From Gammaproteobacteria bacterium (GTDB lineage: Bacteria; Pseudomonadota; Gammaproteobacteria; UBA4575), in assembly GCA_965221955.1 (NCBI GenBank), contig CBDCTA010000003.1:34277-98276 (forward strand): 64,000 nt of DNA, given 5' to 3'. The notes beneath the pieces are model-generated. The model ran no database searches. It was not told the DNA's origin and worked only from the letters and a program-made list of their open reading frames with translations. Of the stretch, positions 1 to 64,000 are shown one piece after another. The stretch's first letter is position 1. Each line of letters begins with the position of its first letter. The position numbers were made by a program, and so were the translations under genes.

Positions 1-2236
1 TTATAAGTACCGTAATAGGCTGAATTTCATAGTTAATAGTTTGGACATTGCCAGGATAGAGTGTAATTTTTCTTTTAGTCTCGTCATAATGTAATAACTC
101 ATTACTTCTGGAACGGATGCCAATTAAGTACGTGTGAAAAGCATCCAGTGGTAACACAGTTTCTTTGCCTATCTTGGTGTAGCCACGCGGCTGTCCATTT
201 ACGAAAATTTCAAAAGATTCTCCTTTGGGTTGTCCTTGAAGATTTAAAACAACACTGCTCGTAGCATTCCGGTTTCCGCCAAACGCAAATTGATCACCGT
301 CAGATACAATATTTGTGGTTTGTGCACCACGAAAGCGTGTAAAACCACCACGATTTTCGTCATCCACAAATTCAAATTGCATATCAGCACGACCATATGA
401 AGAGCTGCTTTCTGTGCGTAACCCAATCGTTGAGCGTTCTAAATCTTCTGATAAAAATCCACCATAGGTAAATCTTCCATAATCTTCATGTTCATGAGTG
501 CTCGTTAATCCCGCAAACAACAATGCACCTTGGTCGGTTTCATCATTGGTTTCTTTTACCAAATAACTAGGACGAACACTTAGAAATTGTCCTGGTTTAG
601 TTCTTGTGATGCGTAATCCAGACTGTATGCGATAGTCGTCTTCTTCATAAGACGCGCCGAAATTGAGTTCAATCGAGTAGCGATTGCGCTGAAAAATTGG
701 ATAGCGATAATCGAGTCCATACAGTGTTCTAGAATCTTCATCTTGCTTATCGTTATATTGCGAGCGCAATGTCATTTGCCCTTTGCCTAAAGGGATGCTT
801 GCTGAAATATTTCCTTGATTAAAATCATTGGGTAGGATGCGTGTATCGATACTTTGATCAAATTCTGTTCGTCCTGACTCGACGGTTCGGTAATCAAAAT
901 TGAGTGCGAGATTTTCACGTCGGTACTGCCCCAAAAAATGTAGGCCTCGCTCATTGTCTGTGCCCAGCATAATAGAATTTTGTAAAAGTAGGCCTGGAGC
1001 GAAATAACTTAAGCTGCCTTGTAATAAATCTATATCTGCAGAATGTAGAAATTCAATGGAGCCACCTAAATGATTTTCTAAACGGTAAGCTGTACCAATC
1101 CGCACAAGTTCGCTATCTGAAATGTCGGGTAAACCACCTTCAGAGTCATCCTTTTCTAGTAAGCCAAGTTCTACAAAGTGTAGTGGTTGATCTTGTGGTG
1201 GCAAGATTGCAGTTTTAACAAAAAAATACTGCTCCTCTCGAGTGTTGCCCGTTGTATCTGTGATTCTCAATGTAATGGGGTACGATCCAGAAGGTAAACG
1301 TAAAGTATCTAATTGTTGGTTACCTGCATCATATATGCCACCGTCAATGAGCTTTCCATCTTTAAAAACTTCGATTTGGCTTCGTGAGTTTAGAAACAAA
1401 TATATTTCCGTGGCTTGTGAGTAATCTAAATCAGTACGCGTTTTGGTTGAGCTATATATTCGTGTACCTACTAAATCTAAATTATTCGTAAACGAGGTAA
1501 ATCGAATATTTGAGTTAAAATAACCTAACTCTTTAGCAATTCCAGCATTGTCATTTTGTAGCGATAAAGTTTCTACACTGAAGTCACGTGTGTCGGAATA
1601 GTCCCACTGAGTCTGAAATCGTGATTGCCCATACGAAATGATGTGATTTGCAGCTGTTGTAAATGTGATATCACCATCTTCTCCACTAAAGCTGTTAGAA
1701 AAAGCATTTACACTTGAAAAAGATGGTGTGTTGATTTGAGGTAAAAATTTGTTAGATACGATTCCTTGAGGTTGTAGCTGTAGACGGTTCACAAATACGT
1801 GAAGGTGAAATCTGCTTTCATCAAAAATAACTCCAGCTATGGAAGGTTGAATAACTCCGCATTCGCGTTGTAATTCTGTTAAACAAACCTCACTCGCATT
1901 CGTATTCAGTGGGCCGGATAATGCTTGGCTGATTATTTCTGGATTAATTACATGTGGAATTAATAGCGCAACTTCTTCTGGCGATGTTAATTCGATACTC
2001 TCAGGTGTATAGGTTGCAATGGTGTTGCCAATTTTCTCATTACCATAATAGATATCAATCTCAGTAGTTTGGGGCTGCACAAGATCTTCAAACCCAGGCG
2101 GTGGTGCATCTTTAACGCGAATTTTTAGCCCATCTTCAGCAAACAACATTTGTGAAGTTAGTATCATGCATGCAGTAAATATTGCACGCACAAGAATACA
2201 TGCGAAGCTAACATAACGTTGCAGTTGTTTCTGCAT
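1..2236 (-). CDS. Outer-membrane usher of an alternate (CS1/Tcf/Ecp-type) chaperone-usher pilus; 3' end truncated by window edge
   Basis: Not in the ORF track because it has no stop in the window. Manual translation from ATG 2236 gives a signal peptide then PPPGFEDLVQPQTTEIDIYYG; near the left edge the same frame reads KITLYPGNVQTINYEIQP. Both are typical of TcfC/EcpC-like ushers. Adjacent to a pilus chaperone. Confidence 0.8.
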   Translation of the reverse strand, partial: MQKQLQRYVSFACILVRAIFTACMILTSQMLFAEDGLKIRVKDAPPPGFEDLVQPQTTEIDIYYGNEKIGNTIATYTPESIELTSPEEVALLIPHVINPEIISQALSGPLNTNASEVCLTELQRECGVIQPSIAGVIFDESRFHLHVFVNRLQLQPQGIVSNKFLPQINTPSFSSVNAFSNSFSGEDGDITFTTAANHIISYGQSRFQTQWDYSDTRDFSVETLSLQNDNAGIAKELGYFNSNIRFTSFTNNLDLVGTRIYSSTKTRTDLDYSQATEIYLFLNSRSQIEVFKDGKLIDGGIYDAGNQQLDTLRLPSGSYPITLRITDTTGNTREEQYFFVKTAILPPQDQPLHFVELGLLEKDDSEGGLPDISDSELVRIGTAYRLENHLGGSIEFLHSADIDLLQGSLSYFAPGLLLQNSIMLGTDNERGLHFLGQYRRENLALNFDYRTVESGRTEFDQSIDTRILPNDFNQGNISASIPLGKGQMTLRSQYNDKQDEDSRTLYGLDYRYPIFQRNRYSIELNFGASYEEDDYRIQSGLRITRTKPGQFLSVRPSYLVKETNDETDQGALLFAGLTSTHEHEDYGRFTYGGFLSEDLERSTIGLRTESSSSYGRADMQFEFVDDENRGGFTRFRGAQTTNIVSDGDQFAFGGNRNATSSVVLNLQGQPKGESFEIFVNGQPRGYTKIGKETVLPLDAFHTYLIGIRSRSNELLHYDETKRKITLYPGNVQTINYEIQPITVLI

Positions 2237-2266
2237 TAGCGATGTTTGAGTTATAGGCCGAAGAGA

Positions 2267-3006
2267 TTACTTGTAGGTTGTAACCGAGTTTTTGGTTCCT
2301 ATGCTCATTTGATATTCAACAGGTTTGTCGAAAGGGAGCTCTACTGACCAATTGTTTCCAGGGTATAAGCGTTTACCTCGCAAACTTTCACAATCGTCAG
2401 AATCTGTGGATGAGCTTGGACATTGTTTGCCTTCACGCAACAATACATTTGTGTTTCCTTCATTTGCAAAAGAAAGTGTCTTGCCGTCGCGTTTAACAAC
2501 CAAGTTTGGTTCTGGAGTAGCTGGTTGCATCAATAAAAGCACTTCATAACCAATTAATATTTTTATTCCAATTTGTTCAGACTCTAAATCACCCACGACT
2601 GGTTTAAAAGTTACGCGATACACACGTTCTTTATTGCCAAGTGGCTCAAGAGACACAAGACGCACTAACTTACGTCCACCTGGAGGAACAACTATTTTGT
2701 TTGGTGTAACAAGTAAACCTGATTCGCGAGGATCAGTAATCGTTATACGTTCCTCGTTTTCAGAGCCAGGCTCAGAAACAATAGCAGGAGTTATTTCTAC
2801 ATACAGATTTTCAGAACTCGGGTTTTGAACTTCAATGTCTTTGCGCAAAGGTTTGCCGGGTTCAAAGTGGACAATTGCATCACTCAAGATCATATTTGCA
2901 AATACAGGGGAAGCATGGGTGCGGCAAATAGCAAACAAATCATCATCGCTAAAGCCATGTGTGGAATAGAAGTCTGTAGGTTTAATTTTTTCAGTTTTAT
3001 AGACAT
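2267..3006 (-). CDS. Fimbrial chaperone (EcpB/TcfA-like); signal peptide frameshifted near 2910
   Basis: ORF 2267..2938 has chaperone motifs (LLVTPNKIVVPPG, ERVYRVTFKP, NEGNTNV). The hydrophobic signal peptide (MSIKLKK..MALAMMICLLFAAPM) lies in the adjacent frame from ATG 3006. Confidence 0.8.
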
Positions 3007-3304
3007 TAGGGCACGGTCCTTGGTTATATTGTACTCATTACTCATATACACGGGATTAGAGTGTCTAATTGACTGAATTTCCAACAAAAATTGCCAGAAT
3101 GCACATTTGATTGGTTGGTTGGAATAATGCATAGAGTGATGCTCTGTAGGCGTTGAACATGAGCAGTTCATCGTCATAAGCGATGCGTTTATCTGGCCCG
3201 CAAGCTTATTTTTGCTCCCCACAAAATTTCAGATTGTGAGCATGTTTTTGCCATTTTTGCCCATTAGGCTGGATGCATTCACTACTAAATAAGCTGGAAA
3301 TAAC

Positions 3305-4822
3305 ATGATTTATGGGGTGCTTTTTTTGCTCATTATGCTTGCGGTTCTTGTAGGTATTGGGTTTCTAATTTATTTACTAGTCCGAAAAATTCAACAATCA
3401 AATGTGCATGCTATGAATAATGAAAATACTGAATCTGGAAATCACTCAAGCAAGAAAGCTAGAAATATTAATGACACATTAACCATGCGAGCCGTCATCG
3501 TAGCTGTGATTGCATTGGTGATGCTGATTCCGATGGTGATGATGCAGGGAGTGGTGGATGAGCGAAACGGATTGTATCGAAATGTGCTGCATGACATTGC
3601 TAGCACCTGGGGTGGACAACAGTTGTTGCAAGGTCCAATGCTAGTAGTTCCATTTATAGAAAAGCATGTTAATCGAGAAACCACCAGAGATAAAAATGGT
3701 GAAGAGAAAATAAAAACCAAAACAACTTATTTAACAAAATACGCAATTCATTTACCAAAAGATTTAAAAATTAATGTTGATTTAGCAGAACAACATCGCA
3801 AGCGAGGGATTTATAAATCATTAGTCTATGCAGCAGAGCTTTCGATAGAGGGAAGTTTTGATCAATTAGATATCGAAAACATGTCTGATCATATTCATCG
3901 TATTGATTGGGAGAAAGCTTATTTAGTTTTAGGTTTATCCGATACGCGCGCTATTAATGAAGTTTCTTCTTTAAACTGGAATGGAAGTGAGATTGGTTAT
4001 TCACCTGGTACAAAAGTTACGGATTTAATTAGTCATGGGTTTCACGCCAATATTAAAAGTCTGAGTTTTGCAAAAGAATCACATGAATTTAGTACAAAAA
4101 TTTCAATAAATGGTAGCCAAGGCTTTCGTTTTGCGCCGTTTGGTGAAAATACAACGGTCAATATGCAATCCAGTTGGCCACACCCTAGTTTTCAAGGCAT
4201 GACCTTGCCAACTCATCATGAAATTACCGATACTGGATTTACTTCAGAGTGGACCATCCCCCATCTGGCACGAAATTATCCTCAGTCATGGGTGCTTGGA
4301 AATGCAAGTTATCATTTAGAGGAATTTGTAGCGGGGGTAGATTTGTTTGAACCTGTATTTTTATATTCAAAAATGACACGTGCAGTGAAGTATGGAATTT
4401 TATTTATCGGCTTAACTTTTTTAACGTTTCTTATTTTTGAGCTCACCATGCAAGCACGTTTGCATTATGTACAATATGGTTTGATCGGTGTGGCATTGGC
4501 CATTTTCTATCTAGTTTTATTATCGATTGCTGAGCACACAACTTTTTTAAATGCCTACATCATAGCGGCTTTAATTAATATTGGTCTCATCACTTTATAT
4601 ACCGCTGCTGCACTTAAAAATTGGTCCAGGGCATGTATTATTTTTGTGCTACTCGCTGCACTCTACACTGTATTGTATTCACTGCTGCAATTAGAAGACT
4701 ATGCGCTATTAATGGGTACGATGCTGATATTATCTGTGCTGATGGTGTTGATGTATGTCACGCGGAATCTGCGCGTGAATGCATCAAATGCAGATCAGAT
4801 TCCACATTTAGGTAATGGATAA
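3305..4822 (+). CDS. creD: Inner membrane protein CreD
   Basis: RKRGIY, RAVKYGILFIGLTF, HYVQYGLIG and LEDYALLMG motifs; C-terminal transmembrane helices. Confidence 0.92.
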   Translation: MIYGVLFLLIMLAVLVGIGFLIYLLVRKIQQSNVHAMNNENTESGNHSSKKARNINDTLTMRAVIVAVIALVMLIPMVMMQGVVDERNGLYRNVLHDIASTWGGQQLLQGPMLVVPFIEKHVNRETTRDKNGEEKIKTKTTYLTKYAIHLPKDLKINVDLAEQHRKRGIYKSLVYAAELSIEGSFDQLDIENMSDHIHRIDWEKAYLVLGLSDTRAINEVSSLNWNGSEIGYSPGTKVTDLISHGFHANIKSLSFAKESHEFSTKISINGSQGFRFAPFGENTTVNMQSSWPHPSFQGMTLPTHHEITDTGFTSEWTIPHLARNYPQSWVLGNASYHLEEFVAGVDLFEPVFLYSKMTRAVKYGILFIGLTFLTFLIFELTMQARLHYVQYGLIGVALAIFYLVLLSIAEHTTFLNAYIIAALINIGLITLYTAAALKNWSRACIIFVLLAALYTVLYSLLQLEDYALLMGTMLILSVLMVLMYVTRNLRVNASNADQIPHLGNG

Positions 4823-4925
4823 GGGGGGTAAAATACTGCAAAATCCACTCTGCAACATGAACCATTAGTTAACAAACGTAATCTAATGCGTGTAAATTTA
4901 ATTTAACTATGCGGAGTAAATCTAA

Positions 4926-5237
4926 ATGAAGCACTTGGTAGGACTTACTAGTATTTTATTATTATCCCTTTCATCAGTGGTTGTGTATGCGGGTGATGCA
5001 GAAGCAGGAAAAGCAAAATCAGTTACCTGTGCAGCATGTCATGGTGGAGAAGGAATTAGCCCAACCGGTACATGGCCAAACCTTGCGGGACAAAAAGAAG
5101 AATATCTTGCGGCGCAAATGAAAGCATTTCGTGATGGCGCAAGAGATAATGCGCAAATGTCACCAATGGTAGCGAATTTGAGTGACGAAGATATTGCTAA
5201 CCTTGCTGCGTACTATGCGTCTTTAGGCTGTAAGTAA
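4926..5237 (+). CDS. Periplasmic monoheme cytochrome c (c553/c554 type)
   Basis: Signal peptide, CAACH heme motif, PNLAGQ, distal Met. Confidence 0.93.
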
Positions 5238-5279
5238 AAATTAGTGAGTAATTTTTACCGCGTTAATTTTTATGGGTGG

Positions 5280-5762
5280 CTACGCTGCGATATAGCGTAG
5301 TCCGCCTGCAACGATAACTACAATCACGCCTAGCAATAAATTAATCCCGATAAACTTGCGGACTTGTGCAAGGTGCTCACTGGCGAGATGAAAATTTTCT
5401 TGTTTGACGGCTTTGCAAAGACGTCTAAAAGGTGCAAAAAACACATGCAAGAAAATTAGAATCATGATCACGCCGATTACTTGCATGACATGAATGTGCC
5501 AACCGACACGTGCCATGCCGCCAAAGTGCTCTACAATCATCCAGTAGCCGGTCGCAGGTAGGGTGATAATGCAAATCCACACCCAAAAGAAAAAACTCGA
5601 AAGTGTTCGTTTCCAAAGCTTCAATCGCTGGGGCATTTCTAAAGCTTTCGCAGCAGCAGGTCTTAATGAGATATAGGCAAAAAACATCCCGCCGACCCAA
5701 ATTACTGCAGCAATCAAATGAGCCGCTACGGCGGCAGGGAAGTAATATGGTTGTAAGTCCAT
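5280..5762 (-). CDS. CopD-family membrane protein
   Basis: HLIAAVIWVGGMFF motif, four transmembrane segments. Confidence 0.75.
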   Translation of the reverse strand: MDLQPYYFPAAVAAHLIAAVIWVGGMFFAYISLRPAAAKALEMPQRLKLWKRTLSSFFFWVWICIITLPATGYWMIVEHFGGMARVGWHIHVMQVIGVIMILIFLHVFFAPFRRLCKAVKQENFHLASEHLAQVRKFIGINLLLGVIVVIVAGGLRYIAA

Positions 5763-5909
5763 TTGTAAGCTCTCTTTTTGTGCGCTTTGTTGTTTCGAGT
5801 GATGGACAGTGAGTCCCTATCTGCAGATAAAGTTTACTGTAAGTTTGCTGCAAATTATATGCTGATAAGCTAAAGTGCAGGCCTGATTTTAGTCAAACGA
5901 AGTTAAAAT

Positions 5910-6608
5910 ATGTCACAAGACAGTGCAGCAACGGATTGGATCGCCCCATCTATTCTCTCAGCTGATTTCGCACGGCTAGGTGAGGAGGTCAAAGCGGTTT
6001 TAGATGCGGGTGCGGATATTATCCATTTTGATGTAATGGATAATCATTATGTGCCGAACCTAACCTTCGGGCCGGTTATATGTAAGGCCTTACGTGACTA
6101 TGGTATACAGGCCCCTATTGATGTGCATTTGATGGTTAAACCTGTCGATCGAATGATTTCAGATTTTGCTGCAGCAGGGGCAAGTTATATTACTTTTCAT
6201 CCCGAAGCCTCAGAGCACATTGATCGCAGTTTGCAGTTAATCCGTGATCAAGGATGTAAAGCGGGTTTGGTGTTTAATCCTGCAACTCCTCTAGATCAAC
6301 TCGAGTACGTCTTGGATAAGATTGATATGGTGTTGCTGATGTCAGTAAATCCTGGCTTTGGTGGGCAAAAGTTTATTCCAGCAATTTTGCAAAAACTTAA
6401 AGCGGCACGAAAAGTCATTGATCAATCTGGTTTGCCGATTCGTTTAGAAATTGATGGTGGTGTTAAAGTAGATAATATTGCTGAAATTAAAGCGGCAGGT
6501 GCGGATACATTTGTTGCGGGTTCGGCAATATTCAATACTAAAGATTATCAAGGTACGATCGCAAAAATGCGCGAACAGCTTGGTATTTCTTCTAAAGTTA
6601 CTTCTTAA
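5910..6608 (+). CDS. rpe: Ribulose-phosphate 3-epimerase
   Basis: [37 protein letters not shown]. Confidence 0.97.
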
Positions 6609-6619
6609 TATTTTCTGCT

Positions 6620-7306
6620 TTGAATAGTTCTTTAGCGCGAACGCGTTGTGTGATGTTTGATTTAGATGGCACCCTAGTCGATAGTGCACCAGATATAGCA
6701 ATCAGCATGAACAAAATGTTGCAGCAATTAAATTATCCCACACATGATCTTGCACAGGTGCGTGACTGGATGGGAAATGGAGCAACGAAGCTTATTAAGC
6801 GCGCGCTTACTGCGCAGGTGGATGGCGAGCCACCAGAAGCATTATTTAAAAAAGCCCAACAGACGTTTTTTGATCTTTATGACCAACACATTAATGTTGA
6901 AAGTGCCATGTATGCAGGAGCATTAGAGGGTTTAACGATTTTGCGAGAGCAATCCTATATTATGGCTTGTGTTACCAATAAACCCAGAAGGTTTACCCCT
7001 GCTTTATTAGAGGCTTTTGGTTTAGAGCATTATTTTGATTATCTAATCTGCGGTGATGACCTTGCAGTGAAAAAGCCTGATCCTCAAGTATTGCAAAATG
7101 TGTTGCGAGAAGCCGATTTAACCCCCATGCAAGCAGTGATGGTTGGGGACTCCGCCAGTGATATAAAAGCGGCCCGCGCAGCGAATATGAAGTCATTTTG
7201 TGTCCGATATGGATATCATCAGGGCACAGGAGTTGATGCTTTGGGCGCAGACTATATAATCGACTCCATTGAGGAAGTGCCTCAATATCTACTAAATACA
7301 GATTAA
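6620..7306 (+). CDS. gph: Phosphoglycolate phosphatase (HAD)
   Basis: FDLDGTLVDS, KKPDP, MVGDS; located between rpe and trpE. Confidence 0.93.
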   Translation: MNSSLARTRCVMFDLDGTLVDSAPDIAISMNKMLQQLNYPTHDLAQVRDWMGNGATKLIKRALTAQVDGEPPEALFKKAQQTFFDLYDQHINVESAMYAGALEGLTILREQSYIMACVTNKPRRFTPALLEAFGLEHYFDYLICGDDLAVKKPDPQVLQNVLREADLTPMQAVMVGDSASDIKAARAANMKSFCVRYGYHQGTGVDALGADYIIDSIEEVPQYLLNTD

Positions 7307-7319
7307 GGAAAACTTTTCA

Positions 7320-7373
7320 GTGATCATCTCTTTACAAAAAGGAATAGCTTGGCTTTTAAGTTGGCGTAGCTAG
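7320..7373 (+). CDS. Putative trp leader peptide MIISLQKGIAWLLSWRS (17 aa)
   Basis: GTG start 9 nt after AAGGAA; TGG codons at 7350 and 7362; stop lies 55 nt before trpE. Confidence 0.6.
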   Translation: MIISLQKGIAWLLSWRS

Positions 7374-7413
7374 TACGTAACTGGCTAACCTGGCGTACGC
7401 GCTGTTCTTTTTT
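7362..7413 (+). promoter_or_regulatory. Putative trp attenuator hairpin with U-tract
   Basis: AGC-TA-GTACG (7368-7377) pairs with CGTAC-GC-GCT (7394-7403), followed by GTTCTTTTTT. Confidence 0.5.
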
Positions 7414-7428
7414 CGATTTGGAGATGAT

Positions 7429-8895
7429 ATGGATTCCGCACAATTTGATTTACTAAAAAGCCAAGGCTACACCTGCATTCCGCTGGTGCGCGAAGTATTG
7501 GCTGATCTTGATACCCCATTGAGTGCTTATTTAAAGCTCGCGCATCAACCGTATACCTATTTATTTGAATCGGTTCAGGGTGGCGAACGATGGGGTCGAT
7601 ACTCCTTTATAGGTTTGTCATGCGCTGAACGCATTAAAGTGTTTGGTAATAAAGTAGTGCACGAAATTAATGGCGAGTTTCGCAAACAACAAGTTGATAA
7701 CCCGCTTGATTGGGTGCAGAAGTTTTTAAAGCAATTTCATGTACCAGAAATTTCAGACCTGCCGCGTTTCACGGGCGGAGTGGTAGGCTATTTTGGATAT
7801 GAAACCATACAATATATTGAGCCTCGTTTAAAAACTGCAGCAAAACCTGACGTATTACAAGCTCCTGATATTTTTTTGATGGTGTCTAAAGAGTTAGTGG
7901 TGTTTGATAATTTAAGTGGCAAGATATTTTTAATTGTTCATGTTGATCCAAAAGATGAACAAGCACTAGAACAGGGCGAACAAAGGCTTGATGTACTTGC
8001 AGAAAGGTTGCATCACTCTGTGCCTAATCTTAATTCAGACTCATCTTCATCTGAAGTCAAGTTCGTTTCAGAATTTTCAGAAGATGAATTTAAACATGCG
8101 GTAGATGCGACGCGTGAATACATTCGTGCAGGTGATGTAATGCAAGTTGTATTATCACAAAGACAAAGCACAGATTTTACGGTTGCACCGATCAATTTAT
8201 ACCGAAGTTTGCGAAGTTTAAATCCTTCTCCTTATATGTATTACATGAATATGGAGGATTTTTATATTGTTGGTTCTTCTCCTGAAATTTTAGTTCGTCT
8301 AGAAGAAGATGAGGTGACAGTTCGGCCTATTGCTGGTACACGTCCGCGTGGTAAAGATGCGCAACAAGATCATGAATTAGAAATGGAATTGTTAGCTGAC
8401 CCTAAAGAGCTAGCCGAGCATTTAATGTTGATTGATCTTGGTCGTAATGATGTGGGTCGAGTGGCGCAAACAGGCAGCGTAATGTTGACCGACAAAATGA
8501 TCATTGAGCGTTATTCGCATGTTATGCATATTGTTTCAAATGTAATCGGTAAATTAACGAACAAGCTAGATGCGGTCGATGTATTAAAAGCAACGTTTCC
8601 GGCAGGCACCGTAAGCGGCGCACCAAAAATTCGCGCTATGGAAATTATTGATGAGTTTGAACCCACGAAACGCGGTATTTATTCAGGTGCAGTAGGCTAT
8701 ATTTCTTGGGATGGCAATATGGATACGGCTATTGCGATTCGCACAGCAGTCATAAAGGATGAAAAACTCTATATTCAAGCTGGAGCAGGGATTGTTTATG
8801 ATTCCAATCCTGATAATGAGTGGATCGAAACCAATAATAAAGCGGGCGCGATGAAAAAGGCTGCTGAACTTGCAAGTTTAATTAACCAAAAGTGA
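7429..8895 (+). CDS. trpE: Anthranilate synthase component I
   Basis: LFESV, NPSPYM, RPIAGT, AEHLMLIDLGRND, GTVSGAPK. Confidence 0.97.
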   Translation: MDSAQFDLLKSQGYTCIPLVREVLADLDTPLSAYLKLAHQPYTYLFESVQGGERWGRYSFIGLSCAERIKVFGNKVVHEINGEFRKQQVDNPLDWVQKFLKQFHVPEISDLPRFTGGVVGYFGYETIQYIEPRLKTAAKPDVLQAPDIFLMVSKELVVFDNLSGKIFLIVHVDPKDEQALEQGEQRLDVLAERLHHSVPNLNSDSSSSEVKFVSEFSEDEFKHAVDATREYIRAGDVMQVVLSQRQSTDFTVAPINLYRSLRSLNPSPYMYYMNMEDFYIVGSSPEILVRLEEDEVTVRPIAGTRPRGKDAQQDHELEMELLADPKELAEHLMLIDLGRNDVGRVAQTGSVMLTDKMIIERYSHVMHIVSNVIGKLTNKLDAVDVLKATFPAGTVSGAPKIRAMEIIDEFEPTKRGIYSGAVGYISWDGNMDTAIAIRTAVIKDEKLYIQAGAGIVYDSNPDNEWIETNNKAGAMKKAAELASLINQK

Positions 8896-8904
8896 ATTAA
8901 CATC

Positions 8905-9486
8905 ATGATATTAATGATCGACAACTATGATTCATTCACTTACAACCTAGTGCAATACTTAGGTGAGATTGGTGAGGAAGTGAAAGTGGTACGCAATGAT
9001 CAAATTGGCGTTAAAGAAATTAAAATGCTTCAGCCAGATCATATTGTCATTTCGCCAGGCCCATGCACACCAAATGAGGCGGGAGTTTCATTAGAAACCA
9101 TTACCGCACTAGGTGGAGAAATTCCTATTTTAGGTGTGTGTTTAGGCCATCAAAGTATTGGCCAAGCCTACGGTGGTAAGATCGTTAAAGCCCAACAGGT
9201 GATGCACGGTAAAACTTCATTGGTTCATCATCACAATAAACATGTATTTGAAAAGTGTGATAACCCTTTTACTGCAACGCGTTATCACTCGCTCGTTATC
9301 GAAAAACAATCTATTCCAGATTGTTTGGAAATCACAGCCTGGACAGAAAATGAATCAGGCGAGTTAGATGAAATTATGGGAGTACGGCATAAACAATTTG
9401 CTGTTGAAGGTGTGCAGTTTCATCCTGAATCAATACTTACGGATTTTGGTCATCATTTGTTAACTAACTTTGTTCGGCAAAACTAA
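8905..9486 (+). CDS. trpG: Anthranilate synthase component II (glutamine amidotransferase)
   Basis: [27 protein letters not shown]. Confidence 0.95.
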
Positions 9487-9495
9487 AAAATAACT

Positions 9496-10515
9496 ATGGA
9501 TATTCAACAAGCAATCAACACCGTAATTGAAGGCAATGATCTCGCTAGAGATGATATGACAACCGTGATGCGCACAGTGATGTCAGGCGAAGCAACTCCC
9601 GCACAAGTAGCAGGTTTACTCGTCGCATTGCGCATGAAAGGTGAAGCGGTTGAAGAGCTCACAGCCGCAGCTTCAGTAATGCGTGAACTTTCAGCAAAAG
9701 TTAATGTATCAACCGAAAACCTAGTCGATACTTGCGGTACAGGTGGTGATGCTAAAAGTACCTTTAATGTTTCCACAACCGCAGCTTTTGTCGTTGCTGC
9801 AGCAGGTGCGAAAGTGGCGAAGCATGGTAATCGTTCTGTATCCAGTAAAAGTGGCAGCGCTGATTTATTAGAAGCGGCGGGGGTGAATTTACAATTAACG
9901 CCTGAACAAGTTGCCCAGTGTATTGAAGAAGTGGGCATAGGTTTTTTATTTGCGCCTGCACATCATAGTGCGATGAAGCATGCTATTGGCCCACGTAAAG
10001 AGTTAGGCACACGCACCATGTTTAATTTGCTTGGTCCCCTTACAAATCCCGCAAATGCGCCTCATCAAGTCTTGGGTGTGTTTAGCGCACAATGGGTAGA
10101 GCCTTTAGCCAATGTATTAAAGTCTTTAGGTAGCAAGCATGTATTAGTGGTGCATGCAGAAGATGGTTTAGATGAAATTAGTATTGCGAGTGGGACAACA
10201 ATTTCAGAATTAAAAGATGGTTCAGTCACTCGCTATAACATTGCCCCAAAACAGTTTGGCATACAGGAGAGTAGTCTTGCGGATATCGTCGCTAGCGATG
10301 TCTCACAAAGCTTGCAAATCGTGAATAGTGTTTTTGATAATCAAGTCGGTGCGGCTTTAGATATCGTAAAACTCAATGCAGGGGCGGCCATTTACGCCAG
10401 TGATAAAGCTACGAGCTTAGAAGAAGGTGTGCAGCTTGCAGCTGAGGCAATTGCCAGTGGTGCCGCAAAAAACAAATTCCAACAATATATCGAACTAACA
10501 AAAAGTATGAGTTAA
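9496..10515 (+). CDS. trpD: Anthranilate phosphoribosyltransferase
   Basis: [29 protein letters not shown]. Confidence 0.97.
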
Positions 10516-10520
10516 AGACA

Positions 10521-11315
10521 ATGGATCAGCCTGAAATACTCACAAAAATTATAGAACATAAAAAGAAAGAACTTGTAGAACGCAAGCTGCACATGCCACT
10601 TGAAAAATTTCAAGAAATGGCGAAAGAAGCACCTGCCCCACGTGGTTTTGAAAGAGCTTTGCGCGGTGCTCAAGCGGCAAAACGGCCCGGGGTGATTGCA
10701 GAAATTAAACGCGCTTCACCCAGTAAGGGTATTTTGCGGGAAAACTTTAACCCGATGGAAATTGCAGCCAGTTACCAAATGAATGGTGCGACGTGTGTAT
10801 CGATATTAACCGACAGTGAATTCTTTAAAGGTTCTTGTGCTATTTTAGAATTGTCTCGTAAAACCTGTTGGCTGCCTATATTGCGCAAAGACTTTATTAT
10901 TGATCCTTATCAAGTATATGAAACGCGTGCAGTAGATGCAGATTGCTTGTTATTAATTGTTGCTGCACTTGAAGATGAACAAATCGCAGAACTTTATGCA
11001 CTTGGCAAAGAATTAGGTTTAGATGTTTTAGTGGAAGTCCACAATGAAGAAGAAATGGATCGTGCTCTCAAACTCGAACCAACCATGATAGGCATTAACA
11101 ACCGTGATTTGCACACTTTTGATGTATCGCTAGATACAACATTTAATCTGCTTTCTAAAATACCTGGAGATTGTCATATAGTGACTGAAAGTGGTATTCA
11201 CACTAAAGAGGACATTGCGCTTATGACCGAAAAAGGTGTGAATTCCTTTTTAGTGGGTGAAGCCTTTATGGTTGCAGAGAATCCAGGCGCTAAACTGAAA
11301 CAGCTGTTCTTCTAG
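10521..11315 (+). CDS. trpC: Indole-3-glycerol-phosphate synthase
   Basis: IAEIKRASPSKG, LRKDFI, GINNRDL, ESGI. Confidence 0.97.
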   Translation: MDQPEILTKIIEHKKKELVERKLHMPLEKFQEMAKEAPAPRGFERALRGAQAAKRPGVIAEIKRASPSKGILRENFNPMEIAASYQMNGATCVSILTDSEFFKGSCAILELSRKTCWLPILRKDFIIDPYQVYETRAVDADCLLLIVAALEDEQIAELYALGKELGLDVLVEVHNEEEMDRALKLEPTMIGINNRDLHTFDVSLDTTFNLLSKIPGDCHIVTESGIHTKEDIALMTEKGVNSFLVGEAFMVAENPGAKLKQLFF

Positions 11316-11342
11316 TTTACAAATACAAATTCGAGGTAAAAC

Positions 11343-11753
11343 ATGCCTAAACCTACACTCGACAATTCGCATCCCATCATGCGCTTTATCTTATTGATAG
11401 AGCGTATTGGTTTAGTATTGATCACCCTTGCTACTATTGTGGCCATAGGCCAAGAATTGCATGTTATCTATCAGCAAGGACGTGTCGAACTACATGACAT
11501 CTTGTTATTATTTATCTACTTAGAAATTTTAACCATGGTAGGGCTCTACTTTACCAGTGGTAAACTTCCGGTACGTTATCCAATCTATATTTCCATCGTT
11601 GCTATCACGCGTTATATTATTTTGGGAATGAAGGAGCTGAATGCGGTAGACATTGTCTGGCTTGCAGCTGCCATATTATTGTTAGCTGTTGCATCCGTTG
11701 CACTGAGATATGGATCTTCTAAGTTTCCATATAAGACGGAGCAGGCGGACTAG
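11343..11753 (+). CDS. PsiE-family membrane protein
   Basis: DILLLFIYLE and PVRYPIYI motifs, four transmembrane segments. Confidence 0.85.
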   Translation: MPKPTLDNSHPIMRFILLIERIGLVLITLATIVAIGQELHVIYQQGRVELHDILLLFIYLEILTMVGLYFTSGKLPVRYPIYISIVAITRYIILGMKELNAVDIVWLAAAILLLAVASVALRYGSSKFPYKTEQAD

Positions 11754-11816
11754 TGAGCAGAAGGATGATTATTTTTATTCTATATAAGCGCTTTAAGTAG
11801 AAGAGGAATACGTAGG

Positions 11817-12188
11817 TTATTGATAAATTCTATATGAGCCATATCTAATGGTTTTTTCGTTTATTCGAATGCGTTTTTTCTCTTTATGTGCCTTATTTAT
11901 AGACTGATCAAGTTTAATTTTTGCATGTTCAATTGCTAGTGTTATAGCGGAAAATAAATCTAATGAGTTTAGTTTGGTTTCGACTGGGACTTGGTTGTAA
12001 ATATAAATTCTAATAAAACAAGATATTTCAGAGTGACTATAATCTGAATTTTTATCAAATAGACTTATTACAATTTTATGTACTTTGTCTTTATCATAGC
12101 CAAACACGCTATGAAGACGTTGCAAAATATGTTTTTTTATTGGTTCATTTAGCTTTAAACCATGTGTTTGTATATTAATTTCTTGCAA
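11817..12188 (-). CDS. HPF/RaiA (S30AE)-like ribosome-associated protein, copy 2
   Basis: INIQTHGLKLNEPIKKHI N-terminus and DLFSAITLA helix resemble the HPF fold; TTG start after AGGTG. Confidence 0.65.
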   Translation of the reverse strand: MQEINIQTHGLKLNEPIKKHILQRLHSVFGYDKDKVHKIVISLFDKNSDYSHSEISCFIRIYIYNQVPVETKLNSLDLFSAITLAIEHAKIKLDQSINKAHKEKKRIRINEKTIRYGSYRIYQ

Positions 12189-12413
12189 AATTTATCACCT
12201 ATTAATTCAATTTTTTAAGCGTAAGTTACATAGGTTTGTGATACTAATTGAATTAAACTTAAGTAAATATTTTTAAAATATATAATAGCTCCAGTTATTA
12301 TCGAAATAACTGGGGCAACTGGTTTAAGAAGTGCAAACAGCACTTCGGGGGGGAGTAGTTAATAGCATGGGAATTGTTAGCAAAATAGTTAGTGTTATGT
12401 AAGAAGTAGTAGA

Positions 12414-12899
12414 TTAGTATAAATAGAGAGAAAAGTTTCTTTTCTGTTGGGTTTTTGAATCATTATCTTTTTGAATTGCATTAATCATTGTCTCCCATGG
12501 TAATAACACGCAGTCATATACTGAATGTTGGTGTTTATTTTTAGATATATCGCAAAGCTTCCTTATTAGAACATCAAATGATTTATGGTCATTAATTTCA
12601 TTGGAGATAAGTTTCTTGATACGGTTAAATAATAGTTGTGCGTAATCAAATGTTTGACCATTAAGCTCATCAGCCATTATAGATGCAGAGGCTTTAGTTG
12701 ACGAACAGCACTTGCCTGTAAAGCTAATATTATGCAACGTGTCCTGGAATTTACTAAAATATATTGTAATAGAATCGCCACATATAAGATTTGAGCCTTG
12801 TGCTTGTTGGTATCTATTTTGAAGAGATCTCATATCGTATTTTGAAAAAAATATGTGATCTCTTAAAATTTCCTCAAATATGTCTTCTGTTCTTAACAT
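12414..12899 (-). CDS. Divergent SufU/NifU-N-like protein
   Basis: NLICGDSI, GKCCSSTKASASIM and CVLLPW retain the SufU Cys/Asp/Cys/Cys ligand pattern. Confidence 0.8.
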   Translation of the reverse strand: MLRTEDIFEEILRDHIFFSKYDMRSLQNRYQQAQGSNLICGDSITIYFSKFQDTLHNISFTGKCCSSTKASASIMADELNGQTFDYAQLLFNRIKKLISNEINDHKSFDVLIRKLCDISKNKHQHSVYDCVLLPWETMINAIQKDNDSKTQQKRNFSLYLY

Positions 12900-13113
12900 C
12901 GGCTAAATATCTTTGTGAATACTAAAGCTAATTGAAATTAAATTAGTCATGTAAATAACAGTAAAATTAATCCAAATGTTAGCGCCATACCTGTTGTGAG
13001 TGCTGCCAACTCCCCCCACAATTGACAGTTAAAGCATTTTTTGCAAATCATGTCCTTATTTCCTTTTTTCGCTAATATGTATATTAATGTGTTAATAGTG
13101 TTGTAATTCCGAG

Positions 13114-13791
13114 TTAATTAGATTGAGAAAAAAATGAGTGATTGGTCTCAGAGTTGATTAATTTATCAATCATTAATGCATCATTTAAATCAGCAACATA
13201 AAAATTAGGGTTCATGTAGATTGCTTCAAATACCCATTTCAAGGAACTTATGGCTTCACGTGTATTTTCAGCGACTAAAGCTTCACGCGCAGTTAATAAG
13301 CTTGCTTTAGCAAATGCATAGTCAAAATATGCAGCACTTGAATCATTTTGCTTATTATTATTTCCTTGATACATAATCCCATTTTTCAACTTTGAATATA
13401 TAGTTGGAAATGTTGTCTTGTCTTGTAAAACATCATTGCTTACAGGTGGGTAAATAAACCAATATTCTTTTGAGCCATTGATGATTAATGGACTTTTATT
13501 TTCTGCATGCGTGTCATGCGATAATTGATCTTTCAGCATTTCTACTTTAGTAATTGCTTTCTTGACAGAAAGAAGTGAACTCTGTGGATTAGATTCGACG
13601 TTTACAAGAGCATCTTCAGTACTTTTTAGAATATTTTCTACTAACTCATCAACACTGATGCTGTCAACTTTTGTAGGTGTGATGTCCTTGTTTATCTTTT
13701 TTATATCTGCAAATGCTGCTATTGGCAGTATGGCTATAATTAAAAAAAAGTATAAAAATTTATTGCGAATATTTGTGCTCATAATTTTCAT
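13114..13791 (-). CDS. Exported hypothetical protein (possibly YfdX-like, helical)
   Basis: Signal peptide ending AAFA; helical C-terminal segment AKASLLTAREAL. Confidence 0.55.
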   Translation of the reverse strand: MKIMSTNIRNKFLYFFLIIAILPIAAFADIKKINKDITPTKVDSISVDELVENILKSTEDALVNVESNPQSSLLSVKKAITKVEMLKDQLSHDTHAENKSPLIINGSKEYWFIYPPVSNDVLQDKTTFPTIYSKLKNGIMYQGNNNKQNDSSAAYFDYAFAKASLLTAREALVAENTREAISSLKWVFEAIYMNPNFYVADLNDALMIDKLINSETNHSFFSQSN

Positions 13792-14180
13792 TAAAGTTCT
13801 CTTGTTAGTTGCGGATTATGATTTGGTAATCTGAGTATCTTTTTGCTAGATTTTTGCTTTTTTAAGATAGAAATTTTATTTAATAATTTTTCTAACTTTG
13901 CAAATCTTCTGACTACATTTCTTTTTGCCCGAAGTGCTGCGTACTCTATAGCTAAATAGACACTATCAGCGTGAAATTCGGAAACAATTGTTGGAAGAGC
14001 GCGTGCTTGGATATGTATTTGACAAGTCACATTATTTTTGTTGTTTGATTTGAAATATCGAACATAAACTTTTTGGACTCTTTTGCTTATGTTAGAAAAT
14101 AGATCGTTAATTCTATTTTCTGTGTGTCTGCGTAAATGATCTGTAATCTCTACATTGTGTGATTGAATAATAAGTTGCAT
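13791..14180 (-). CDS. HPF/RaiA (S30AE)-like ribosome-associated protein, copy 1
   Basis: MQLIIQSHNVEITDHLRRHTENRI and DSVYLAIEYA match the HPF pattern; basic C-terminal tail. Confidence 0.75.
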   Translation of the reverse strand: MQLIIQSHNVEITDHLRRHTENRINDLFSNISKRVQKVYVRYFKSNNKNNVTCQIHIQARALPTIVSEFHADSVYLAIEYAALRAKRNVVRRFAKLEKLLNKISILKKQKSSKKILRLPNHNPQLTREL

Positions 14181-14254
14181 ATGTTTTAGTGATTGTTGAA
14201 ATTGTGTTTAGCGTAATCATCAATCCGTTTCATAACAATTCGTTTATTTTTAGG

Positions 14255-14335
14255 TAATACATCGGTTTAACTAGATGAGATGAAAATAATTGGGCTAAAA
14301 AAGCGGTTAGTTGCTAATACATCGGGAATATCGAA
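14255..14335. promoter_or_regulatory. Candidate NhaR (LysR) operators in the divergent promoter
   Basis: TAATACATCGG repeated at 14255 and 14315 (60 bp apart); the second copy continues as TCG-N7-CGA, a LysR T-N11-A dyad. Confidence 0.5.
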
Positions 14336-14416
14336 TATAATATACTCATAATACGAATATACCTTACAATTAAATATGAGTATTATGGCTAGGTAATATA
14401 AAAACAAAACACTCAA

Positions 14417-15316
14417 ATGCGACATTTAAACTACAACCATCTACATTATTTTTGGACCGTTGCGCGTGAGGGGAGTATTGCTAAAGCTTCTGAAGTTCTA
14501 CATATCACTCCACAAACAATTAGTGGTCAACTCAAGCTATTAGAAGATTCTGTAGGATCTGCGCTTTTTCAGCGAAAGGGGCGTGGCCTAATGTTGACTG
14601 ATACGGGTCAGATAGTTCATTTATATGCTGATGAAATATTTTCTTTAGGCGCAGAGTTATCGCAGCGTTTAAAAAGCAAAGAGCCAGGTAAATCTCTTGA
14701 ATTAAATGTGGGAGTTGTATTTTCAATTGCTAAGTTAATTGCTTACAGAATACTTGAGCCTGTACTTGAGCTCGAGGATCCTGTACGGGTTATTTGCCAT
14801 GAGGGTAACCTTGAGAAACTTCTAGGTGATCTTGCAGTGCATAAATTAGACCTTATTTTATCTGATAGACCACTTCCGCCAGGTTTGCACGTAAAAGCGT
14901 ATAACCATGTGCTAGGAAATAGCACGATTTCGTTTTTTGCAGAAAGGAAACTTGCAAAATCATTTCGTAAGAATTTTCCAACCTCATTAGATAATGCACC
15001 TATGCTCATGCCTGTTAAAACTAATGTACTTCGAAGGAGTTTGGAAGATTGGTTCGATCAACAAGAAATTGATCTGAATATAATTTCAGAATTTGACGAT
15101 AGTGCCTTGCTCAAAGCATTTGGAAGTGCGGGTGTAGGAGTTTTTCCTGCACCCACTGCCATATCTGAGCATGTTGAACATATGTACAACGCAAGTTTGA
15201 TTGGGACAGTAGATGAATTGAATGAATCGTATTATGCCATTTCGCCAGAAAGAAAATTAAAACACCCAGGCGTAATGTGTATTACTGAAACTGCACGGGA
15301 AGAACTATTCAATTAG
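14417..15316 (+). CDS. nhaR: LysR-family transcriptional activator NhaR
   Basis: LNYNHLHYFW, TPQTISGQ, EFDDSALLKAFG, ERKLKHP. Confidence 0.95.
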   Translation: MRHLNYNHLHYFWTVAREGSIAKASEVLHITPQTISGQLKLLEDSVGSALFQRKGRGLMLTDTGQIVHLYADEIFSLGAELSQRLKSKEPGKSLELNVGVVFSIAKLIAYRILEPVLELEDPVRVICHEGNLEKLLGDLAVHKLDLILSDRPLPPGLHVKAYNHVLGNSTISFFAERKLAKSFRKNFPTSLDNAPMLMPVKTNVLRRSLEDWFDQQEIDLNIISEFDDSALLKAFGSAGVGVFPAPTAISEHVEHMYNASLIGTVDELNESYYAISPERKLKHPGVMCITETAREELFN

Positions 15317-15321
15317 TCATT

Positions 15322-16518
15322 ATGAAAAATTCTAATAACGCCTTTTTTGCAAAATATATTCAGCAAGAGTCTTTTGCTGGAATCTTTTTGGTAACAACGG
15401 CGTTCCTTGCGATTCTTGTGGCCAATTCGCCATTAAATGTTTACTACCAAATGCTCATCGACACGCCGGTAGCAATTAAAGTGGGTCAATTAGAAATCTA
15501 TAAACCTCTTCTGCTTTGGGTAAATGATGGCTTGATGGCCATATTTTTCTTTTTGATTGGTTTAGAGCTAAAGCGAGAATTTATTGAAGGTGAGCTATCC
15601 GAACGAAAAAAAATTGTTTTACCAGCACTAGGCGCTCTGGGTGGAATGTTTGTGCCAGCATTAATTTATGTCTGGTTAAATTATGACGATCCTGTTGCTC
15701 TACAAGGTTGGGCTATACCAGCTGCAACCGATATTGCATTTGCATTGGGGATTTTGTCTTTATTAGGTTCTAGGGTTCCCATTAGTTTAAAAGTATTTTT
15801 AACATCATTGGCGATTTTTGATGACGTAGGGGCTATCCTGATCATTGCATTATTTTACACGAGTAAAATTTCAATTGTAGCGTTGTTAATCGTTGCAGTA
15901 ACTTGTTTAATTTTATTTGTATTAAATAAAAAAAGGATAACGGATAAAAGTATATATATTATTTTTGGCATTGTTATGTGGGTAGCAATGTTAAAATCAG
16001 GCGTGCATGCGACACTTGCAGGTGTAATTTTAGCTTTATTTATTCCATTTTATGCAAAATCAAATCAGGAAACTTCACCTCTCAAAAGTTTAGAGCAAGA
16101 TTTGCATTCAACCGTTGCATTAATAATTCTACCAATTTTTGCCTTTTGCAATGCAGGTGTTAATTTCTCGAATTTTGGACTGGAGCAACTATTACATGGG
16201 ATTCCTCTAGGAATCGCACTTGGATTGTTTTTTGGAAACCAAATAGGCATATTTTTATTCTGTTGGTTGGGGATCAAATTACGCTTAACAACACTTCCTG
16301 AAGAAATCTCATGGCTTTCCTTGTATGGAACTGCTGCGCTCTGTGGTGTTGGATTTACAATGAGCTTGTTTATCGGCTCGCTTGCCTTTGAGGAGACAGG
16401 TGCAAATTATTTGATAGATGAAAGAATAGGAATTCTTATTGGTTCATTGGTTTCTGGTATATATGGATATTTTATTTTACGTAATAGTCTAAAACTAAAT
16501 TCAAATAATGTGGGTTAA
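15322..16518 (+). CDS. nhaA: Na+/H+ antiporter NhaA
   Basis: WVNDGLMAIFF, GWAIPAATDIAFA, LAIFDD, GVGFTMSLFI. Confidence 0.96.
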   Translation: MKNSNNAFFAKYIQQESFAGIFLVTTAFLAILVANSPLNVYYQMLIDTPVAIKVGQLEIYKPLLLWVNDGLMAIFFFLIGLELKREFIEGELSERKKIVLPALGALGGMFVPALIYVWLNYDDPVALQGWAIPAATDIAFALGILSLLGSRVPISLKVFLTSLAIFDDVGAILIIALFYTSKISIVALLIVAVTCLILFVLNKKRITDKSIYIIFGIVMWVAMLKSGVHATLAGVILALFIPFYAKSNQETSPLKSLEQDLHSTVALIILPIFAFCNAGVNFSNFGLEQLLHGIPLGIALGLFFGNQIGIFLFCWLGIKLRLTTLPEEISWLSLYGTAALCGVGFTMSLFIGSLAFEETGANYLIDERIGILIGSLVSGIYGYFILRNSLKLNSNNVG

Positions 16519-16642
16519 CTCATAAATCTTTTATATTTGATTAAAATTGATTTGCAAAGCTTATGTAAGTTTGATGATTCTGCGTTAAATCAGATATAAC
16601 AACTTGTTCCAAGTTAGTTTGAAAAGAAACATAACTGTTGAA

Positions 16643-17062
16643 TTAAATCACATTGTCGTTTTGTTCTGGGCATGTGCAAGTATTTTGATATTGGCATAAA
16701 CGATAATTTCTTATGTGGGCAATAGCAATAATAATTGCACCAATTATTGTGAAAGCTTTTTCTAAGTATTTATCTAATAAATCGTGACCCAAAAATGCGA
16801 CTACACACAAAATTAGTAAGCCGATACCGCCTATCCATAATATTTGGTAACGCTTGTGGTTTTTGCATCCCATTGTAAGAGCGTATGTAGTAACCGGTAC
16901 TACAGCAATTACCATCCAAATATGAAAAATCTCATCTTGTAATGGCAATGCTGTAATTGATGGGAATAAAACAACTAAAAGAGGTAATACCAAACAGTGA
17001 ATGGTGCATAGTAAAGATAAACTAATGGCAGTTTTATCTGATATTGAACGTGCATTGATCAT
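16643..17062 (-). CDS. MerC-domain membrane protein
   Basis: DKTAISLSLLCTIHCLVLP motif, AHIRN near C-terminus, four transmembrane segments. Confidence 0.85.
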   Translation of the reverse strand: MINARSISDKTAISLSLLCTIHCLVLPLLVVLFPSITALPLQDEIFHIWMVIAVVPVTTYALTMGCKNHKRYQILWIGGIGLLILCVVAFLGHDLLDKYLEKAFTIIGAIIIAIAHIRNYRLCQYQNTCTCPEQNDNVI

Positions 17063-17152
17063 TATTTAGTCGAAACAGAACGCACTTGGCTGGGACAGAT
17101 CTTACTGAAAAGCGTTGATTACTTCGTTGCAAAAATATTTTAAAAGTCTATG

Positions 17153-17190
17153 TTATGTTACATTATAACATATGTTATAATATAACATAA
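17153..17190. promoter_or_regulatory. Tandem Zur boxes
   Basis: TGTTACATTATAACA (17156-17170) and TGTTATAATATAACA (17173-17187) match the gammaproteobacterial Zur core TGTTATA-N-TATAACA. Confidence 0.85.
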
Positions 17191-17261
17191 TCGATTTTAT
17201 TGAACTATTCTTTTGATCTATTGGCTTTGATTGACAGAGTCATTTGCTTGTGTAGGAGTTT

Positions 17262-19292
17262 ATGATGCGCACTTTAGTTTTTATTGTATTACTGTCTGCA
17301 GTAAGTTTGCATGTATTCGCAGAGGATGAAGCAGCAACGAAAAAATACAATTTGCCTGTAATCATAATCGAGTCAAATTGGTTTGATGGTAAACAGCCTG
17401 ATGAATTTGCCCAGTCAATTGAGGTATTGCGTGATGAAGAGCTTGAACGTAAGAAATCTAATTCAATAGGTGAGACTGTTAAGAATGAATTAGGTGTCTC
17501 TTCTACTTATTTTGCGCCAGGCGCAAGTCGGCCCATTATTCGTGGACTAGGTAGTAACCGCGTTCGAGTCCTTGAAAACGGGATCGGAGCATTGGACGCT
17601 TCCAGTCTTAGTGAAGATCATCCTGTATCGATTGAGCCATACTTTGCTGAACAAGTCGAAATTATTCGTGGTCCTGCAACTTTGCGTTATGGGCCTGGCG
17701 CAATTGGTGGTGTGGTGAATATTATCAATAATCGTATTCCACAAACTTTAAAAACCGGTCCTTTCGAGTTAAAAGCTGGAGTGGAACATGCCACAGTTTC
17801 CGATGGTGAAACCGCTGCACTTGAATTAAATGGTTCACACAAATCCTTTGCCTGGCATTTCGATGGCTTAACCCGAGACACAAATGATTATGAAATTGAT
17901 GGGTTTGCAAATGAGGAAGAAAGAGAAAATAGAGGGCGCTTAGCAAACAGTGACGTAGAAGCGGATAACCATGGCTTGGGGGCAAGTTTTATAATGGAGA
18001 AAGGCATGATCGGTTTTGCCTATAATCGATTTGATACTGATTTTGGTGTTCCGGGTGCTGAAGAAGGTGATATTCGAATCGACCTCAAACAATATCGTTA
18101 TGACATGCTGGCACAATTGTTTCATCCGCTCAGCAGTGTAGAAAAGATTTCATTGCGTTCTACCTACAACAATTACCGTCACTTTGAAGTGGAAGAAGAT
18201 GGAGAAATCGCCACGATGTTTGATAATGAAGAACTCGAGTCCAGACTCGAGGTTATTCATAACGTCAATAATCACTGGAAAAATGCATTTGGTGTGCAAT
18301 ATAACGATCGCGAGTTTTCTGCGGTAGGTGAAGAAGCCTTTATTCAGCCTCTAGATCAAGAAAGGTATGGGTTCTTTGCAGTAAGCCATTTTCACAATGA
18401 CCAATGGGATTTAGAAGGCGGTCTGCGTTTTGATCGCGATGAATTTGATCCTGATAATGGGGATGATGAAGATTTTAGTGTGTACTCAATTTCATTCGGT
18501 GCGCAACGCAAATTGGCTAATGAAATGCAGTTTAATGTATTTGTTGCACGCTCTGAACGAGCACCACAAGAAACCGCTTTATATGCAGACGGCCCACATT
18601 TAGCAACCCTCACTTTTGAAACAGGTTCTACCGATATTGATGAGGAAATATCCTACAATATTGAGATTGGTCTTGAGCAAAATAAAAGCAGTCACACCTG
18701 GGCAGTGAATGCTTATTTCAACCGTATTGATGATTTCATTTATCTTGCCGGTGTCGATGTGAATAATGATGGTATCGCTGATCGTGTGGATGAAGACGGT
18801 ATGTTTGACCCAATGGGTGAGCTACTTGCAGGGGTCTACGAAAATGAGGATGCAGACTTTTACGGCATTGAAGCTGAGTTTGTTAAGCAACTAGTCAGCA
18901 ATAGTAACTACGATATACGAGGCCGTATTTTTGGCGACTATATACGTGCTGAATTTCGAGATAATGATTTTGGAGATGTGCCGCGCATTCCTGCAGGACG
19001 CTTGGGCTTAGGCTTAGAGGCCTATCGTAATACCTGGAATGGAACCTTAGATCTTATCTATGTTGCGGACCAAAACAACGAAGGTGATCTTGAAACGGAT
19101 ACCGACAGTTACACCATGTTGAATGCAAGTTTATCTAAAATATTATATGCCGGTAACTCAGATATAAAAGTATTTCTCAAAGGCGAAAACTTGTTGGATG
19201 AGGATGCTCGCCAACACACTTCATTCACAAAAGATCGTGTAGTACTGCCAGGAAGAGGGGTAACATTTGGTGCAGCATTGATGTTTGAGTAG
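17262..19292 (+). CDS. TonB-dependent receptor, ZnuD-like
   Basis: Plug motifs ASRPIIRG, EDHPV and GPATLRYGPGAIGGVVN; RQHTSF..LPGR; penultimate Phe; Zur boxes upstream. Confidence 0.88.
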   Translation: MMRTLVFIVLLSAVSLHVFAEDEAATKKYNLPVIIIESNWFDGKQPDEFAQSIEVLRDEELERKKSNSIGETVKNELGVSSTYFAPGASRPIIRGLGSNRVRVLENGIGALDASSLSEDHPVSIEPYFAEQVEIIRGPATLRYGPGAIGGVVNIINNRIPQTLKTGPFELKAGVEHATVSDGETAALELNGSHKSFAWHFDGLTRDTNDYEIDGFANEEERENRGRLANSDVEADNHGLGASFIMEKGMIGFAYNRFDTDFGVPGAEEGDIRIDLKQYRYDMLAQLFHPLSSVEKISLRSTYNNYRHFEVEEDGEIATMFDNEELESRLEVIHNVNNHWKNAFGVQYNDREFSAVGEEAFIQPLDQERYGFFAVSHFHNDQWDLEGGLRFDRDEFDPDNGDDEDFSVYSISFGAQRKLANEMQFNVFVARSERAPQETALYADGPHLATLTFETGSTDIDEEISYNIEIGLEQNKSSHTWAVNAYFNRIDDFIYLAGVDVNNDGIADRVDEDGMFDPMGELLAGVYENEDADFYGIEAEFVKQLVSNSNYDIRGRIFGDYIRAEFRDNDFGDVPRIPAGRLGLGLEAYRNTWNGTLDLIYVADQNNEGDLETDTDSYTMLNASLSKILYAGNSDIKVFLKGENLLDEDARQHTSFTKDRVVLPGRGVTFGAALMFE

Positions 19293-19373
19293 GTAAACGG
19301 TGTAATATCGCATACTAATTTGGGCTTATCTCTAGTCTGTATGTGTATATGCTTTGATCAAAAAAATATCGAA

Positions 19374-19940
19374 ATGATTAAATTCATTTCAATGTTGGGT
19401 GTTCTCGTTGCCAGTGTTAGTTGTGAAAATCTATTTGCAGCTGAAGAGCACATCTATCCAGAATTTTCTATTCAGGTACCTGAAACATGGCAGGCAGTGG
19501 AGCTTGATCGGGAAGGTGCGTCAAAGTCATGGCTTTTTGGCAAACAAGCGACAGAAAATGAAAGTGGAGTTTCAATAGCAGTACATATACTGGAACTAGA
19601 GGATGCGAAGTTTGATTCTGAAACCAAATTAATTTTGGCGAAAGAAAGATGGTTGAATAAAAATATCAATACCATGGGAAAATCTAAGAAGGTGTTAAAC
19701 ACAAGCATTATCTATGATGAAATAATCGATGGAGAAAATTTCAGAGCAGTTAATTTCCGCAGTTTATTTGATGTGCATAATCACCCTGAACTGCAATTAA
19801 AAATTTATGGGCGTATATATTTGACAATTTTAGATGCCAAAGTAATTACGATAAATTTTCAAGCATCAGAAATGCATGAAAGTAAGACTAAACCTGAGTT
19901 AGAAAAAATTGTTGAAACTATTCGATTAAATAGAAGATAA
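19374..19940 (+). CDS. Exported hypothetical protein (possibly PsbP/DcrB-like)
   Basis: Signal peptide from ATG 19374; FSIQVPETW motif. Confidence 0.55.
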   Translation: MIKFISMLGVLVASVSCENLFAAEEHIYPEFSIQVPETWQAVELDREGASKSWLFGKQATENESGVSIAVHILELEDAKFDSETKLILAKERWLNKNINTMGKSKKVLNTSIIYDEIIDGENFRAVNFRSLFDVHNHPELQLKIYGRIYLTILDAKVITINFQASEMHESKTKPELEKIVETIRLNRR

Positions 19941-20029
19941 CTCGTATAAATTCAATCATAGAATGATAAAGCATGAAGCAACATCCATGTTGCGTTGTAT
20001 CATCGATCTATAGAGCCTTGTGAGAGCAG

Positions 20030-20119
20030 TTAACCTTTATTACTTAAGTTGCTCCAAATGATATAAACGATCAAAATTCCAAATCCTATATACATAACAT
20101 TATAAAGTGCATGTTCCAT
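20030..20119 (-). CDS. Putative 29-aa single-transmembrane small protein MEHALYNVMYIGFGILIVYIIWSNLSNKG
   Basis: AAGGAA ribosome-binding site just upstream of ATG 20119; one hydrophobic segment; below the ORF-track cutoff. Confidence 0.45.
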   Translation of the reverse strand: MEHALYNVMYIGFGILIVYIIWSNLSNKG

Positions 20120-20358
20120 GGTATTCCTTTTCTTCATTGCTTTAGCAAATGAAAGATTGTGTGTTGACTGGAGTTATATTCCAGTGGGATTTACCCTTGT
20201 CGGGCCAAATCTGAAAAGAAGCGTAAAAAGCGAATTGATGAGTACAATTCCATGTACGCCGCCTGACAGGCGGGTCCTGATTTAGATAAGTTATACAGGG
20301 ACTGTATAGCGTTATCATGTTCATAGCAATAAATCTTCTGATTAAAAGGTAAAAAAAT

Positions 20359-20832
20359 ATGAAAACGCTTGGTATTTTTGCAGATGTGCAAAATATTTAT
20401 TACACCACTCGCCAAGTCTATGGGAGACAATTCAACTACCGAAAACTTTGGGCACAATTAAGCCAAGAGGGAAAAATACAATGTGCTAATGCCTATGCAA
20501 CTCAGCGTTCTGACGACAAGCAACATAAGTTTCAAAAAGCATTAGAGCATATTGGATTTAATGTAAAGCTAAAGCCATATATTCAACGTGCGGATGGCTC
20601 TGCAAAAGGGGATTGGGATGTTGGCATTACTATCGATGTATTAGAAGTCGCGCAGAAGGTAGACGAAATTATTTTGTTATCTGGAGATGGAGATTTTGAT
20701 CTTTTGCTGGAAAAAGTAAAACAACAATTTGAGGTTACTGCAAAGGTTTATGGTGTGCCAGGCTTAACGGCTAAAACTTTAATTGAATCCGCAACTGTCT
20801 ATCATCCGATAGAAGAAGATTTATTGTTGTAA
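20359..20832 (+). CDS. NYN/LabA-DUF88 PIN-like domain protein
   Basis: IFADVQNIYY, KGDWDVGITID, LSGDGDF. Confidence 0.9.
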   Translation: MKTLGIFADVQNIYYTTRQVYGRQFNYRKLWAQLSQEGKIQCANAYATQRSDDKQHKFQKALEHIGFNVKLKPYIQRADGSAKGDWDVGITIDVLEVAQKVDEIILLSGDGDFDLLLEKVKQQFEVTAKVYGVPGLTAKTLIESATVYHPIEEDLLL

Positions 20833-20841
20833 GTCTATTGT

Positions 20842-23800
20842 TTATACAGTTATGGAAAATGAGTTCACCAGATTCAGCAATTTATCCTCATCAAATGGTT
20901 TGGTCATATATTCAGACACACCAATTTTTAAAGCTTCTTGTTTGTGTTTATCTGTGGATCTCGATGTGATCATAATGATCGGTGTTTCTGCGGTATCAGG
21001 GTTTGATCTCAAGTGATCAGTTAGTTCCAAGCCGTTCATGCGCGGCATTTCTAAGTCTGTAAGAATGATGTGCGGTACTTGTTGTTGCACTTTATCGATT
21101 GCATCTACGCCATCGATAGCAGTTTGTACTGCAAATCCAAGATCTTGCATGAACTGCGCTAGTGATTTACGCGTACTGATTGCGTCTTCAACAATTAGCG
21201 CATGTTGACGTTGGTCCGTTTCTTTTGGTCTGTTGCCAAGAATGCTTCTTTTCACAGCGTCTTGAGAAGACATATTAATAATATCGAGTAAATTAACCAC
21301 GGTAGTAATACCGCCATCACCTAAAACAGTTGTGCCAAGCAAGCCAGTAATTTTTGGGATAAATCGACTAAATGGTTTGATAACAATTTCACGATTTTCT
21401 AATACGCGATCTACTAACACGGCCGATTTATTATTTAATTCATCTTGCACGATGAGTGCTGTTTGTCGTTGGACATCAATTTTATCTTCAGCATTTTCAA
21501 AAAGTATGCTTTGTAAATCAATTAATGGATAAATGAATTGCTGATGCTGGAACATTAATTGATCGTTTTCTAAAATTACTGTGCCAGCTCCTGGGTATAA
21601 GATTTCTTCTATCCCGTGGTTGGAGATGGCTAAGGTTTGTTCTCCAGATGAAATTAATAAGGCGTGTGTGGAGTGGAAAGTAGTAGGAATTGAAAGTTCG
21701 ATTTTTAAACCTTTTCCGGGGATAGAGTCTAGGTTAATTGTTCCTTTCATTTCTCTTATGTTGTCGAATACGACATCCAGTCCTACGCCACGGCCAGAAA
21801 GCTGAGATACGTTATCTTTAGTTGAGAAGCCGTGTTGTAGAATAAGTTTGATCGCATCCTGCTGGGAAAATTCACCGGACTCATTAAGCAGACCTCGTTC
21901 AATTGCAGTTTGTTTAATACGATCGGTGTCTAAGCCTCGGCCATCGTCTTCACATGTGACTTGAATGGTTTTACCTTCTTTTTTGAAGCTTAATTTAATG
22001 TTTCCTTCAGGGTCTTTGGCATTTTTTAATCGCCGTTCTGTTTGCTCAATACCATGGTCAATAGAATTCCTAAGCATATGCATCAATGGGTCGACTAGTC
22101 GATTCAATATCTCGCTATCAAGAAGTGTTTCTCCACCAATGATCTCAAGATGGGTTTGTTTGTTTAATAACTTGCATGCTTGTCTCACGCTACGGTTTAA
22201 TCTGGATTCAATAGTTTTAACGGGTACCATTCTAGTACGTAGCACAGCATCTTGAGTTTGAACTAAAGTTCGCGATTGACTGTTAGATAATTTCTCTAGC
22301 TTTGAAACCGTTTCTTCAATGTTGTTTAAAAATTCGTTTGAGTCATCAGAAGCTTCTATTAATTGATTGGTAAAAGTGTGTAATTCATTGAATTCATCCA
22401 TCTCTAGAGGATCAAATTTTCCATTTGAATTATTGCTACCAAATCGAGATGAAAATCCTTTGATCTCAATCATATGTTCTAACTCTTGGATCAAAGTTTT
22501 TATTCGGTTGTTATTACTGCGTAAATTTCTTGCAATTTCTTTTGATTGTGAAATAGATTCTTGAATCTGAGCATTCGAAATAATGTTTTCGCCTGCTTGA
22601 TTGAGAATTTCATCAATTAAATGGGAGGCAACACGTAGCGAAGCTTCAACATTGGCTTCTCGGTTCGGGCCTTCGGCAGGTTTGATGTTCTCATCAATTT
22701 GTGGTCTAGATTGAACTGATGTATTAAGAAGTAATTCATCAACCGTTTCACTATCTGACTCAGGAATTCCATGTTCATCAATTCGATTTGCCCAGTCTAA
22801 TATTTGTTGGAAGACCTCAAGTGCTTGCATAGGCTCGTTACCTACACCCATTAAGTATTCAGACATTTCCTCTAAACAATCAGCAGCATCTACCAAGGTG
22901 TTTAGAAGGGCATCGTTAGGTTTTTGCGCAGCTTTAAGCAAGGCTTCTAAAATATCCTCTAAATTATGCGTTAAATTGGCTAGTCCTTTAATGCCTACAG
23001 TGTTGCCAGCACCTTTTAAAGTATGCGCAATGCGTTTTGCTGTTTCAATTTCTTCGATAAATTCATTAGTGGTTAAATTCTGTATAGAAGTAGAAAATTC
23101 GCTTGTTTGTTGTGGAAGGTCCACTAGTAAACTGTCAACAAGTTCTTGGGGCACATCCTCGGGGACGGCTAAGCTGATATTTTCAGGAGTTGCTTCACGC
23201 AATCGTTCCTCTTGTTGCTGATTGTCAACTTCGATATAAGAATTGTTAAATGCTTCAACAATAGCATTAAGTTCTTGTTCGCTTAATTTTATTGGCCAAC
23301 AATCTTGGTTTAAATACTCAATACAAGCTTGAAAATATTCAGAATCATCCAATGCAATAAGGTGTCCTTGCACAACATCCGGCCATATTAATAATTGTTC
23401 ATGTAATGGGACGATTTTTTTAACATCGGTTTCTTTAATATGCATGAATATTTTATGCATATGTTGCGCAAATTTTTGTAAGCCCTGCAGGCCTACCATT
23501 TCAGCAGCAGAGCCTATGCGTTCAATTTCATCTGCTTGAGTGTCCAAAACATTATTAAGTGTTGACAGGGATGGCTCAGCTTCGTTTAAAACAGCTAATT
23601 CTTCGCTGTGTGTTTCTTGTATTTCACTGAGTTCAGCATTAAATAAATCTAGAAATTCCAGTTGTTCAGAACTGAAGGCTTGTAAATCGATTTTTGAGTC
23701 TCGAATGCCTGACTCGTAAGCATCTGCCACGATTGTTTCTTCAGGTTTTTCTTCAGGGATTCCTTCAGATTCAATAAATAAATCCTCGATGACTTCGGCT

Positions 23801-24177
23801 TCAGTATTTTTCTTAAACCAGTTGTTATGATCTAAATAATTTGCAATTGTCTCATGTACTTCGCTGTCTTCACGATTTGATATGAATTCACTGATATACA
23901 AAGGCCATGCGCAGAGCAATTCGGTCTGCTCAAAACTAGGGATGGATCCTTGCAGAGGCTCTAAAATTTCTTGTAAGTGTGAGAAAACAAGAAGAAGCTC
24001 TTGGTCATTTGCATTTTCAGCTAGTTCACATAGCTGAACAATCGATAAATCAAATTCAAGTAATAAAGTTTGAAAGTCCTCGGCAGATGGCTCCTGCGGT
24101 TTGGTCTCAGACCAAGTCTGTATGAAACCTTCTAAGCCATCGATTATTTCAAGGCTATGTTGGACTAAGTCACTCAT
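20842..24177 (-). CDS. CheA/ChpA-like hybrid kinase (Hpt, HATPase, CheW, REC)
   Basis: AHTLKG, DPLEMDEF, HMLRNSIDHGIE, SGRGVGLDVV, C-terminal DLEMPRMNG. Confidence 0.92.
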   Translation of the reverse strand: MSDLVQHSLEIIDGLEGFIQTWSETKPQEPSAEDFQTLLLEFDLSIVQLCELAENANDQELLLVFSHLQEILEPLQGSIPSFEQTELLCAWPLYISEFISNREDSEVHETIANYLDHNNWFKKNTEAEVIEDLFIESEGIPEEKPEETIVADAYESGIRDSKIDLQAFSSEQLEFLDLFNAELSEIQETHSEELAVLNEAEPSLSTLNNVLDTQADEIERIGSAAEMVGLQGLQKFAQHMHKIFMHIKETDVKKIVPLHEQLLIWPDVVQGHLIALDDSEYFQACIEYLNQDCWPIKLSEQELNAIVEAFNNSYIEVDNQQQEERLREATPENISLAVPEDVPQELVDSLLVDLPQQTSEFSTSIQNLTTNEFIEEIETAKRIAHTLKGAGNTVGIKGLANLTHNLEDILEALLKAAQKPNDALLNTLVDAADCLEEMSEYLMGVGNEPMQALEVFQQILDWANRIDEHGIPESDSETVDELLLNTSVQSRPQIDENIKPAEGPNREANVEASLRVASHLIDEILNQAGENIISNAQIQESISQSKEIARNLRSNNNRIKTLIQELEHMIEIKGFSSRFGSNNSNGKFDPLEMDEFNELHTFTNQLIEASDDSNEFLNNIEETVSKLEKLSNSQSRTLVQTQDAVLRTRMVPVKTIESRLNRSVRQACKLLNKQTHLEIIGGETLLDSEILNRLVDPLMHMLRNSIDHGIEQTERRLKNAKDPEGNIKLSFKKEGKTIQVTCEDDGRGLDTDRIKQTAIERGLLNESGEFSQQDAIKLILQHGFSTKDNVSQLSGRGVGLDVVFDNIREMKGTINLDSIPGKGLKIELSIPTTFHSTHALLISSGEQTLAISNHGIEEILYPGAGTVILENDQLMFQHQQFIYPLIDLQSILFENAEDKIDVQRQTALIVQDELNNKSAVLVDRVLENREIVIKPFSRFIPKITGLLGTTVLGDGGITTVVNLLDIINMSSQDAVKRSILGNRPKETDQRQHALIVEDAISTRKSLAQFMQDLGFAVQTAIDGVDAIDKVQQQVPHIILTDLEMPRMNGLELTDHLRSNPDTAETPIIMITSRSTDKHKQEALKIGVSEYMTKPFDEDKLLNLVNSFSITV

Positions 24178-24208
24178 GCGTTGTTCTATGTTTAAATTTT
24201 TCGTTTAC

Positions 24209-26464
24209 TTACGCATTAGCCGCTTTCTGAGTGTCGTTTTTTCCCTCCAACACATTTTTCAATTCTTTTGATTCAACATTTTTAACTTTCGCATTGTTTT
24301 CAGACTCTGGTAGTTTGAAGACTTTAACAGTAGATAATAATCTGTTTGAGTATCTAACTAGATTTGTAGTGTTGTTAGTTTGCTGTTTCAAGTGTTTATC
24401 CGTTGTTCTAGTACTTTCAGCAATTTCATTAGACTGATGCACTAACTGTAAACTTTCGTCAGCTTGAGCTTTTGAGCTCTGAGTAATCTTAGCCACCGCT
24501 TTTACTAGATCTTCTGTAGACGTTTGAGTTTGTTTCATAGCGTCACCAGCATGTTGAGCTAGTTGCGTACCTGCGGCAACTTGACTAATCGCGTGATTCA
24601 TAGCGGTAACCGTGTCGGTTGTTTCAGCATGAATATTATTCACTAGGCCATCAATTTCAGTTGTCGCTTCACGAGCACTTTCTGCTAGTCTTTGTACCTC
24701 GTCGGCAACTACTGCAAAACCGCGTCCTGCTTCACCGGCTGAAGCGGCGTGCATACTCGCATTTAATGCAAGGATGTGTGTTCTTTCTGCGATACTGTTA
24801 ATCAAGTTCACGATTCCAGTAATTTCTTGAGAGCGTTCACCTAAGCGTTTAATTCTTTTCTCTGTCTCGCGTATAGTGTCGCGAATACTATTAATACCGT
24901 CTACAGATTTGTTTACAGCGTCTAGTGCGGTACGTGTATTGTTCAGCGCTTGGTCTGCTCGATTGTTTGCATCTACAGCATCGGAAGAAATTTTATTCAT
25001 TGCAGAAGATGATTTGTTAAGCATATCTACAGTGGTATCGACTTGACCACGTTTTTCTTCGGCAACCGCCATGATTAGGTTAGCTTGTTTAGCCAGCATG
25101 TTAGAGACACTTGCTACATGAATTGAGTAACGTTTTACATTATTCAGTGCAGTAGAAGTTTCTTTGGTGAGCAAGTTAAGTGAGTCACCCACAGCGCCTG
25201 TTACATCCTCATTCACAGGAACTTTTACGGTAAAATCTTTTTTACTAAGTTGCGCCACAGCTCTGATTAAATCAATTACAGAATCATTAAGTTGTTCTTT
25301 CTCTTTTTCAGAATCTGATAATTGGGTTACTTTTTCGTCGAGCAGTTTGTCAAAGGACATGGATAGTTCACCAAATTCATCCTTGCGTTTTGCGCCTACA
25401 CGGGCTTCTAGGTCACCATCGTTTACCGCATGAATTGTGTTGAGCAGTTTGTCAATTGGTCTTTTTAGATTATTTGCAAAATAAAGAAGTAGGGAAACCA
25501 CGATTCCAGAAATTGCTAGTAATAAAATAAGTGCGAATGCTGTAGTAATACCTGTTGATTTTTCTTGTTGTGCTTGGTTTTGGGTAATACTGAATTGAGA
25601 AGATTGACCCATTTCGTCAAACATCGGTCCAAGCATGAAGTCGTAGAGCTCTGTATATTCGTTAGCATTTCGTTTGTTGGTTACAATGTCATCAATAATG
25701 TTTAGATAATCGTTTAAGTAATTTTCAATCTCAATTTTTTTCTGTAGGCTAAGTGAAGTGCGATTTAATTCTTTCTTAAAACTCTGTACTTCAAACTTTA
25801 AATCTTCATAAGACTCAGTTAAGTCGATAGATTGAAGAATATGTTTTTTATGTGAACGGATTTTTGCAAGAAATGTAAACAACTTCGCGTTGCTAGAATT
25901 TGAGACACTATTTTCTACAATATTGAGGGTTGCATTTGCTTTTTGACGCAACCCATCTGCATCAGTAAAGCCAACAACTTGGTTAAATTTTACAATATCC
26001 GAAAATGAAGTTTTGTAATCATTTACTACAGATGACGATTGAGTAACCAACTCTGGAATGTAGTTTAATGGCAATCTCACTTCTTCAATAACAACTTCTT
26101 CAGTTGTAGTAGCATCGATTTTTTCTCCCAAAGCGCGTAATTGCTCCATGTTGCCTTCAAGCAAGGTTACATGTTTTGCATGTTCATCTAATGGTGCATT
26201 GTTATAGGTTTGTCCAGTAGATGCAGAAATACTTAATAGAAAGTCTTTTTCAAAACGTCTGACTTTGAAGTAGTTTTTTTGTGCTTCACCAACAAGCTGA
26301 CCATATTCTACGAATAAGTTGGTGCGATTAGTTGCATCACGCTCATTTTTAATTGTGTACAAATAAATAGATGCAGTAGCTAAGAAGCCGAGTAATACAG
26401 TCACGAATAATATGAAGAGTTTCTTCGCGATTGAAATGTCAGAAATTTTATTAAAACTAACCAT
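24209..26464 (-). CDS. Methyl-accepting chemotaxis protein (PilJ-like)
   Basis: Two transmembrane segments, HAMP domain, IAERTHILALNA..AGEAGRGFAVVADEV. Confidence 0.93.
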   Translation of the reverse strand: MVSFNKISDISIAKKLFILFVTVLLGFLATASIYLYTIKNERDATNRTNLFVEYGQLVGEAQKNYFKVRRFEKDFLLSISASTGQTYNNAPLDEHAKHVTLLEGNMEQLRALGEKIDATTTEEVVIEEVRLPLNYIPELVTQSSSVVNDYKTSFSDIVKFNQVVGFTDADGLRQKANATLNIVENSVSNSSNAKLFTFLAKIRSHKKHILQSIDLTESYEDLKFEVQSFKKELNRTSLSLQKKIEIENYLNDYLNIIDDIVTNKRNANEYTELYDFMLGPMFDEMGQSSQFSITQNQAQQEKSTGITTAFALILLLAISGIVVSLLLYFANNLKRPIDKLLNTIHAVNDGDLEARVGAKRKDEFGELSMSFDKLLDEKVTQLSDSEKEKEQLNDSVIDLIRAVAQLSKKDFTVKVPVNEDVTGAVGDSLNLLTKETSTALNNVKRYSIHVASVSNMLAKQANLIMAVAEEKRGQVDTTVDMLNKSSSAMNKISSDAVDANNRADQALNNTRTALDAVNKSVDGINSIRDTIRETEKRIKRLGERSQEITGIVNLINSIAERTHILALNASMHAASAGEAGRGFAVVADEVQRLAESAREATTEIDGLVNNIHAETTDTVTAMNHAISQVAAGTQLAQHAGDAMKQTQTSTEDLVKAVAKITQSSKAQADESLQLVHQSNEIAESTRTTDKHLKQQTNNTTNLVRYSNRLLSTVKVFKLPESENNAKVKNVESKELKNVLEGKNDTQKAANA

Positions 26465-26489
26465 GATTTATCCTTTGATAAAAAAGTAT

Positions 26490-27062
26490 TTATGTATTAC
26501 TAGGGGTTGATATTGATTCAAAAAAAGCAGGTAAATTAATACAAGCCCAAACATCTCCTTCGTTTTGATAAGCGTATTGAACATATGGCCGAATTGTATT
26601 CGGTAGTGAAGAATAATCAGTAGTCATTTGACTGGACTTAAAGCTGATACTGGAGGGTAATCTATTAATAATCAGCCCAATTGCATTCTCGGCTTGATCA
26701 ATAATGACAGTTTTACTGTTTGGGTTGTTGGTAGCGGTATATTTGTTGCTAAGTAAATATTCGATATCGATAATTGGAACGGCATCTCCTCTAATGTTCG
26801 ATACACCAATTAACCAATCCTCTGATAATGGAATATTATAAATTTCATTTTCTTCAAGGACTTCACAAGAAGTATTGCTATCGATGAGAAAGTTTAGGTC
26901 ACCAATTGCTACGCTATAGAAAATGGCTTCAGAGCTTGCTTGCTTGTTTTCAACAGGTTCGTTGTATGCAGACTCTAACTTCTCGATAAGTTTTGCATGT
27001 TCATCCAGCCATACCGAAGAGGTAGACTCTGTGAAACCATTAACGCTTGGATTGCTTTTCAT
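26490..27062 (-). CDS. CheW-like adaptor (PilI-like)
   Basis: IPLSEDWLIGVSNIRGDAVPIID. Confidence 0.88.
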   Translation of the reverse strand: MKSNPSVNGFTESTSSVWLDEHAKLIEKLESAYNEPVENKQASSEAIFYSVAIGDLNFLIDSNTSCEVLEENEIYNIPLSEDWLIGVSNIRGDAVPIIDIEYLLSNKYTATNNPNSKTVIIDQAENAIGLIINRLPSSISFKSSQMTTDYSSLPNTIRPYVQYAYQNEGDVWACINLPAFFESISTPSNT

Positions 27063-27424
27063 TGAATATACTGTTTAAGCTGAGAAACAATTTGATCAGC
27101 GGTGTAAGGTTTTCCGATTAAGTCTTTACCACCTTGCAGCTCTGCCCAAACGCGATCCGCTTTCTGGCATTTTCCAGTAACAAAAACGATAGGTATGTTT
27201 TTGGTTATCTCATTTGAACCAATTTCCCGACACGCTTCGAAGCCATCTTTATCATCCATGATGACATCCATGAAAATCATGCCTGGTTGCATGCTTTGTG
27301 CTTTTTCAATTGCTTCAGAACCAGAAAGTGCGGTAACTACTTGGTATCCAGCGTTTGAAACAATTGCTTTGATTTTTTCTAAGTCAGTTCTTGAATCATC
27401 AACTACTAATACTACTTTACTCAT
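27059..27424 (-). CDS. Single-domain response regulator (PilH-like)
   Basis: VVDDS, FMDVIM, DGFEACR, DRVWA. Confidence 0.9.
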   Translation of the reverse strand: MSKVVLVVDDSRTDLEKIKAIVSNAGYQVVTALSGSEAIEKAQSMQPGMIFMDVIMDDKDGFEACREIGSNEITKNIPIVFVTGKCQKADRVWAELQGGKDLIGKPYTADQIVSQLKQYIQ

Positions 27425-27462
27425 GACTATTCCGATGTATTAAATATGTGCGTAAATGTTTA

Positions 27463-28359
27463 CTAATTAAAAATACTTGTAACAACTTCTTCAAATTTGT
27501 CCTGTTCAACAGGTTTGGTTAGATAAGAATCACAACCTGCAAGTTTCCCTTTTACTTTGTCAAACGGAGAAGATTTACTCGTCAACATAATAATGGGGAT
27601 GTTGCTGGTAAAACGGTTACGTTTGATACGTCTGCAAACTTCATAACCGTCTATGCCTGGCATCACTACATCCAGGAAAATAAAATCAAAATCTTTCTTT
27701 TGTAAAAATAACAGCGCATCTCTCCCGCTTGATGCAAGTTCTACGTCGTAGTCCATTAAGCGTAACTTCATGTCGAGTGCTTTTCTTACAGGCAAACTGT
27801 CATCGACAACGAGAGCTGTGCGTTTTTTGTATTCGGGTTCTAGTTTCGGTCGTTTTCCAATAAAAGTTTCTATTTCTTGTTTGGATAGTTCACTTTGATA
27901 TTTCTGAGGGCCTGTTTTTGCGGCTTCTTTTTCAGCAGGTTCTTCAATACGTAATTCGGGTGTGTATTTGAGTTCCTTAACTGTGACTTCATCGAGACAT
28001 TTCAGTATGCGTGATGGGAAAAAAGGCAGTTTGGTTGAGCTGTAATTTGGATCATTAAGTGTGTTACGACTGGCGAGCAAAGTAGGCATCATGCTATGGC
28101 CATTGCCATTAATGTATTTCTTTTGCCATTCTAGTTTTGCATTTGGATCATCAGCATTTACGATTAAGATATCTGCATCATTGTCTGTGTCAGAATTAAA
28201 TAAAGTATAGGTGCGTGTGCGTCCTTGTGTGATTGCAAGAATACGTTTTAACACGTTTTTATCTTTTTCTTGTATTCCGCATAATTCAACACGAAAAGCT
28301 TGATCAGTTTCTCTCAAAATATTTCCCAACTTTATTTGTGCTAGATGCATCCTTTTCAT
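27463..28359 (-). CDS. Response regulator with PilG-like C-terminal REC domain and extra N-terminal domain
   Basis: VVDDS, FLDVVMPGIDGY, SSPFDKVKGKLAGCDSYLTKP. Confidence 0.88.
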   Translation of the reverse strand: MKRMHLAQIKLGNILRETDQAFRVELCGIQEKDKNVLKRILAITQGRTRTYTLFNSDTDNDADILIVNADDPNAKLEWQKKYINGNGHSMMPTLLASRNTLNDPNYSSTKLPFFPSRILKCLDEVTVKELKYTPELRIEEPAEKEAAKTGPQKYQSELSKQEIETFIGKRPKLEPEYKKRTALVVDDSLPVRKALDMKLRLMDYDVELASSGRDALLFLQKKDFDFIFLDVVMPGIDGYEVCRRIKRNRFTSNIPIIMLTSKSSPFDKVKGKLAGCDSYLTKPVEQDKFEEVVTSIFN

Positions 28360-28690
28360 GCACCTGAAAATTTCATAGAAATAGGGTGATAATGAGACTT
28401 TAGACGCTCTTTGACCTATGACAGCAAGAACAAGATTGAATGGATATTTTTAGCTGATACAGCGCAAAATAGCTTGTTTTTTCAGCTAATATAAGCCAAA
28501 TGTTAAAAGAAATATGATAGAAATTTTTGAGTAATTAAGGTTTTTTTAATTAGAGAAAGAAGGGCCAAAAGTTCCGAATATTTGTAATAAATAACTAAAA
28601 GTTTGTTATATATTCACGATATCAGGAGGTGGGTAAATTAGTGGTAGGAAGTATTAATGTGTTAAGAATATTAATCAAATAGTTCTAGAA

Positions 28691-29269
28691 TTATTCTCCA
28701 TCATATACTTCAAGTTGAACATTGTTCATCGAGTAGCCTGCAAATCCATATTCGCTGTCAACACTATCAGTTGTCATTGTACCCGTAACCCAAACTGCAT
28801 CATCTAACCATTTTTGTTTGAGTGGATTAATAGATTTTACATATACAATCTGATTAGAAGGAGGTGGGGGAACATGGATGCATGCACCAAAAAAAGGTGC
28901 AAGAAGAAATTCATTAAACGTACCTTTCTCAAAATCAAATTCTAATGGTACAACGTACCCTGGGATTTTAACGTATTCACCATTTAATTCAGGGACAATA
29001 GGTGCGGCTCTTAATTTATTTTGCATTTCTTCATAAGCCATTTGCGCTTCCTCTGTATCATCATCAATTTCATCACCAAAACCTAAATTATCAAAGAATC
29101 CATCTAACATAGACTTTTGGCTTTTTTCTAGCGACTCAAAATAGCCTTCTGGAGCTAAATCGCCCCATTCTAAAATTCGCGCCTCTTTTGCTAACAATGC
29201 ACCACTAATCCACAAGATTAAACTTATAAACAAGAAATAATAAATTACATTTGAGGTTTTAAAATTCAT
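28691..29269 (-). CDS. DUF3299 family protein (ZrgD-like)
   Basis: VKIPGYVVPLE, PFFGACIHVPPPPSNQ; ATG 29269 overlaps the upstream stop (ATGA). Confidence 0.88.
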   Translation of the reverse strand: MNFKTSNVIYYFLFISLILWISGALLAKEARILEWGDLAPEGYFESLEKSQKSMLDGFFDNLGFGDEIDDDTEEAQMAYEEMQNKLRAAPIVPELNGEYVKIPGYVVPLEFDFEKGTFNEFLLAPFFGACIHVPPPPSNQIVYVKSINPLKQKWLDDAVWVTGTMTTDSVDSEYGFAGYSMNNVQLEVYDGE

Positions 29270-30534
29270 AATCGAACTGTAAGTCCATCTTGTAAAGTTT
29301 TTCGGTAAGCATTGATTGCAGGATAAAGTGCTGCGAGTAAACCGCCAATAATAACTGTGATTAACATTAGCCATTGGAACCTAGTAGGGGGTTGAAGTTC
29401 AACATTAAATCCAAATGCGTTGATTAAGAAAGGATTAATTACGATTAAGAATATATATAAAAATGCTATACCAAATAGAATTCCCAGCATGACTAATATT
29501 TCAGACTCAATAACCATTAACGAAAAAATAGTCTTTGGTGACGCACCAACCGAACGAAGAATCGCAATTTCACGTCGTCTACCATTTAAGTTCGTTACAA
29601 TAATAGATAGCATTCCAAATAAACTAGTCAAAACAACAAATCCAGCAATTACAAAAAGTGCTTTTTCGATTATTTCTACGACTTTCCATAGCTCAAGTAA
29701 TGCAATGCCAGGCATTATGGCTAATAAGGGTTCAGATTTATATTCATTTATACCGCGGCGAATTGAAAATATGTCATGTTTGCTTTTTAGACCTAGTAGA
29801 AAAGCAGTGATAGATTTCGGTTCAAGGGAATGTTTTTCTAGGCTATGATCATTTTTTTGTATATTGCTTTGTACTGGTACACCCTGTTCCCAGCCAATAT
29901 GGATGGCTTCAAGACCTTTAAGTGAAATAAGCACTGAACTATCAAGTGGAGTTCCAGTTGGTTTAAGTATTCCTGCTATTGTAAAGGGTGAATCTTTATG
30001 GTCTGAAAAATCTGCACTATTGAGACCATGAGAAATAATTATTTTATTATTAAGTTGATAGCCTAATGATTTTGCTACTTTTGCCCCTATTACGGCATCA
30101 TAAGTATTTGTGAAAGCATTACCATCAACAAATTTTAGTGGATGACCTTTCCCAAACTTATAATATTTGAAAATGTCTTTTGTTGTACCTATTACTCGGT
30201 AGCCTTTATGAGAATCTCCCAGTGAAATTGGAATTGACCACTTCACTCGAGGATGTTTTCTTATTTTTTCATAGTTTTTCCAAGAAACATTATTTGTCGC
30301 GTTTCCGATATGGAAAATACTATACAGTAGTAATTGTATTGAACCGCTTCTTGATCCCACTATTAAGTCAGTGTCACTTACGGTATTAGTAAATCTTTCT
30401 TTGGCTTGTATACGGATGATGTCTACACCAAGTAATAACACAATACTTATAGCTATAGAAAAAATGGTCAATCCTATAGTTAGTTTACGAAAACGTAGAC
30501 TTTTTAAAGCAAGTTGAAAAACGTTCTTAGTCAT
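29266..30534 (-). CDS. MacB/FtsX-type ABC permease (ZrgC-like)
   Basis: QLLLYSIFHIG, PISLGDSHKG, RRREIAILRSVGA. Confidence 0.9.
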   Translation of the reverse strand: MTKNVFQLALKSLRFRKLTIGLTIFSIAISIVLLLGVDIIRIQAKERFTNTVSDTDLIVGSRSGSIQLLLYSIFHIGNATNNVSWKNYEKIRKHPRVKWSIPISLGDSHKGYRVIGTTKDIFKYYKFGKGHPLKFVDGNAFTNTYDAVIGAKVAKSLGYQLNNKIIISHGLNSADFSDHKDSPFTIAGILKPTGTPLDSSVLISLKGLEAIHIGWEQGVPVQSNIQKNDHSLEKHSLEPKSITAFLLGLKSKHDIFSIRRGINEYKSEPLLAIMPGIALLELWKVVEIIEKALFVIAGFVVLTSLFGMLSIIVTNLNGRRREIAILRSVGASPKTIFSLMVIESEILVMLGILFGIAFLYIFLIVINPFLINAFGFNVELQPPTRFQWLMLITVIIGGLLAALYPAINAYRKTLQDGLTVRL

Positions 30535-31235
30535 TTTCTACTATGGTTGATTTCAGCAAATGAAATAGAACGGTCGAATAACTTTGATAGAGTGAGGTCA
30601 TGACTGACAAATAATATGGCGCTGTTGCTATGTTTTGCTTCTTCAAATAATAGCTCTATAAAGCCTTGTTTAGCGTCTTGATCCAGTGCAGATGTTGGCT
30701 CATCTGCAATAATCATTTCAGGAGAGCCTATTAATGCGCGTGCTGCTGCAACCCTTTGCTGCTGTCCAGTACTTAGCTCTGTGACATTTTGCGAAATAAT
30801 TTTTTTTGCATTTAAGCCAAGTGAAGTAAGCAAATGGACTGATTCATCATAGATGTTACGTTTTTGAATAGCTAACATTTCTTTTCTTATCCAAGAAAAT
30901 GAACAAGGTAAAGAAATATTTTCAAACACATTCAAATATGGAATCAAATTAAACTGTTGAAAAATGATGCCCATGTGATCAACACGATATTGGTCACGAT
31001 CTTTTTGAGATAATGTAAATAGGTTTGTTCCTAATATACTAATTTCACCAATTGTTGGTCTAAGCACACCTGTGATTATATTTAATAATGTAGATTTACC
31101 GCATCCACTTGGCCCATAGATAAATAACTTCTCGCCACGTTTAAGGCTTAGTGCATCTATATTCAGTAAGGGTGATTGAGTGTCATTCCACCGAAATTCT
31201 AATTTTGAAAGTTCAAGACACGCGTGACCTAACAT
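30531..31235 (-). CDS. ABC ATPase (ZrgB-like)
   Basis: GPSGCGKST, LSTGQQQRV, IIADEPT. Confidence 0.92.
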   Translation of the reverse strand: MLGHACLELSKLEFRWNDTQSPLLNIDALSLKRGEKLFIYGPSGCGKSTLLNIITGVLRPTIGEISILGTNLFTLSQKDRDQYRVDHMGIIFQQFNLIPYLNVFENISLPCSFSWIRKEMLAIQKRNIYDESVHLLTSLGLNAKKIISQNVTELSTGQQQRVAAARALIGSPEMIIADEPTSALDQDAKQGFIELLFEEAKHSNSAILFVSHDLTLSKLFDRSISFAEINHSRK

Positions 31236-31259
31236 AAATTAATTTCGAGATTCATTAGG

Positions 31260-31844
31260 TCATTTTATTGACTGAATGCGATTGTCATTGGAAGCATTGA
31301 AGATTACTTGGTGTTCATTTGAAATGAATTGCACCTCTATTTTTTCAAGTGTTGGGAAATGATCAAAAATTAAATATTCGATAGATTCGAGTTCATTATC
31401 TGAACAATTGAACAAGTATTTTGCATTTACATCACTATGGGTATCATCATGGTCATGTGCTTCATGTACATGATGTACGTTTGTATCATGGTCAATTATT
31501 TCACTGTTAATATTGACAGAATTTAGTTTGCACGCATTAGGTTTATTAAATAAGAAAAGATTATTTGCATGTTCAAGGATAAAAGCTGATTGTTCAATTT
31601 TTTTATGCTGCTCTTCAGTTTTAGGTTTATGTTCAAAGCCAAATATATCAGTAGAGGAAAATGATAGAGCTACATTTAAAACATCACCTTCATATGAGAC
31701 ATTTGCACTTGCGTGTCCATGAACATGGGAGGTATGTTCTTCGAACTCATGATGCTCGTCATGGTGATGATCGTCTTCTTCAGCACTAATTGGGCTTACT
31801 ATATAAAGCACTATGAAAAAAATAAAAAATTTAGATTTCGACAT
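31260..31844 (-). CDS. His-rich periplasmic zinc-binding protein (ZrgA/DUF2796)
   Basis: Signal peptide, HVHGHA, GFEHKP, HSDVNAKYLFNC, His/Asp-rich tracts. Confidence 0.88.
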   Translation of the reverse strand: MSKSKFFIFFIVLYIVSPISAEEDDHHHDEHHEFEEHTSHVHGHASANVSYEGDVLNVALSFSSTDIFGFEHKPKTEEQHKKIEQSAFILEHANNLFLFNKPNACKLNSVNINSEIIDHDTNVHHVHEAHDHDDTHSDVNAKYLFNCSDNELESIEYLIFDHFPTLEKIEVQFISNEHQVIFNASNDNRIQSIK

Positions 31845-31879
31845 AGTTAATTAAATTATAGATTCAATAATTAACTTTA

Positions 31880-32302
31880 TTAGTTTGCGCAAGAGAAACG
31901 CATATTGCTTGTCGCAATGAGGTTCATTATATGGGCGATCGCATGAACTACACCACCTGCGAGAGTTAGCCAAGTTTCACCTTCGTGTGGAATAACCTGG
32001 TTTGAGATTAAAGTGCCAGCAAATAACGCAGTAAATACTAGGATACTGAGACCTATAGTCGCAATTATTATTGGAAGTATTTGCCTGTGACGTCGATAGC
32101 CAGCAATGATGGCAAATATACTGAATGGCAAGATAAATATTAAAATAAAGTGATGAAACCAAAATTCATGTAAAGCATGACCGTGTTGTAATGTTATTGC
32201 TAAAAATGGAATTAGACTCGCAATAATAGGAAAAGCAATGCAGTGTATTACGCATATGCACGATAGAGTAATGGCTATTCGATCAAAATAAGATTGAAGC
32301 AT
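31880..32302 (-). CDS. MerC-domain membrane protein (second paralogue)
   Basis: DRIAITLSCICVIHCIAFP, His-rich loop, AHIMN; start placed at ATG 32302. Confidence 0.85.
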   Translation of the reverse strand: MLQSYFDRIAITLSCICVIHCIAFPIIASLIPFLAITLQHGHALHEFWFHHFILIFILPFSIFAIIAGYRRHRQILPIIIATIGLSILVFTALFAGTLISNQVIPHEGETWLTLAGGVVHAIAHIMNLIATSNMRFSCAN

Positions 32303-32325
32303 GTTTAAAAATTTTAATGTGTAAT

Positions 32326-32787
32326 TTAGTGTTGCGCACATTGAGCGCATGTCCCATGTATTTCTACATTGACTAAGCTAGGTGTAAAACCTTGTTTTCT
32401 ACTGACATCTAATAGCGCTTTATTGACTTTCGGTTCAGATAGTTCTTCAACTTCATTGCATTCATCACAAATTAGAAATTTGCTATCAAAATTTTCGTGA
32501 TCAGAATTACAGCCTATATAAGCATTTTGGCTTTCAATACGATGAATTAAATTATGATCATGTAGAAAATCTAAAGCACGATAAACTGTAGGGGGTTTTT
32601 CACTAAAGTCTTCAGAACTCAATTTTGCAAGTATGTCGTAGGCCTTGATTGGTTTATGGCTTTTCCAAATTAACTCAAGAACTTTTTTGCGAATAGGTGT
32701 TAGGCGCGACTTGTTCTCACGGCAGACTTGTTCGGCCTTGAGAACGGCTTCTTTCATACACTGGCTATGTTTATGTCTTTGCCACAT
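32326..32787 (-). CDS. zur: Zinc uptake regulator Zur (Fur family)
   Basis: RLTPIR, AYDIL, KPPTVYRALDFL, two CxxC motifs; heads a zinc operon. Confidence 0.9.
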   Translation of the reverse strand: MWQRHKHSQCMKEAVLKAEQVCRENKSRLTPIRKKVLELIWKSHKPIKAYDILAKLSSEDFSEKPPTVYRALDFLHDHNLIHRIESQNAYIGCNSDHENFDSKFLICDECNEVEELSEPKVNKALLDVSRKQGFTPSLVNVEIHGTCAQCAQH

Positions 32788-32815
32788 ACTTACTAGGGTT
32801 AATCAGATAAAATAT

Positions 32816-32834
32816 AATGTTATGATATAACATA
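32816..32834. promoter_or_regulatory. Zur box upstream of zur
   Basis: TGTTATGATATAACA at 32818-32832. Confidence 0.8.
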
Positions 32835-32943
32835 TACTTTTGTAGCAAAAGGTCTAATCAAGCCATACCTATATCAACATAGTGTTGCTATGAAGAAATA
32901 GCTCAAGGGATTGTTGCCTAGTTAGATAACTAGTTTAAAAGGT

Positions 32944-33582
32944 TTAACGTGTGCCGTAGACGACAATGGTCTTGCCGTGAGCAGAAATGAGTCCTTGTTG
33001 TTGAAGTTCTTTTAATACTCGCCCAGCCATTTCACGAGAACAGCCTACGATTTTGGCAATTTCTTGGCGTGTAATTCGGATCTGCATGCCCTCAGGATGG
33101 GTCATGGCATCTGGTTGTTTCGCGAGATCAAGTAAAGTATGTGCTACACGACCTGTAACATCTAAATAGGCCAGATCGATTACTTTGCGGCTGGTGTCGC
33201 GTAAACGCTTGGCAAGCTGCCCTGCCATGTGCATCAAGATATCAGGATCGGTTTGTACTAATTCACGAAATTTTGAATATTGAATTTCGGCTACGTCACA
33301 CTGTTCTTTAGCAATGACTAAAGCACTGCGCTCGTTTTCCTCAAACAGACCCATTTCACCAAAAAAGTCACCCTTATTAAGATATGCTAAGACCATTTCA
33401 TGCCCAGTATCATCTTCGAGCATAATCTTTACTGAACCATGCGTGATGTAATACAAGGTGTTTGATGGATCGCCTGCATGGATAATACGGTTCCCAGAGG
33501 CATAGCGTTTGGTATGGCAATGTTCTAGAAAACGTTCCACTACAGATTCCTGTGTTGGTATTGATGGATTTAGATTGTTCAA
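32944..33582 (-). CDS. crp: cAMP receptor protein Crp/Vfr
   Basis: [42 protein letters not shown]. Confidence 0.95.
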
Positions 33583-33665
33583 GTTAGTTTTCAGTGTTGT
33601 TATTTCGTTTAGTCTATGTCAAGTAACTCACTGATGTCGACAGAAAAAAGGATTAAACGGTAGTA

Positions 33666-34076
33666 ATGCAAGTACGAATCAAGTGGTTAGGAAAAAGGGT
33701 TTTCGAAGCAGAGACCGGGAGTGGTCATACTTTAACTATGGACGGTCCTCCTGACCATGGAGGGCAAAATTTAGCCGCACGCCCCATGGAAATGGTACTT
33801 GTGGGTTTAGGGGGGTGTAGTGCCTTTGATGTGGTCGAAATTTTAGAAAAATCGAGACAAAACGTTCAAGAGTGTCAGATTAAAGTCGATGCTGAGCGAG
33901 CGAATGAAATTCCAGCCGTTTTCACTAAGGTTCATATGCATTTCATGGTTGCAGGTGAAGGCTTGAATGAGAAGCATGTAAAACGAGCAGTTGAATTGTC
34001 AGTTGATAAATATTGTTCTGTTGCAAAGATGTTGCGTCCGGATGTCGAAATAACATTTGATTATGAGATGACATAA
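33666..34076 (+). CDS. OsmC-family protein (YhfA-like)
   Basis: RPMEMVLVGLGGCSAFDVV, KYCSV; divergent from crp. Confidence 0.9.
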   Translation: MQVRIKWLGKRVFEAETGSGHTLTMDGPPDHGGQNLAARPMEMVLVGLGGCSAFDVVEILEKSRQNVQECQIKVDAERANEIPAVFTKVHMHFMVAGEGLNEKHVKRAVELSVDKYCSVAKMLRPDVEITFDYEMT

Positions 34077-34112
34077 GACACACTAAGAATTATTAAATTA
34101 AAAAATTGTGAT

Positions 34113-34925
34113 ATGGAAAAAAAAATTAAATTACATGGATTTAATAATCTTACTAAAACCTTAAGCTTCAATTTTTATGATATTTGCTATGCCGCGACTC
34201 CGGAGCATCAGCAAGAGTATCTCGAATATGTAGATGAAGAATATAACGCTGCTCGTTTAGAGGCAGTGTTGAATGAGGTTACCAAGCGAATCGGTGCCAG
34301 TATTCTTCATATGTCGACCTATGATTATGAGCCACGTGGTGCGAGCGTCACTTGTTTAATCTCCGAAGAGCCAGTACTTGCTGAAGCGATTTTCTCAAAA
34401 GAAAATACACAATTTGAAGAGGCTAAAAAAGCATCAAAACAATCTACTGTTGGTCATTTAGATAAAAGCCATGTCACAGCACATACTTACCCAGAGTTTC
34501 ATCCCGACAATGGCATTAGTACATTTCGAGTCGATATTGACGTATCGACCTGTGGAAGGGTATCGCCTTTAAAAGCGTTAAATTTTCTTATTGATAGTTT
34601 CGACGAGGATATTGTAATTCTTGATTATAGGGTACGTGGGTTCACACGTGATGTAGATGGGTTAAAGCATTACATCGATCACGAGATTACATCAATACAA
34701 GATTTTTTATCAGAAAAAACAAAAAATCAGTATCAACTGATCGATATGAACGTCGATCAAGAAAATATTTTTCACACAAAGATGTTATTGAACGATTTTA
34801 AACTAGACAGTTATTTGTTTGGCCGAGGTGTCAATGAGTTCGATGTGAACGAACAACTAAAAATTGAAGAGCAATTAAAAAAAGAGATGAGTGAGATTTT
34901 TTACGGAATCAACTCCTTAGACTAA
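34113..34925 (+). CDS. speD: S-adenosylmethionine decarboxylase proenzyme
   Basis: [20 protein letters not shown] cleavage site, HTYPE, VSTCG. Confidence 0.95.
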
Positions 34926-35563
34926 AACCAATAAGAAGTTTTCGTCATAATTTTTGAAACAGCGGTCATCAATGTTTTAGCTGCTTGAGGCAGTTCGTAC
35001 GCACCAGCAGCTTGAGCTTTATTATCGTGCATTTCTTCATCTTCACGCATTTTTAATAATATTTCTCTACTCTTGCTATCTTCTTCTGGTAGACGCTCTA
35101 GGTGTTTATCCAAATGTTTTACCACTTGTTTCTCAGTTTCAGAAACAAAGCCTAAAGACCACTTATCACCAAATACTCCAACTGCTGCGCCCATTGCAAA
35201 CGAACCTAAATACCAAATAGGCGTGAACACGCTGGGGCGGTCATTCAGCTCAGTAAGCCGTTTTTCACACCAGTCTAAATGTGCCTGTTCCTCTTTTGCT
35301 GCTTGGCTAAAACTTTGCTTAATGGTTTCGTCTTTAGCTACGACGGAATGTCCATGATATAAGCCCTGGGCAGCAATTTCTCCTGCATGGTTAATGCGCA
35401 TTAAACGTGCTGAGTGTTTACGTTTTTCTGTACTTAATGTTGCCTTGTCTTCCACTTTATCTGCAGGTGAGGATGAAGACTTTGTATTGGGTTTTACAAA
35501 TAAAGTGCGTAAACCTTTGTCGATTTGTGAAAGCAGTTGATCTGTAGAGTTATAGTCTCGCAT
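34922..35563 (-). CDS. coq7: Demethoxyubiquinone hydroxylase Coq7
   Basis: [35 protein letters not shown] diiron motifs; start placed at ATG 35563. Confidence 0.92.
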
Positions 35564-35567
35564 AGGC

Positions 35568-36761
35568 TTATTGTAACACTTGCTGCGCGAGCAAAGTGAT
35601 AGGGTGGCATGTTTTTGTCGATATATTTTCTTGTCTAAGGCGTGCTTGAAAGTGTAATGCACAGCCAATATTGTTGCTGACAAGATAGTCAGCGTCAGAC
35701 TGTTTCAGTTCATTAATTTTATTTTCGATAAGTTGGTTGGCCAGCTGAGGGTGGGTAGTGGTGTTCATGCCGCCAGCGCCACAGCAGCCTAACTCATCTG
35801 TGAATGAAAAAAGTTCAATGCCTGGTATAAAAGCTAGTAAATCCTCAATTACTCTAGCTTCGCTTATACTTAATGATTGTGAGCAAGGTTTTTGGACAAA
35901 CACTTTCTTGGTAAGAGGTTTAAATACTAAGTTATTTTGATTTAATTGTTTAAGCACTAATTCGTTAATGTCGATTAATGTACTGTCGAGTTCATTTTTG
36001 TAATGTTGAATTTGCGCACTGCAACCCGTACTTAAAATAGCTATGTAATCTGCATTTTGGTTATTATAAGTTTTTAAAAAATTATCATTAAGTGTTTTTG
36101 CGTTTTTAAAATCACCACAATGTTGGTGCAGTGCGCCACAACAAGACGTTTGTGTCTGCTCAATTACGTTACAGCCCAATTCTGATAATAGCAGTGTTGC
36201 TGCAGTGAGCGTCCTGTCACTAACGAGATCAGCCGCGCAAGAGTTTATAAGAACAACTCGATCACCGTTATTAGTCGTTTTTACGCAATTTATATTGAAG
36301 TGCTTTTGATCAGGTAATAGGTTTAATAAGCGCATTCTTTTAAATATGGGCAAATTGCTTAAGCAACGTGCAGCTGAGACTATTGGCTTAAATATTTTAC
36401 GAACTTGAGTGCTGCCTAAAATAAATAATAAAAAAAACTGTTGGACTTTGTTAACAAAACTTTGTTGCCTACGTGTGATGGCACGTCCTGCATCGATGAT
36501 TTTTTCGTAGTCTACATTTGCAGGGCAAGCGCTTTCACATTTCATGCAAGTTAAACAATGATCTAAATAAGAGTGTATTGTTTTACTGGGATATAATTGT
36601 TCTTCGTATAATGCGCGCACTAAAGCGATACGACCGCGTGGAGATTCGGGCTCTAATTTTGCAAGTTTGTAGGTAGGGCAGTGTGGTAGACACAAGCCAC
36701 ACATCACACATTCGTCTGCTGCTTGGATAATTTCATCTTTGTTTATGCTGTCAGTTAACAT
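35568..36761 (-). CDS. GlcF-like Fe-S oxidoreductase subunit
   Basis: CVMCGLCLPHCP, CLTCMKCESACP and two CCG domains. Confidence 0.85.
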   Translation of the reverse strand: MLTDSINKDEIIQAADECVMCGLCLPHCPTYKLAKLEPESPRGRIALVRALYEEQLYPSKTIHSYLDHCLTCMKCESACPANVDYEKIIDAGRAITRRQQSFVNKVQQFFLLFILGSTQVRKIFKPIVSAARCLSNLPIFKRMRLLNLLPDQKHFNINCVKTTNNGDRVVLINSCAADLVSDRTLTAATLLLSELGCNVIEQTQTSCCGALHQHCGDFKNAKTLNDNFLKTYNNQNADYIAILSTGCSAQIQHYKNELDSTLIDINELVLKQLNQNNLVFKPLTKKVFVQKPCSQSLSISEARVIEDLLAFIPGIELFSFTDELGCCGAGGMNTTTHPQLANQLIENKINELKQSDADYLVSNNIGCALHFQARLRQENISTKTCHPITLLAQQVLQ

Positions 36762-36907
36762 GATTTAATTAGGCATCTATATTTAGGTATGCTTTTTAAA
36801 ACGTCTTGGCCCAATTAGGAAATGGGTGCGAATGAGTGTCTTGTTACAATTGATTTATGAAGTGAACGGGTAGTTTGCCTTAGACAATATGATAAAGGTA
36901 ATTTGAT

Positions 36908-37213
36908 ATGTCTTATTACAAACGCCACTTGTTTATGTGTGTAAATGAGCGCGAGGATAAAAGTTGTTGTCAGGACCATGGCGCGGCTGAGCTTCGAAGC
37001 TATGCAAAAAATAAGACGAAAAAACTAGGTATTGCTGGGCAAGGAGGCGTAAGAGTCAATCAGGCAGGCTGTTTGGATCGTTGTTCTGAGGGTCCAGTAG
37101 CTGTTGTGTATCCAGATGGAGTTTGGTACCGCTATGCAGATGAAGCAGATCTTGATGAGATCATCGAAAAACATCTAATGAATGGTGAAGTGGTGGAGAG
37201 ATTGAAAATTTAG
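36908..37213 (+). CDS. Thioredoxin-like [2Fe-2S] ferredoxin
   Basis: HLFMCVN..CC, GCLDRCSEGP, VYPDGVWY. Confidence 0.92.
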   Translation: MSYYKRHLFMCVNEREDKSCCQDHGAAELRSYAKNKTKKLGIAGQGGVRVNQAGCLDRCSEGPVAVVYPDGVWYRYADEADLDEIIEKHLMNGEVVERLKI

Positions 37214-37309
37214 TTATCTCAAGTTAGGTACAGTTGCATGCTAATTTGTAATAGTTAGCTACAAATCGCTGCAATATCAGTTGACAAGAATAAAAGAATA
37301 TTAGAACAT

Positions 37310-37408
37310 ACGCATATTCTGATAGTTCATAGAAGCTTCAGAACTCCTCCATCTACTTCTGGTAGACATAGATTTGAGCGCGGAACGCAAGTCTCCGCGC
37401 TTTTTTTT
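37310..37408 (+). ncRNA. Candidate small RNA with CU-rich seed (PrrF-like)
   Basis: TTGACA at 37281; CTTCAGAACTCCTCCATC core; terminator AGCGCGGA/TCCGCGCT plus T-run; no ORF; 5' end approximate. Confidence 0.5.
37377..37408 (+). terminator. Intrinsic terminator
   Basis: AGCGCGGA-loop-TCCGCGCT followed by T-run. Confidence 0.85.
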
Positions 37409-37473
37409 GTCTGATTGCAGGATAAAGCCTTTAAAAATAGCCCAAAAGAGTCGTCTAGATCGCCTCTAATTCC

Positions 37474-37510
37474 TTGTCAGGACAGGCGTTGTTCGATAGT
37501 ATTTCGCGCC
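37474..37510 (+). promoter_or_regulatory. sigma70 promoter of rplM-rpsI
   Basis: TTGTCA-17 bp-TAGTAT followed by GC-rich discriminator TTCGCGCC. Confidence 0.65.
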
Positions 37511-37549
37511 TTTCACCAGTTATAAATATAGAATTACAACAGTACCCAT

Positions 37550-37987
37550 ATGCTTACTACTTCAACCGTCAGCGCCAAGCCTGCAGAAGTCCAACGCGAC
37601 TGGTATCTCATTGATGCCACAGATAAAACCTTAGGCCGCTTAGCCAGCGAGATTGCGCGACGTTTAAAAGGCAAACACAAGCCTATTTATACTCCGCATG
37701 TAGATACTGGTGATTGTATTGTTGTTATTAATGCTGAAAAGGTACGAATCACCGGAAACAAGCTAACTGGAAAGATGTACCATAAACACACCGGTTATGT
37801 AGGTAATTTGAAATCAGTACCTTTGGGTGAAATGTTAGCGAAGCACCCTGAGCGTGTTTTGGAAACGGCTGTGAAAGGTATGTTGCCAAAAAATCCTCTT
37901 GGTCGTGCAATGTTTCGAAAGTTAAAAGTATATGCGGGACCCGAGCACAACCATGCAGCACAACAACCACAAGTTTTAGAAATCTAG
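37550..37987 (+). CDS. rplM: 50S ribosomal protein L13
   Basis: [29 protein letters not shown]. Confidence 0.98.
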
Positions 37988-38027
37988 GTTTTATAGGGCA
38001 ACACTCAAAATAATTGGAATCGAAAAA

Positions 38028-38420
38028 ATGGCAGCAGAACAATATTACGGAACAGGACGTAGAAAGAGCTCAACCGCCCGTGTGTATATGAAGCCCGGAA
38101 CAGGGAATATTACTATCAATATGCGTTCTGATGATCGTTATTTTGGTCGTCCGACTTCACGTATGATCATTCGCCAGCCATTTGAAGTGACCGATACATC
38201 AGGAACCTTTGATCTAAACATAATGGTTAAAGGTGGTGGACCTAATGGCCAGGCAGGGGCCATTCGACTTGGTATTGCGCGTGCATTGTTAAAATACAAT
38301 GAAGAGTTGCGTTCACCATTACGTCAAAATGGTTTGCTTACTCGTGATGCACGTGAAGTAGAACGTAAAAAAGTTGGCTTACGCAAGGCTCGCAAGAAAG
38401 AGCAATACTCTAAGCGTTAA
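38028..38420 (+). CDS. rpsI: 30S ribosomal protein S9
   Basis: YGTGRRK, GGG..GQAGA, ERKK, QYSKR. Confidence 0.98.
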
Positions 38421-38474
38421 TACTTCATCTACTTGCTACGCAATATCACTAGCAAGATCAACAAAACTTCAATT

Positions 38475-38501
38475 AAGTGCCCACATGTTGTGGGCACTTT
38501 T
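38475..38501 (+). terminator. Intrinsic terminator of rplM-rpsI
   Basis: AAGTGCCCACA-TGT-TGTGGGCACTT followed by T residues. Confidence 0.85.
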
Positions 38502-38561
38502 CGTTTTCATCATTGCACAAGGCTTGTGTGTTTTACTGTGAACTAGCAAAATGATTTTGCT

Positions 38562-39155
38562 ATGTCAGTTCACTACAAACCTGGCCAACGACAAGACTGT
38601 AGTCAGATTGCAAATTGGATCAATTCTATAGGTCATGGGCATATGGAATATTTGCTTGAAGGTCTTGTGTCTCACAGGACTGCGCTTCAGCAATTAGCAT
38701 ACGTGTTAAATACAGATCCCGTTTATTCGTTCAAAAATGTTGATTTAGCAATGGATGTTAGTTGTATTGCTGGCTTGGTGTTTTCCTATCACGCACAATT
38801 CAACCAACTGACACCAGAGATGCAAAGTGTTTTGACCGAAGACCGAGTTCAATGGATGCGATATTTTTCTGATCATCAGGTAGAGAATAGCTGGTATATC
38901 AACACATTAGGGGTTGCTGAAAAGTATCAAAGACAAGGTATTGCCAGTCAATTACTTGACCTCACAGCAAAAAGAGCATTGCAAAATAACATCCAGTGTT
39001 TAAGCTTGCATGTATACGTAAATAACTCTCAAGCTGTCAAATTGTATGAGTCATATGGATTTACTATAGAAAAAGAAATTGATTTAAGTGCTCACACATT
39101 TTTCATATCAAGAAATCTTTCTGCAAATATCTTAATGAAATGTAACCTCTCTTAA
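38562..39155 (+). CDS. GNAT acetyltransferase
   Basis: YINTLGV..YQRQGIA motif A; N..AVKLYESYGF motif B. Confidence 0.88.
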   Translation: MSVHYKPGQRQDCSQIANWINSIGHGHMEYLLEGLVSHRTALQQLAYVLNTDPVYSFKNVDLAMDVSCIAGLVFSYHAQFNQLTPEMQSVLTEDRVQWMRYFSDHQVENSWYINTLGVAEKYQRQGIASQLLDLTAKRALQNNIQCLSLHVYVNNSQAVKLYESYGFTIEKEIDLSAHTFFISRNLSANILMKCNLS

Positions 39156-39183
39156 AAACTCAAGTATTAATAGTGATGATATA

Positions 39184-39453
39184 ATGACCAAGTTAATTGT
39201 GATTGTAGTTGCAATACTGACAGTGGTTATAGCTTTGTTAGTAATATTGAATCGCACAAAAGTAATAACGATTAAAAATAAGCGTTTACTAGGGTCTTTA
39301 TATTTTGTGTTAGTCGCAGGGCTTATTTATCTTTCACTAGTGTTATTTGGTGGAACCGTTTGGCAACAAATTACCGCATACCGGGAGAGAGTGTTAAGTG
39401 AGTCAGAAGAAGAATGTAAAAAAGAGAACGCTCCTTATTGGTGTCATTTGTAA
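39184..39453 (+). CDS. Hypothetical small membrane protein
   Basis: Two hydrophobic segments; C-terminal C-x8-C. Confidence 0.55.
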   Translation: MTKLIVIVVAILTVVIALLVILNRTKVITIKNKRLLGSLYFVLVAGLIYLSLVLFGGTVWQQITAYRERVLSESEEECKKENAPYWCHL

Positions 39454-39463
39454 ATTTATAAAT

Positions 39464-39850
39464 ATGCAGAGTAAAAAATTATTCTTAGTTGTATTTATAT
39501 TTGCTGCGAATTCAAATTTAGTCATCGCAGAGGTGTATGGAGGAGGTTATTGGGAGGCTATTGGTTTAGGCAATATGCAATGCTTAGAATTTACAGCTAA
39601 AACTAAAGATGAGGCTTATAAAGAACTTGGAGCAGTCTGGTTATCGGGCTTTATGTCAGGTGTGAATTTTACTTCAGAGGATGTTTATGACATCACTTGG
39701 GGAGAGGATATTTATCTGCTTACTGATTTAGTTATCAAGCGTTGTGTGGAGCATCCAGACAAGCTCTTGTCCGACATTGCTACACAGATCGTGTATAACC
39801 GCTATCAAGACAAAAACTTTACCGCTACGAAAGATGTGAAAAATAAATAA
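39464..39850 (+). CDS. Exported hypothetical protein (HdeA-like helical pattern)
   Basis: Signal peptide from ATG 39464; GNMQCLEF..WLSGFMSGVN..C pattern. Confidence 0.6.
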   Translation: MQSKKLFLVVFIFAANSNLVIAEVYGGGYWEAIGLGNMQCLEFTAKTKDEAYKELGAVWLSGFMSGVNFTSEDVYDITWGEDIYLLTDLVIKRCVEHPDKLLSDIATQIVYNRYQDKNFTATKDVKNK

Positions 39851-39859
39851 TCCCAATAT

Positions 39860-41035
39860 CTATTTTTCGGGCAAATGCTTTAATAGGAAATTATTTATAT
39901 TTCCGCCCATAATTTTTGCAATTTGATTTTCAGTAAAGCCTGCCTGTATCAGAGCATGCGTTAGTTGCGATAGGTTCGATACCGTAAAGGGTACCGATAC
40001 GTTACCGTCAAAGTCTGAACCCAATGCAACATGTTCAATACCTACTAGCTTGCTGACATATCGGATCGACTCGACGATACCTGTAATACTTTTGCTACAA
40101 GTTGCGGTTGGCCAAAAGCCGATACCAATGACACCACCTGATTGAGCTATTTGTTTGATGTGTTGGTCACTAAGATTACGTTGTGATGGGCAAACTCCTT
40201 GAACTCCAGTATGGGTGGCTAAAATTGGGCGTTTGCTTAAATCAAAAATATCTTCAATTAATTTCGGCGAAGCATGTGAAATGTCTATAAGCATTTCTAA
40301 TTTTTCCATGCGCTTAAGCACTTGTTTGCCAAACTTAGTAATGCCGCTTTTATGAATACCATGTGCTGAGCCACCCAGCTGATTATCAAAAAAATGTGCA
40401 AAGCCGATGATCCTAAAACCTGCGACATATAAAAGGTCTAAGTTCTCAAGCTTACCTTCTAATGCATGTGCACCTTCAAGACTCAGAATACCAGCAGTCA
40501 TTACTGGTTGATGTTCGCGCTGTATTAGATAGTTTGAAAAATCTTTTTTGGTTTTAATTAAGAAAAATTGATTAGTGGGCTCAGCTGCTATGTGTTGAAG
40601 TTTTTTCGCTTGGTAGTTTGCGCGTTCTAGCAAACTAAACCAGGTTTTGGGCGACCATCCTTGTACGATCGAAAGTAAGGTAATGTTGTCTGTATCTGCC
40701 GAATTTTTATTTAAATTAAGGTTCTTTGGAGTTTTTGTAACGACTGAGAATACTTGTAGCCCTACATTGCCTTCGCGTAAACGCGGGATGTCGACGTGTC
40801 CATAGTCCGATTTTTTTGCCAAATTACGATTCCACAACAGTGAGTCGGAGTGCAAATCTGCAATGAATAATGATTGATGTAGATGTTTGGTTTGCTCAGG
40901 AAGCTCTATAGTTTGGCTCAGCTGCACTCGGTTGCGTGATTTTTCAATATAGGCGGACAACCAATTAGAGAGTAGTCCTAAGGCGACTACTAGTGTTATG
41001 GCAATTATAAATAAAGACTTTGATTTAAATTTCAT
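39860..41035 (-). CDS. Membrane dipeptidase (peptidase M19)
   Basis: DLHSD, SLEG, DISH, ALGSDFDG. Confidence 0.92.
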   Translation of the reverse strand: MKFKSKSLFIIAITLVVALGLLSNWLSAYIEKSRNRVQLSQTIELPEQTKHLHQSLFIADLHSDSLLWNRNLAKKSDYGHVDIPRLREGNVGLQVFSVVTKTPKNLNLNKNSADTDNITLLSIVQGWSPKTWFSLLERANYQAKKLQHIAAEPTNQFFLIKTKKDFSNYLIQREHQPVMTAGILSLEGAHALEGKLENLDLLYVAGFRIIGFAHFFDNQLGGSAHGIHKSGITKFGKQVLKRMEKLEMLIDISHASPKLIEDIFDLSKRPILATHTGVQGVCPSQRNLSDQHIKQIAQSGGVIGIGFWPTATCSKSITGIVESIRYVSKLVGIEHVALGSDFDGNVSVPFTVSNLSQLTHALIQAGFTENQIAKIMGGNINNFLLKHLPEK

Positions 41036-41148
41036 TTACCAGATGTAAAGATGCGATTATTGAAAAAAGTTATGCTGTATGTATTACTTTGTTTTGGAAA
41101 CCTTCTTGCTTTGGCAAAGTCTAAAGTTGCTATAGCATAAATATATAG

Positions 41149-41511
41149 TTGCTTAGAGTGTTGGTAAAACAAAAATATTTAAAAATACTGTTCTGGCTGT
41201 TAGCGATAGCAGTGCTGGTATTATCTTGTTTACCGGGTTCAGGTACTTTTGCGATTCAATACTTGGATAAGTTTGCCCACTTTTTAACTTTCTTTGCCTT
41301 GTCTATTTTACTGTTGTTTGCCTATGAATTTAGTAGGCCTTTTTTTGTAACTGCGTTACTCATGGCCTTATTTGGCTTGGCAATTGAAGTATTGCATTTA
41401 TACATTCCAAACCGCGTATTTAGCTTGTATGACTTTGCTGCAAATGTGATGGGTATTTTGGTAGCCTTTGTAGCTTACAAGCTGCTTTATCAAAAGCTAA
41501 AATTTGTTTGA
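41149..41511 (+). CDS. VanZ-family membrane protein
   Basis: DKFAHF, IEVLH..IPNR, DFAAN. Confidence 0.85.
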   Translation: MLRVLVKQKYLKILFWLLAIAVLVLSCLPGSGTFAIQYLDKFAHFLTFFALSILLLFAYEFSRPFFVTALLMALFGLAIEVLHLYIPNRVFSLYDFAANVMGILVAFVAYKLLYQKLKFV

Positions 41512-41518
41512 TAGCCTT

Positions 41519-41896
41519 TTAGGCAGCAGTTACTTGAATTGCATCACCGCTGTGTACATTTTTCAATGCAGTTAAATCGTAACTTGTATGTGCCCAAATA
41601 TTGGTACGAGCCGCAAGTCTAATTTCATTAGCATGTGAAATCGGTGTAGGTCCAAATCCTATAGCGATACAGTTACCTTCGACCCAAAAGGCGAGCTCTC
41701 CAAGCTCGACGACATCTTTAGCATCGTCTTCTAAGATTTGATTGGTTACAGGAATCGAAAAATATACTTCGTCCCCCCACGTTTGTGCCTGCGATTCAAA
41801 AGGTAGGGCTGCATAAATAGCATCTGCGGTTGAACTATTACTTAAATTGGCAGTAATTTTATGCTCGTTAATAGTAATAAGAATTGCACGTGACAT
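41519..41896 (-). CDS. Cyclophilin-like fold protein (TM1367-like)
   Basis: ALPF..WGDEVYF, GELAFW, IGFGPTP. Confidence 0.85.
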   Translation of the reverse strand: MSRAILITINEHKITANLSNSSTADAIYAALPFESQAQTWGDEVYFSIPVTNQILEDDAKDVVELGELAFWVEGNCIAIGFGPTPISHANEIRLAARTNIWAHTSYDLTALKNVHSGDAIQVTAA

Positions 41897-41909
41897 AGCA
41901 AAACAATGT

Positions 41910-42659
41910 TTAAGACTTCATATCTTCCAGTAACTGTTGAGCGCTATTTAAAACAAAAAGGCTGTCTACGCCAATTGTAAGAAGCGTGAAGCCTTTTTGT
42001 TTGTAAGGTAACACTACTTTGGCATTTACACCAAAGTAGCCTAATTTTACGTTGGCTTGCTTACAAGCGTTAATAACTTTGTCTATCGCTGCAACCACTT
42101 CAGGGTGATCAATCTCGCCGGTATGCCCTAGGTTGGCAGATAAATCATAAGGGCCAACCAATATTGCATCGACATCTTTTATGCTAACGATTTTTTCGAT
42201 GTCGTTTACTGCACCGGGTGTTTCGGCCTGAATGACTACACAGGTGTCTCGATCTGCACGTTGTAAATAGTCTGTAAACGACAAGCCATATTCATGTGCC
42301 CGTGCGAGTCCGACACCACGGTTCCCTTGTGTTGGATATTTTGCAGCGCGAACGGCAGCTTGTGCTTCATCAGCATTATTAATTTGCGGCACGATAATTC
42401 CAGCCGCACCGATATCGAGTGCACGTTTGATCGCGACAACATCATTGCTAGCAACACGGATTAAACACGGAAAATCATCAACTGTCGCTTGCAACATCCT
42501 TTGCATTTCAAGCGTACCAAACGAACCGTGTTCAGCATCGATAAACAACCAATCAAAATCTAACTTTGACAATAATTCCGTAATTTCTGGGCTTGGTAAA
42601 GAAACTAGCGTGCTAAGAAGTACCTCACCCTCATGTAGACGTTGACGAAAAGACTTCAA
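41910..42659 (-). CDS. HpcH/HpaI class II aldolase
   Basis: FDWLFIDAEH, ALDIGA, QAET, GPYDLS. Confidence 0.92.
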   Translation of the reverse strand: MKSFRQRLHEGEVLLSTLVSLPSPEITELLSKLDFDWLFIDAEHGSFGTLEMQRMLQATVDDFPCLIRVASNDVVAIKRALDIGAAGIIVPQINNADEAQAAVRAAKYPTQGNRGVGLARAHEYGLSFTDYLQRADRDTCVVIQAETPGAVNDIEKIVSIKDVDAILVGPYDLSANLGHTGEIDHPEVVAAIDKVINACKQANVKLGYFGVNAKVVLPYKQKGFTLLTIGVDSLFVLNSAQQLLEDMKS

Positions 42660-42665
42660 TGAATA

Positions 42666-43103
42666 TTACTCAGCTACGTGAATGGTAATGGGTTTTGAAG
42701 TAATCGCTGGATCATGCGGAATGTGTGCAAAATCTGCAAACAATAACTGTAAAGTGTGTGCTCCAGGGGTAAGCTCGATTAAAGCTTCGGTCTGACCTTT
42801 ACCAAAGTGTTTATGATGTTCATCTGCAGGAATGGGTTTATCCATGTCCGGTAATTTCTCAACGTTAATGAGCAAATGATGATGTCCGGTGTTTTCACGT
42901 TCCACTCCAGCGGGTGCGACCCCCATCCCGCGTAAACCGAACTTTACTAATACTGGACTATGTACCACTTCCCCATCAGTGGGACTAATAAAGTAAACAT
43001 AGCGATCAGACGAGGATGGGGTTTCAGCTTGAAGAGGACTTAGCAAAAAACTGTAAGCCAGCCATGCAACTAAAATGAGTTTTGTTTTCATGAAATTCTC
43101 CAA
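42666..43103 (-). CDS. DUF4399 periplasmic protein
   Basis: GVAPAG, TGHHHLLI, HFGKGQTE, PGAHTLQL. Confidence 0.88.
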   Translation of the reverse strand: MENFMKTKLILVAWLAYSFLLSPLQAETPSSSDRYVYFISPTDGEVVHSPVLVKFGLRGMGVAPAGVERENTGHHHLLINVEKLPDMDKPIPADEHHKHFGKGQTEALIELTPGAHTLQLLFADFAHIPHDPAITSKPITIHVAE

Positions 43104-43141
43104 TTATTTCTAAGACATAAGTAGGAACCATCAGTGTGCTC

Positions 43142-43795
43142 TTAGGAGGTATTCACGCCACTGTCAGTGCCCAGTAAAAGCACATCTGCAGGGCGTATAG
43201 CAAAAATACCCACAGTTACTACACCTGCCAAGTTATTTAATTGTTGTTCCATTTCTACTGGGTTAAGAATTTGTAAATTGTGAACATCTAGAATCAGATT
43301 TCCATTATCGGTTACAAAGTCTTCACGTAACTCGGGTGCGCCGCCAATTTTTACAAGCTGTCTTGCGACATAACTGCGTGCCATGGGAATCACTTCAATA
43401 GGGAGTGGAAATTCACCTAAAACATCTACTAGCTTTGAATCATCGGCAATACAAACAAATTTTTCGCTGATCGCGGCAACAATTTTTTCTCTTGTGTGCG
43501 CGCCGCCCCCACCTTTAATGAGATGTTTATGTTTGGTAGTTTCATCAGCGCCATCTACATAGATCGGGAGCGATGCAACATTGTTTGCGTCGATTACCTC
43601 TATTCCATGTTGTTTTAATCGTTCTGAGGACGCTACAGAGCTTGCTACAGCGCCTTCTATTTTGTTTTTAAGCTTAGCTAAGGCATCGATAAAATAATTT
43701 GCAGTGGAGCCTGTGCCTACGCCGACAATGTCATTGACTTGTATATAATCGAGCGCTGCTTCTGCTGCAATTTGTTTCTTTTTCTCTAAAGACAT
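43142..43795 (-). CDS. rpiA: Ribose-5-phosphate isomerase A
   Basis: GVGTGST, DGADE, KGGGGA..REK; start placed at ATG 43795. Confidence 0.96.
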
Positions 43796-43926
43796 GTAGG
43801 GTTCTGCTCTGTTTTGCTGAATAATACCCACTGTCGTTGCCAAAAGCATCGTTAAATTAGATTTCAAGAAGTGTGTGGTAGGCCAAAAATTAGCCAAAAA
43901 AGAATTTAAGAATAAAGTTAGGAAAA

Positions 43927-45453
43927 GTGATTCAAACTGTGGGCGATAATCTAATAAAAAAAATCGAGCATTCTAAAGTCTATGATGTAGCGATTGAGTC
44001 TCCCCTTGAGCACGCAAAAGTCATTTCATCCCGCTTAGACAATAACATTTTTCTAAAAAGAGAAGATCAGCAAAGTGTATTTTCTTTCAAGCTGCGAGGT
44101 GCATATAACAAAATTGCGCATTTGTCCGAGGCAGAGCGCAAACAAGGCGTGATTGCAGCTTCAGCAGGAAATCATGCGCAAGGTGTAGCACTTGCTGGAA
44201 ATAAGCTGGGTATCCCTGCAACTATCGTAATGCCACGCACGACTCCTAGTATCAAAGTTGAATCGGTAACACGTTTAGGTGGCAATGCGGTTTTATTTGG
44301 TGACACTTATGATGAAGCCCACCAGCACTCGTTGAGGTTAGCTGAAGAAAATAATTTAACCTATGTGCATCCTTACGATGATATCGATGTCATTGCTGGG
44401 CAAGGGACAGTCGCTATGGAAATTTTGCGACAACATCCAGAGAACATCGATGCAATGTTTATTCCGATTGGAGGAGGAGGATTGGTTGCCGGTATGGCTG
44501 CCTATGTCAAACATTATCGTCCAGAAATAAAAATCATAGGCGTCGAACCGCAAGATGCACCTACCATGCATGCTGCGATGCAAGCGAATGTAAGAGTAGA
44601 GTTAGAGCAGGTAGGTATTTTTGCCGATGGTGTGGCAGTTCGCCAAATAGGTGAAAAAACCTTTGAAATTGCAAAACATCTCATTGATGAAGTATTACTG
44701 GTGACTACCGATGAAATTTGTGCGGGCATTAAAGATATCTTTGATGAAACACGTACGCTTGTTGAACCTGCAGGCGCATTGTCACTAGCAGGTATTAAAC
44801 AATATGTGGCGAGAGAAAAGTGTACGAATAAAACCTTAGTAGGTATTAACTGTGGTGCCAATATTAATTTTGATCGCCTACGACATGTTGCAGAACGCGC
44901 AGAGCTAGGTGAACGTCGCGAATGTTTATTCGCAGTGACGATTCCCGAGCGACCAGGTAGCTTTCTTAAGTTCTGTAGAATTCTAGGTTCACGAGGGATT
45001 ACCGAATTTAATTACCGCTATGCGGACAAAAGTGATGCACATATTTTTGTGGGTGTAAAAGTAGAAGATTCTGAAAAGGAGAAACCTGAACTTTTAAAAG
45101 TCATGAACACCGATGGTTATGCTGCCTTGGATATTTCAGATAATGAAATGGCCATTTTGCATTTGCGTCATATGGTAGGTGGGCATTGTGATGCAATACA
45201 CGATGAAATTGTGTTTAGATTTGAATTTCCGGAGCGTCCAGGTGCACTGCTCAAATTTTTAGAAACAATTGGGCATGAATGGAATATAAGTTTATTCCAC
45301 TATCGAAATCATGGAGCCGCATACGGTCGAGTATTGGTAGGTATTCAAGTGCCTGATTCTGAGCGTCCTCGTTTTGATGAGTTTTTAAATAAATTAGGTT
45401 ATCGGTATTGGGATGAGACTAGTAATCCAATATATAAATTATTCTTAGGCTGA
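43927..45453 (+). CDS. ilvA: Biosynthetic threonine deaminase
   Basis: [23 protein letters not shown]-like C-terminal domains. Confidence 0.97.
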
Positions 45454-45546
45454 GTGAGTACAAGGAAGTACGAATAAGAGTTGCAACAGTTTCAAACAAG
45501 TCACTAAACGCCTATATATAGGTTAAAAATCTAACAGTACAAACGT

Positions 45547-45576
45547 AAAAAAAGGGCTCTGAAAGAGCCCTTTTTT
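45547..45576. terminator. Bidirectional intrinsic terminator
   Basis: A7-GGGCTCT-GAA-AGAGCCC-T6 between convergent genes. Confidence 0.9.
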
Positions 45577-45598
45577 GTTTGGATGTTGAATCCAACTA

Positions 45599-46078
45599 CT
45601 ATCTACGACGCTTAGTCTTACGCTTCGTTTTACGTTTAGTAGTCTTACGCTTGACCTTACGTTTGGTCTTACGCTTTGTAGCCTTACGCTTGGTTTTGCG
45701 CTTGGTCTTACGCTTCGCAGTTTTGCGTTTGGTCTTACGCTTGGTCTTGCGTTTCGCAGTCTTGCGCTTGGTTTTGCGCTTGGTCTTGCGTTTCGCAGTC
45801 TTGCGCTTGGTTTTGCGCTTCGTCTTGCGTTTGGTTTTGCGTTTCGCAGTCTTGCGTTTGGTTTTACGCTTCGTCTTGCGTTTCGCAGTTTTGCGTTTGG
45901 TCTTACGCTTGGTTTTGCGCTTCGTAGTTTTACGCTTCGCAGTCTTACGTTTAGTTTTGCGCTTCGTCTTGCGCTTAGCGGTTTTACGCTTCGCAGTAGA
46001 TTTACGCTTAGTAGCCTTACGCTTAGTCGCCTTACGTTTAGTACGACGTTTAGTGGTAGCTTTACGTTTGATGGCCAT
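45599..46078 (-). CDS. Histone H1/protamine-like basic repeat protein (KRKT)n, 159 aa
   Basis: GGAGGGAG ribosome-binding site, ATG 46078, ~35 KRK/KRR units, synonymous codon variation, downstream terminator. Confidence 0.85.
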   Translation of the reverse strand: MAIKRKATTKRRTKRKATKRKATKRKSTAKRKTAKRKTKRKTKRKTAKRKTTKRKTKRKTKRKTAKRKTKRKTKRKTAKRKTKRKTKRKTKRKTAKRKTKRKTKRKTAKRKTKRKTKRKTAKRKTKRKTKRKATKRKTKRKVKRKTTKRKTKRKTKRRR

Positions 46079-46099
46079 CAATACTCCCTCCAAACAATT

Positions 46100-46510
46100 A
46101 ATGTGAGTTGTAAACGCGCCAAAGTATATATATTTAAGCTACAAATACTAGTATTTTTGTAATGTTTTTATCACTTCCCATCGTTAATGTTTTTTGTTTA
46201 TAAAACTTTTTACGTTTTAAAAAAAACAAAAATGTTTTTTTATGTTTTAAAAAAATGTGATTGTATTCACGCAAAAACAGTAAAAATAACCATTTATTTA
46301 ACATAACAACACGTATTTTACTTAAATTAGACGTTTTTTTGCAGATTTTGGTTGCATGTGTGCAACGTGATTTACGTTAAAAATGTTATGTATTGAATTA
46401 AAAAACGTAAAAAAATTTTTTTAAAAAAACTAAAAAAAATTAAAAAATTTAACTAAAAAAACTAATTTTTTTACAAAATTTATAAAAATTTACGAAATTT
46501 CTTTAATTTT
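46100..46510. promoter_or_regulatory. Extremely AT-rich A-tract region upstream of the basic repeat gene
   Basis: Successive A/T runs, densest at 46395-46510; minus-strand TATACT (46123-46128) followed by GC-rich GGCGCG. Confidence 0.55.
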
Positions 46511-46963
46511 TTACTCCAAAGAAAGAATGAAATCCCAATGTTTTTTACTAACAGGCATGATTGAAAGTCGATTTCCACGTTTTAACAACTGCATTTCAGC
46601 TAATTTTTTATGCTCTTTTAGTTCTGCTAGTGTAATGGTGCGTTTTAACTTTCGTTTGTAACGCACATCCACCATAAACCAGCGAGGATTTTCAGGATCA
46701 CTTTTTGGGTCGTAGTGTTTGTCTTTTTTATCAAAGGCAGTGTGATCAACATAGCCTTCTTTAGCAATGGTCATAATGCCTACGATACCTATTTCATCGC
46801 AATTGGAATGATACATAAAGGCTAAGTCACCTTTTTTCATTTCTTTTTGCATCATGTTACGTGCTTGGTAGTTACGCACACCATCCCAGTGTTCGACTTT
46901 ATCTTTCTTTAAATCATCAATACTGTATTCACTAGGTTCGCTTTTCATTAACCAATATTGCAT
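46511..46963 (-). CDS. EVE domain protein
   Basis: YWLMKSEP, WDGVRNYQARN, YHSNC, RLSIMPV; GGAGG at 46971-46975. Confidence 0.95.
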   Translation of the reverse strand: MQYWLMKSEPSEYSIDDLKKDKVEHWDGVRNYQARNMMQKEMKKGDLAFMYHSNCDEIGIVGIMTIAKEGYVDHTAFDKKDKHYDPKSDPENPRWFMVDVRYKRKLKRTITLAELKEHKKLAEMQLLKRGNRLSIMPVSKKHWDFILSLE

Positions 46964-47025
46964 TGTCATGCCTCCTCGACATCTATAAAACTGGCATTTA
47001 ATTAGAGAACTGGGTATTTGTAATG

Positions 47026-47214
47026 CGGGCACCCCACGCATACCGTGGCAACCGTTGTCCTTGAACCAAAGGTTCAAGTGGGAGCACCGAAAAATGAATT
47101 AGGCTTTCCGCAGAACGGATATGCACATCAACATCTAAACAGCATTGCCCCCGGCATAAAAAAATAGGCTCAAGGGATATACCAGGAAGCACACCTGTAC
47201 CGCAGTGGTACCCG
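47026..47214 (-). ncRNA. ssrS: 6S RNA
   Basis: Downstream of zapA; complementary ends; CCCTTGAGCC, GTGCATATCCG..CGGAAAGCC and CTTGAACC..GGTTCAAGG elements. Confidence 0.9.
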
Positions 47215-47270
47215 ACTGAGTAAACTTTAGCAGATCTGTAGAAAGTGTGGGCTTATTAAATAAGCCAGAA

Positions 47271-47576
47271 TTATAGTTCGAGTTGCTGAGTATTCTTCAG
47301 CGCGACATCAATGCGATCTTGAAGGTTTCGGACACGATTAAAGAATGATTTGCTATGTTTTTCATGTTCGCTTTTTTGATTTAAGAACTCATGTGCCATA
47401 TTCAGAGCTGCCATGACTGCTACGCGGTCAGTGCCTATGGCTTTGCCGCTATCGCGGATTTCTTGAATTTTTGTATTCAGATAATGAGCAGAAGCCTGTA
47501 GAGATTCTTCCTCGCCTGAAGGGCAAGCAATCCGATATTCTTTATCGAGGATGTTGAGAGTGACAGGTTGTTCCAT
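47271..47576 (-). CDS. zapA: Cell division protein ZapA
   Basis: ILDKEYRIACP, RVAVMAALN. Confidence 0.93.
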   Translation of the reverse strand: MEQPVTLNILDKEYRIACPSGEEESLQASAHYLNTKIQEIRDSGKAIGTDRVAVMAALNMAHEFLNQKSEHEKHSKSFFNRVRNLQDRIDVALKNTQQLEL

Positions 47577-47591
47577 AGATAGACTAAAAAG

Positions 47592-47825
47592 TTATGCGCT
47601 GACTTCCATCGATTTTAGACGCGTAATCATCGCTTCAACTCGTTTACGTGCTTGCTCGTTTTTGTCGATTAAAGTGGCGCGTTCTGATGAGTAAGAATCT
47701 TGCTGTAACTTTAAAAGTTTGTTTTCTTTTTTCAGTTCTTCGCAAGTGGTAATCAGTTCGTTAACACGAATTTCTAATCCCTTTAAGTCTTGCTCGCTGA
47801 GCTTTCCGGTGTCTCGCTTATCCAT
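47592..47825 (-). CDS. ZapB-like coiled-coil protein (TIGR02449)
   Basis: ERATLIDKNEQARKRVEAMITRLKSME; upstream of zapA. Confidence 0.88.
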   Translation of the reverse strand: MDKRDTGKLSEQDLKGLEIRVNELITTCEELKKENKLLKLQQDSYSSERATLIDKNEQARKRVEAMITRLKSMEVSA

Positions 47826-48014
47826 GGGCAAAATGTTAGGCCGAAGTGCTTTACTCGTCAACTAAAATTGTAATTAAAAAATGTGATCGAAAATCATAAA
47901 ATTCACTGTAGAAATAGTGGTAATCGTAATATAAAAAAAGCTTTATTAAGTTGTGTTTAATTTAAGGTTAAATTTTGAGTGATAGTGTCAGACTAATGAT
48001 AGAATCAATAACCT

Positions 48015-48563
48015 ATGTCCCCTAAGTACGAACAAATTGAAGATGCACTGTCATCTGTGCAGTCTCCCTACGGTCCGGAAGATTCTCACGGCATGCTATG
48101 TGCAATGTTGGTGGTGAATAATTCTTTGCAGTGTGCGCGTTGGTTGGATGAAATTTGTACACAAAGTGGTGCAGGGAATCGCCAAAACGATCATGAGCGC
48201 GACACTCTTTGCGCACTTTACGAGCACACCAAGCAAGAGCTCAATGATACCTTGCTCAATTTCACGTTGCTTATTCCTGAAGAAAATAACAGTTTGAATG
48301 CACGTGTCAGTGCCCTAAAGAAATGGTGTGATGGATTCTTATTTGGTTTAGCGTTGGCGGGGGTGAAAGATTTGACACATGTGCCAGAAGATTCAATGGA
48401 AATTCTACAAGACATCACAACGATCTCACAGGCAGATGAAGACGAAGAAGAAGATGAAATGAACGAAGTCGCGTATATGGATATCGTTGAATATGTACGC
48501 ATGGGAGTATTGCTGATTAATGAAGAAATGCAGCCTATGAATCGACACCAAACCATTCAATAA
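48015..48563 (+). CDS. UPF0149 (YgfB) family protein
   Basis: HGMLCAML, WCDGFLFGL, IVEYVRM; upstream of pepP. Confidence 0.9.
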   Translation: MSPKYEQIEDALSSVQSPYGPEDSHGMLCAMLVVNNSLQCARWLDEICTQSGAGNRQNDHERDTLCALYEHTKQELNDTLLNFTLLIPEENNSLNARVSALKKWCDGFLFGLALAGVKDLTHVPEDSMEILQDITTISQADEDEEEDEMNEVAYMDIVEYVRMGVLLINEEMQPMNRHQTIQ

Positions 48564-48571
48564 ACACTTCT

Positions 48572-49888
48572 GTGTACTCCATTAATCAAAAAGAGCTGAT
48601 CAAACGACGCAAAACACTCATGCGCATGGTCGGCAATGATGGGGCGGCGATTATTCCTTCTGCAAAATCAATTCCAAGGAATCGCGATGTGGACTTCATC
48701 TTTCGTCAAGACAGTGATTTTCTCTATTTAACAGGTTTTGATGAACCAGACTCCTTGGCATTGATGCTGCCAGGTCATGCCAAAGGGCAATACATTCTAT
48801 TTTGTCGTGACCGAAACCCTGAACAAGAAATTTGGGATGGTCGCCGAGCGGGACAAGACGGAGTCGTCGAATTTTTTAATGCGGATATCGCATATTCGAT
48901 TGATGAATTAGATGCCATGCTTCCAAAATTACTAGAGGATCGTGAGCGCTTCTTTTATCCCATGGGACGCGATACAAACTTTGATAAACGAGTCATCAGT
49001 TGGGTGAACCAATCGCGTGGTTCTGCACGCACGGCTAAACATGTACCACACGAATTGTTGTCGCTTGACTATTTTGTACATGACATGCGTTTGTATAAAT
49101 CTCGTAGTGAACTCACACTGATGCGTCAAGCCGCAAAGGCAGCGATTGCAGGTCACACGCGAGCGATGCAAGCGTGTACACCCGGTATGTATGAATATGA
49201 AGTTGAAGCAGAAATTTTATATGAGTTTCGAAAAGCTGGATGCGTGCCTGCTTACCCATCAATAGTCGGTGGTGGCGAAAATGGTTGTATTTTGCATTAC
49301 ATCGAAAATAATCGAGAGCTTAAGGATGGTGATCTATTGCTGATTGATGCCGGAGCTGAATACCAAGGTTATGCCAGTGACATCACACGCACATTCCCTG
49401 TCAATGGAACGTTCTCAAAAGTACAACGTGAAGTGTATGAAGTAGTGCTTGAAGCCCAAACTGCTGCAATCAAAAAAGTGAAACCGGGTAATCATTGGAA
49501 TGATCCGCATCATGAAGCAGTAAAAGTACTTACTAAAGGCTTAATAAACATCGGCCTGTTAAAAGGTAAACCTGCCAAACTGATTAAAGATGAAGAATAT
49601 CGCCAGTTTTATATGCACCGTACTGGGCATTGGCTAGGTTTGGATGTGCATGATGTAGGGGATTATCGATTTGATGAAGAATGGCGTTTATTAGAACCTG
49701 GGATGACACTTACTGTAGAGCCTGGCTTATATATTTCACAAGCCAAAGGTGTACCCAAAAGATTCTGGAATATCGGTATTCGAATTGAAGATGATGTATT
49801 GGTAACAAAAGACGGTAGTCAGGTGCTTACAGAAAAACTTACCCGTGACCCAGATGAAATCGAAGCCTTAATGGCTTCAGTGCATTAA
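48572..49888 (+). CDS. pepP: Xaa-Pro aminopeptidase
   Basis: FRQDSDFLYLTG, IDAG, DITRT, GHWLGLDVHD, TVEPG, RIEDD. Confidence 0.96.
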   Translation: MYSINQKELIKRRKTLMRMVGNDGAAIIPSAKSIPRNRDVDFIFRQDSDFLYLTGFDEPDSLALMLPGHAKGQYILFCRDRNPEQEIWDGRRAGQDGVVEFFNADIAYSIDELDAMLPKLLEDRERFFYPMGRDTNFDKRVISWVNQSRGSARTAKHVPHELLSLDYFVHDMRLYKSRSELTLMRQAAKAAIAGHTRAMQACTPGMYEYEVEAEILYEFRKAGCVPAYPSIVGGGENGCILHYIENNRELKDGDLLLIDAGAEYQGYASDITRTFPVNGTFSKVQREVYEVVLEAQTAAIKKVKPGNHWNDPHHEAVKVLTKGLINIGLLKGKPAKLIKDEEYRQFYMHRTGHWLGLDVHDVGDYRFDEEWRLLEPGMTLTVEPGLYISQAKGVPKRFWNIGIRIEDDVLVTKDGSQVLTEKLTRDPDEIEALMASVH

Positions 49889-49898
49889 GTGTTATGTC

Positions 49899-51113
49899 AT
49901 GTCGAATCAATTTGATATTGCAGTCGTTGGAGGCGGTTTAGTCGGCAGTAACCTTGCCATTGCCTTAGCGCATGCCTCGAATTACCAAATCGCACTCATC
50001 GATTCTCAGCCGTTAGCTGAAATAAATTTTAATGCTCATCAGCACGATGGTAGAAGTATTGCATTAGCTTTGTCATCTAAAAAGATGATGGATGCTTTAG
50101 GATTTTGGGAAATATTGCAAGAACATGCCACAGCAATTAAAAATATTCACATCTCAGATCAAGGCCGGTTTGGCGCAACACGTTTAGACAGCAAGCGTTA
50201 TGAAGTTGAAAGCTTTGGTTATTTAGTTCCTGTAGATTTCTTAATCCATACATTAAACAACCAGGTAGATGCATTAGAAAATGTAACTCGGCTACAACCT
50301 TATAAAGTATCCTCAATCGAAAATCGTAATGACCATGTGGTGCTCAACAAAGATTCCGAGGATGCTGTAGAAGCAAATTTGCTCATCGCAGCAGATGGCA
50401 CAAACTCGTTTATACGTAAAGCGCTGGGTATTGATGTAGAAGAAAAACAATATCAGCAGTCTGCCATTGTCGGCAGCGTGGAATGCGAGCAAAACCATCA
50501 TCACACTGCGTATGAGCGTTTTACTAAGGATGGGCCATTGGCATTGTTACCTAAGCAAGGTAATTGCTGTGGCTTCATCTGGATGAATCCCACGGATGCT
50601 GCAGAAATAAATTTAGCACTAGACGATCAAGCTTTTAAGGACAAACTTCAATCTGCTTTTGGTTTCCGTCTTGGGCATTTCAAAAGCATTAGCAAACGTT
50701 TTGCTTATCCGCTTGCACTATTGATGAGTCAACAACGTGTGCAGCAACGTGTGGTGTTGATTGGCAACGCTGCGCAAACCTTGCATCCTATAGCAGGACA
50801 GGGTCTGAATCTTGCCTTGCGTGATATCGCAGAGTTAGTTGAGCTTTTAGTGGAGAACGATCTTAATAATGTAGACGTGCAGTTAAAACATTATGCAGAA
50901 AAACGCCAACCCGATATTGAAAAAACCATTCGCTTTACGGACCGTTTAAATTTCTTGTTTAATGCAGATTATCCTGTGCTCGCACAGTCACGTGGTTTGG
51001 GTCTTGCTATGTTAGGTGCCATTCCAATTTTAGAAGAACGTATTGTGAAGCAAAATTTAGGTGCAATAGGATCTAACGCGAGCTTGCTTAGAGGGGAAAC
51101 AGTCAACTCATGA
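49899..51113 (+). CDS. ubiH: 2-octaprenyl-6-methoxyphenol hydroxylase
   Basis: GGGLVG, AYERFT..GPLALLP, GNAAQTLHPIAGQGLNL; follows pepP. Confidence 0.9.
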   Translation: MSNQFDIAVVGGGLVGSNLAIALAHASNYQIALIDSQPLAEINFNAHQHDGRSIALALSSKKMMDALGFWEILQEHATAIKNIHISDQGRFGATRLDSKRYEVESFGYLVPVDFLIHTLNNQVDALENVTRLQPYKVSSIENRNDHVVLNKDSEDAVEANLLIAADGTNSFIRKALGIDVEEKQYQQSAIVGSVECEQNHHHTAYERFTKDGPLALLPKQGNCCGFIWMNPTDAAEINLALDDQAFKDKLQSAFGFRLGHFKSISKRFAYPLALLMSQQRVQQRVVLIGNAAQTLHPIAGQGLNLALRDIAELVELLVENDLNNVDVQLKHYAEKRQPDIEKTIRFTDRLNFLFNADYPVLAQSRGLGLAMLGAIPILEERIVKQNLGAIGSNASLLRGETVNS

Positions 51114-52315
51114 CATCTGAGGATTTTTCTGTTGACGTAGTTATTACAGGCGCTGGCATGGTAGGTTTAACCCTTGCCAACTTATTAAGTCTGCAAGGTA
51201 AATCAATTGCTGTGATAGATTGCAATGAAATTGCTAGATTTAAAGATAAAAATACTTATGAAGCACGTGTTACAGCGGTTAGTCCAGGTTCACAAGCCAT
51301 TTTTGAACATGTGCATGCATGGGAGCGCATGCAGGCAAAGCGTGTTTCGCCCTTTACCGATATGCATGTGTGGGATGAGGCAGGTCATTCCAATATTCAC
51401 TTTAATTCTGATGAGCTTCAACGAAATCATCTTGGTCACATTGTCGAAAACTTAGTGATTCAAACTAGTTTGTTTGAGAGTTTGCAACAACAAACTAAGA
51501 TTGAATGGCTGCTTGCAGAACACATTAGAAAAGTTGTGGTACATCAAGACTATGCAGAAGTAACATTAGATAGCGGTAAGAAAATTCAAGCAAAGCTTGT
51601 GGTAGGGGCAGATGGTGGTCGTTCAACGATTCGCAATCTTGCGGGCATTGCGTATCAAGAAAAAAGCTATCAACAAATGGGTTTAGTTGCCTTAGTTGAA
51701 ACTGAACAACCCCATCAACAAACTGCCTGGCAACGTTTTTTAAGTACGGGCCCATTGGCGCTACTACCATTAGATAATGGCCAATGTTCAATTGTGTGGT
51801 CAGTAAGTGAAGACTATGCTGATGAGTTAATGAAATTGAATGAACATGAATTTGCAGATGCACTTACTCAAGCGAGCGACAAGCAATTAGGTAGCATCAC
51901 GTTAAAATCAAAAGTTGCAGCGTTTCCACTTACCTCAGGTCGGGCCGATACCATAATCCAACCTCGAATTGCTTTAGTAGGAGATGCAGCGCATGCACTG
52001 CACCCACTTGCTGGGCAAGGTGCGAACTTAGGGTTTACTGATGCTGCAGTATTAGCAGATGTGTTAGAGAACACAGAGCGTGATATTGGTAGTGTAAAAG
52101 TATTGCGTAAATACGAGCGTGCACGAGTAGGGGAAGCGCAAATTATGCAAAAAGCCATGGATGGTTTTGTTGCAGCTTTTGGTTCAAGAAATCAAGCAGT
52201 AGTGACAGCAAGAAATGCAGCGTTACGAACTGCAGATTCAATGCATTTCATAAAGAAAATTTTTATGAAGCATGCGATGGGGTTGAGTAAGGACCGTCCA
52301 GAGTTTGCGCGTTAA
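51110..52315 (+). CDS. ubiI: UbiI/VisC-type FAD hydroxylase
   Basis: GAGMVG, GADG, GDAAHALHPLAGQGANLG; follows ubiH. Confidence 0.8.
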   Translation: MTSEDFSVDVVITGAGMVGLTLANLLSLQGKSIAVIDCNEIARFKDKNTYEARVTAVSPGSQAIFEHVHAWERMQAKRVSPFTDMHVWDEAGHSNIHFNSDELQRNHLGHIVENLVIQTSLFESLQQQTKIEWLLAEHIRKVVVHQDYAEVTLDSGKKIQAKLVVGADGGRSTIRNLAGIAYQEKSYQQMGLVALVETEQPHQQTAWQRFLSTGPLALLPLDNGQCSIVWSVSEDYADELMKLNEHEFADALTQASDKQLGSITLKSKVAAFPLTSGRADTIIQPRIALVGDAAHALHPLAGQGANLGFTDAAVLADVLENTERDIGSVKVLRKYERARVGEAQIMQKAMDGFVAAFGSRNQAVVTARNAALRTADSMHFIKKIFMKHAMGLSKDRPEFAR

Positions 52316-52316
52316 A

Positions 52317-52344
52317 ATGACTGCTAACGACCTAAAGTGGGCAT
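52317..52344 (+). repeat. 28-bp imperfect palindrome, copy 1 (left cassette boundary)
   Basis: ATGACTGCTAACGACCTAAAGTGGGCAT. Confidence 0.85.
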
Positions 52345-52357
52345 ATTTAAATCACTT

Positions 52358-52681
52358 ATGAAAATAACACTACTTATAATTCTGCTTAGTATATCTGGCG
52401 TTACTTTGTCGGATGTGAATCTATGGAAACCAGACCCCAAGTTTCAATTAGAATACGCGGACTATATGCAAACCATGAGCTGGATATCTGGTGTTTCTTA
52501 CACATTAACTAAACTTCAAACTGAAAAAATATTTTTATGCGATGGGCCTGACTCAATCGGATCAAATGAAATAATTGATTATTTGAATGCTGAATATTCA
52601 GGCGAACAAATCAGTTCGGAACAAGCTATTGAGGCAATTTTTAGAAAATTAAATTCACTATATCCATGTCATGATAAATGA
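52358..52681 (+). CDS. Small exported protein (Rap1a/Tai immunity-like pattern); cassette cargo
   Basis: Signal peptide, WISGV..FLC..LYPC two-Cys pattern; stop codon lies inside repeat copy 2. Confidence 0.65.
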   Translation: MKITLLIILLSISGVTLSDVNLWKPDPKFQLEYADYMQTMSWISGVSYTLTKLQTEKIFLCDGPDSIGSNEIIDYLNAEYSGEQISSEQAIEAIFRKLNSLYPCHDK

Positions 52682-52705
52682 CCGCTAACGACCCAAAGCG
52701 GACAT
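52678..52705 (+). repeat. 28-bp imperfect palindrome, copy 2 (right cassette boundary)
   Basis: ATGACCGCTAACGACCCAAAGCGGACAT; 24/28 identical to copy 1. Confidence 0.85.
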
Positions 52706-52739
52706 TTTCAGGTAACCTAAGTCTAATCGTTGCATCTCA

Positions 52740-52872
52740 CTAGAAACTGCGTCCTGCGTTTCTAGCACTTCCGTCATCCATGACGGTCGTCCCTGATGGA
52801 CATCTTATTCGCGCGGTCGCTCTCGACTTCCTGTCTTTCGCGACACTTGTGCATCCATGCACATCGTCCCTG
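52740..52872. repeat. Modular REP/MITE-like hairpin element
   Basis: Two modules, each [hairpin]-CACTT-[stem-TCCA-stem]-TCGTCCCTG. Confidence 0.75.
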
Positions 52873-52998
52873 CGCTCACTGAATTGATTGAAATCAAGTA
52901 TGGGACACTTTAAAGCCAGTATTATTGAACCATAGATATGTGAGTGATCTAAGAATAAATAGACAATTTTTTTAAATAAATCTAATGGAGTTGATAAT

Positions 52999-53319
52999 AT
53001 GTTCAAGATATTCGAATTACTATCAATAGGTGTCGTATTACTGCTAAGCGCATTTATACTTTCACCTGTAAGTGCGAGTGACAATCCTTTCAATGTGGCA
53101 GATCGAGCATCTGGTTACCAGGTTGCTGATAGCCATGGCGGTAAGCATTGTAAAATGAAGAAAATGGATACTGATGGCGATGGAACCGTAAGTAAAGATG
53201 AATTTATGGCGCATGCAGAGAAAAAATTTAGTCACAAAGATAAAAATGGTGATGGTGTACTAAGTCCGGATGAAATGAAACACCGAAAGCATCGTGGTGA
53301 AAGTAAAACAGACGGCTAA
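52999..53319 (+). CDS. Exported EF-hand protein
   Basis: Signal peptide; DTDGDGTVSKDE and DKNGDGVLSPDE loops. Confidence 0.9.
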   Translation: MFKIFELLSIGVVLLLSAFILSPVSASDNPFNVADRASGYQVADSHGGKHCKMKKMDTDGDGTVSKDEFMAHAEKKFSHKDKNGDGVLSPDEMKHRKHRGESKTDG

Positions 53320-53343
53320 TAGCTGTTAATTTGAAATGAATAG

Positions 53344-53371
53344 AAAGGCGAACGATTGTTCGCCTTTTTTT
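53344..53371. terminator. Intrinsic terminator
   Basis: AAAGGCGAAC-GATT-GTTCGCCTTTTTTT. Confidence 0.85.
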
Positions 53372-53428
53372 ATTAAGAAGGTGAATTAATTTATTTGCTT
53401 CTGAGATCGATCGAAATATATCTATATT

Positions 53429-53866
53429 TTAATTTTTAGGCTTAAATTCTTTTTCTAATTCTTTCGAGCATTTCATAAAATGCTCTTTAGAATTTGCAAC
53501 CATGTTTTGTAATTCTTCTTTGGTTATCTCACCGGCTTCAAAGTCTACTCGCATGAGTTCGTTGACATCTGCGGTGGCTTGTTGCAAGCCTTTGCCTTCA
53601 ACTACGGGTTTAATTGTTGCTATTTGGTATTTTTCTGGGTAGTAATGAAGTATTTCCACTTGGCAGTCCGCCATACCTTTGACGAGAAAATCGAGAGCAG
53701 CGTCAGGGTCTTCTTGTTTTTCAAGTGCAGTGGCGATTTGTTTTTCTAAAATAGGCTTTACTTGTTCAACATATGCTCGTTTATATTTTTCTAGATCTAA
53801 TTCTTCAGCAACACTCGTGTTTGATAAAGCAATCAGTATTACTGTAACTACAGCTGGAATTTTCAT
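53429..53866 (-). CDS. Exported hypothetical protein
   Basis: Signal peptide, helical, two Cys. Confidence 0.65.
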   Translation of the reverse strand: MKIPAVVTVILIALSNTSVAEELDLEKYKRAYVEQVKPILEKQIATALEKQEDPDAALDFLVKGMADCQVEILHYYPEKYQIATIKPVVEGKGLQQATADVNELMRVDFEAGEITKEELQNMVANSKEHFMKCSKELEKEFKPKN

Positions 53867-53890
53867 ATGCGTGCCTCTATGGCTTTCCTG

Positions 53891-54721
53891 TTAATTTGAG
53901 CTCGCAATTTCTCGTTGGGCATTAGGAAAGAACAATTGTCTGCCTTCTAAGGTGAAATCAGCAATCGCTTGTTGGCCTTCGTGGGAAGTAAGCCAGTCTG
54001 AAAATTGTTTGGCTTGATTAAATTTAATGTGTTGATGCCTTTCTGGATTTACCAGAATGATCCCATATTGGTTAAATAAAGGTGGGTCGTTTTCAAATAG
54101 TAAAGTAAGTTCGTCACGATTTTTAAACGATAACCAGGTGCCACGATCTGACATCGTGTAGGCATTCATGCCATTCGCGATGTTAAGTGTTGTACCCATT
54201 CCAGCACCTGCTTCGCGATACCATTCACCATTGTGCGAATCGATATCAACACCAGTGAGTTGCCAAAGTTCAAGTTCTTTTTTATGGGTTCCGCTATCGT
54301 CTCCACGAGAAACGAAAGGTACATTGCTATTACTGATTTGTTTAAAAGCATCTGCAGCTTTTTTTAGATCTTTAATTTTTGCGGGGTCGTTTTTAGGACC
54401 AATGATCACATAGTCGTTATACATGACATCACGACGTTCGATACCGAAGCCTTGTTGAATAAATTTTTCTTCAGAAGGTTTGTGATGTACCAAAATTATA
54501 TCTGCATCACCTCGTTCACCTAATAGTAATGCACGCCCAGTACCCACTGCGATTACACGCACATCAATACCGGTTTTGTTCTTAAACTTCGGTACTAAAT
54601 ATTCCAATAAGCCTGAGTTATCGGTTGAAGTAGTAGAAGAAAGTGTAATAAACGTATCTTCCTCTGCATCGACAGTATTGATGCTGAGTAATAATAATAA
54701 AATTGCCAAAGTCCGTTTCAT
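53891..54721 (-). CDS. tupA: Tungstate ABC transporter substrate-binding protein
   Basis: STTSTDNSGLL, VGTGRAL, SRGDDSGTH, DRGTW. Confidence 0.9.
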   Translation of the reverse strand: MKRTLAILLLLLSINTVDAEEDTFITLSSTTSTDNSGLLEYLVPKFKNKTGIDVRVIAVGTGRALLLGERGDADIILVHHKPSEEKFIQQGFGIERRDVMYNDYVIIGPKNDPAKIKDLKKAADAFKQISNSNVPFVSRGDDSGTHKKELELWQLTGVDIDSHNGEWYREAGAGMGTTLNIANGMNAYTMSDRGTWLSFKNRDELTLLFENDPPLFNQYGIILVNPERHQHIKFNQAKQFSDWLTSHEGQQAIADFTLEGRQLFFPNAQREIASSN

Positions 54722-54723
54722 AT

Positions 54724-55455
54724 TTATTTTTTTCCTATTAATAATTTCCCGGCGATAAAGTCTTGTGCAGTTTGCGTTTGTGCTTGTGTAAAAAATTCTT
54801 GTGCGAGAGTGTGTTCGACTAACTTCCCTTGATGAAAAAATAGTATATCGTTCGCGAGCCGGTGTGCCTGGCCTAAGTCATGTGTAGTCATAATTATTTT
54901 AGTACCTTGTTGGGCAATTGTCTCGATTAAACGTTCGATTACCGCAGTACCATTAGGGTCTAATTCTGCAGTGGGTTCATCAAGTAGCATTACTTTAGGT
55001 TGTAGAACCCAAGCACGGGCGATATTCAGGCGTTGTTGCTCGCCACCTGATAAAACCCTGGCATTACGCTCGGCCAGTGAGGCTAAACCAGTATCTTGTA
55101 GCGCAGTTGTAATCAGTGACTCATAGTTCGATTTATCAACATTGTGTAGTGACAATACATATTCAAGATTGGCGCGAACGCTGCGTCGAAGTAGGACTGG
55201 TTTTTGGAATATATAGGCCCGCCACGATTGCTGTGGTTGTGGAATATGCGAATTCCACTTTGCGTGACCTAGATGTGGTGTTTCTAAGCCATGTAATGCG
55301 CGCAACAATAAACTTTTACCAGCACCGTTTGGGCCAAGAATGACGGTTACATCATTAGACTCTATTGTTAAGCTCACATCATTTAATAATAGATTGCCTT
55401 TTTTAGCAATTTGCAAGTCGCTTACTTGTAGCGGTAATGCATTTACTTCGTTCAT
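54724..55455 (-). CDS. tupC: Tungstate ABC transporter ATPase
   Basis: GPNGAGKS, LSGGEQQR, LLDEPT; lies between tupB and tupA. Confidence 0.85.
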   Translation of the reverse strand: MNEVNALPLQVSDLQIAKKGNLLLNDVSLTIESNDVTVILGPNGAGKSLLLRALHGLETPHLGHAKWNSHIPQPQQSWRAYIFQKPVLLRRSVRANLEYVLSLHNVDKSNYESLITTALQDTGLASLAERNARVLSGGEQQRLNIARAWVLQPKVMLLDEPTAELDPNGTAVIERLIETIAQQGTKIIMTTHDLGQAHRLANDILFFHQGKLVEHTLAQEFFTQAQTQTAQDFIAGKLLIGKK

Positions 55456-55456
55456 A

Positions 55457-56161
55457 TTAGCTGTGGTATTGGTAAGCAGCATGCCGTGCACTCATAACAA
55501 AAGAAGTCACAATTAAAGAAATGGCAATTAAAATGATGCCGAGTGCAAGGGCGAGTTCGATGTCACCCTTACGTGTTTCGAGTGCAATTGCGGTAGTCAT
55601 CACGCGGGTGGCATGATTGATATTGCCACCAACAATGAGTACGGCGCCTACCTCAGCAATGGCACGACCAAACCCTGCAAACACGCCTGTCATTAAGCTA
55701 AAACGTGTTTCCCATAATAATGTTTTCATCATGCGCGAGGATTTTGCGCCCAGCGCGCGTAGTTGCTCATGGTATTCATCATTCGCATCAAGAATGGTTT
55801 GACGAGTAAGTGCCGCAACGATGGGTGTGATTAAACAAATTTGTGCAATGATCATTGCAGTGGGAGTGAACAGTAGCCCTAATACTCCTAGTGGACCTGA
55901 GCGTGAAAGAAGTAGGTACACGACTAAGCCTACAACAACCGGCGGTAAGCCCATAAATGCATTCAGTAGGGCAACGATGAGTCCGCGGCCGTAAAACTTG
56001 TATAAGGCTAATGCAGCACCAAGGGGTAATCCGATTAAGCTTGCGATAAATACAGCTGTTAGACTCACGCGCAATGACAACCCAATGATTTCGAGCAAAT
56101 CGGGATCAAGTTGAATGATGAGCTGTAGCGCTTTCGCAAAAGCTTGTGAAAAATCGTTCAA
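55457..56161 (-). CDS. tupB: Tungstate ABC transporter permease
   Basis: GLPPVVVGL, SRSGPLG, GFGRAIAEVGA..GGNI..TR. Confidence 0.9.
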   Translation of the reverse strand: MNDFSQAFAKALQLIIQLDPDLLEIIGLSLRVSLTAVFIASLIGLPLGAALALYKFYGRGLIVALLNAFMGLPPVVVGLVVYLLLSRSGPLGVLGLLFTPTAMIIAQICLITPIVAALTRQTILDANDEYHEQLRALGAKSSRMMKTLLWETRFSLMTGVFAGFGRAIAEVGAVLIVGGNINHATRVMTTAIALETRKGDIELALALGIILIAISLIVTSFVMSARHAAYQYHS

Positions 56162-56224
56162 GAAAAATACCAGTCAGCTTGCCGTTAATTAACTAGCTTG
56201 CATGAATTTATTATTTAAAAGAAT

Positions 56225-56242
56225 GATACCGAATTCGGTATC
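56225..56242. promoter_or_regulatory. Perfect 18-bp palindrome upstream of the tup operon
   Basis: GATACCGAATTCGGTATC. Confidence 0.4.
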
Positions 56243-56289
56243 CGTGCAGCGCGCTATTTAGAGGTAATCTTTATTTAGCCTTTTTAAAA

Positions 56290-56736
56290 CTATGGTTTTT
56301 TTACAGGCATTACGATATTGATTTCTTGGCTATCCAAATTTTCTTGATCCGTAGTGTCTAGATGTACCGTAACCGTTATTTCATCACCTGCCTTAAAGGC
56401 TGCTTTTGGTGTCATTAACATCAAGTGGTAACTACCTGGTTCTAATTTAAGCGAATCACCAGCCGGAATAGGCAAGTCTTTTTGACGGCGCATTTTTGCA
56501 ATACCATTTTCAACAATGGTGCGATGTATTTCGACTACATTGAATTGTGCACTGTTTGCAGAGCTTAAAACGCGTGTTTGTTCAGTATTATTTTTGATCG
56601 TTACATAACCTGCCATCGCACTTGCATTAGGTGGGGCTTCGCGAATCCAAGCACCTTCAATGCTAAAGGGTTCTTGCTCAGATTGCTGACATGCTGTCAG
56701 AATGCTAAGTAATAAAATTGCAATAAAATGATACAT
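56290..56736 (-). CDS. Copper chaperone PCu(A)C lipoprotein
   Basis: Lipobox LTAC, AWIR, EIH..M, LEPGSYHLMLM. Confidence 0.9.
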   Translation of the reverse strand: MYHFIAILLLSILTACQQSEQEPFSIEGAWIREAPPNASAMAGYVTIKNNTEQTRVLSSANSAQFNVVEIHRTIVENGIAKMRRQKDLPIPAGDSLKLEPGSYHLMLMTPKAAFKAGDEITVTVHLDTTDQENLDSQEINIVMPVKKP

Positions 56737-56832
56737 GTAGGTATAAACAATTAATTTTTTGTGATAATAAATTAATAACTTCTATAATTATACTTAAAAG
56801 ACCGATATATAGTTAATGCGTAGGTATTTGTT

Positions 56833-57219
56833 ATGAACGAGAGTCCTGACGATCGAATTTATTCAGAAGAACATATCTGGTTGTTGATGGAAACGGATGA
56901 AGTTGCAACGATTGGGATAACAGAATACGCACAGTCGGAACTTGGTGATATTGTGTATGTAGAATTGCCTGAAGAAGGAAATATTTATCAAGCAGGACAA
57001 CCTTGTGCAGTGGTGGAATCTGTCAAAGCGGCGAGCGATATTCATGCGCCTGTTGAGTGTAAAATCACCGAGGTTAATGAGGATTTAGTAGATTCACCAG
57101 AAATACTAAATGAAGATCCTTATGATGAAGGTTGGTTATGTAAAGTAGAAATACTAGATAAATCAGTAATTGACACATTATTGAATGCAAGCCAATATGA
57201 CTCATTGGTTGAAAGTTAG
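56833..57219 (+). CDS. gcvH: Glycine cleavage H / lipoyl carrier protein
   Basis: GITEYAQ..LGDIVYVELP, VESVKAASD, DPYDEGW. Confidence 0.93.
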   Translation: MNESPDDRIYSEEHIWLLMETDEVATIGITEYAQSELGDIVYVELPEEGNIYQAGQPCAVVESVKAASDIHAPVECKITEVNEDLVDSPEILNEDPYDEGWLCKVEILDKSVIDTLLNASQYDSLVES

Positions 57220-57284
57220 TGCTTATCTTTTTTGCACTGAGTTAATTATAAAAAGCCATAGATTAAAATAATTCGGAGATAAAA

Positions 57285-57785
57285 ATGGCAAAAATTACTT
57301 TGCAAGGAAATGAAATTCATACAAATGGAAACCTTCCAGAAATTGGCAGCACTGCACCTGATTTCGTATTAGTAAATAAAGATTTGGAAAATGTTTCTTT
57401 ATCTTCTTTTCCTGGAAAGAAAAAGCTTCTTAGCATTGTTCCAAGTTTAGACACACCTGTTTGTGCAACTTCTACTAAAAAGTTTAATAATTATGCAAAA
57501 GTTCATGAGGACGTTGTTATTTTAGTGATCGCAGCAGATTTACCTTTTGCAATGTCGCGGTTTTGTAGTGCAGAAGGTGTTGAGAACGTTGTGCCACTTT
57601 CTATTATGCGCTCCGATGCATTTTCGCGTGACTATGGTGTGCTCATTGAAGATGGACCATTAGCAGGGATCACAGCACGCGCCTTACTCGTGTTAGACCA
57701 AGATAATTCAGTGATACATTCGGAACTAGTGAGTGAAATTGCGCATGAGCCAGACTACGATGCTGCGATGAAAGCACTGGATTAA
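57285..57785 (+). CDS. tpx: Thiol peroxidase
   Basis: PSLDTPVC, DLPFAMSRFC, EPDYDAA. Confidence 0.95.
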   Translation: MAKITLQGNEIHTNGNLPEIGSTAPDFVLVNKDLENVSLSSFPGKKKLLSIVPSLDTPVCATSTKKFNNYAKVHEDVVILVIAADLPFAMSRFCSAEGVENVVPLSIMRSDAFSRDYGVLIEDGPLAGITARALLVLDQDNSVIHSELVSEIAHEPDYDAAMKALD

Positions 57786-57791
57786 TCACGC

Positions 57792-58559
57792 TTAATCCAA
57801 TCCTGGGTGTTCGACAATTTTCGCAATCGCATTTCTTGCGGATTGGGCTAATTCTTTTCTTTGCTGATGTTTGCTTTCTAGAGGTTTGCAGAAAGTAACT
57901 TCTGCAATCGTACGTTTGGCACACATAATTTCGAATGCGTGTCGAACTAAGTTGGGGTCTTCAACATAAGGTACGATTGGGTTGACTCGGGTCGAGTCCA
58001 TGTCTTCTATTACCGGATAGCGTAGCGCGACAGGTTGTACCGGTGTTTCGGTTTCAATTGCTGCAGCAAATAAGCGTGCATGAAAAGTATGTATCGATGT
58101 ACCGTCGGTTGTTTTGGCTTCTGGGAAAGAAGCTACACTGTGACCTGCTGTCAATTTCGTTTGCATGAGTTCGATCGCTTCTGCTGCACCATTTTTTGAG
58201 CCTCGATGTATAAACAAAGTACCTGCTTTGGCAGCCAGTGTTCCGATTACTGGCCAGTTGCGGATTTCTGCTTTGGATAAAAACGAAACCGGTAAAACAG
58301 AAGATATAATAATAATGTCTAGCCAAGAGATATGATTCGCGACGACGAACGCAGGAGAGTTTGCTGCTTTACCATGCTCTTCAATATCAATACCAATAAT
58401 TTCAGCACTACGGTGCAACCATGTTTGAATGATTTTATGTTGTACTTCGGTTAAATCATGGCTCTGTGTGCCATGCAGTTTGGTATAGGATAAAAACAGT
58501 CCTTTAAATAGATGTGCAATTAAATGCAGCAGTCTGAATATTCCACGTAGAATACGCAT
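57792..58559 (-). CDS. Lysophospholipid acyltransferase (PlsC/OlsA-like)
   Basis: NHISWLDI, FLSKAEI..WP, FPEAKT. Confidence 0.9.
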   Translation of the reverse strand: MRILRGIFRLLHLIAHLFKGLFLSYTKLHGTQSHDLTEVQHKIIQTWLHRSAEIIGIDIEEHGKAANSPAFVVANHISWLDIIIISSVLPVSFLSKAEIRNWPVIGTLAAKAGTLFIHRGSKNGAAEAIELMQTKLTAGHSVASFPEAKTTDGTSIHTFHARLFAAAIETETPVQPVALRYPVIEDMDSTRVNPIVPYVEDPNLVRHAFEIMCAKRTIAEVTFCKPLESKHQQRKELAQSARNAIAKIVEHPGLD

Positions 58560-58561
58560 GC

Positions 58562-60659
58562 TTAATGACTGGCACCATGAATGCTGGTTTGTGCGAGTAT
58601 TTTTTGTAATTCTGAAAAGGTTTCTATAGGTGTCTCACATTGTGTACCACTGCAAACGTAAGCGGTTACACCTTCTTCGCTAGAAGTTTTGAATATCTTT
58701 TCTGCAATGGCATTTGGCAAGTTAATTTCGTTTGCATCGATAGAAAAAACCATACGCTGTGGAGCGTAACCATGATTGCAGGCTTCATACCATTTTGTTA
58801 AGGATTTTTTGTCTCCACGTAAAATTATAATTTGTGGTGGATGCAATTGTTCTTCATAGGCATGTAGCAAGCTAGTGTGTCCGAGAGGGGACTGACTGAT
58901 CGCTTGCGCAGAAAATTGCAATGTGTGTTCAGCCGCTTCAATATATTTTGATTCTGCTAGCAGGTATCCTAAGCGTGCTAAGGCAAATGCAGCAATGCCA
59001 TTTCCAGAAGGGGTGGAATCATCACTAATGGTTTTAGGTCGTTGAATCAATTGTTCGTGATCAATTGCGGTGAAATAAAATCCACCTACAGATGAGTCTT
59101 CAAACTGATCTAGAAGCACATTGGCAATTTCACAAGCCCAATTTAAATCTTCAGTATTCCAATGTGCCTGTAACATTTCTAATAAGGCATCTAACAAATA
59201 TGCGTAGTCATCAAGATATGCATCTAAATGTGCGTTACCGTCTTTGTAGGTTGCAAATAAACGTTGGTTTTTCCACATTGTGTTGCGGATAAAGTCTAAT
59301 GCACGCTTAGCAGAGGTAATGTAGTCATTATTATTGAGTGCACGGCCGGCAATTGCCATGCCACGGATCATTAAGGCATTCCAGCTGGTAAGAATTTTTT
59401 CATCACGTCCAGGTCGAATTCTTTTTTCACGTATAGCAAAAAGTTTTGCCTTTGCATTGTCATTAAGCTGATTAAACTCAACTGAACTGATAGATTGTTC
59501 TTCGCATATTTGTTTTTCAGTTTTAAAAGTATGTAAGTGGTAGCTGCCTTCAAAATTAGCCGCGCCGTCAAAACCAAAATGCGGAGCAAAGATGGCATAT
59601 TCATCGGGAGTTAGAATGTTTTGAACTTCAGTGCGATCCCACACGTAGAATTTGCCTTCCGTTCCTTCCGAGTCTGCATCAAGTGTCGAATAGTAACCGC
59701 CTTCTGGTGATTGCATTTCACGCACTAGCCATTGCGTGATGCCTTCACAGGTGCGTTTAAATTGTTCTGAGTAATTTAAAGAAAATGCTTGGGCATATAA
59801 TGCGAGTAGCGGCCCATTGTCATACAGCATTTTCTCAAAGTGAGGTATCATCCAATATTGGTCGACAGAGTAGCGACTGAAGCCACCCCCGAGATGATCA
59901 TAAAGTCCACCTGCGGCCATTTTTTCTAAACTAAAGATTGCAGCGTGCAAAGCACGAAGCTTATTCTCGTCGTTAATTTTATGTTAGAGCGTAATAACGC
60001 AGCAATCTTTCGATATTGCTAGGATGTGGAAACTTAGGGGCATTGCCAAAGCCTCCATGTTCTGCATCAAATGCTTGTTCTAAATGCTCTGTGCAGGTAT
60101 CTAAAATATTTGCTGATAAATCCATCTGCGTGAAAGCAGGCTCATAGATATTTTGCAGTGCAGTGTGCATAGATTGATTTTGTGTGGTGATTTCACCGCG
60201 GCGATTTTGATAAAAATCTGATATGTGATGCAGTAGTTCTTTAAAAGAAGGCAGTCCATGGCGCGGTGTGTCTGGGAAATAGGTACCACCAAAAAATGGC
60301 ATTTGATCTTCAGGAGTTAGAAACATGGTGAGTGGCCAACCACCCGAACGTTGTGTTAATAAGTATTGGGCAGTTTGATAAATTTTATCGATATCAGGAC
60401 GTTCTTCACGATCAATTTTAATATTGATGTAAAGCTCATTCATAATTTTAGCTGTAGCTTCATCCTCAAACGACTCATGCGCCATCACATGACACCAGTG
60501 ACATGCGGAATAACCTATCGATAATAAGATAGGTTTTTTTTCATCTTTTGCACGTTGTAATGCGGCTTCACACCATGGATACCACTCAACGGGGTTTTCG
60601 GCATGTTGTAGTAAGTATGGACTGGTTTGGTCGGCAAGATGATTTTTACTGTTTGTCAT
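58562..60659 (-). CDS. YyaL/SSP411-type thioredoxin-domain protein, split by a frameshift near 59980
   Basis: N-half has SPYLLQHA and CHWCHVM; C-half has HFEKMLYDN and DEKILTSWN; the halves are contiguous in adjacent frames. Confidence 0.9.
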
Positions 60660-60744
60660 TAGTTATGGCCCGAAAGTGATGTTCAATTTTTATACATTTT
60701 TTTGTTGGTTACTAAGTCAGTCTAACTGTTGTTATAGTGTAAGT

Positions 60745-61544
60745 ATGCTTACTTTTCCTGAAATCGATCCAGTTATTTTTGCAATCGGCCCATTAAAACT
60801 TCGTTGGTACGGTTTGATGTATGCCGTGGGTTTTTTAGGGTTTTGGATCATCGGACGTGTTCATGCAAAAAAACAGCATACCGTAGCGAAGCCTAATGAC
60901 GTTGGTGATATTTTATTTTATGGCATGCTAGGTGTGATATTGGGCGGGAGGATTGGTTCCGTTCTGTTTTATAACTTTTCATTATTTTTAGAAAACCCAC
61001 TTTACTTGTTTAAAATTTGGGAAGGAGGCATGAGCTTCCATGGTGGCTTGATTGGTGTGATTGTTGCGCTATGGCTTTACCAACACAGTAAGGGTTATGG
61101 GTTTTACGACTTTGTGATTTTGTAGCTCCAATGGTACCGATTGGCTTGGGTGCTGGGCGCATTGGCAACTTCATCAATGGAGAGCTGTGGGGGCGGGTGA
61201 CAGATGTTCCGTGGGCTATGGTATTTCCACACGCAGGTGATATGCCACGCCATCCTTCGCAACTTTATCAAGCATTTTTAGAAGGATTGGTAATGTTTAT
61301 CGTCCTTTGGGTATTTGCACAAAAGTCACGTCCTATCGGGGCAGTATGTGGTCTATTTATACTTCTTTATGGGGTTTTCCGTTTCGCAATAGAATTTGTA
61401 CGCCAACCCGATGCACATTTAAATTTCATTGCTTTTAATTGGCTTACCATGGGGCAATTACTGTCCTTACCGATGATACTTGTTGGTATTGTTACGATGT
61501 GGTTGGCATATAATAAATTTGGTTACGCATCAGAAAATAGCTAG
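60745..61544 (+). CDS. lgt: Prolipoprotein diacylglyceryl transferase, split by a frameshift near 61112
   Basis: RWYGLMY and GGMSFHGG in the first ORF; [14 protein letters not shown] and HPSQLY in the second; one added base restores DFVAPMVP. Confidence 0.93.
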
Positions 61545-61555
61545 AAAAATAATTT

Positions 61556-62350
61556 ATGCAACAATACTTAGAACTATTACACCATGTAATGAAACATGGT
61601 GTAGATAAGGATGATCGTACTGGTACCGGTACGGCGTCAGTATTTGGTTATCAAATGCGTTTTGATTTGCAAAATGGTTTCCCTCTACTTACTACTAAAA
61701 AACTACATCTCAAATCTATTATTCATGAGTTACTTTGGTTTTTGCGTGGCGAAACAAACGTTTCATATTTGCATAAAAATGGGGTTTCAATCTGGGACGA
61801 ATGGGCAGATGAAAATGGTGAATTAGGACCGGTGTATGGCTCGCAATGGCGCAGTTGGCGAAGTGCAAGTGGTGAAACTATAGACCAAATCAGCCAACTA
61901 ATTGAAGACTTAAAAGAAAACCCTTTGTCTCGAAGGCATATCGTCAGTGCTTGGAACGTAGGCGAACTTGATAATATGGCATTACCGCCTTGCCATGCAT
62001 TTTTTCAGTTTTATGTGGCACAAAATAAACTTTCATGCCAGCTATACCAACGTAGTGCAGATGTATTTTTAGGCGTACCATTTAATATTGCTTCTTATGC
62101 ATTGCTATTGCTAATGGTGGCACAAGTTACAGGTTATCAAGCTGGTGAGTTTATACACACTTTTGGTGATGTGCATTTATATAACAATCATATCGAGCAA
62201 GCGCAAAAGCAACTCAGACGCACTCCTTATGCATTACCACATATGCATATAAACCCAGATGTGAAATCTATTTTTGATTTTAAATATGAAGATTTCGAAT
62301 TACAGAATTATCAATGTCATGAACATATCTCTGCACCTGTAGCAGTATAA
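61556..62350 (+). CDS. thyA: Thymidylate synthase
   Basis: [27 protein letters not shown]. Confidence 0.98.
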
Positions 62351-62362
62351 GTTACTTCATTA

Positions 62363-62842
62363 ATGGAAATTGCAGTTATTGTCGCGATGACTCCACAAGG
62401 TCTCATCGGAAAAGACAATCAAATCCCTTGGCATTTGCCAGCTGATCTACAACGCTTTAAAAAAATTACTATGGGAAATCCCATTATTATGGGACGTAAA
62501 ACGTTTGAATCATTACCAGGTTTATTACCGGGCCGCCAACACATTGTACTCACACGTAATCCAAACTATTCTGCAGAAAGTTGTGATGTAGTAACAAACT
62601 GGTCGCAGATCGAAAAATTAGTCGACGATAAAGCTTTCGTAATTGGCGGTGCAGATATTTATAAATATGCACTTTCTATTGCAAAGTACCTATACATAAC
62701 TATCGTATATGCAGACCTAGAGGGGGATACATATTTCCCCGACTGGGACAAAAAAGAATGGCGGGAGATTGAGCGGCAATTTCGTAAGAAGGATGATAAA
62801 AATAATTATGATGTAGAAAATATTACATACCAGCGTATTTAA
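62363..62842 (+). CDS. folA: Dihydrofolate reductase
   Basis: IPWHLPADL, IMGRKT, LPGR, VIGG, GDTYFP. Confidence 0.97.
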   Translation: MEIAVIVAMTPQGLIGKDNQIPWHLPADLQRFKKITMGNPIIMGRKTFESLPGLLPGRQHIVLTRNPNYSAESCDVVTNWSQIEKLVDDKAFVIGGADIYKYALSIAKYLYITIVYADLEGDTYFPDWDKKEWREIERQFRKKDDKNNYDVENITYQRI

Positions 62843-62861
62843 TAGTCTATAAATTTCATTC

Positions 62862-63698
62862 TCAGGTTCTAGGAATTTCTTTCTTCGCCTCGCAGTTTAA
62901 TTGGTAAATAGTCAAACTTTCAGGCTCAATTTTTATTGCGGTTAGTTGTCCTCCCCATAAACAACCCGTATCTGTAGAAATGATATTGTGTTCATGTTTG
63001 TGGCCCAGCGTTGACCAATGGCCAAATACAATAGTGGTATTTTGACTTTTGCGCGATGGAATTTCATACCATGGTTTCATGCTTGCTCTCTGAGTTCCGG
63101 GCGTGCCTTTTTCAGTAAAGCTCATGACACCGTTATCATTGCAATATCGCACTCGTGTCATGAAATTAGTGATGGTTCGCAAGCGATTCCAACCTTTGAG
63201 TCTTCCATCCCATTGATTCGGTAAGTCTCCATACATGTTAAATAGAAAATCTTTGTATTTTTTTGATTGCAAAGCATTTTCAACTTCTTTGGCATAACGC
63301 AATGCGTCTTTTATGCTCCATTGTGGAGCTAACCCAGCATGTACCATGGCGAATTTAAGTGCTTTGTTGTAACGAATTAGTGATTGTTTTCTCAGCCAGT
63401 GCACTAACTCACCAATGTCTTCCGCTTGTAACGCAGTGTGCAGGCTACTACCCGTTTGAATGTCTTTAGCGCCTGCGTGAGCGGCGAGTAAATGCAAATC
63501 ATGATTTCCCAAAACAGTAACCGCAGAATTGCCGAGTGATTTTACCCAACGTAGCGTTTCGATAGATTTTGGTCCGCGATTGACTAAATCGCCTACAAAC
63601 CATAGCTGATCTTTTTTAGGATTAAATGCGATGTAATCAACAAGTTCTAGCAACTCATCGAAGCAGCCTTGTACATCACCAATTACATAAGTAGTCAC
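62862..63698 (-). CDS. apaH: Symmetrical Ap4A hydrolase
   Basis: GDVQGC, GDLVNRGP, LGNHD, FGHW, DTGC. Confidence 0.96.
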   Translation of the reverse strand: MTTYVIGDVQGCFDELLELVDYIAFNPKKDQLWFVGDLVNRGPKSIETLRWVKSLGNSAVTVLGNHDLHLLAAHAGAKDIQTGSSLHTALQAEDIGELVHWLRKQSLIRYNKALKFAMVHAGLAPQWSIKDALRYAKEVENALQSKKYKDFLFNMYGDLPNQWDGRLKGWNRLRTITNFMTRVRYCNDNGVMSFTEKGTPGTQRASMKPWYEIPSRKSQNTTIVFGHWSTLGHKHEHNIISTDTGCLWGGQLTAIKIEPESLTIYQLNCEAKKEIPRT

Positions 63699-63789
63699 TT
63701 AAAAATTACATCCAGCAAAAAGTTTAGAATATTTTGGTAGGTGAAAACTTAAGTAAACTGTATTGAAGATCACATAAGTTCAAAAAGCA

Positions 63790-63897
63790 CTGATTTTATT
63801 CTGAGACTAGGCAAAATAATATTTCGAAAACGGAGTTTACTCATTAGTAAATGAGTATAAGAAATATTATTTTAACGAAGTATTCGGGATAAATCAG
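63790..63897. repeat. Nested-hairpin palindromic element (MITE-like)
   Basis: Three nested stems: CTGATTTTATTCTGA/TCGGGATAAATCAG, AAAATAATATTTC/GAAATATTATTTT and TTTACT/AGTAAA. Confidence 0.7.
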
Positions 63898-63904
63898 GGT
63901 TTCG

Positions 63905-64000
63905 TTAATGTAAAACGCGTGGTGCAGCTAAAGTAAAAGGATCAATCGGCGCATCAAACTCAGTGCCATCATCCGCAATCATTTGGTAGCTACCTTGCAT
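63905..64000 (-). CDS. apaG: ApaG, C-terminal part (5' end truncated by window edge)
   Basis: [31 protein letters not shown]; upstream of apaH. Confidence 0.92.

Follow-up and report, generated by a model that had tools for sequence, protein, structure and literature searches.

A candidate non-integron gene cassette behind a ubiI-like gene and its genome-wide family of 28-bp palindromic sites in a gammaproteobacterium

The DNA analysed here, hereafter called the window, is a 64-kb stretch (G000:C3:34277-98276) of a gammaproteobacterial genome of 2.69 Mb in 29 contigs with approximately 38% G+C (G000; other genomes are denoted G001 and so on). Directly downstream of a ubiI/visC-like gene, the window carries a small orphan gene flanked by two 28-bp palindromes, designated A1 and A2 (Table 1). 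A preliminary description of the locus had interpreted this arrangement as a single-gene cassette without an integron, integrated by site-specific recombination. The degenerate 28-mer representing the sites has exactly two matches in the 64-kb window, namely A1 and A2, both on the (+) strand, compared with 0 matches in 100 dinucleotide-preserving shuffles of the window. The reported pair of palindromic direct repeats of 28 bp, 24/28 identical and 361 bp apart around one ORF, was confirmed, with mismatches at positions 6, 17, 22, and 25 and a start-to-start distance of 361 nt. The ORFs of the window also confirmed the reported placement of both sites: A1 begins 1 nt after the TAA stop codon of the ubiI-like ORF (52313-52315), and A2 provides the TGA stop codon of the cargo gene (52679-52681). 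Only 13 nt separate the end of A1 from the ATG at 52358, the most likely start codon of the cargo gene.

Table 1. Features of the ubiI locus, with positions counted from the first nucleotide of the window.
Feature	Position	Strand	Description
ubiI/visC-like gene, 401 aa	51110-52315	+	ORF; host anchor gene; putative name, taken from the preliminary description
Site A1	52317-52344	+	A-type 28-bp palindrome, read as decayed; 9-nt arms, centre AACGACCTAA; weak fold
Cargo gene, 107-aa orphan protein	52358-52681	+	Hydrophobic signal-like N-terminal segment, two cysteines
Site A2	52678-52705	+	Consensus A-type; provides cargo TGA; conserved with the cargo in G010
Hairpin-rich T element	52706-52879	+	Trailer orientation; from blastn and flank alignments
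Possible decayed half-site after CTCAC	52880-52901	+	By-eye comparison, about 14/20 positions alike; weak call
EF-hand protein gene, 106 aa	52999-53319	+	Pfam EF-hand
Conserved 145-aa gene	53429-53866	-	Right border of the variable interval behind ubiI

The folding prediction reproduced for both sites the 9-pair stem described previously, mismatched at position 4 and closed by a loop of 10 nt, including the two G:T pairs in A1. A stable fold was obtained for A2 only (-5.8 kcal/mol, z -4.2, matched by 0 of 200 shuffles). The fold of A1 is weak (-1.1 kcal/mol, z 0.0), and none is predicted for its bottom strand. In contigs from three other runs of the same species, position 52338 is C, which restores a G-C pair, and in two of these runs 52339 is A. 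Because C occupies 52338 in other populations of the species, A1 is, judged by its sequence, a decayed A-type copy and no special variant. It is probably the resident site of the ubiI locus; 9 of the 13 relatives compared have A-type-related sites or leaders directly after ubiI, and the single decayed site at this position in G006 has CCT and AAAGTG variants in common with A1.

The cargo protein belongs to no Pfam family, and its relatives at E <= 0.001 number five proteins, its own counted in. With its ortholog in G010 it shares 77% amino acid identity, and the nucleotide differences are concentrated at third codon positions (41, compared with 14 and 11 at the other two), which indicates that the cargo is a real gene. 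The T element downstream of A2 is made up of short hairpins with variable stems and ATCCAT or ATCCCT loops, ends with CTCAC, and has about 25 other places in the genome by blastn, the best match (G000:C27:11912-12031) being located after a terminal site of type B, the second site type of this genome. The segment following CTCAC possibly represents the decayed right part of a B site, as found in other T elements. The EF-hand gene matches DNA at other loci in G010 (80%) and G007 (79%), and in these relatives it is itself a cassette, residing between two B sites behind groEL in the former and after a decayed A site in the latter.

Beyond the window, the 28-mer has 162 copies in the 2.69-Mb genome when up to 2 substitutions are allowed, whereas the reversed-pattern control has 0. 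The copies bracket single ORFs and form arrays, as would be expected of the genome-wide family that the preliminary description proposed to look for. Two centre (loop) types can be distinguished, comprising 77 A and 73 B sites within 2 mismatches of the loop consensus. The unit in the window is of the A-gene-A form, but the usual unit of the genome contains both site types in the order A-gene-B. Neighbouring sites form A..B pairs in 53 of 86 cases, and in 50 of these 53 the longest ORF lies on the A-to-B strand. Within A..B pairs, the median distance is 30 nt between A and the start codon and 9 nt between the stop codon and B; the median cargo measures 482 nt, of which the ORF occupies 90%. 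Most cargo ORFs (74/86) have no paralog among the cargo. Isolated A-gene-B units have a whole A site on the left and a whole B site on the right, with no second A or B. In arrays, B-spacer-A joints (n = 30) connect the units, and 28 of the 30 measure either 72/73 or 82/83 nt from start to start, so that the two spacer classes are one helical turn apart. An inverted T element that ends in a partial site flanks arrays and single units on either side. At each of the 11 leaders, housekeeping genes lie upstream, on the same strand as the array, which agrees with the earlier suggestion that genes are placed behind host genes.

The spacers of the B-spacer-A joints contain a conserved GTTGGAAT block, which together with an A/T-rich hexamer ending at position 2 of the A site constitutes a promoter-like -35/-10 pair. 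In a fixed-phase test, this pair was found at 34 of the 77 A sites and at 0 of the 73 B sites. A generic promoter scan of one array returned one joint promoter, with a total not above shuffles. The earlier statement that the unit leaves no room for a promoter thus holds for the window cassette but not for those A sites elsewhere that carry the pair. The block is missing from 27 of the 77 A sites, among them both sites of the window, and the cassette would therefore depend on read-through from ubiI. An IHF site in the spacer was also considered and rejected, as only 3 of the 30 joints match.

This organisation can be read in another way, which is the main rival of the cassette interpretation and which we consider possible at odds well below even. 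The sites might be REP/BIME-like palindromes with a role in gene expression, and the genes might be shuffled by general recombination with no dedicated enzyme. The spacer before A would then act as a promoter/operator block and B as a 3' hairpin, while homologous or short-homology recombination combined with natural transformation would exchange the genes, the 28-bp sites and joints of 100-110 bp serving as portable homology. In the BIMEs of E. coli, Y and Z REPs alternate with linkers of discrete lengths, and the present sites are likewise short, extragenic, high-copy palindromes of two types alternating with linkers of discrete lengths. The restriction of the promoter-like pair to A sites and the helical-turn difference between the spacer classes also speak for an expression role, to which the A sites without the block, both window sites included, are a counterexample. 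A length of 28 bp is at the lower limit for RecA-dependent exchange, which also counts against this reading.

The sequence variation among the sites bears on what might recognise them. Variable positions are located in the outer arms (left in A, right in B), and the inner arms are invariant; G:T-compatible stem changes show no strand preference. Arm-wise variation with no strand-consistent G:T changes fits a protein reading double-stranded arms better than an RNA or a single-strand hairpin. A reading of the sites as RNA elements was rejected, as Rfam returned nothing at the sites and the stem changes lack strand consistency.

We compared the 3' end of ubiI, which retains 70-79% DNA identity in 14 of 14 same-genus genomes, in 13 same-genus species. 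Neither a 28-bp site nor a leader element follows ubiI in G001, G003, and G004, and G011 has kept spacer-like sequence with no site adjoining ubiI. The contig of G013 ends 98 nt after the ubiI stop codon. In G006, one decayed site follows ubiI and is itself directly followed by a homolog of the conserved 145-aa gene; in G002, the same downstream gene comes directly after an intervening A-103 aa-B cassette. Homologous DNA of the 145-aa gene lies 0.6 to 4 kb from ubiI in G002, G011, and G014. One to three other cassettes reside behind ubiI in G008, G009, G010, and G012, and no cargo at this locus is common to any two of the species compared. Relatives thus provide empty loci (G001, G003, and G004), a single decayed site (G006), and the alternative cargo (G002, G008, G009, G010, and G012) by which the preliminary description had proposed to examine the cassette idea.

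The window cargo together with A2 aligns with G010:C1:427785-428146 at 81% DNA identity. There, the cargo is the first gene behind a tRNA-Arg gene and is followed by further cassettes, and the matching tRNA-Arg locus of G000 contains neither the cargo gene nor any site. The presence of the cargo with its 3' site at another locus supports the proposed mobile gene-plus-site unit.

Turnover is also visible between strains, in two pairs of co-assembled contigs. The flanks of C14 and C23 are 99.0-99.3% identical. C14 carries one more cassette, located between two sites, at a place where C23 shows one hybrid site, and 1.5 kb of C14 is replaced by 11 kb in C23, with one internal cassette common to both; all four breakpoints (4/4) are located in 28-bp sites. 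In the second pair, C10 and C29, with flanks of 99.65% and 98.7% identity, 4 and 5 unrelated cassettes, respectively, lie between the first A and the last B. Taking both pairs together, 5 of 6 breakpoints are in or beside sites. At one strain boundary, the exchange point is located in the right arm of the site, between positions 19 and 25 and outside the centre, as general recombination between REP-like repeats would allow, and at another boundary the site is inverted between the strains. No circle junction or empty allele was found in the assembled contigs of this species' runs, which break at A2; two joints skipping the cargo have less than 30 nt on one side and probably derive from other copies. 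Three lines of evidence indicate that the units move: the different alleles behind ubiI, the second location of the cargo and its 3' site, and the turnover of arrays between strains.

Outside G000, the motif is present in 13 of 14 genomes of the genus and in another five genera of the family, and the number of strand matches goes up to 187, in the complete genome G019. When reference genomes were scanned with the exact pattern, matches were returned in Lysobacter, Noviluteimonas, Sphingomicrobium, Sphingomonas, Caulobacter, and Phenylobacterium, with further matches in Nitrospinaceae, Burkholderiales, and others. In Lysobacter soli (65% G+C), both site types recur, together with the A-gene-B grammar and a conserved 31-nt spacer. 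In Caulobacter and Sphingomicrobium, the arrays consist of one site type in one orientation, corresponding to the A-gene-A form of the window, and the alphaproteobacterial arrays have a single 28-bp site per joint, which is at odds with the joint architecture assumed by the REP/BIME reading. Genomes of different classes with 38% and 65% G+C thus have the site sequence and the A/B grammar in common, and the cargo follows the composition of its host. Retention of the sites while the cargo takes on host composition points to sequence-specific selection on the sites, which also weighs against their being passive homology for general recombination. Unannotated related sites are present in 148 of 5,426 E. 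coli genomes and in 67 plasmid records. A Pantoea vagans plasmid has them in pairs, with 39-40 nt between the two, separating most annotated genes over about 4 kb. The composite joint of G000 has no blastn match among plasmids and phages. Twenty-five viral contigs contain a site; in the one inspected, the site is part of the host DNA next to an inovirus that has integrated at dif. Cultured carriers include Lysobacter soli KCTC 22011 and Caulobacter sp. 17J80-11.

The preliminary description had expected a recombinase or HUH enzyme, encoded elsewhere, to act on the sites; no enzyme tied to the sites was found among the families searched. The absence of an integron integrase from G000 was verified with TIGR02249, for which XerD (83 bits, cut-off 265) and a XerC-like gene are the best matches. 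IntI scored above the cut-off in 5 of 41 family genomes, but neither in the complete site-rich genomes G001, G010, G014, G019, and G022 nor in any of five distant carriers. G013 has IntI and lacks the sites, and no site is found near the three IntI loci inspected.

These results bear on the idea that the arrays are relics of a chromosomal integron, that is, attC clusters left after loss of the integrase, with the B-spacer-A joint as attC. The single, co-oriented, unrelated, and mostly promoterless small ORFs, joints of 100-110 bp forming imperfect inverted repeats, the 20 of 28 positions at which B and the reverse complement of A match by eye, and the true IntI in some genomes of the family would suit such an origin. 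The distribution of IntI just described does not, and the joints lack AAC...GTT end boxes. Isolated units with a whole A and a whole B could not arise by a crossover inside the last box of attC, and the alphaproteobacterial joints consist of a single 28-bp site. We regard an integron relic as very improbable.

A second alternative invokes non-autonomous single-strand transposons of the IS200/IS605 or REPIN type, in which A and B would be the left and right end hairpins mobilised in trans by a Y1 HUH (RAYT-like) enzyme. A and B have similar stems, different loops, and the same orientation at both unit ends, as this would require, and most A sites point in the direction of replication, judged from dif (68/80 in G019 and 29/35 in G010, raw counts that include any gene-strand bias). 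The Y1/RAYT family PF01797 was, however, not found in G000, in G019 of another genus, or in 12 of the 13 genomes of the genus that carry the motif, the complete genomes G010 and G014 among them, and the Y1 genes of G001, G015, G018, and G022 have no site within approximately 1.5 kb. Together with variable positions that follow the arms and not one strand, this leaves the transposon reading improbable.

Among other families, the IS110 family PF01548 is absent from 12 of the 14 genus genomes and present in G004 and in the site-less G013. More generally, no tyrosine recombinase co-occurs with the sites. The only recombinases that all examined carriers have in common are XerC and XerD, but since they are universal, their presence says nothing. 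The dif site of G000 was located at G000:C4:59807 (-), and the dif sites of G019 and G010 were also identified; neither arm of dif resembles the arms of A and B. At 51 high-GC loci from distant taxa, no recombinase was recurrent in the vicinity of the sites, where the sole recurrent ORF family is a sensor-kinase family (5 loci), and Pfam identified none in the large ORFs beside the Caulobacter arrays. Three further candidates were discarded. The sole serine recombinase of G000, a large one (540 aa), is a prophage gene accompanied by DUF2924, terminase, and ParB-methylase genes; the idea of resolvase-type half-sites was given up, since most carriers have no small serine recombinase; and a 431-aa integrase at G000:C29 has only generic relatives, in 3 of the 5 distant carriers. 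The empty-handed IntI, Y1, serine recombinase, and IS110 searches are in line with REP/BIME-like palindromes, as is a precedent in the literature: in the available part of the text, REPs of the CGTC type are reported without a dedicated transposase (Di Nocera et al., 2013; PMC3733652).

The cassette idea is largely borne out, and site-specific and general recombination both fit the data. We assign a probability of about one half to the reading that the locus represents a unit of a cassette system that operates without an integron, on core-type recombination sites, with site-specific recombination as the most likely mechanism, likewise at even odds. Site-specific recombination is preferred because inverted arms around an asymmetric centre, in conserved versions, constitute the layout of a recombination core site. 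In simple core sites, the recombining partners must share the centre. According to this model, each site would comprise two inverted arms of 9-11 bp and an asymmetric centre in at least two conserved versions, A and B, and small single genes between such sites would be inserted behind housekeeping genes, co-oriented with them, singly or in arrays. The exchange would be conservative, the centre would act as the overlap region defining compatibility groups, and the work would be done by a trans-acting enzyme, for which XerC/XerD are the default candidates. The window would then contain a decayed resident A at the ubiI stop codon followed by the orphan secreted-protein gene with its intact A, an arrangement that would result from recombination of a circular gene-plus-site unit with the resident site (A x A). 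The promoterless gene would be read through from the ubiH-ubiI operon.

Several observations do not sit easily with the cassette-system model. No enzyme is linked to the sites, and A x A or B x B recombination alone neither excises nor creates isolated A-gene-B units. The exchange point in an arm and the inversion of one site between strains are not expected from it, and wholesale array replacement could also be the product of homologous recombination.

More tentatively, at odds well below even, the data could be taken to reveal a second general cassette system of Proteobacteria, independent of an integrase and based on mutually incompatible A and B core sites of 28 bp. Single genes would be inserted, excised, and exchanged behind housekeeping operons in a natural form of recombinase-mediated cassette exchange. 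The reaction would be catalysed in trans by a host protein, which could be XerC/XerD acting at a non-dif site or a member of an unrecognised family, and common centres would define a cassette pool that is exchanged between classes and extends across marine Gammaproteobacteria, Lysobacter, Caulobacter, sphingomonads, and enterobacterial plasmids. To our knowledge, no established system other than integrons accumulates and reshuffles single genes without promoters. A second such system would change the view of how accessory small genes spread, including the genes beside these sites on plasmids of Pantoea and Klebsiella; it would account for many orphan genes located behind housekeeping operons, and engineering would gain natural recombination sites of very small size. 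Even if the sites were REP-like punctuation combined with general recombination, the strict A-gene-B grammar across classes would be an unexplained regularity. As cultured carriers exist, the system is directly testable.

Literature searches for the site strings found no relevant paper in the library searched, concept searches found no description of this system, and the RepRanger paper (PMC12306157) contains no matching term. A close parallel in organisation is with integron cassettes and CALINs, which resemble the present system in that each unit has a single small gene, unrelated to the others and usually without a promoter, and in having co-oriented arrays, an imperfect inverted-repeat joint, content that differs between close strains, and scattered cassettes outside the main arrays. 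An attC site measures about 57-141 bp, has RYYYAAC...GTTRRRY end boxes, and contains the cassette boundary inside the last box. As the preliminary description had recognised, the present sites are unlike attC, being 28 bp only, and even the joints lack the RYYYAAC...GTTRRRY boxes. Whereas attC sites are defined by structure, the 28-bp sites are simple palindromes conserved in sequence; they operate with no IntI, come in two types, and occur in full at each end of isolated units. Insertions are found at many points behind housekeeping genes instead of one attI, and about half of the units have their own promoter-like block.

With REPs, BIMEs, and REPIN-RAYT systems, the sites share their high copy number, short extragenic palindromes, and position beside 3' gene ends, and with REPs and BIMEs also two unit types, linkers of fixed length classes, and stems beginning with AT. 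REP superfamilies have a GTAG or CGTC tag at one end and loops of approximately 4-5 nt, and the CGTC REPs are abundant in Alphaproteobacteria, as far as the available text of the survey goes (Di Nocera et al., 2013; PMC3733652). Here, the flanks of 150 oriented sites contain no GTAG/CGTC tag outside the stem, and the loop is 10 nt (6 nt in an 11-6-11 parse) in place of 4-5 nt, differences that count against a REP origin; the comparison with the CGTC families in the accessible part of PMC3733652 was made by tag and loop size, and a sequence match to one of them is conceivable. Unlike REPIN-RAYT systems, the sites have no link to a RAYT, show a strict A-gene-B polarity, and keep their sequence across classes.

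Neisseria NIMEs are 50-150-bp non-coding segments, and filamentous prophages use dRS3 by means of an IS110-type enzyme. The dRS3/NIME arrays and our sites both consist of short palindromes whose centre varies and which separate variable segments, and the minimal mobile elements of Neisseria similarly occupy loci with conserved flanks and different whole genes in each strain. In the available text of PMC3733652, dRS3 is equated with the CGTC-1 REPs. Here, the segments between the palindromes are genes, and IS110 is missing from most genomes of the genus.

In geometry, the sites may parallel those of the Xer type. The earlier statement that the sites do not resemble dif/Xer was correct for the sequence of the arms, but the 28 bp can be parsed as 11-6-11, which is Xer-type geometry (a 12-2-12 parse being equally possible), and the alphaproteobacterial A type has perfect 11-bp inverted arms. 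The pdif modules of Acinetobacter plasmids are delimited by 28-bp sites of 11-6-11 structure in alternating versions, with the host XerC/XerD presumed to act in trans. Both systems consist of discrete modules between 28-bp sites with no recombinase gene inside. In contrast to pdif, with its distinct XerC and XerD arms, the present sites are unrelated to dif in sequence and have two similar arms, and they form chromosomal arrays of single small genes with two sites and a spacer at each joint.

Each of the 28-bp sites begins with ATG on both strands, as seen in the Lysobacter soli locus and at many sites of the source genome, and spurious ORFs are called at the sites because of these start codons. 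Such ORFs start with or include one common short site-encoded peptide, e.g., MSAFDPKRT. Of the two site types, the A sites are associated with a conserved promoter-like pair in the junction spacers of the source genome (e.g., contig C5, 5099-5153). In this pair, TTGGAA is followed, after 16-18 nt, by a hexamer similar to TAAAAT, the last base of which is position 2 of the A site. The pair precedes 34 of the 77 A sites versus none of the 73 B sites in this genome. Judged from its sequence, transcription from this pair would start within the A site. The A sites are also mostly co-directional with replication in the two complete genomes of relatives, with raw counts of 68/80 (contig C1 of G019, another genus) and 29/35 (contig C1 of G010, same genus), in which sites of the same array are not independent; the replication direction was inferred from the dif position.

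Two pairs of contigs in the source genome, C14 with C23 and C10 with C29:124000-138671, represent strain variants of the same loci with about 99% identity, and cassette content is the sole difference within each pair. The reported contamination of the assembly is 4.3%. On contig C26, two decayed sites (82358 and 82968) reside about 2.3-3 kb from a prophage-like block. Within the window, the 6S RNA gene is located upstream of the pepP-ubiH-ubiI block, as it likewise is in enterobacteria.

On a Pantoea vagans plasmid, paired related 28-bp palindromes, 39-40 nt apart and all without annotation, lie between successive genes. The DUF4209 gene bearing a related site in E. coli ATCC 25922 is an insert within a Qin-like prophage, and a related site of this kind is present in 148 of 5,426 complete genomes of this species. 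The IMG/VR contig L219 and nine similar contigs carry an inovirus without an integrase (Zot-like ATPase, Rep_trans) at a dif-like sequence (L219:6529), with two 28-bp sites, 1,513 bp apart, located 2-3.6 kb away. The DNA carrying these two sites appears to belong to a high-GC proteobacterial host.

Features in the window, the source genome and other replicons
Feature	Location	Strand	Description
6S RNA (ssrS)	window 47027-47211	-	Rfam, 66.2 bits
T element	window 52706-52879	-	short hairpins in series, stems covarying
Prophage-like block	source genome, C26:85304-90596		540-aa serine recombinase, DUF2924, terminase, DUF5681, ParB-methylase
Genes set apart by palindrome pairs	P. vagans plasmid NZ_CP028350.1, 495-500 kb		annotated as fosA-like gene, LysE, HTH gene, namA, DUF2268
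Related site	E. coli ATCC 25922 chromosome, 3486642-3486669		at 3' end of DUF4209 gene

The T element, which frames arrays and single units, recurs at about 25 other places in the source genome (e.g., C27:11940-12031, C28:38060-38146, and C3:17889-17968). On the strand leading into the arrays, its loops read ATGGAT, AGGGAT, or AAGGAG. The Rfam model of RsmY matches the window copy weakly (52725-52871, minus strand; 15.5 bits, E 0.27), far under the gathering score. The GGA motifs in the loops resemble those in the loops of CsrA/RsmA-binding RNAs.
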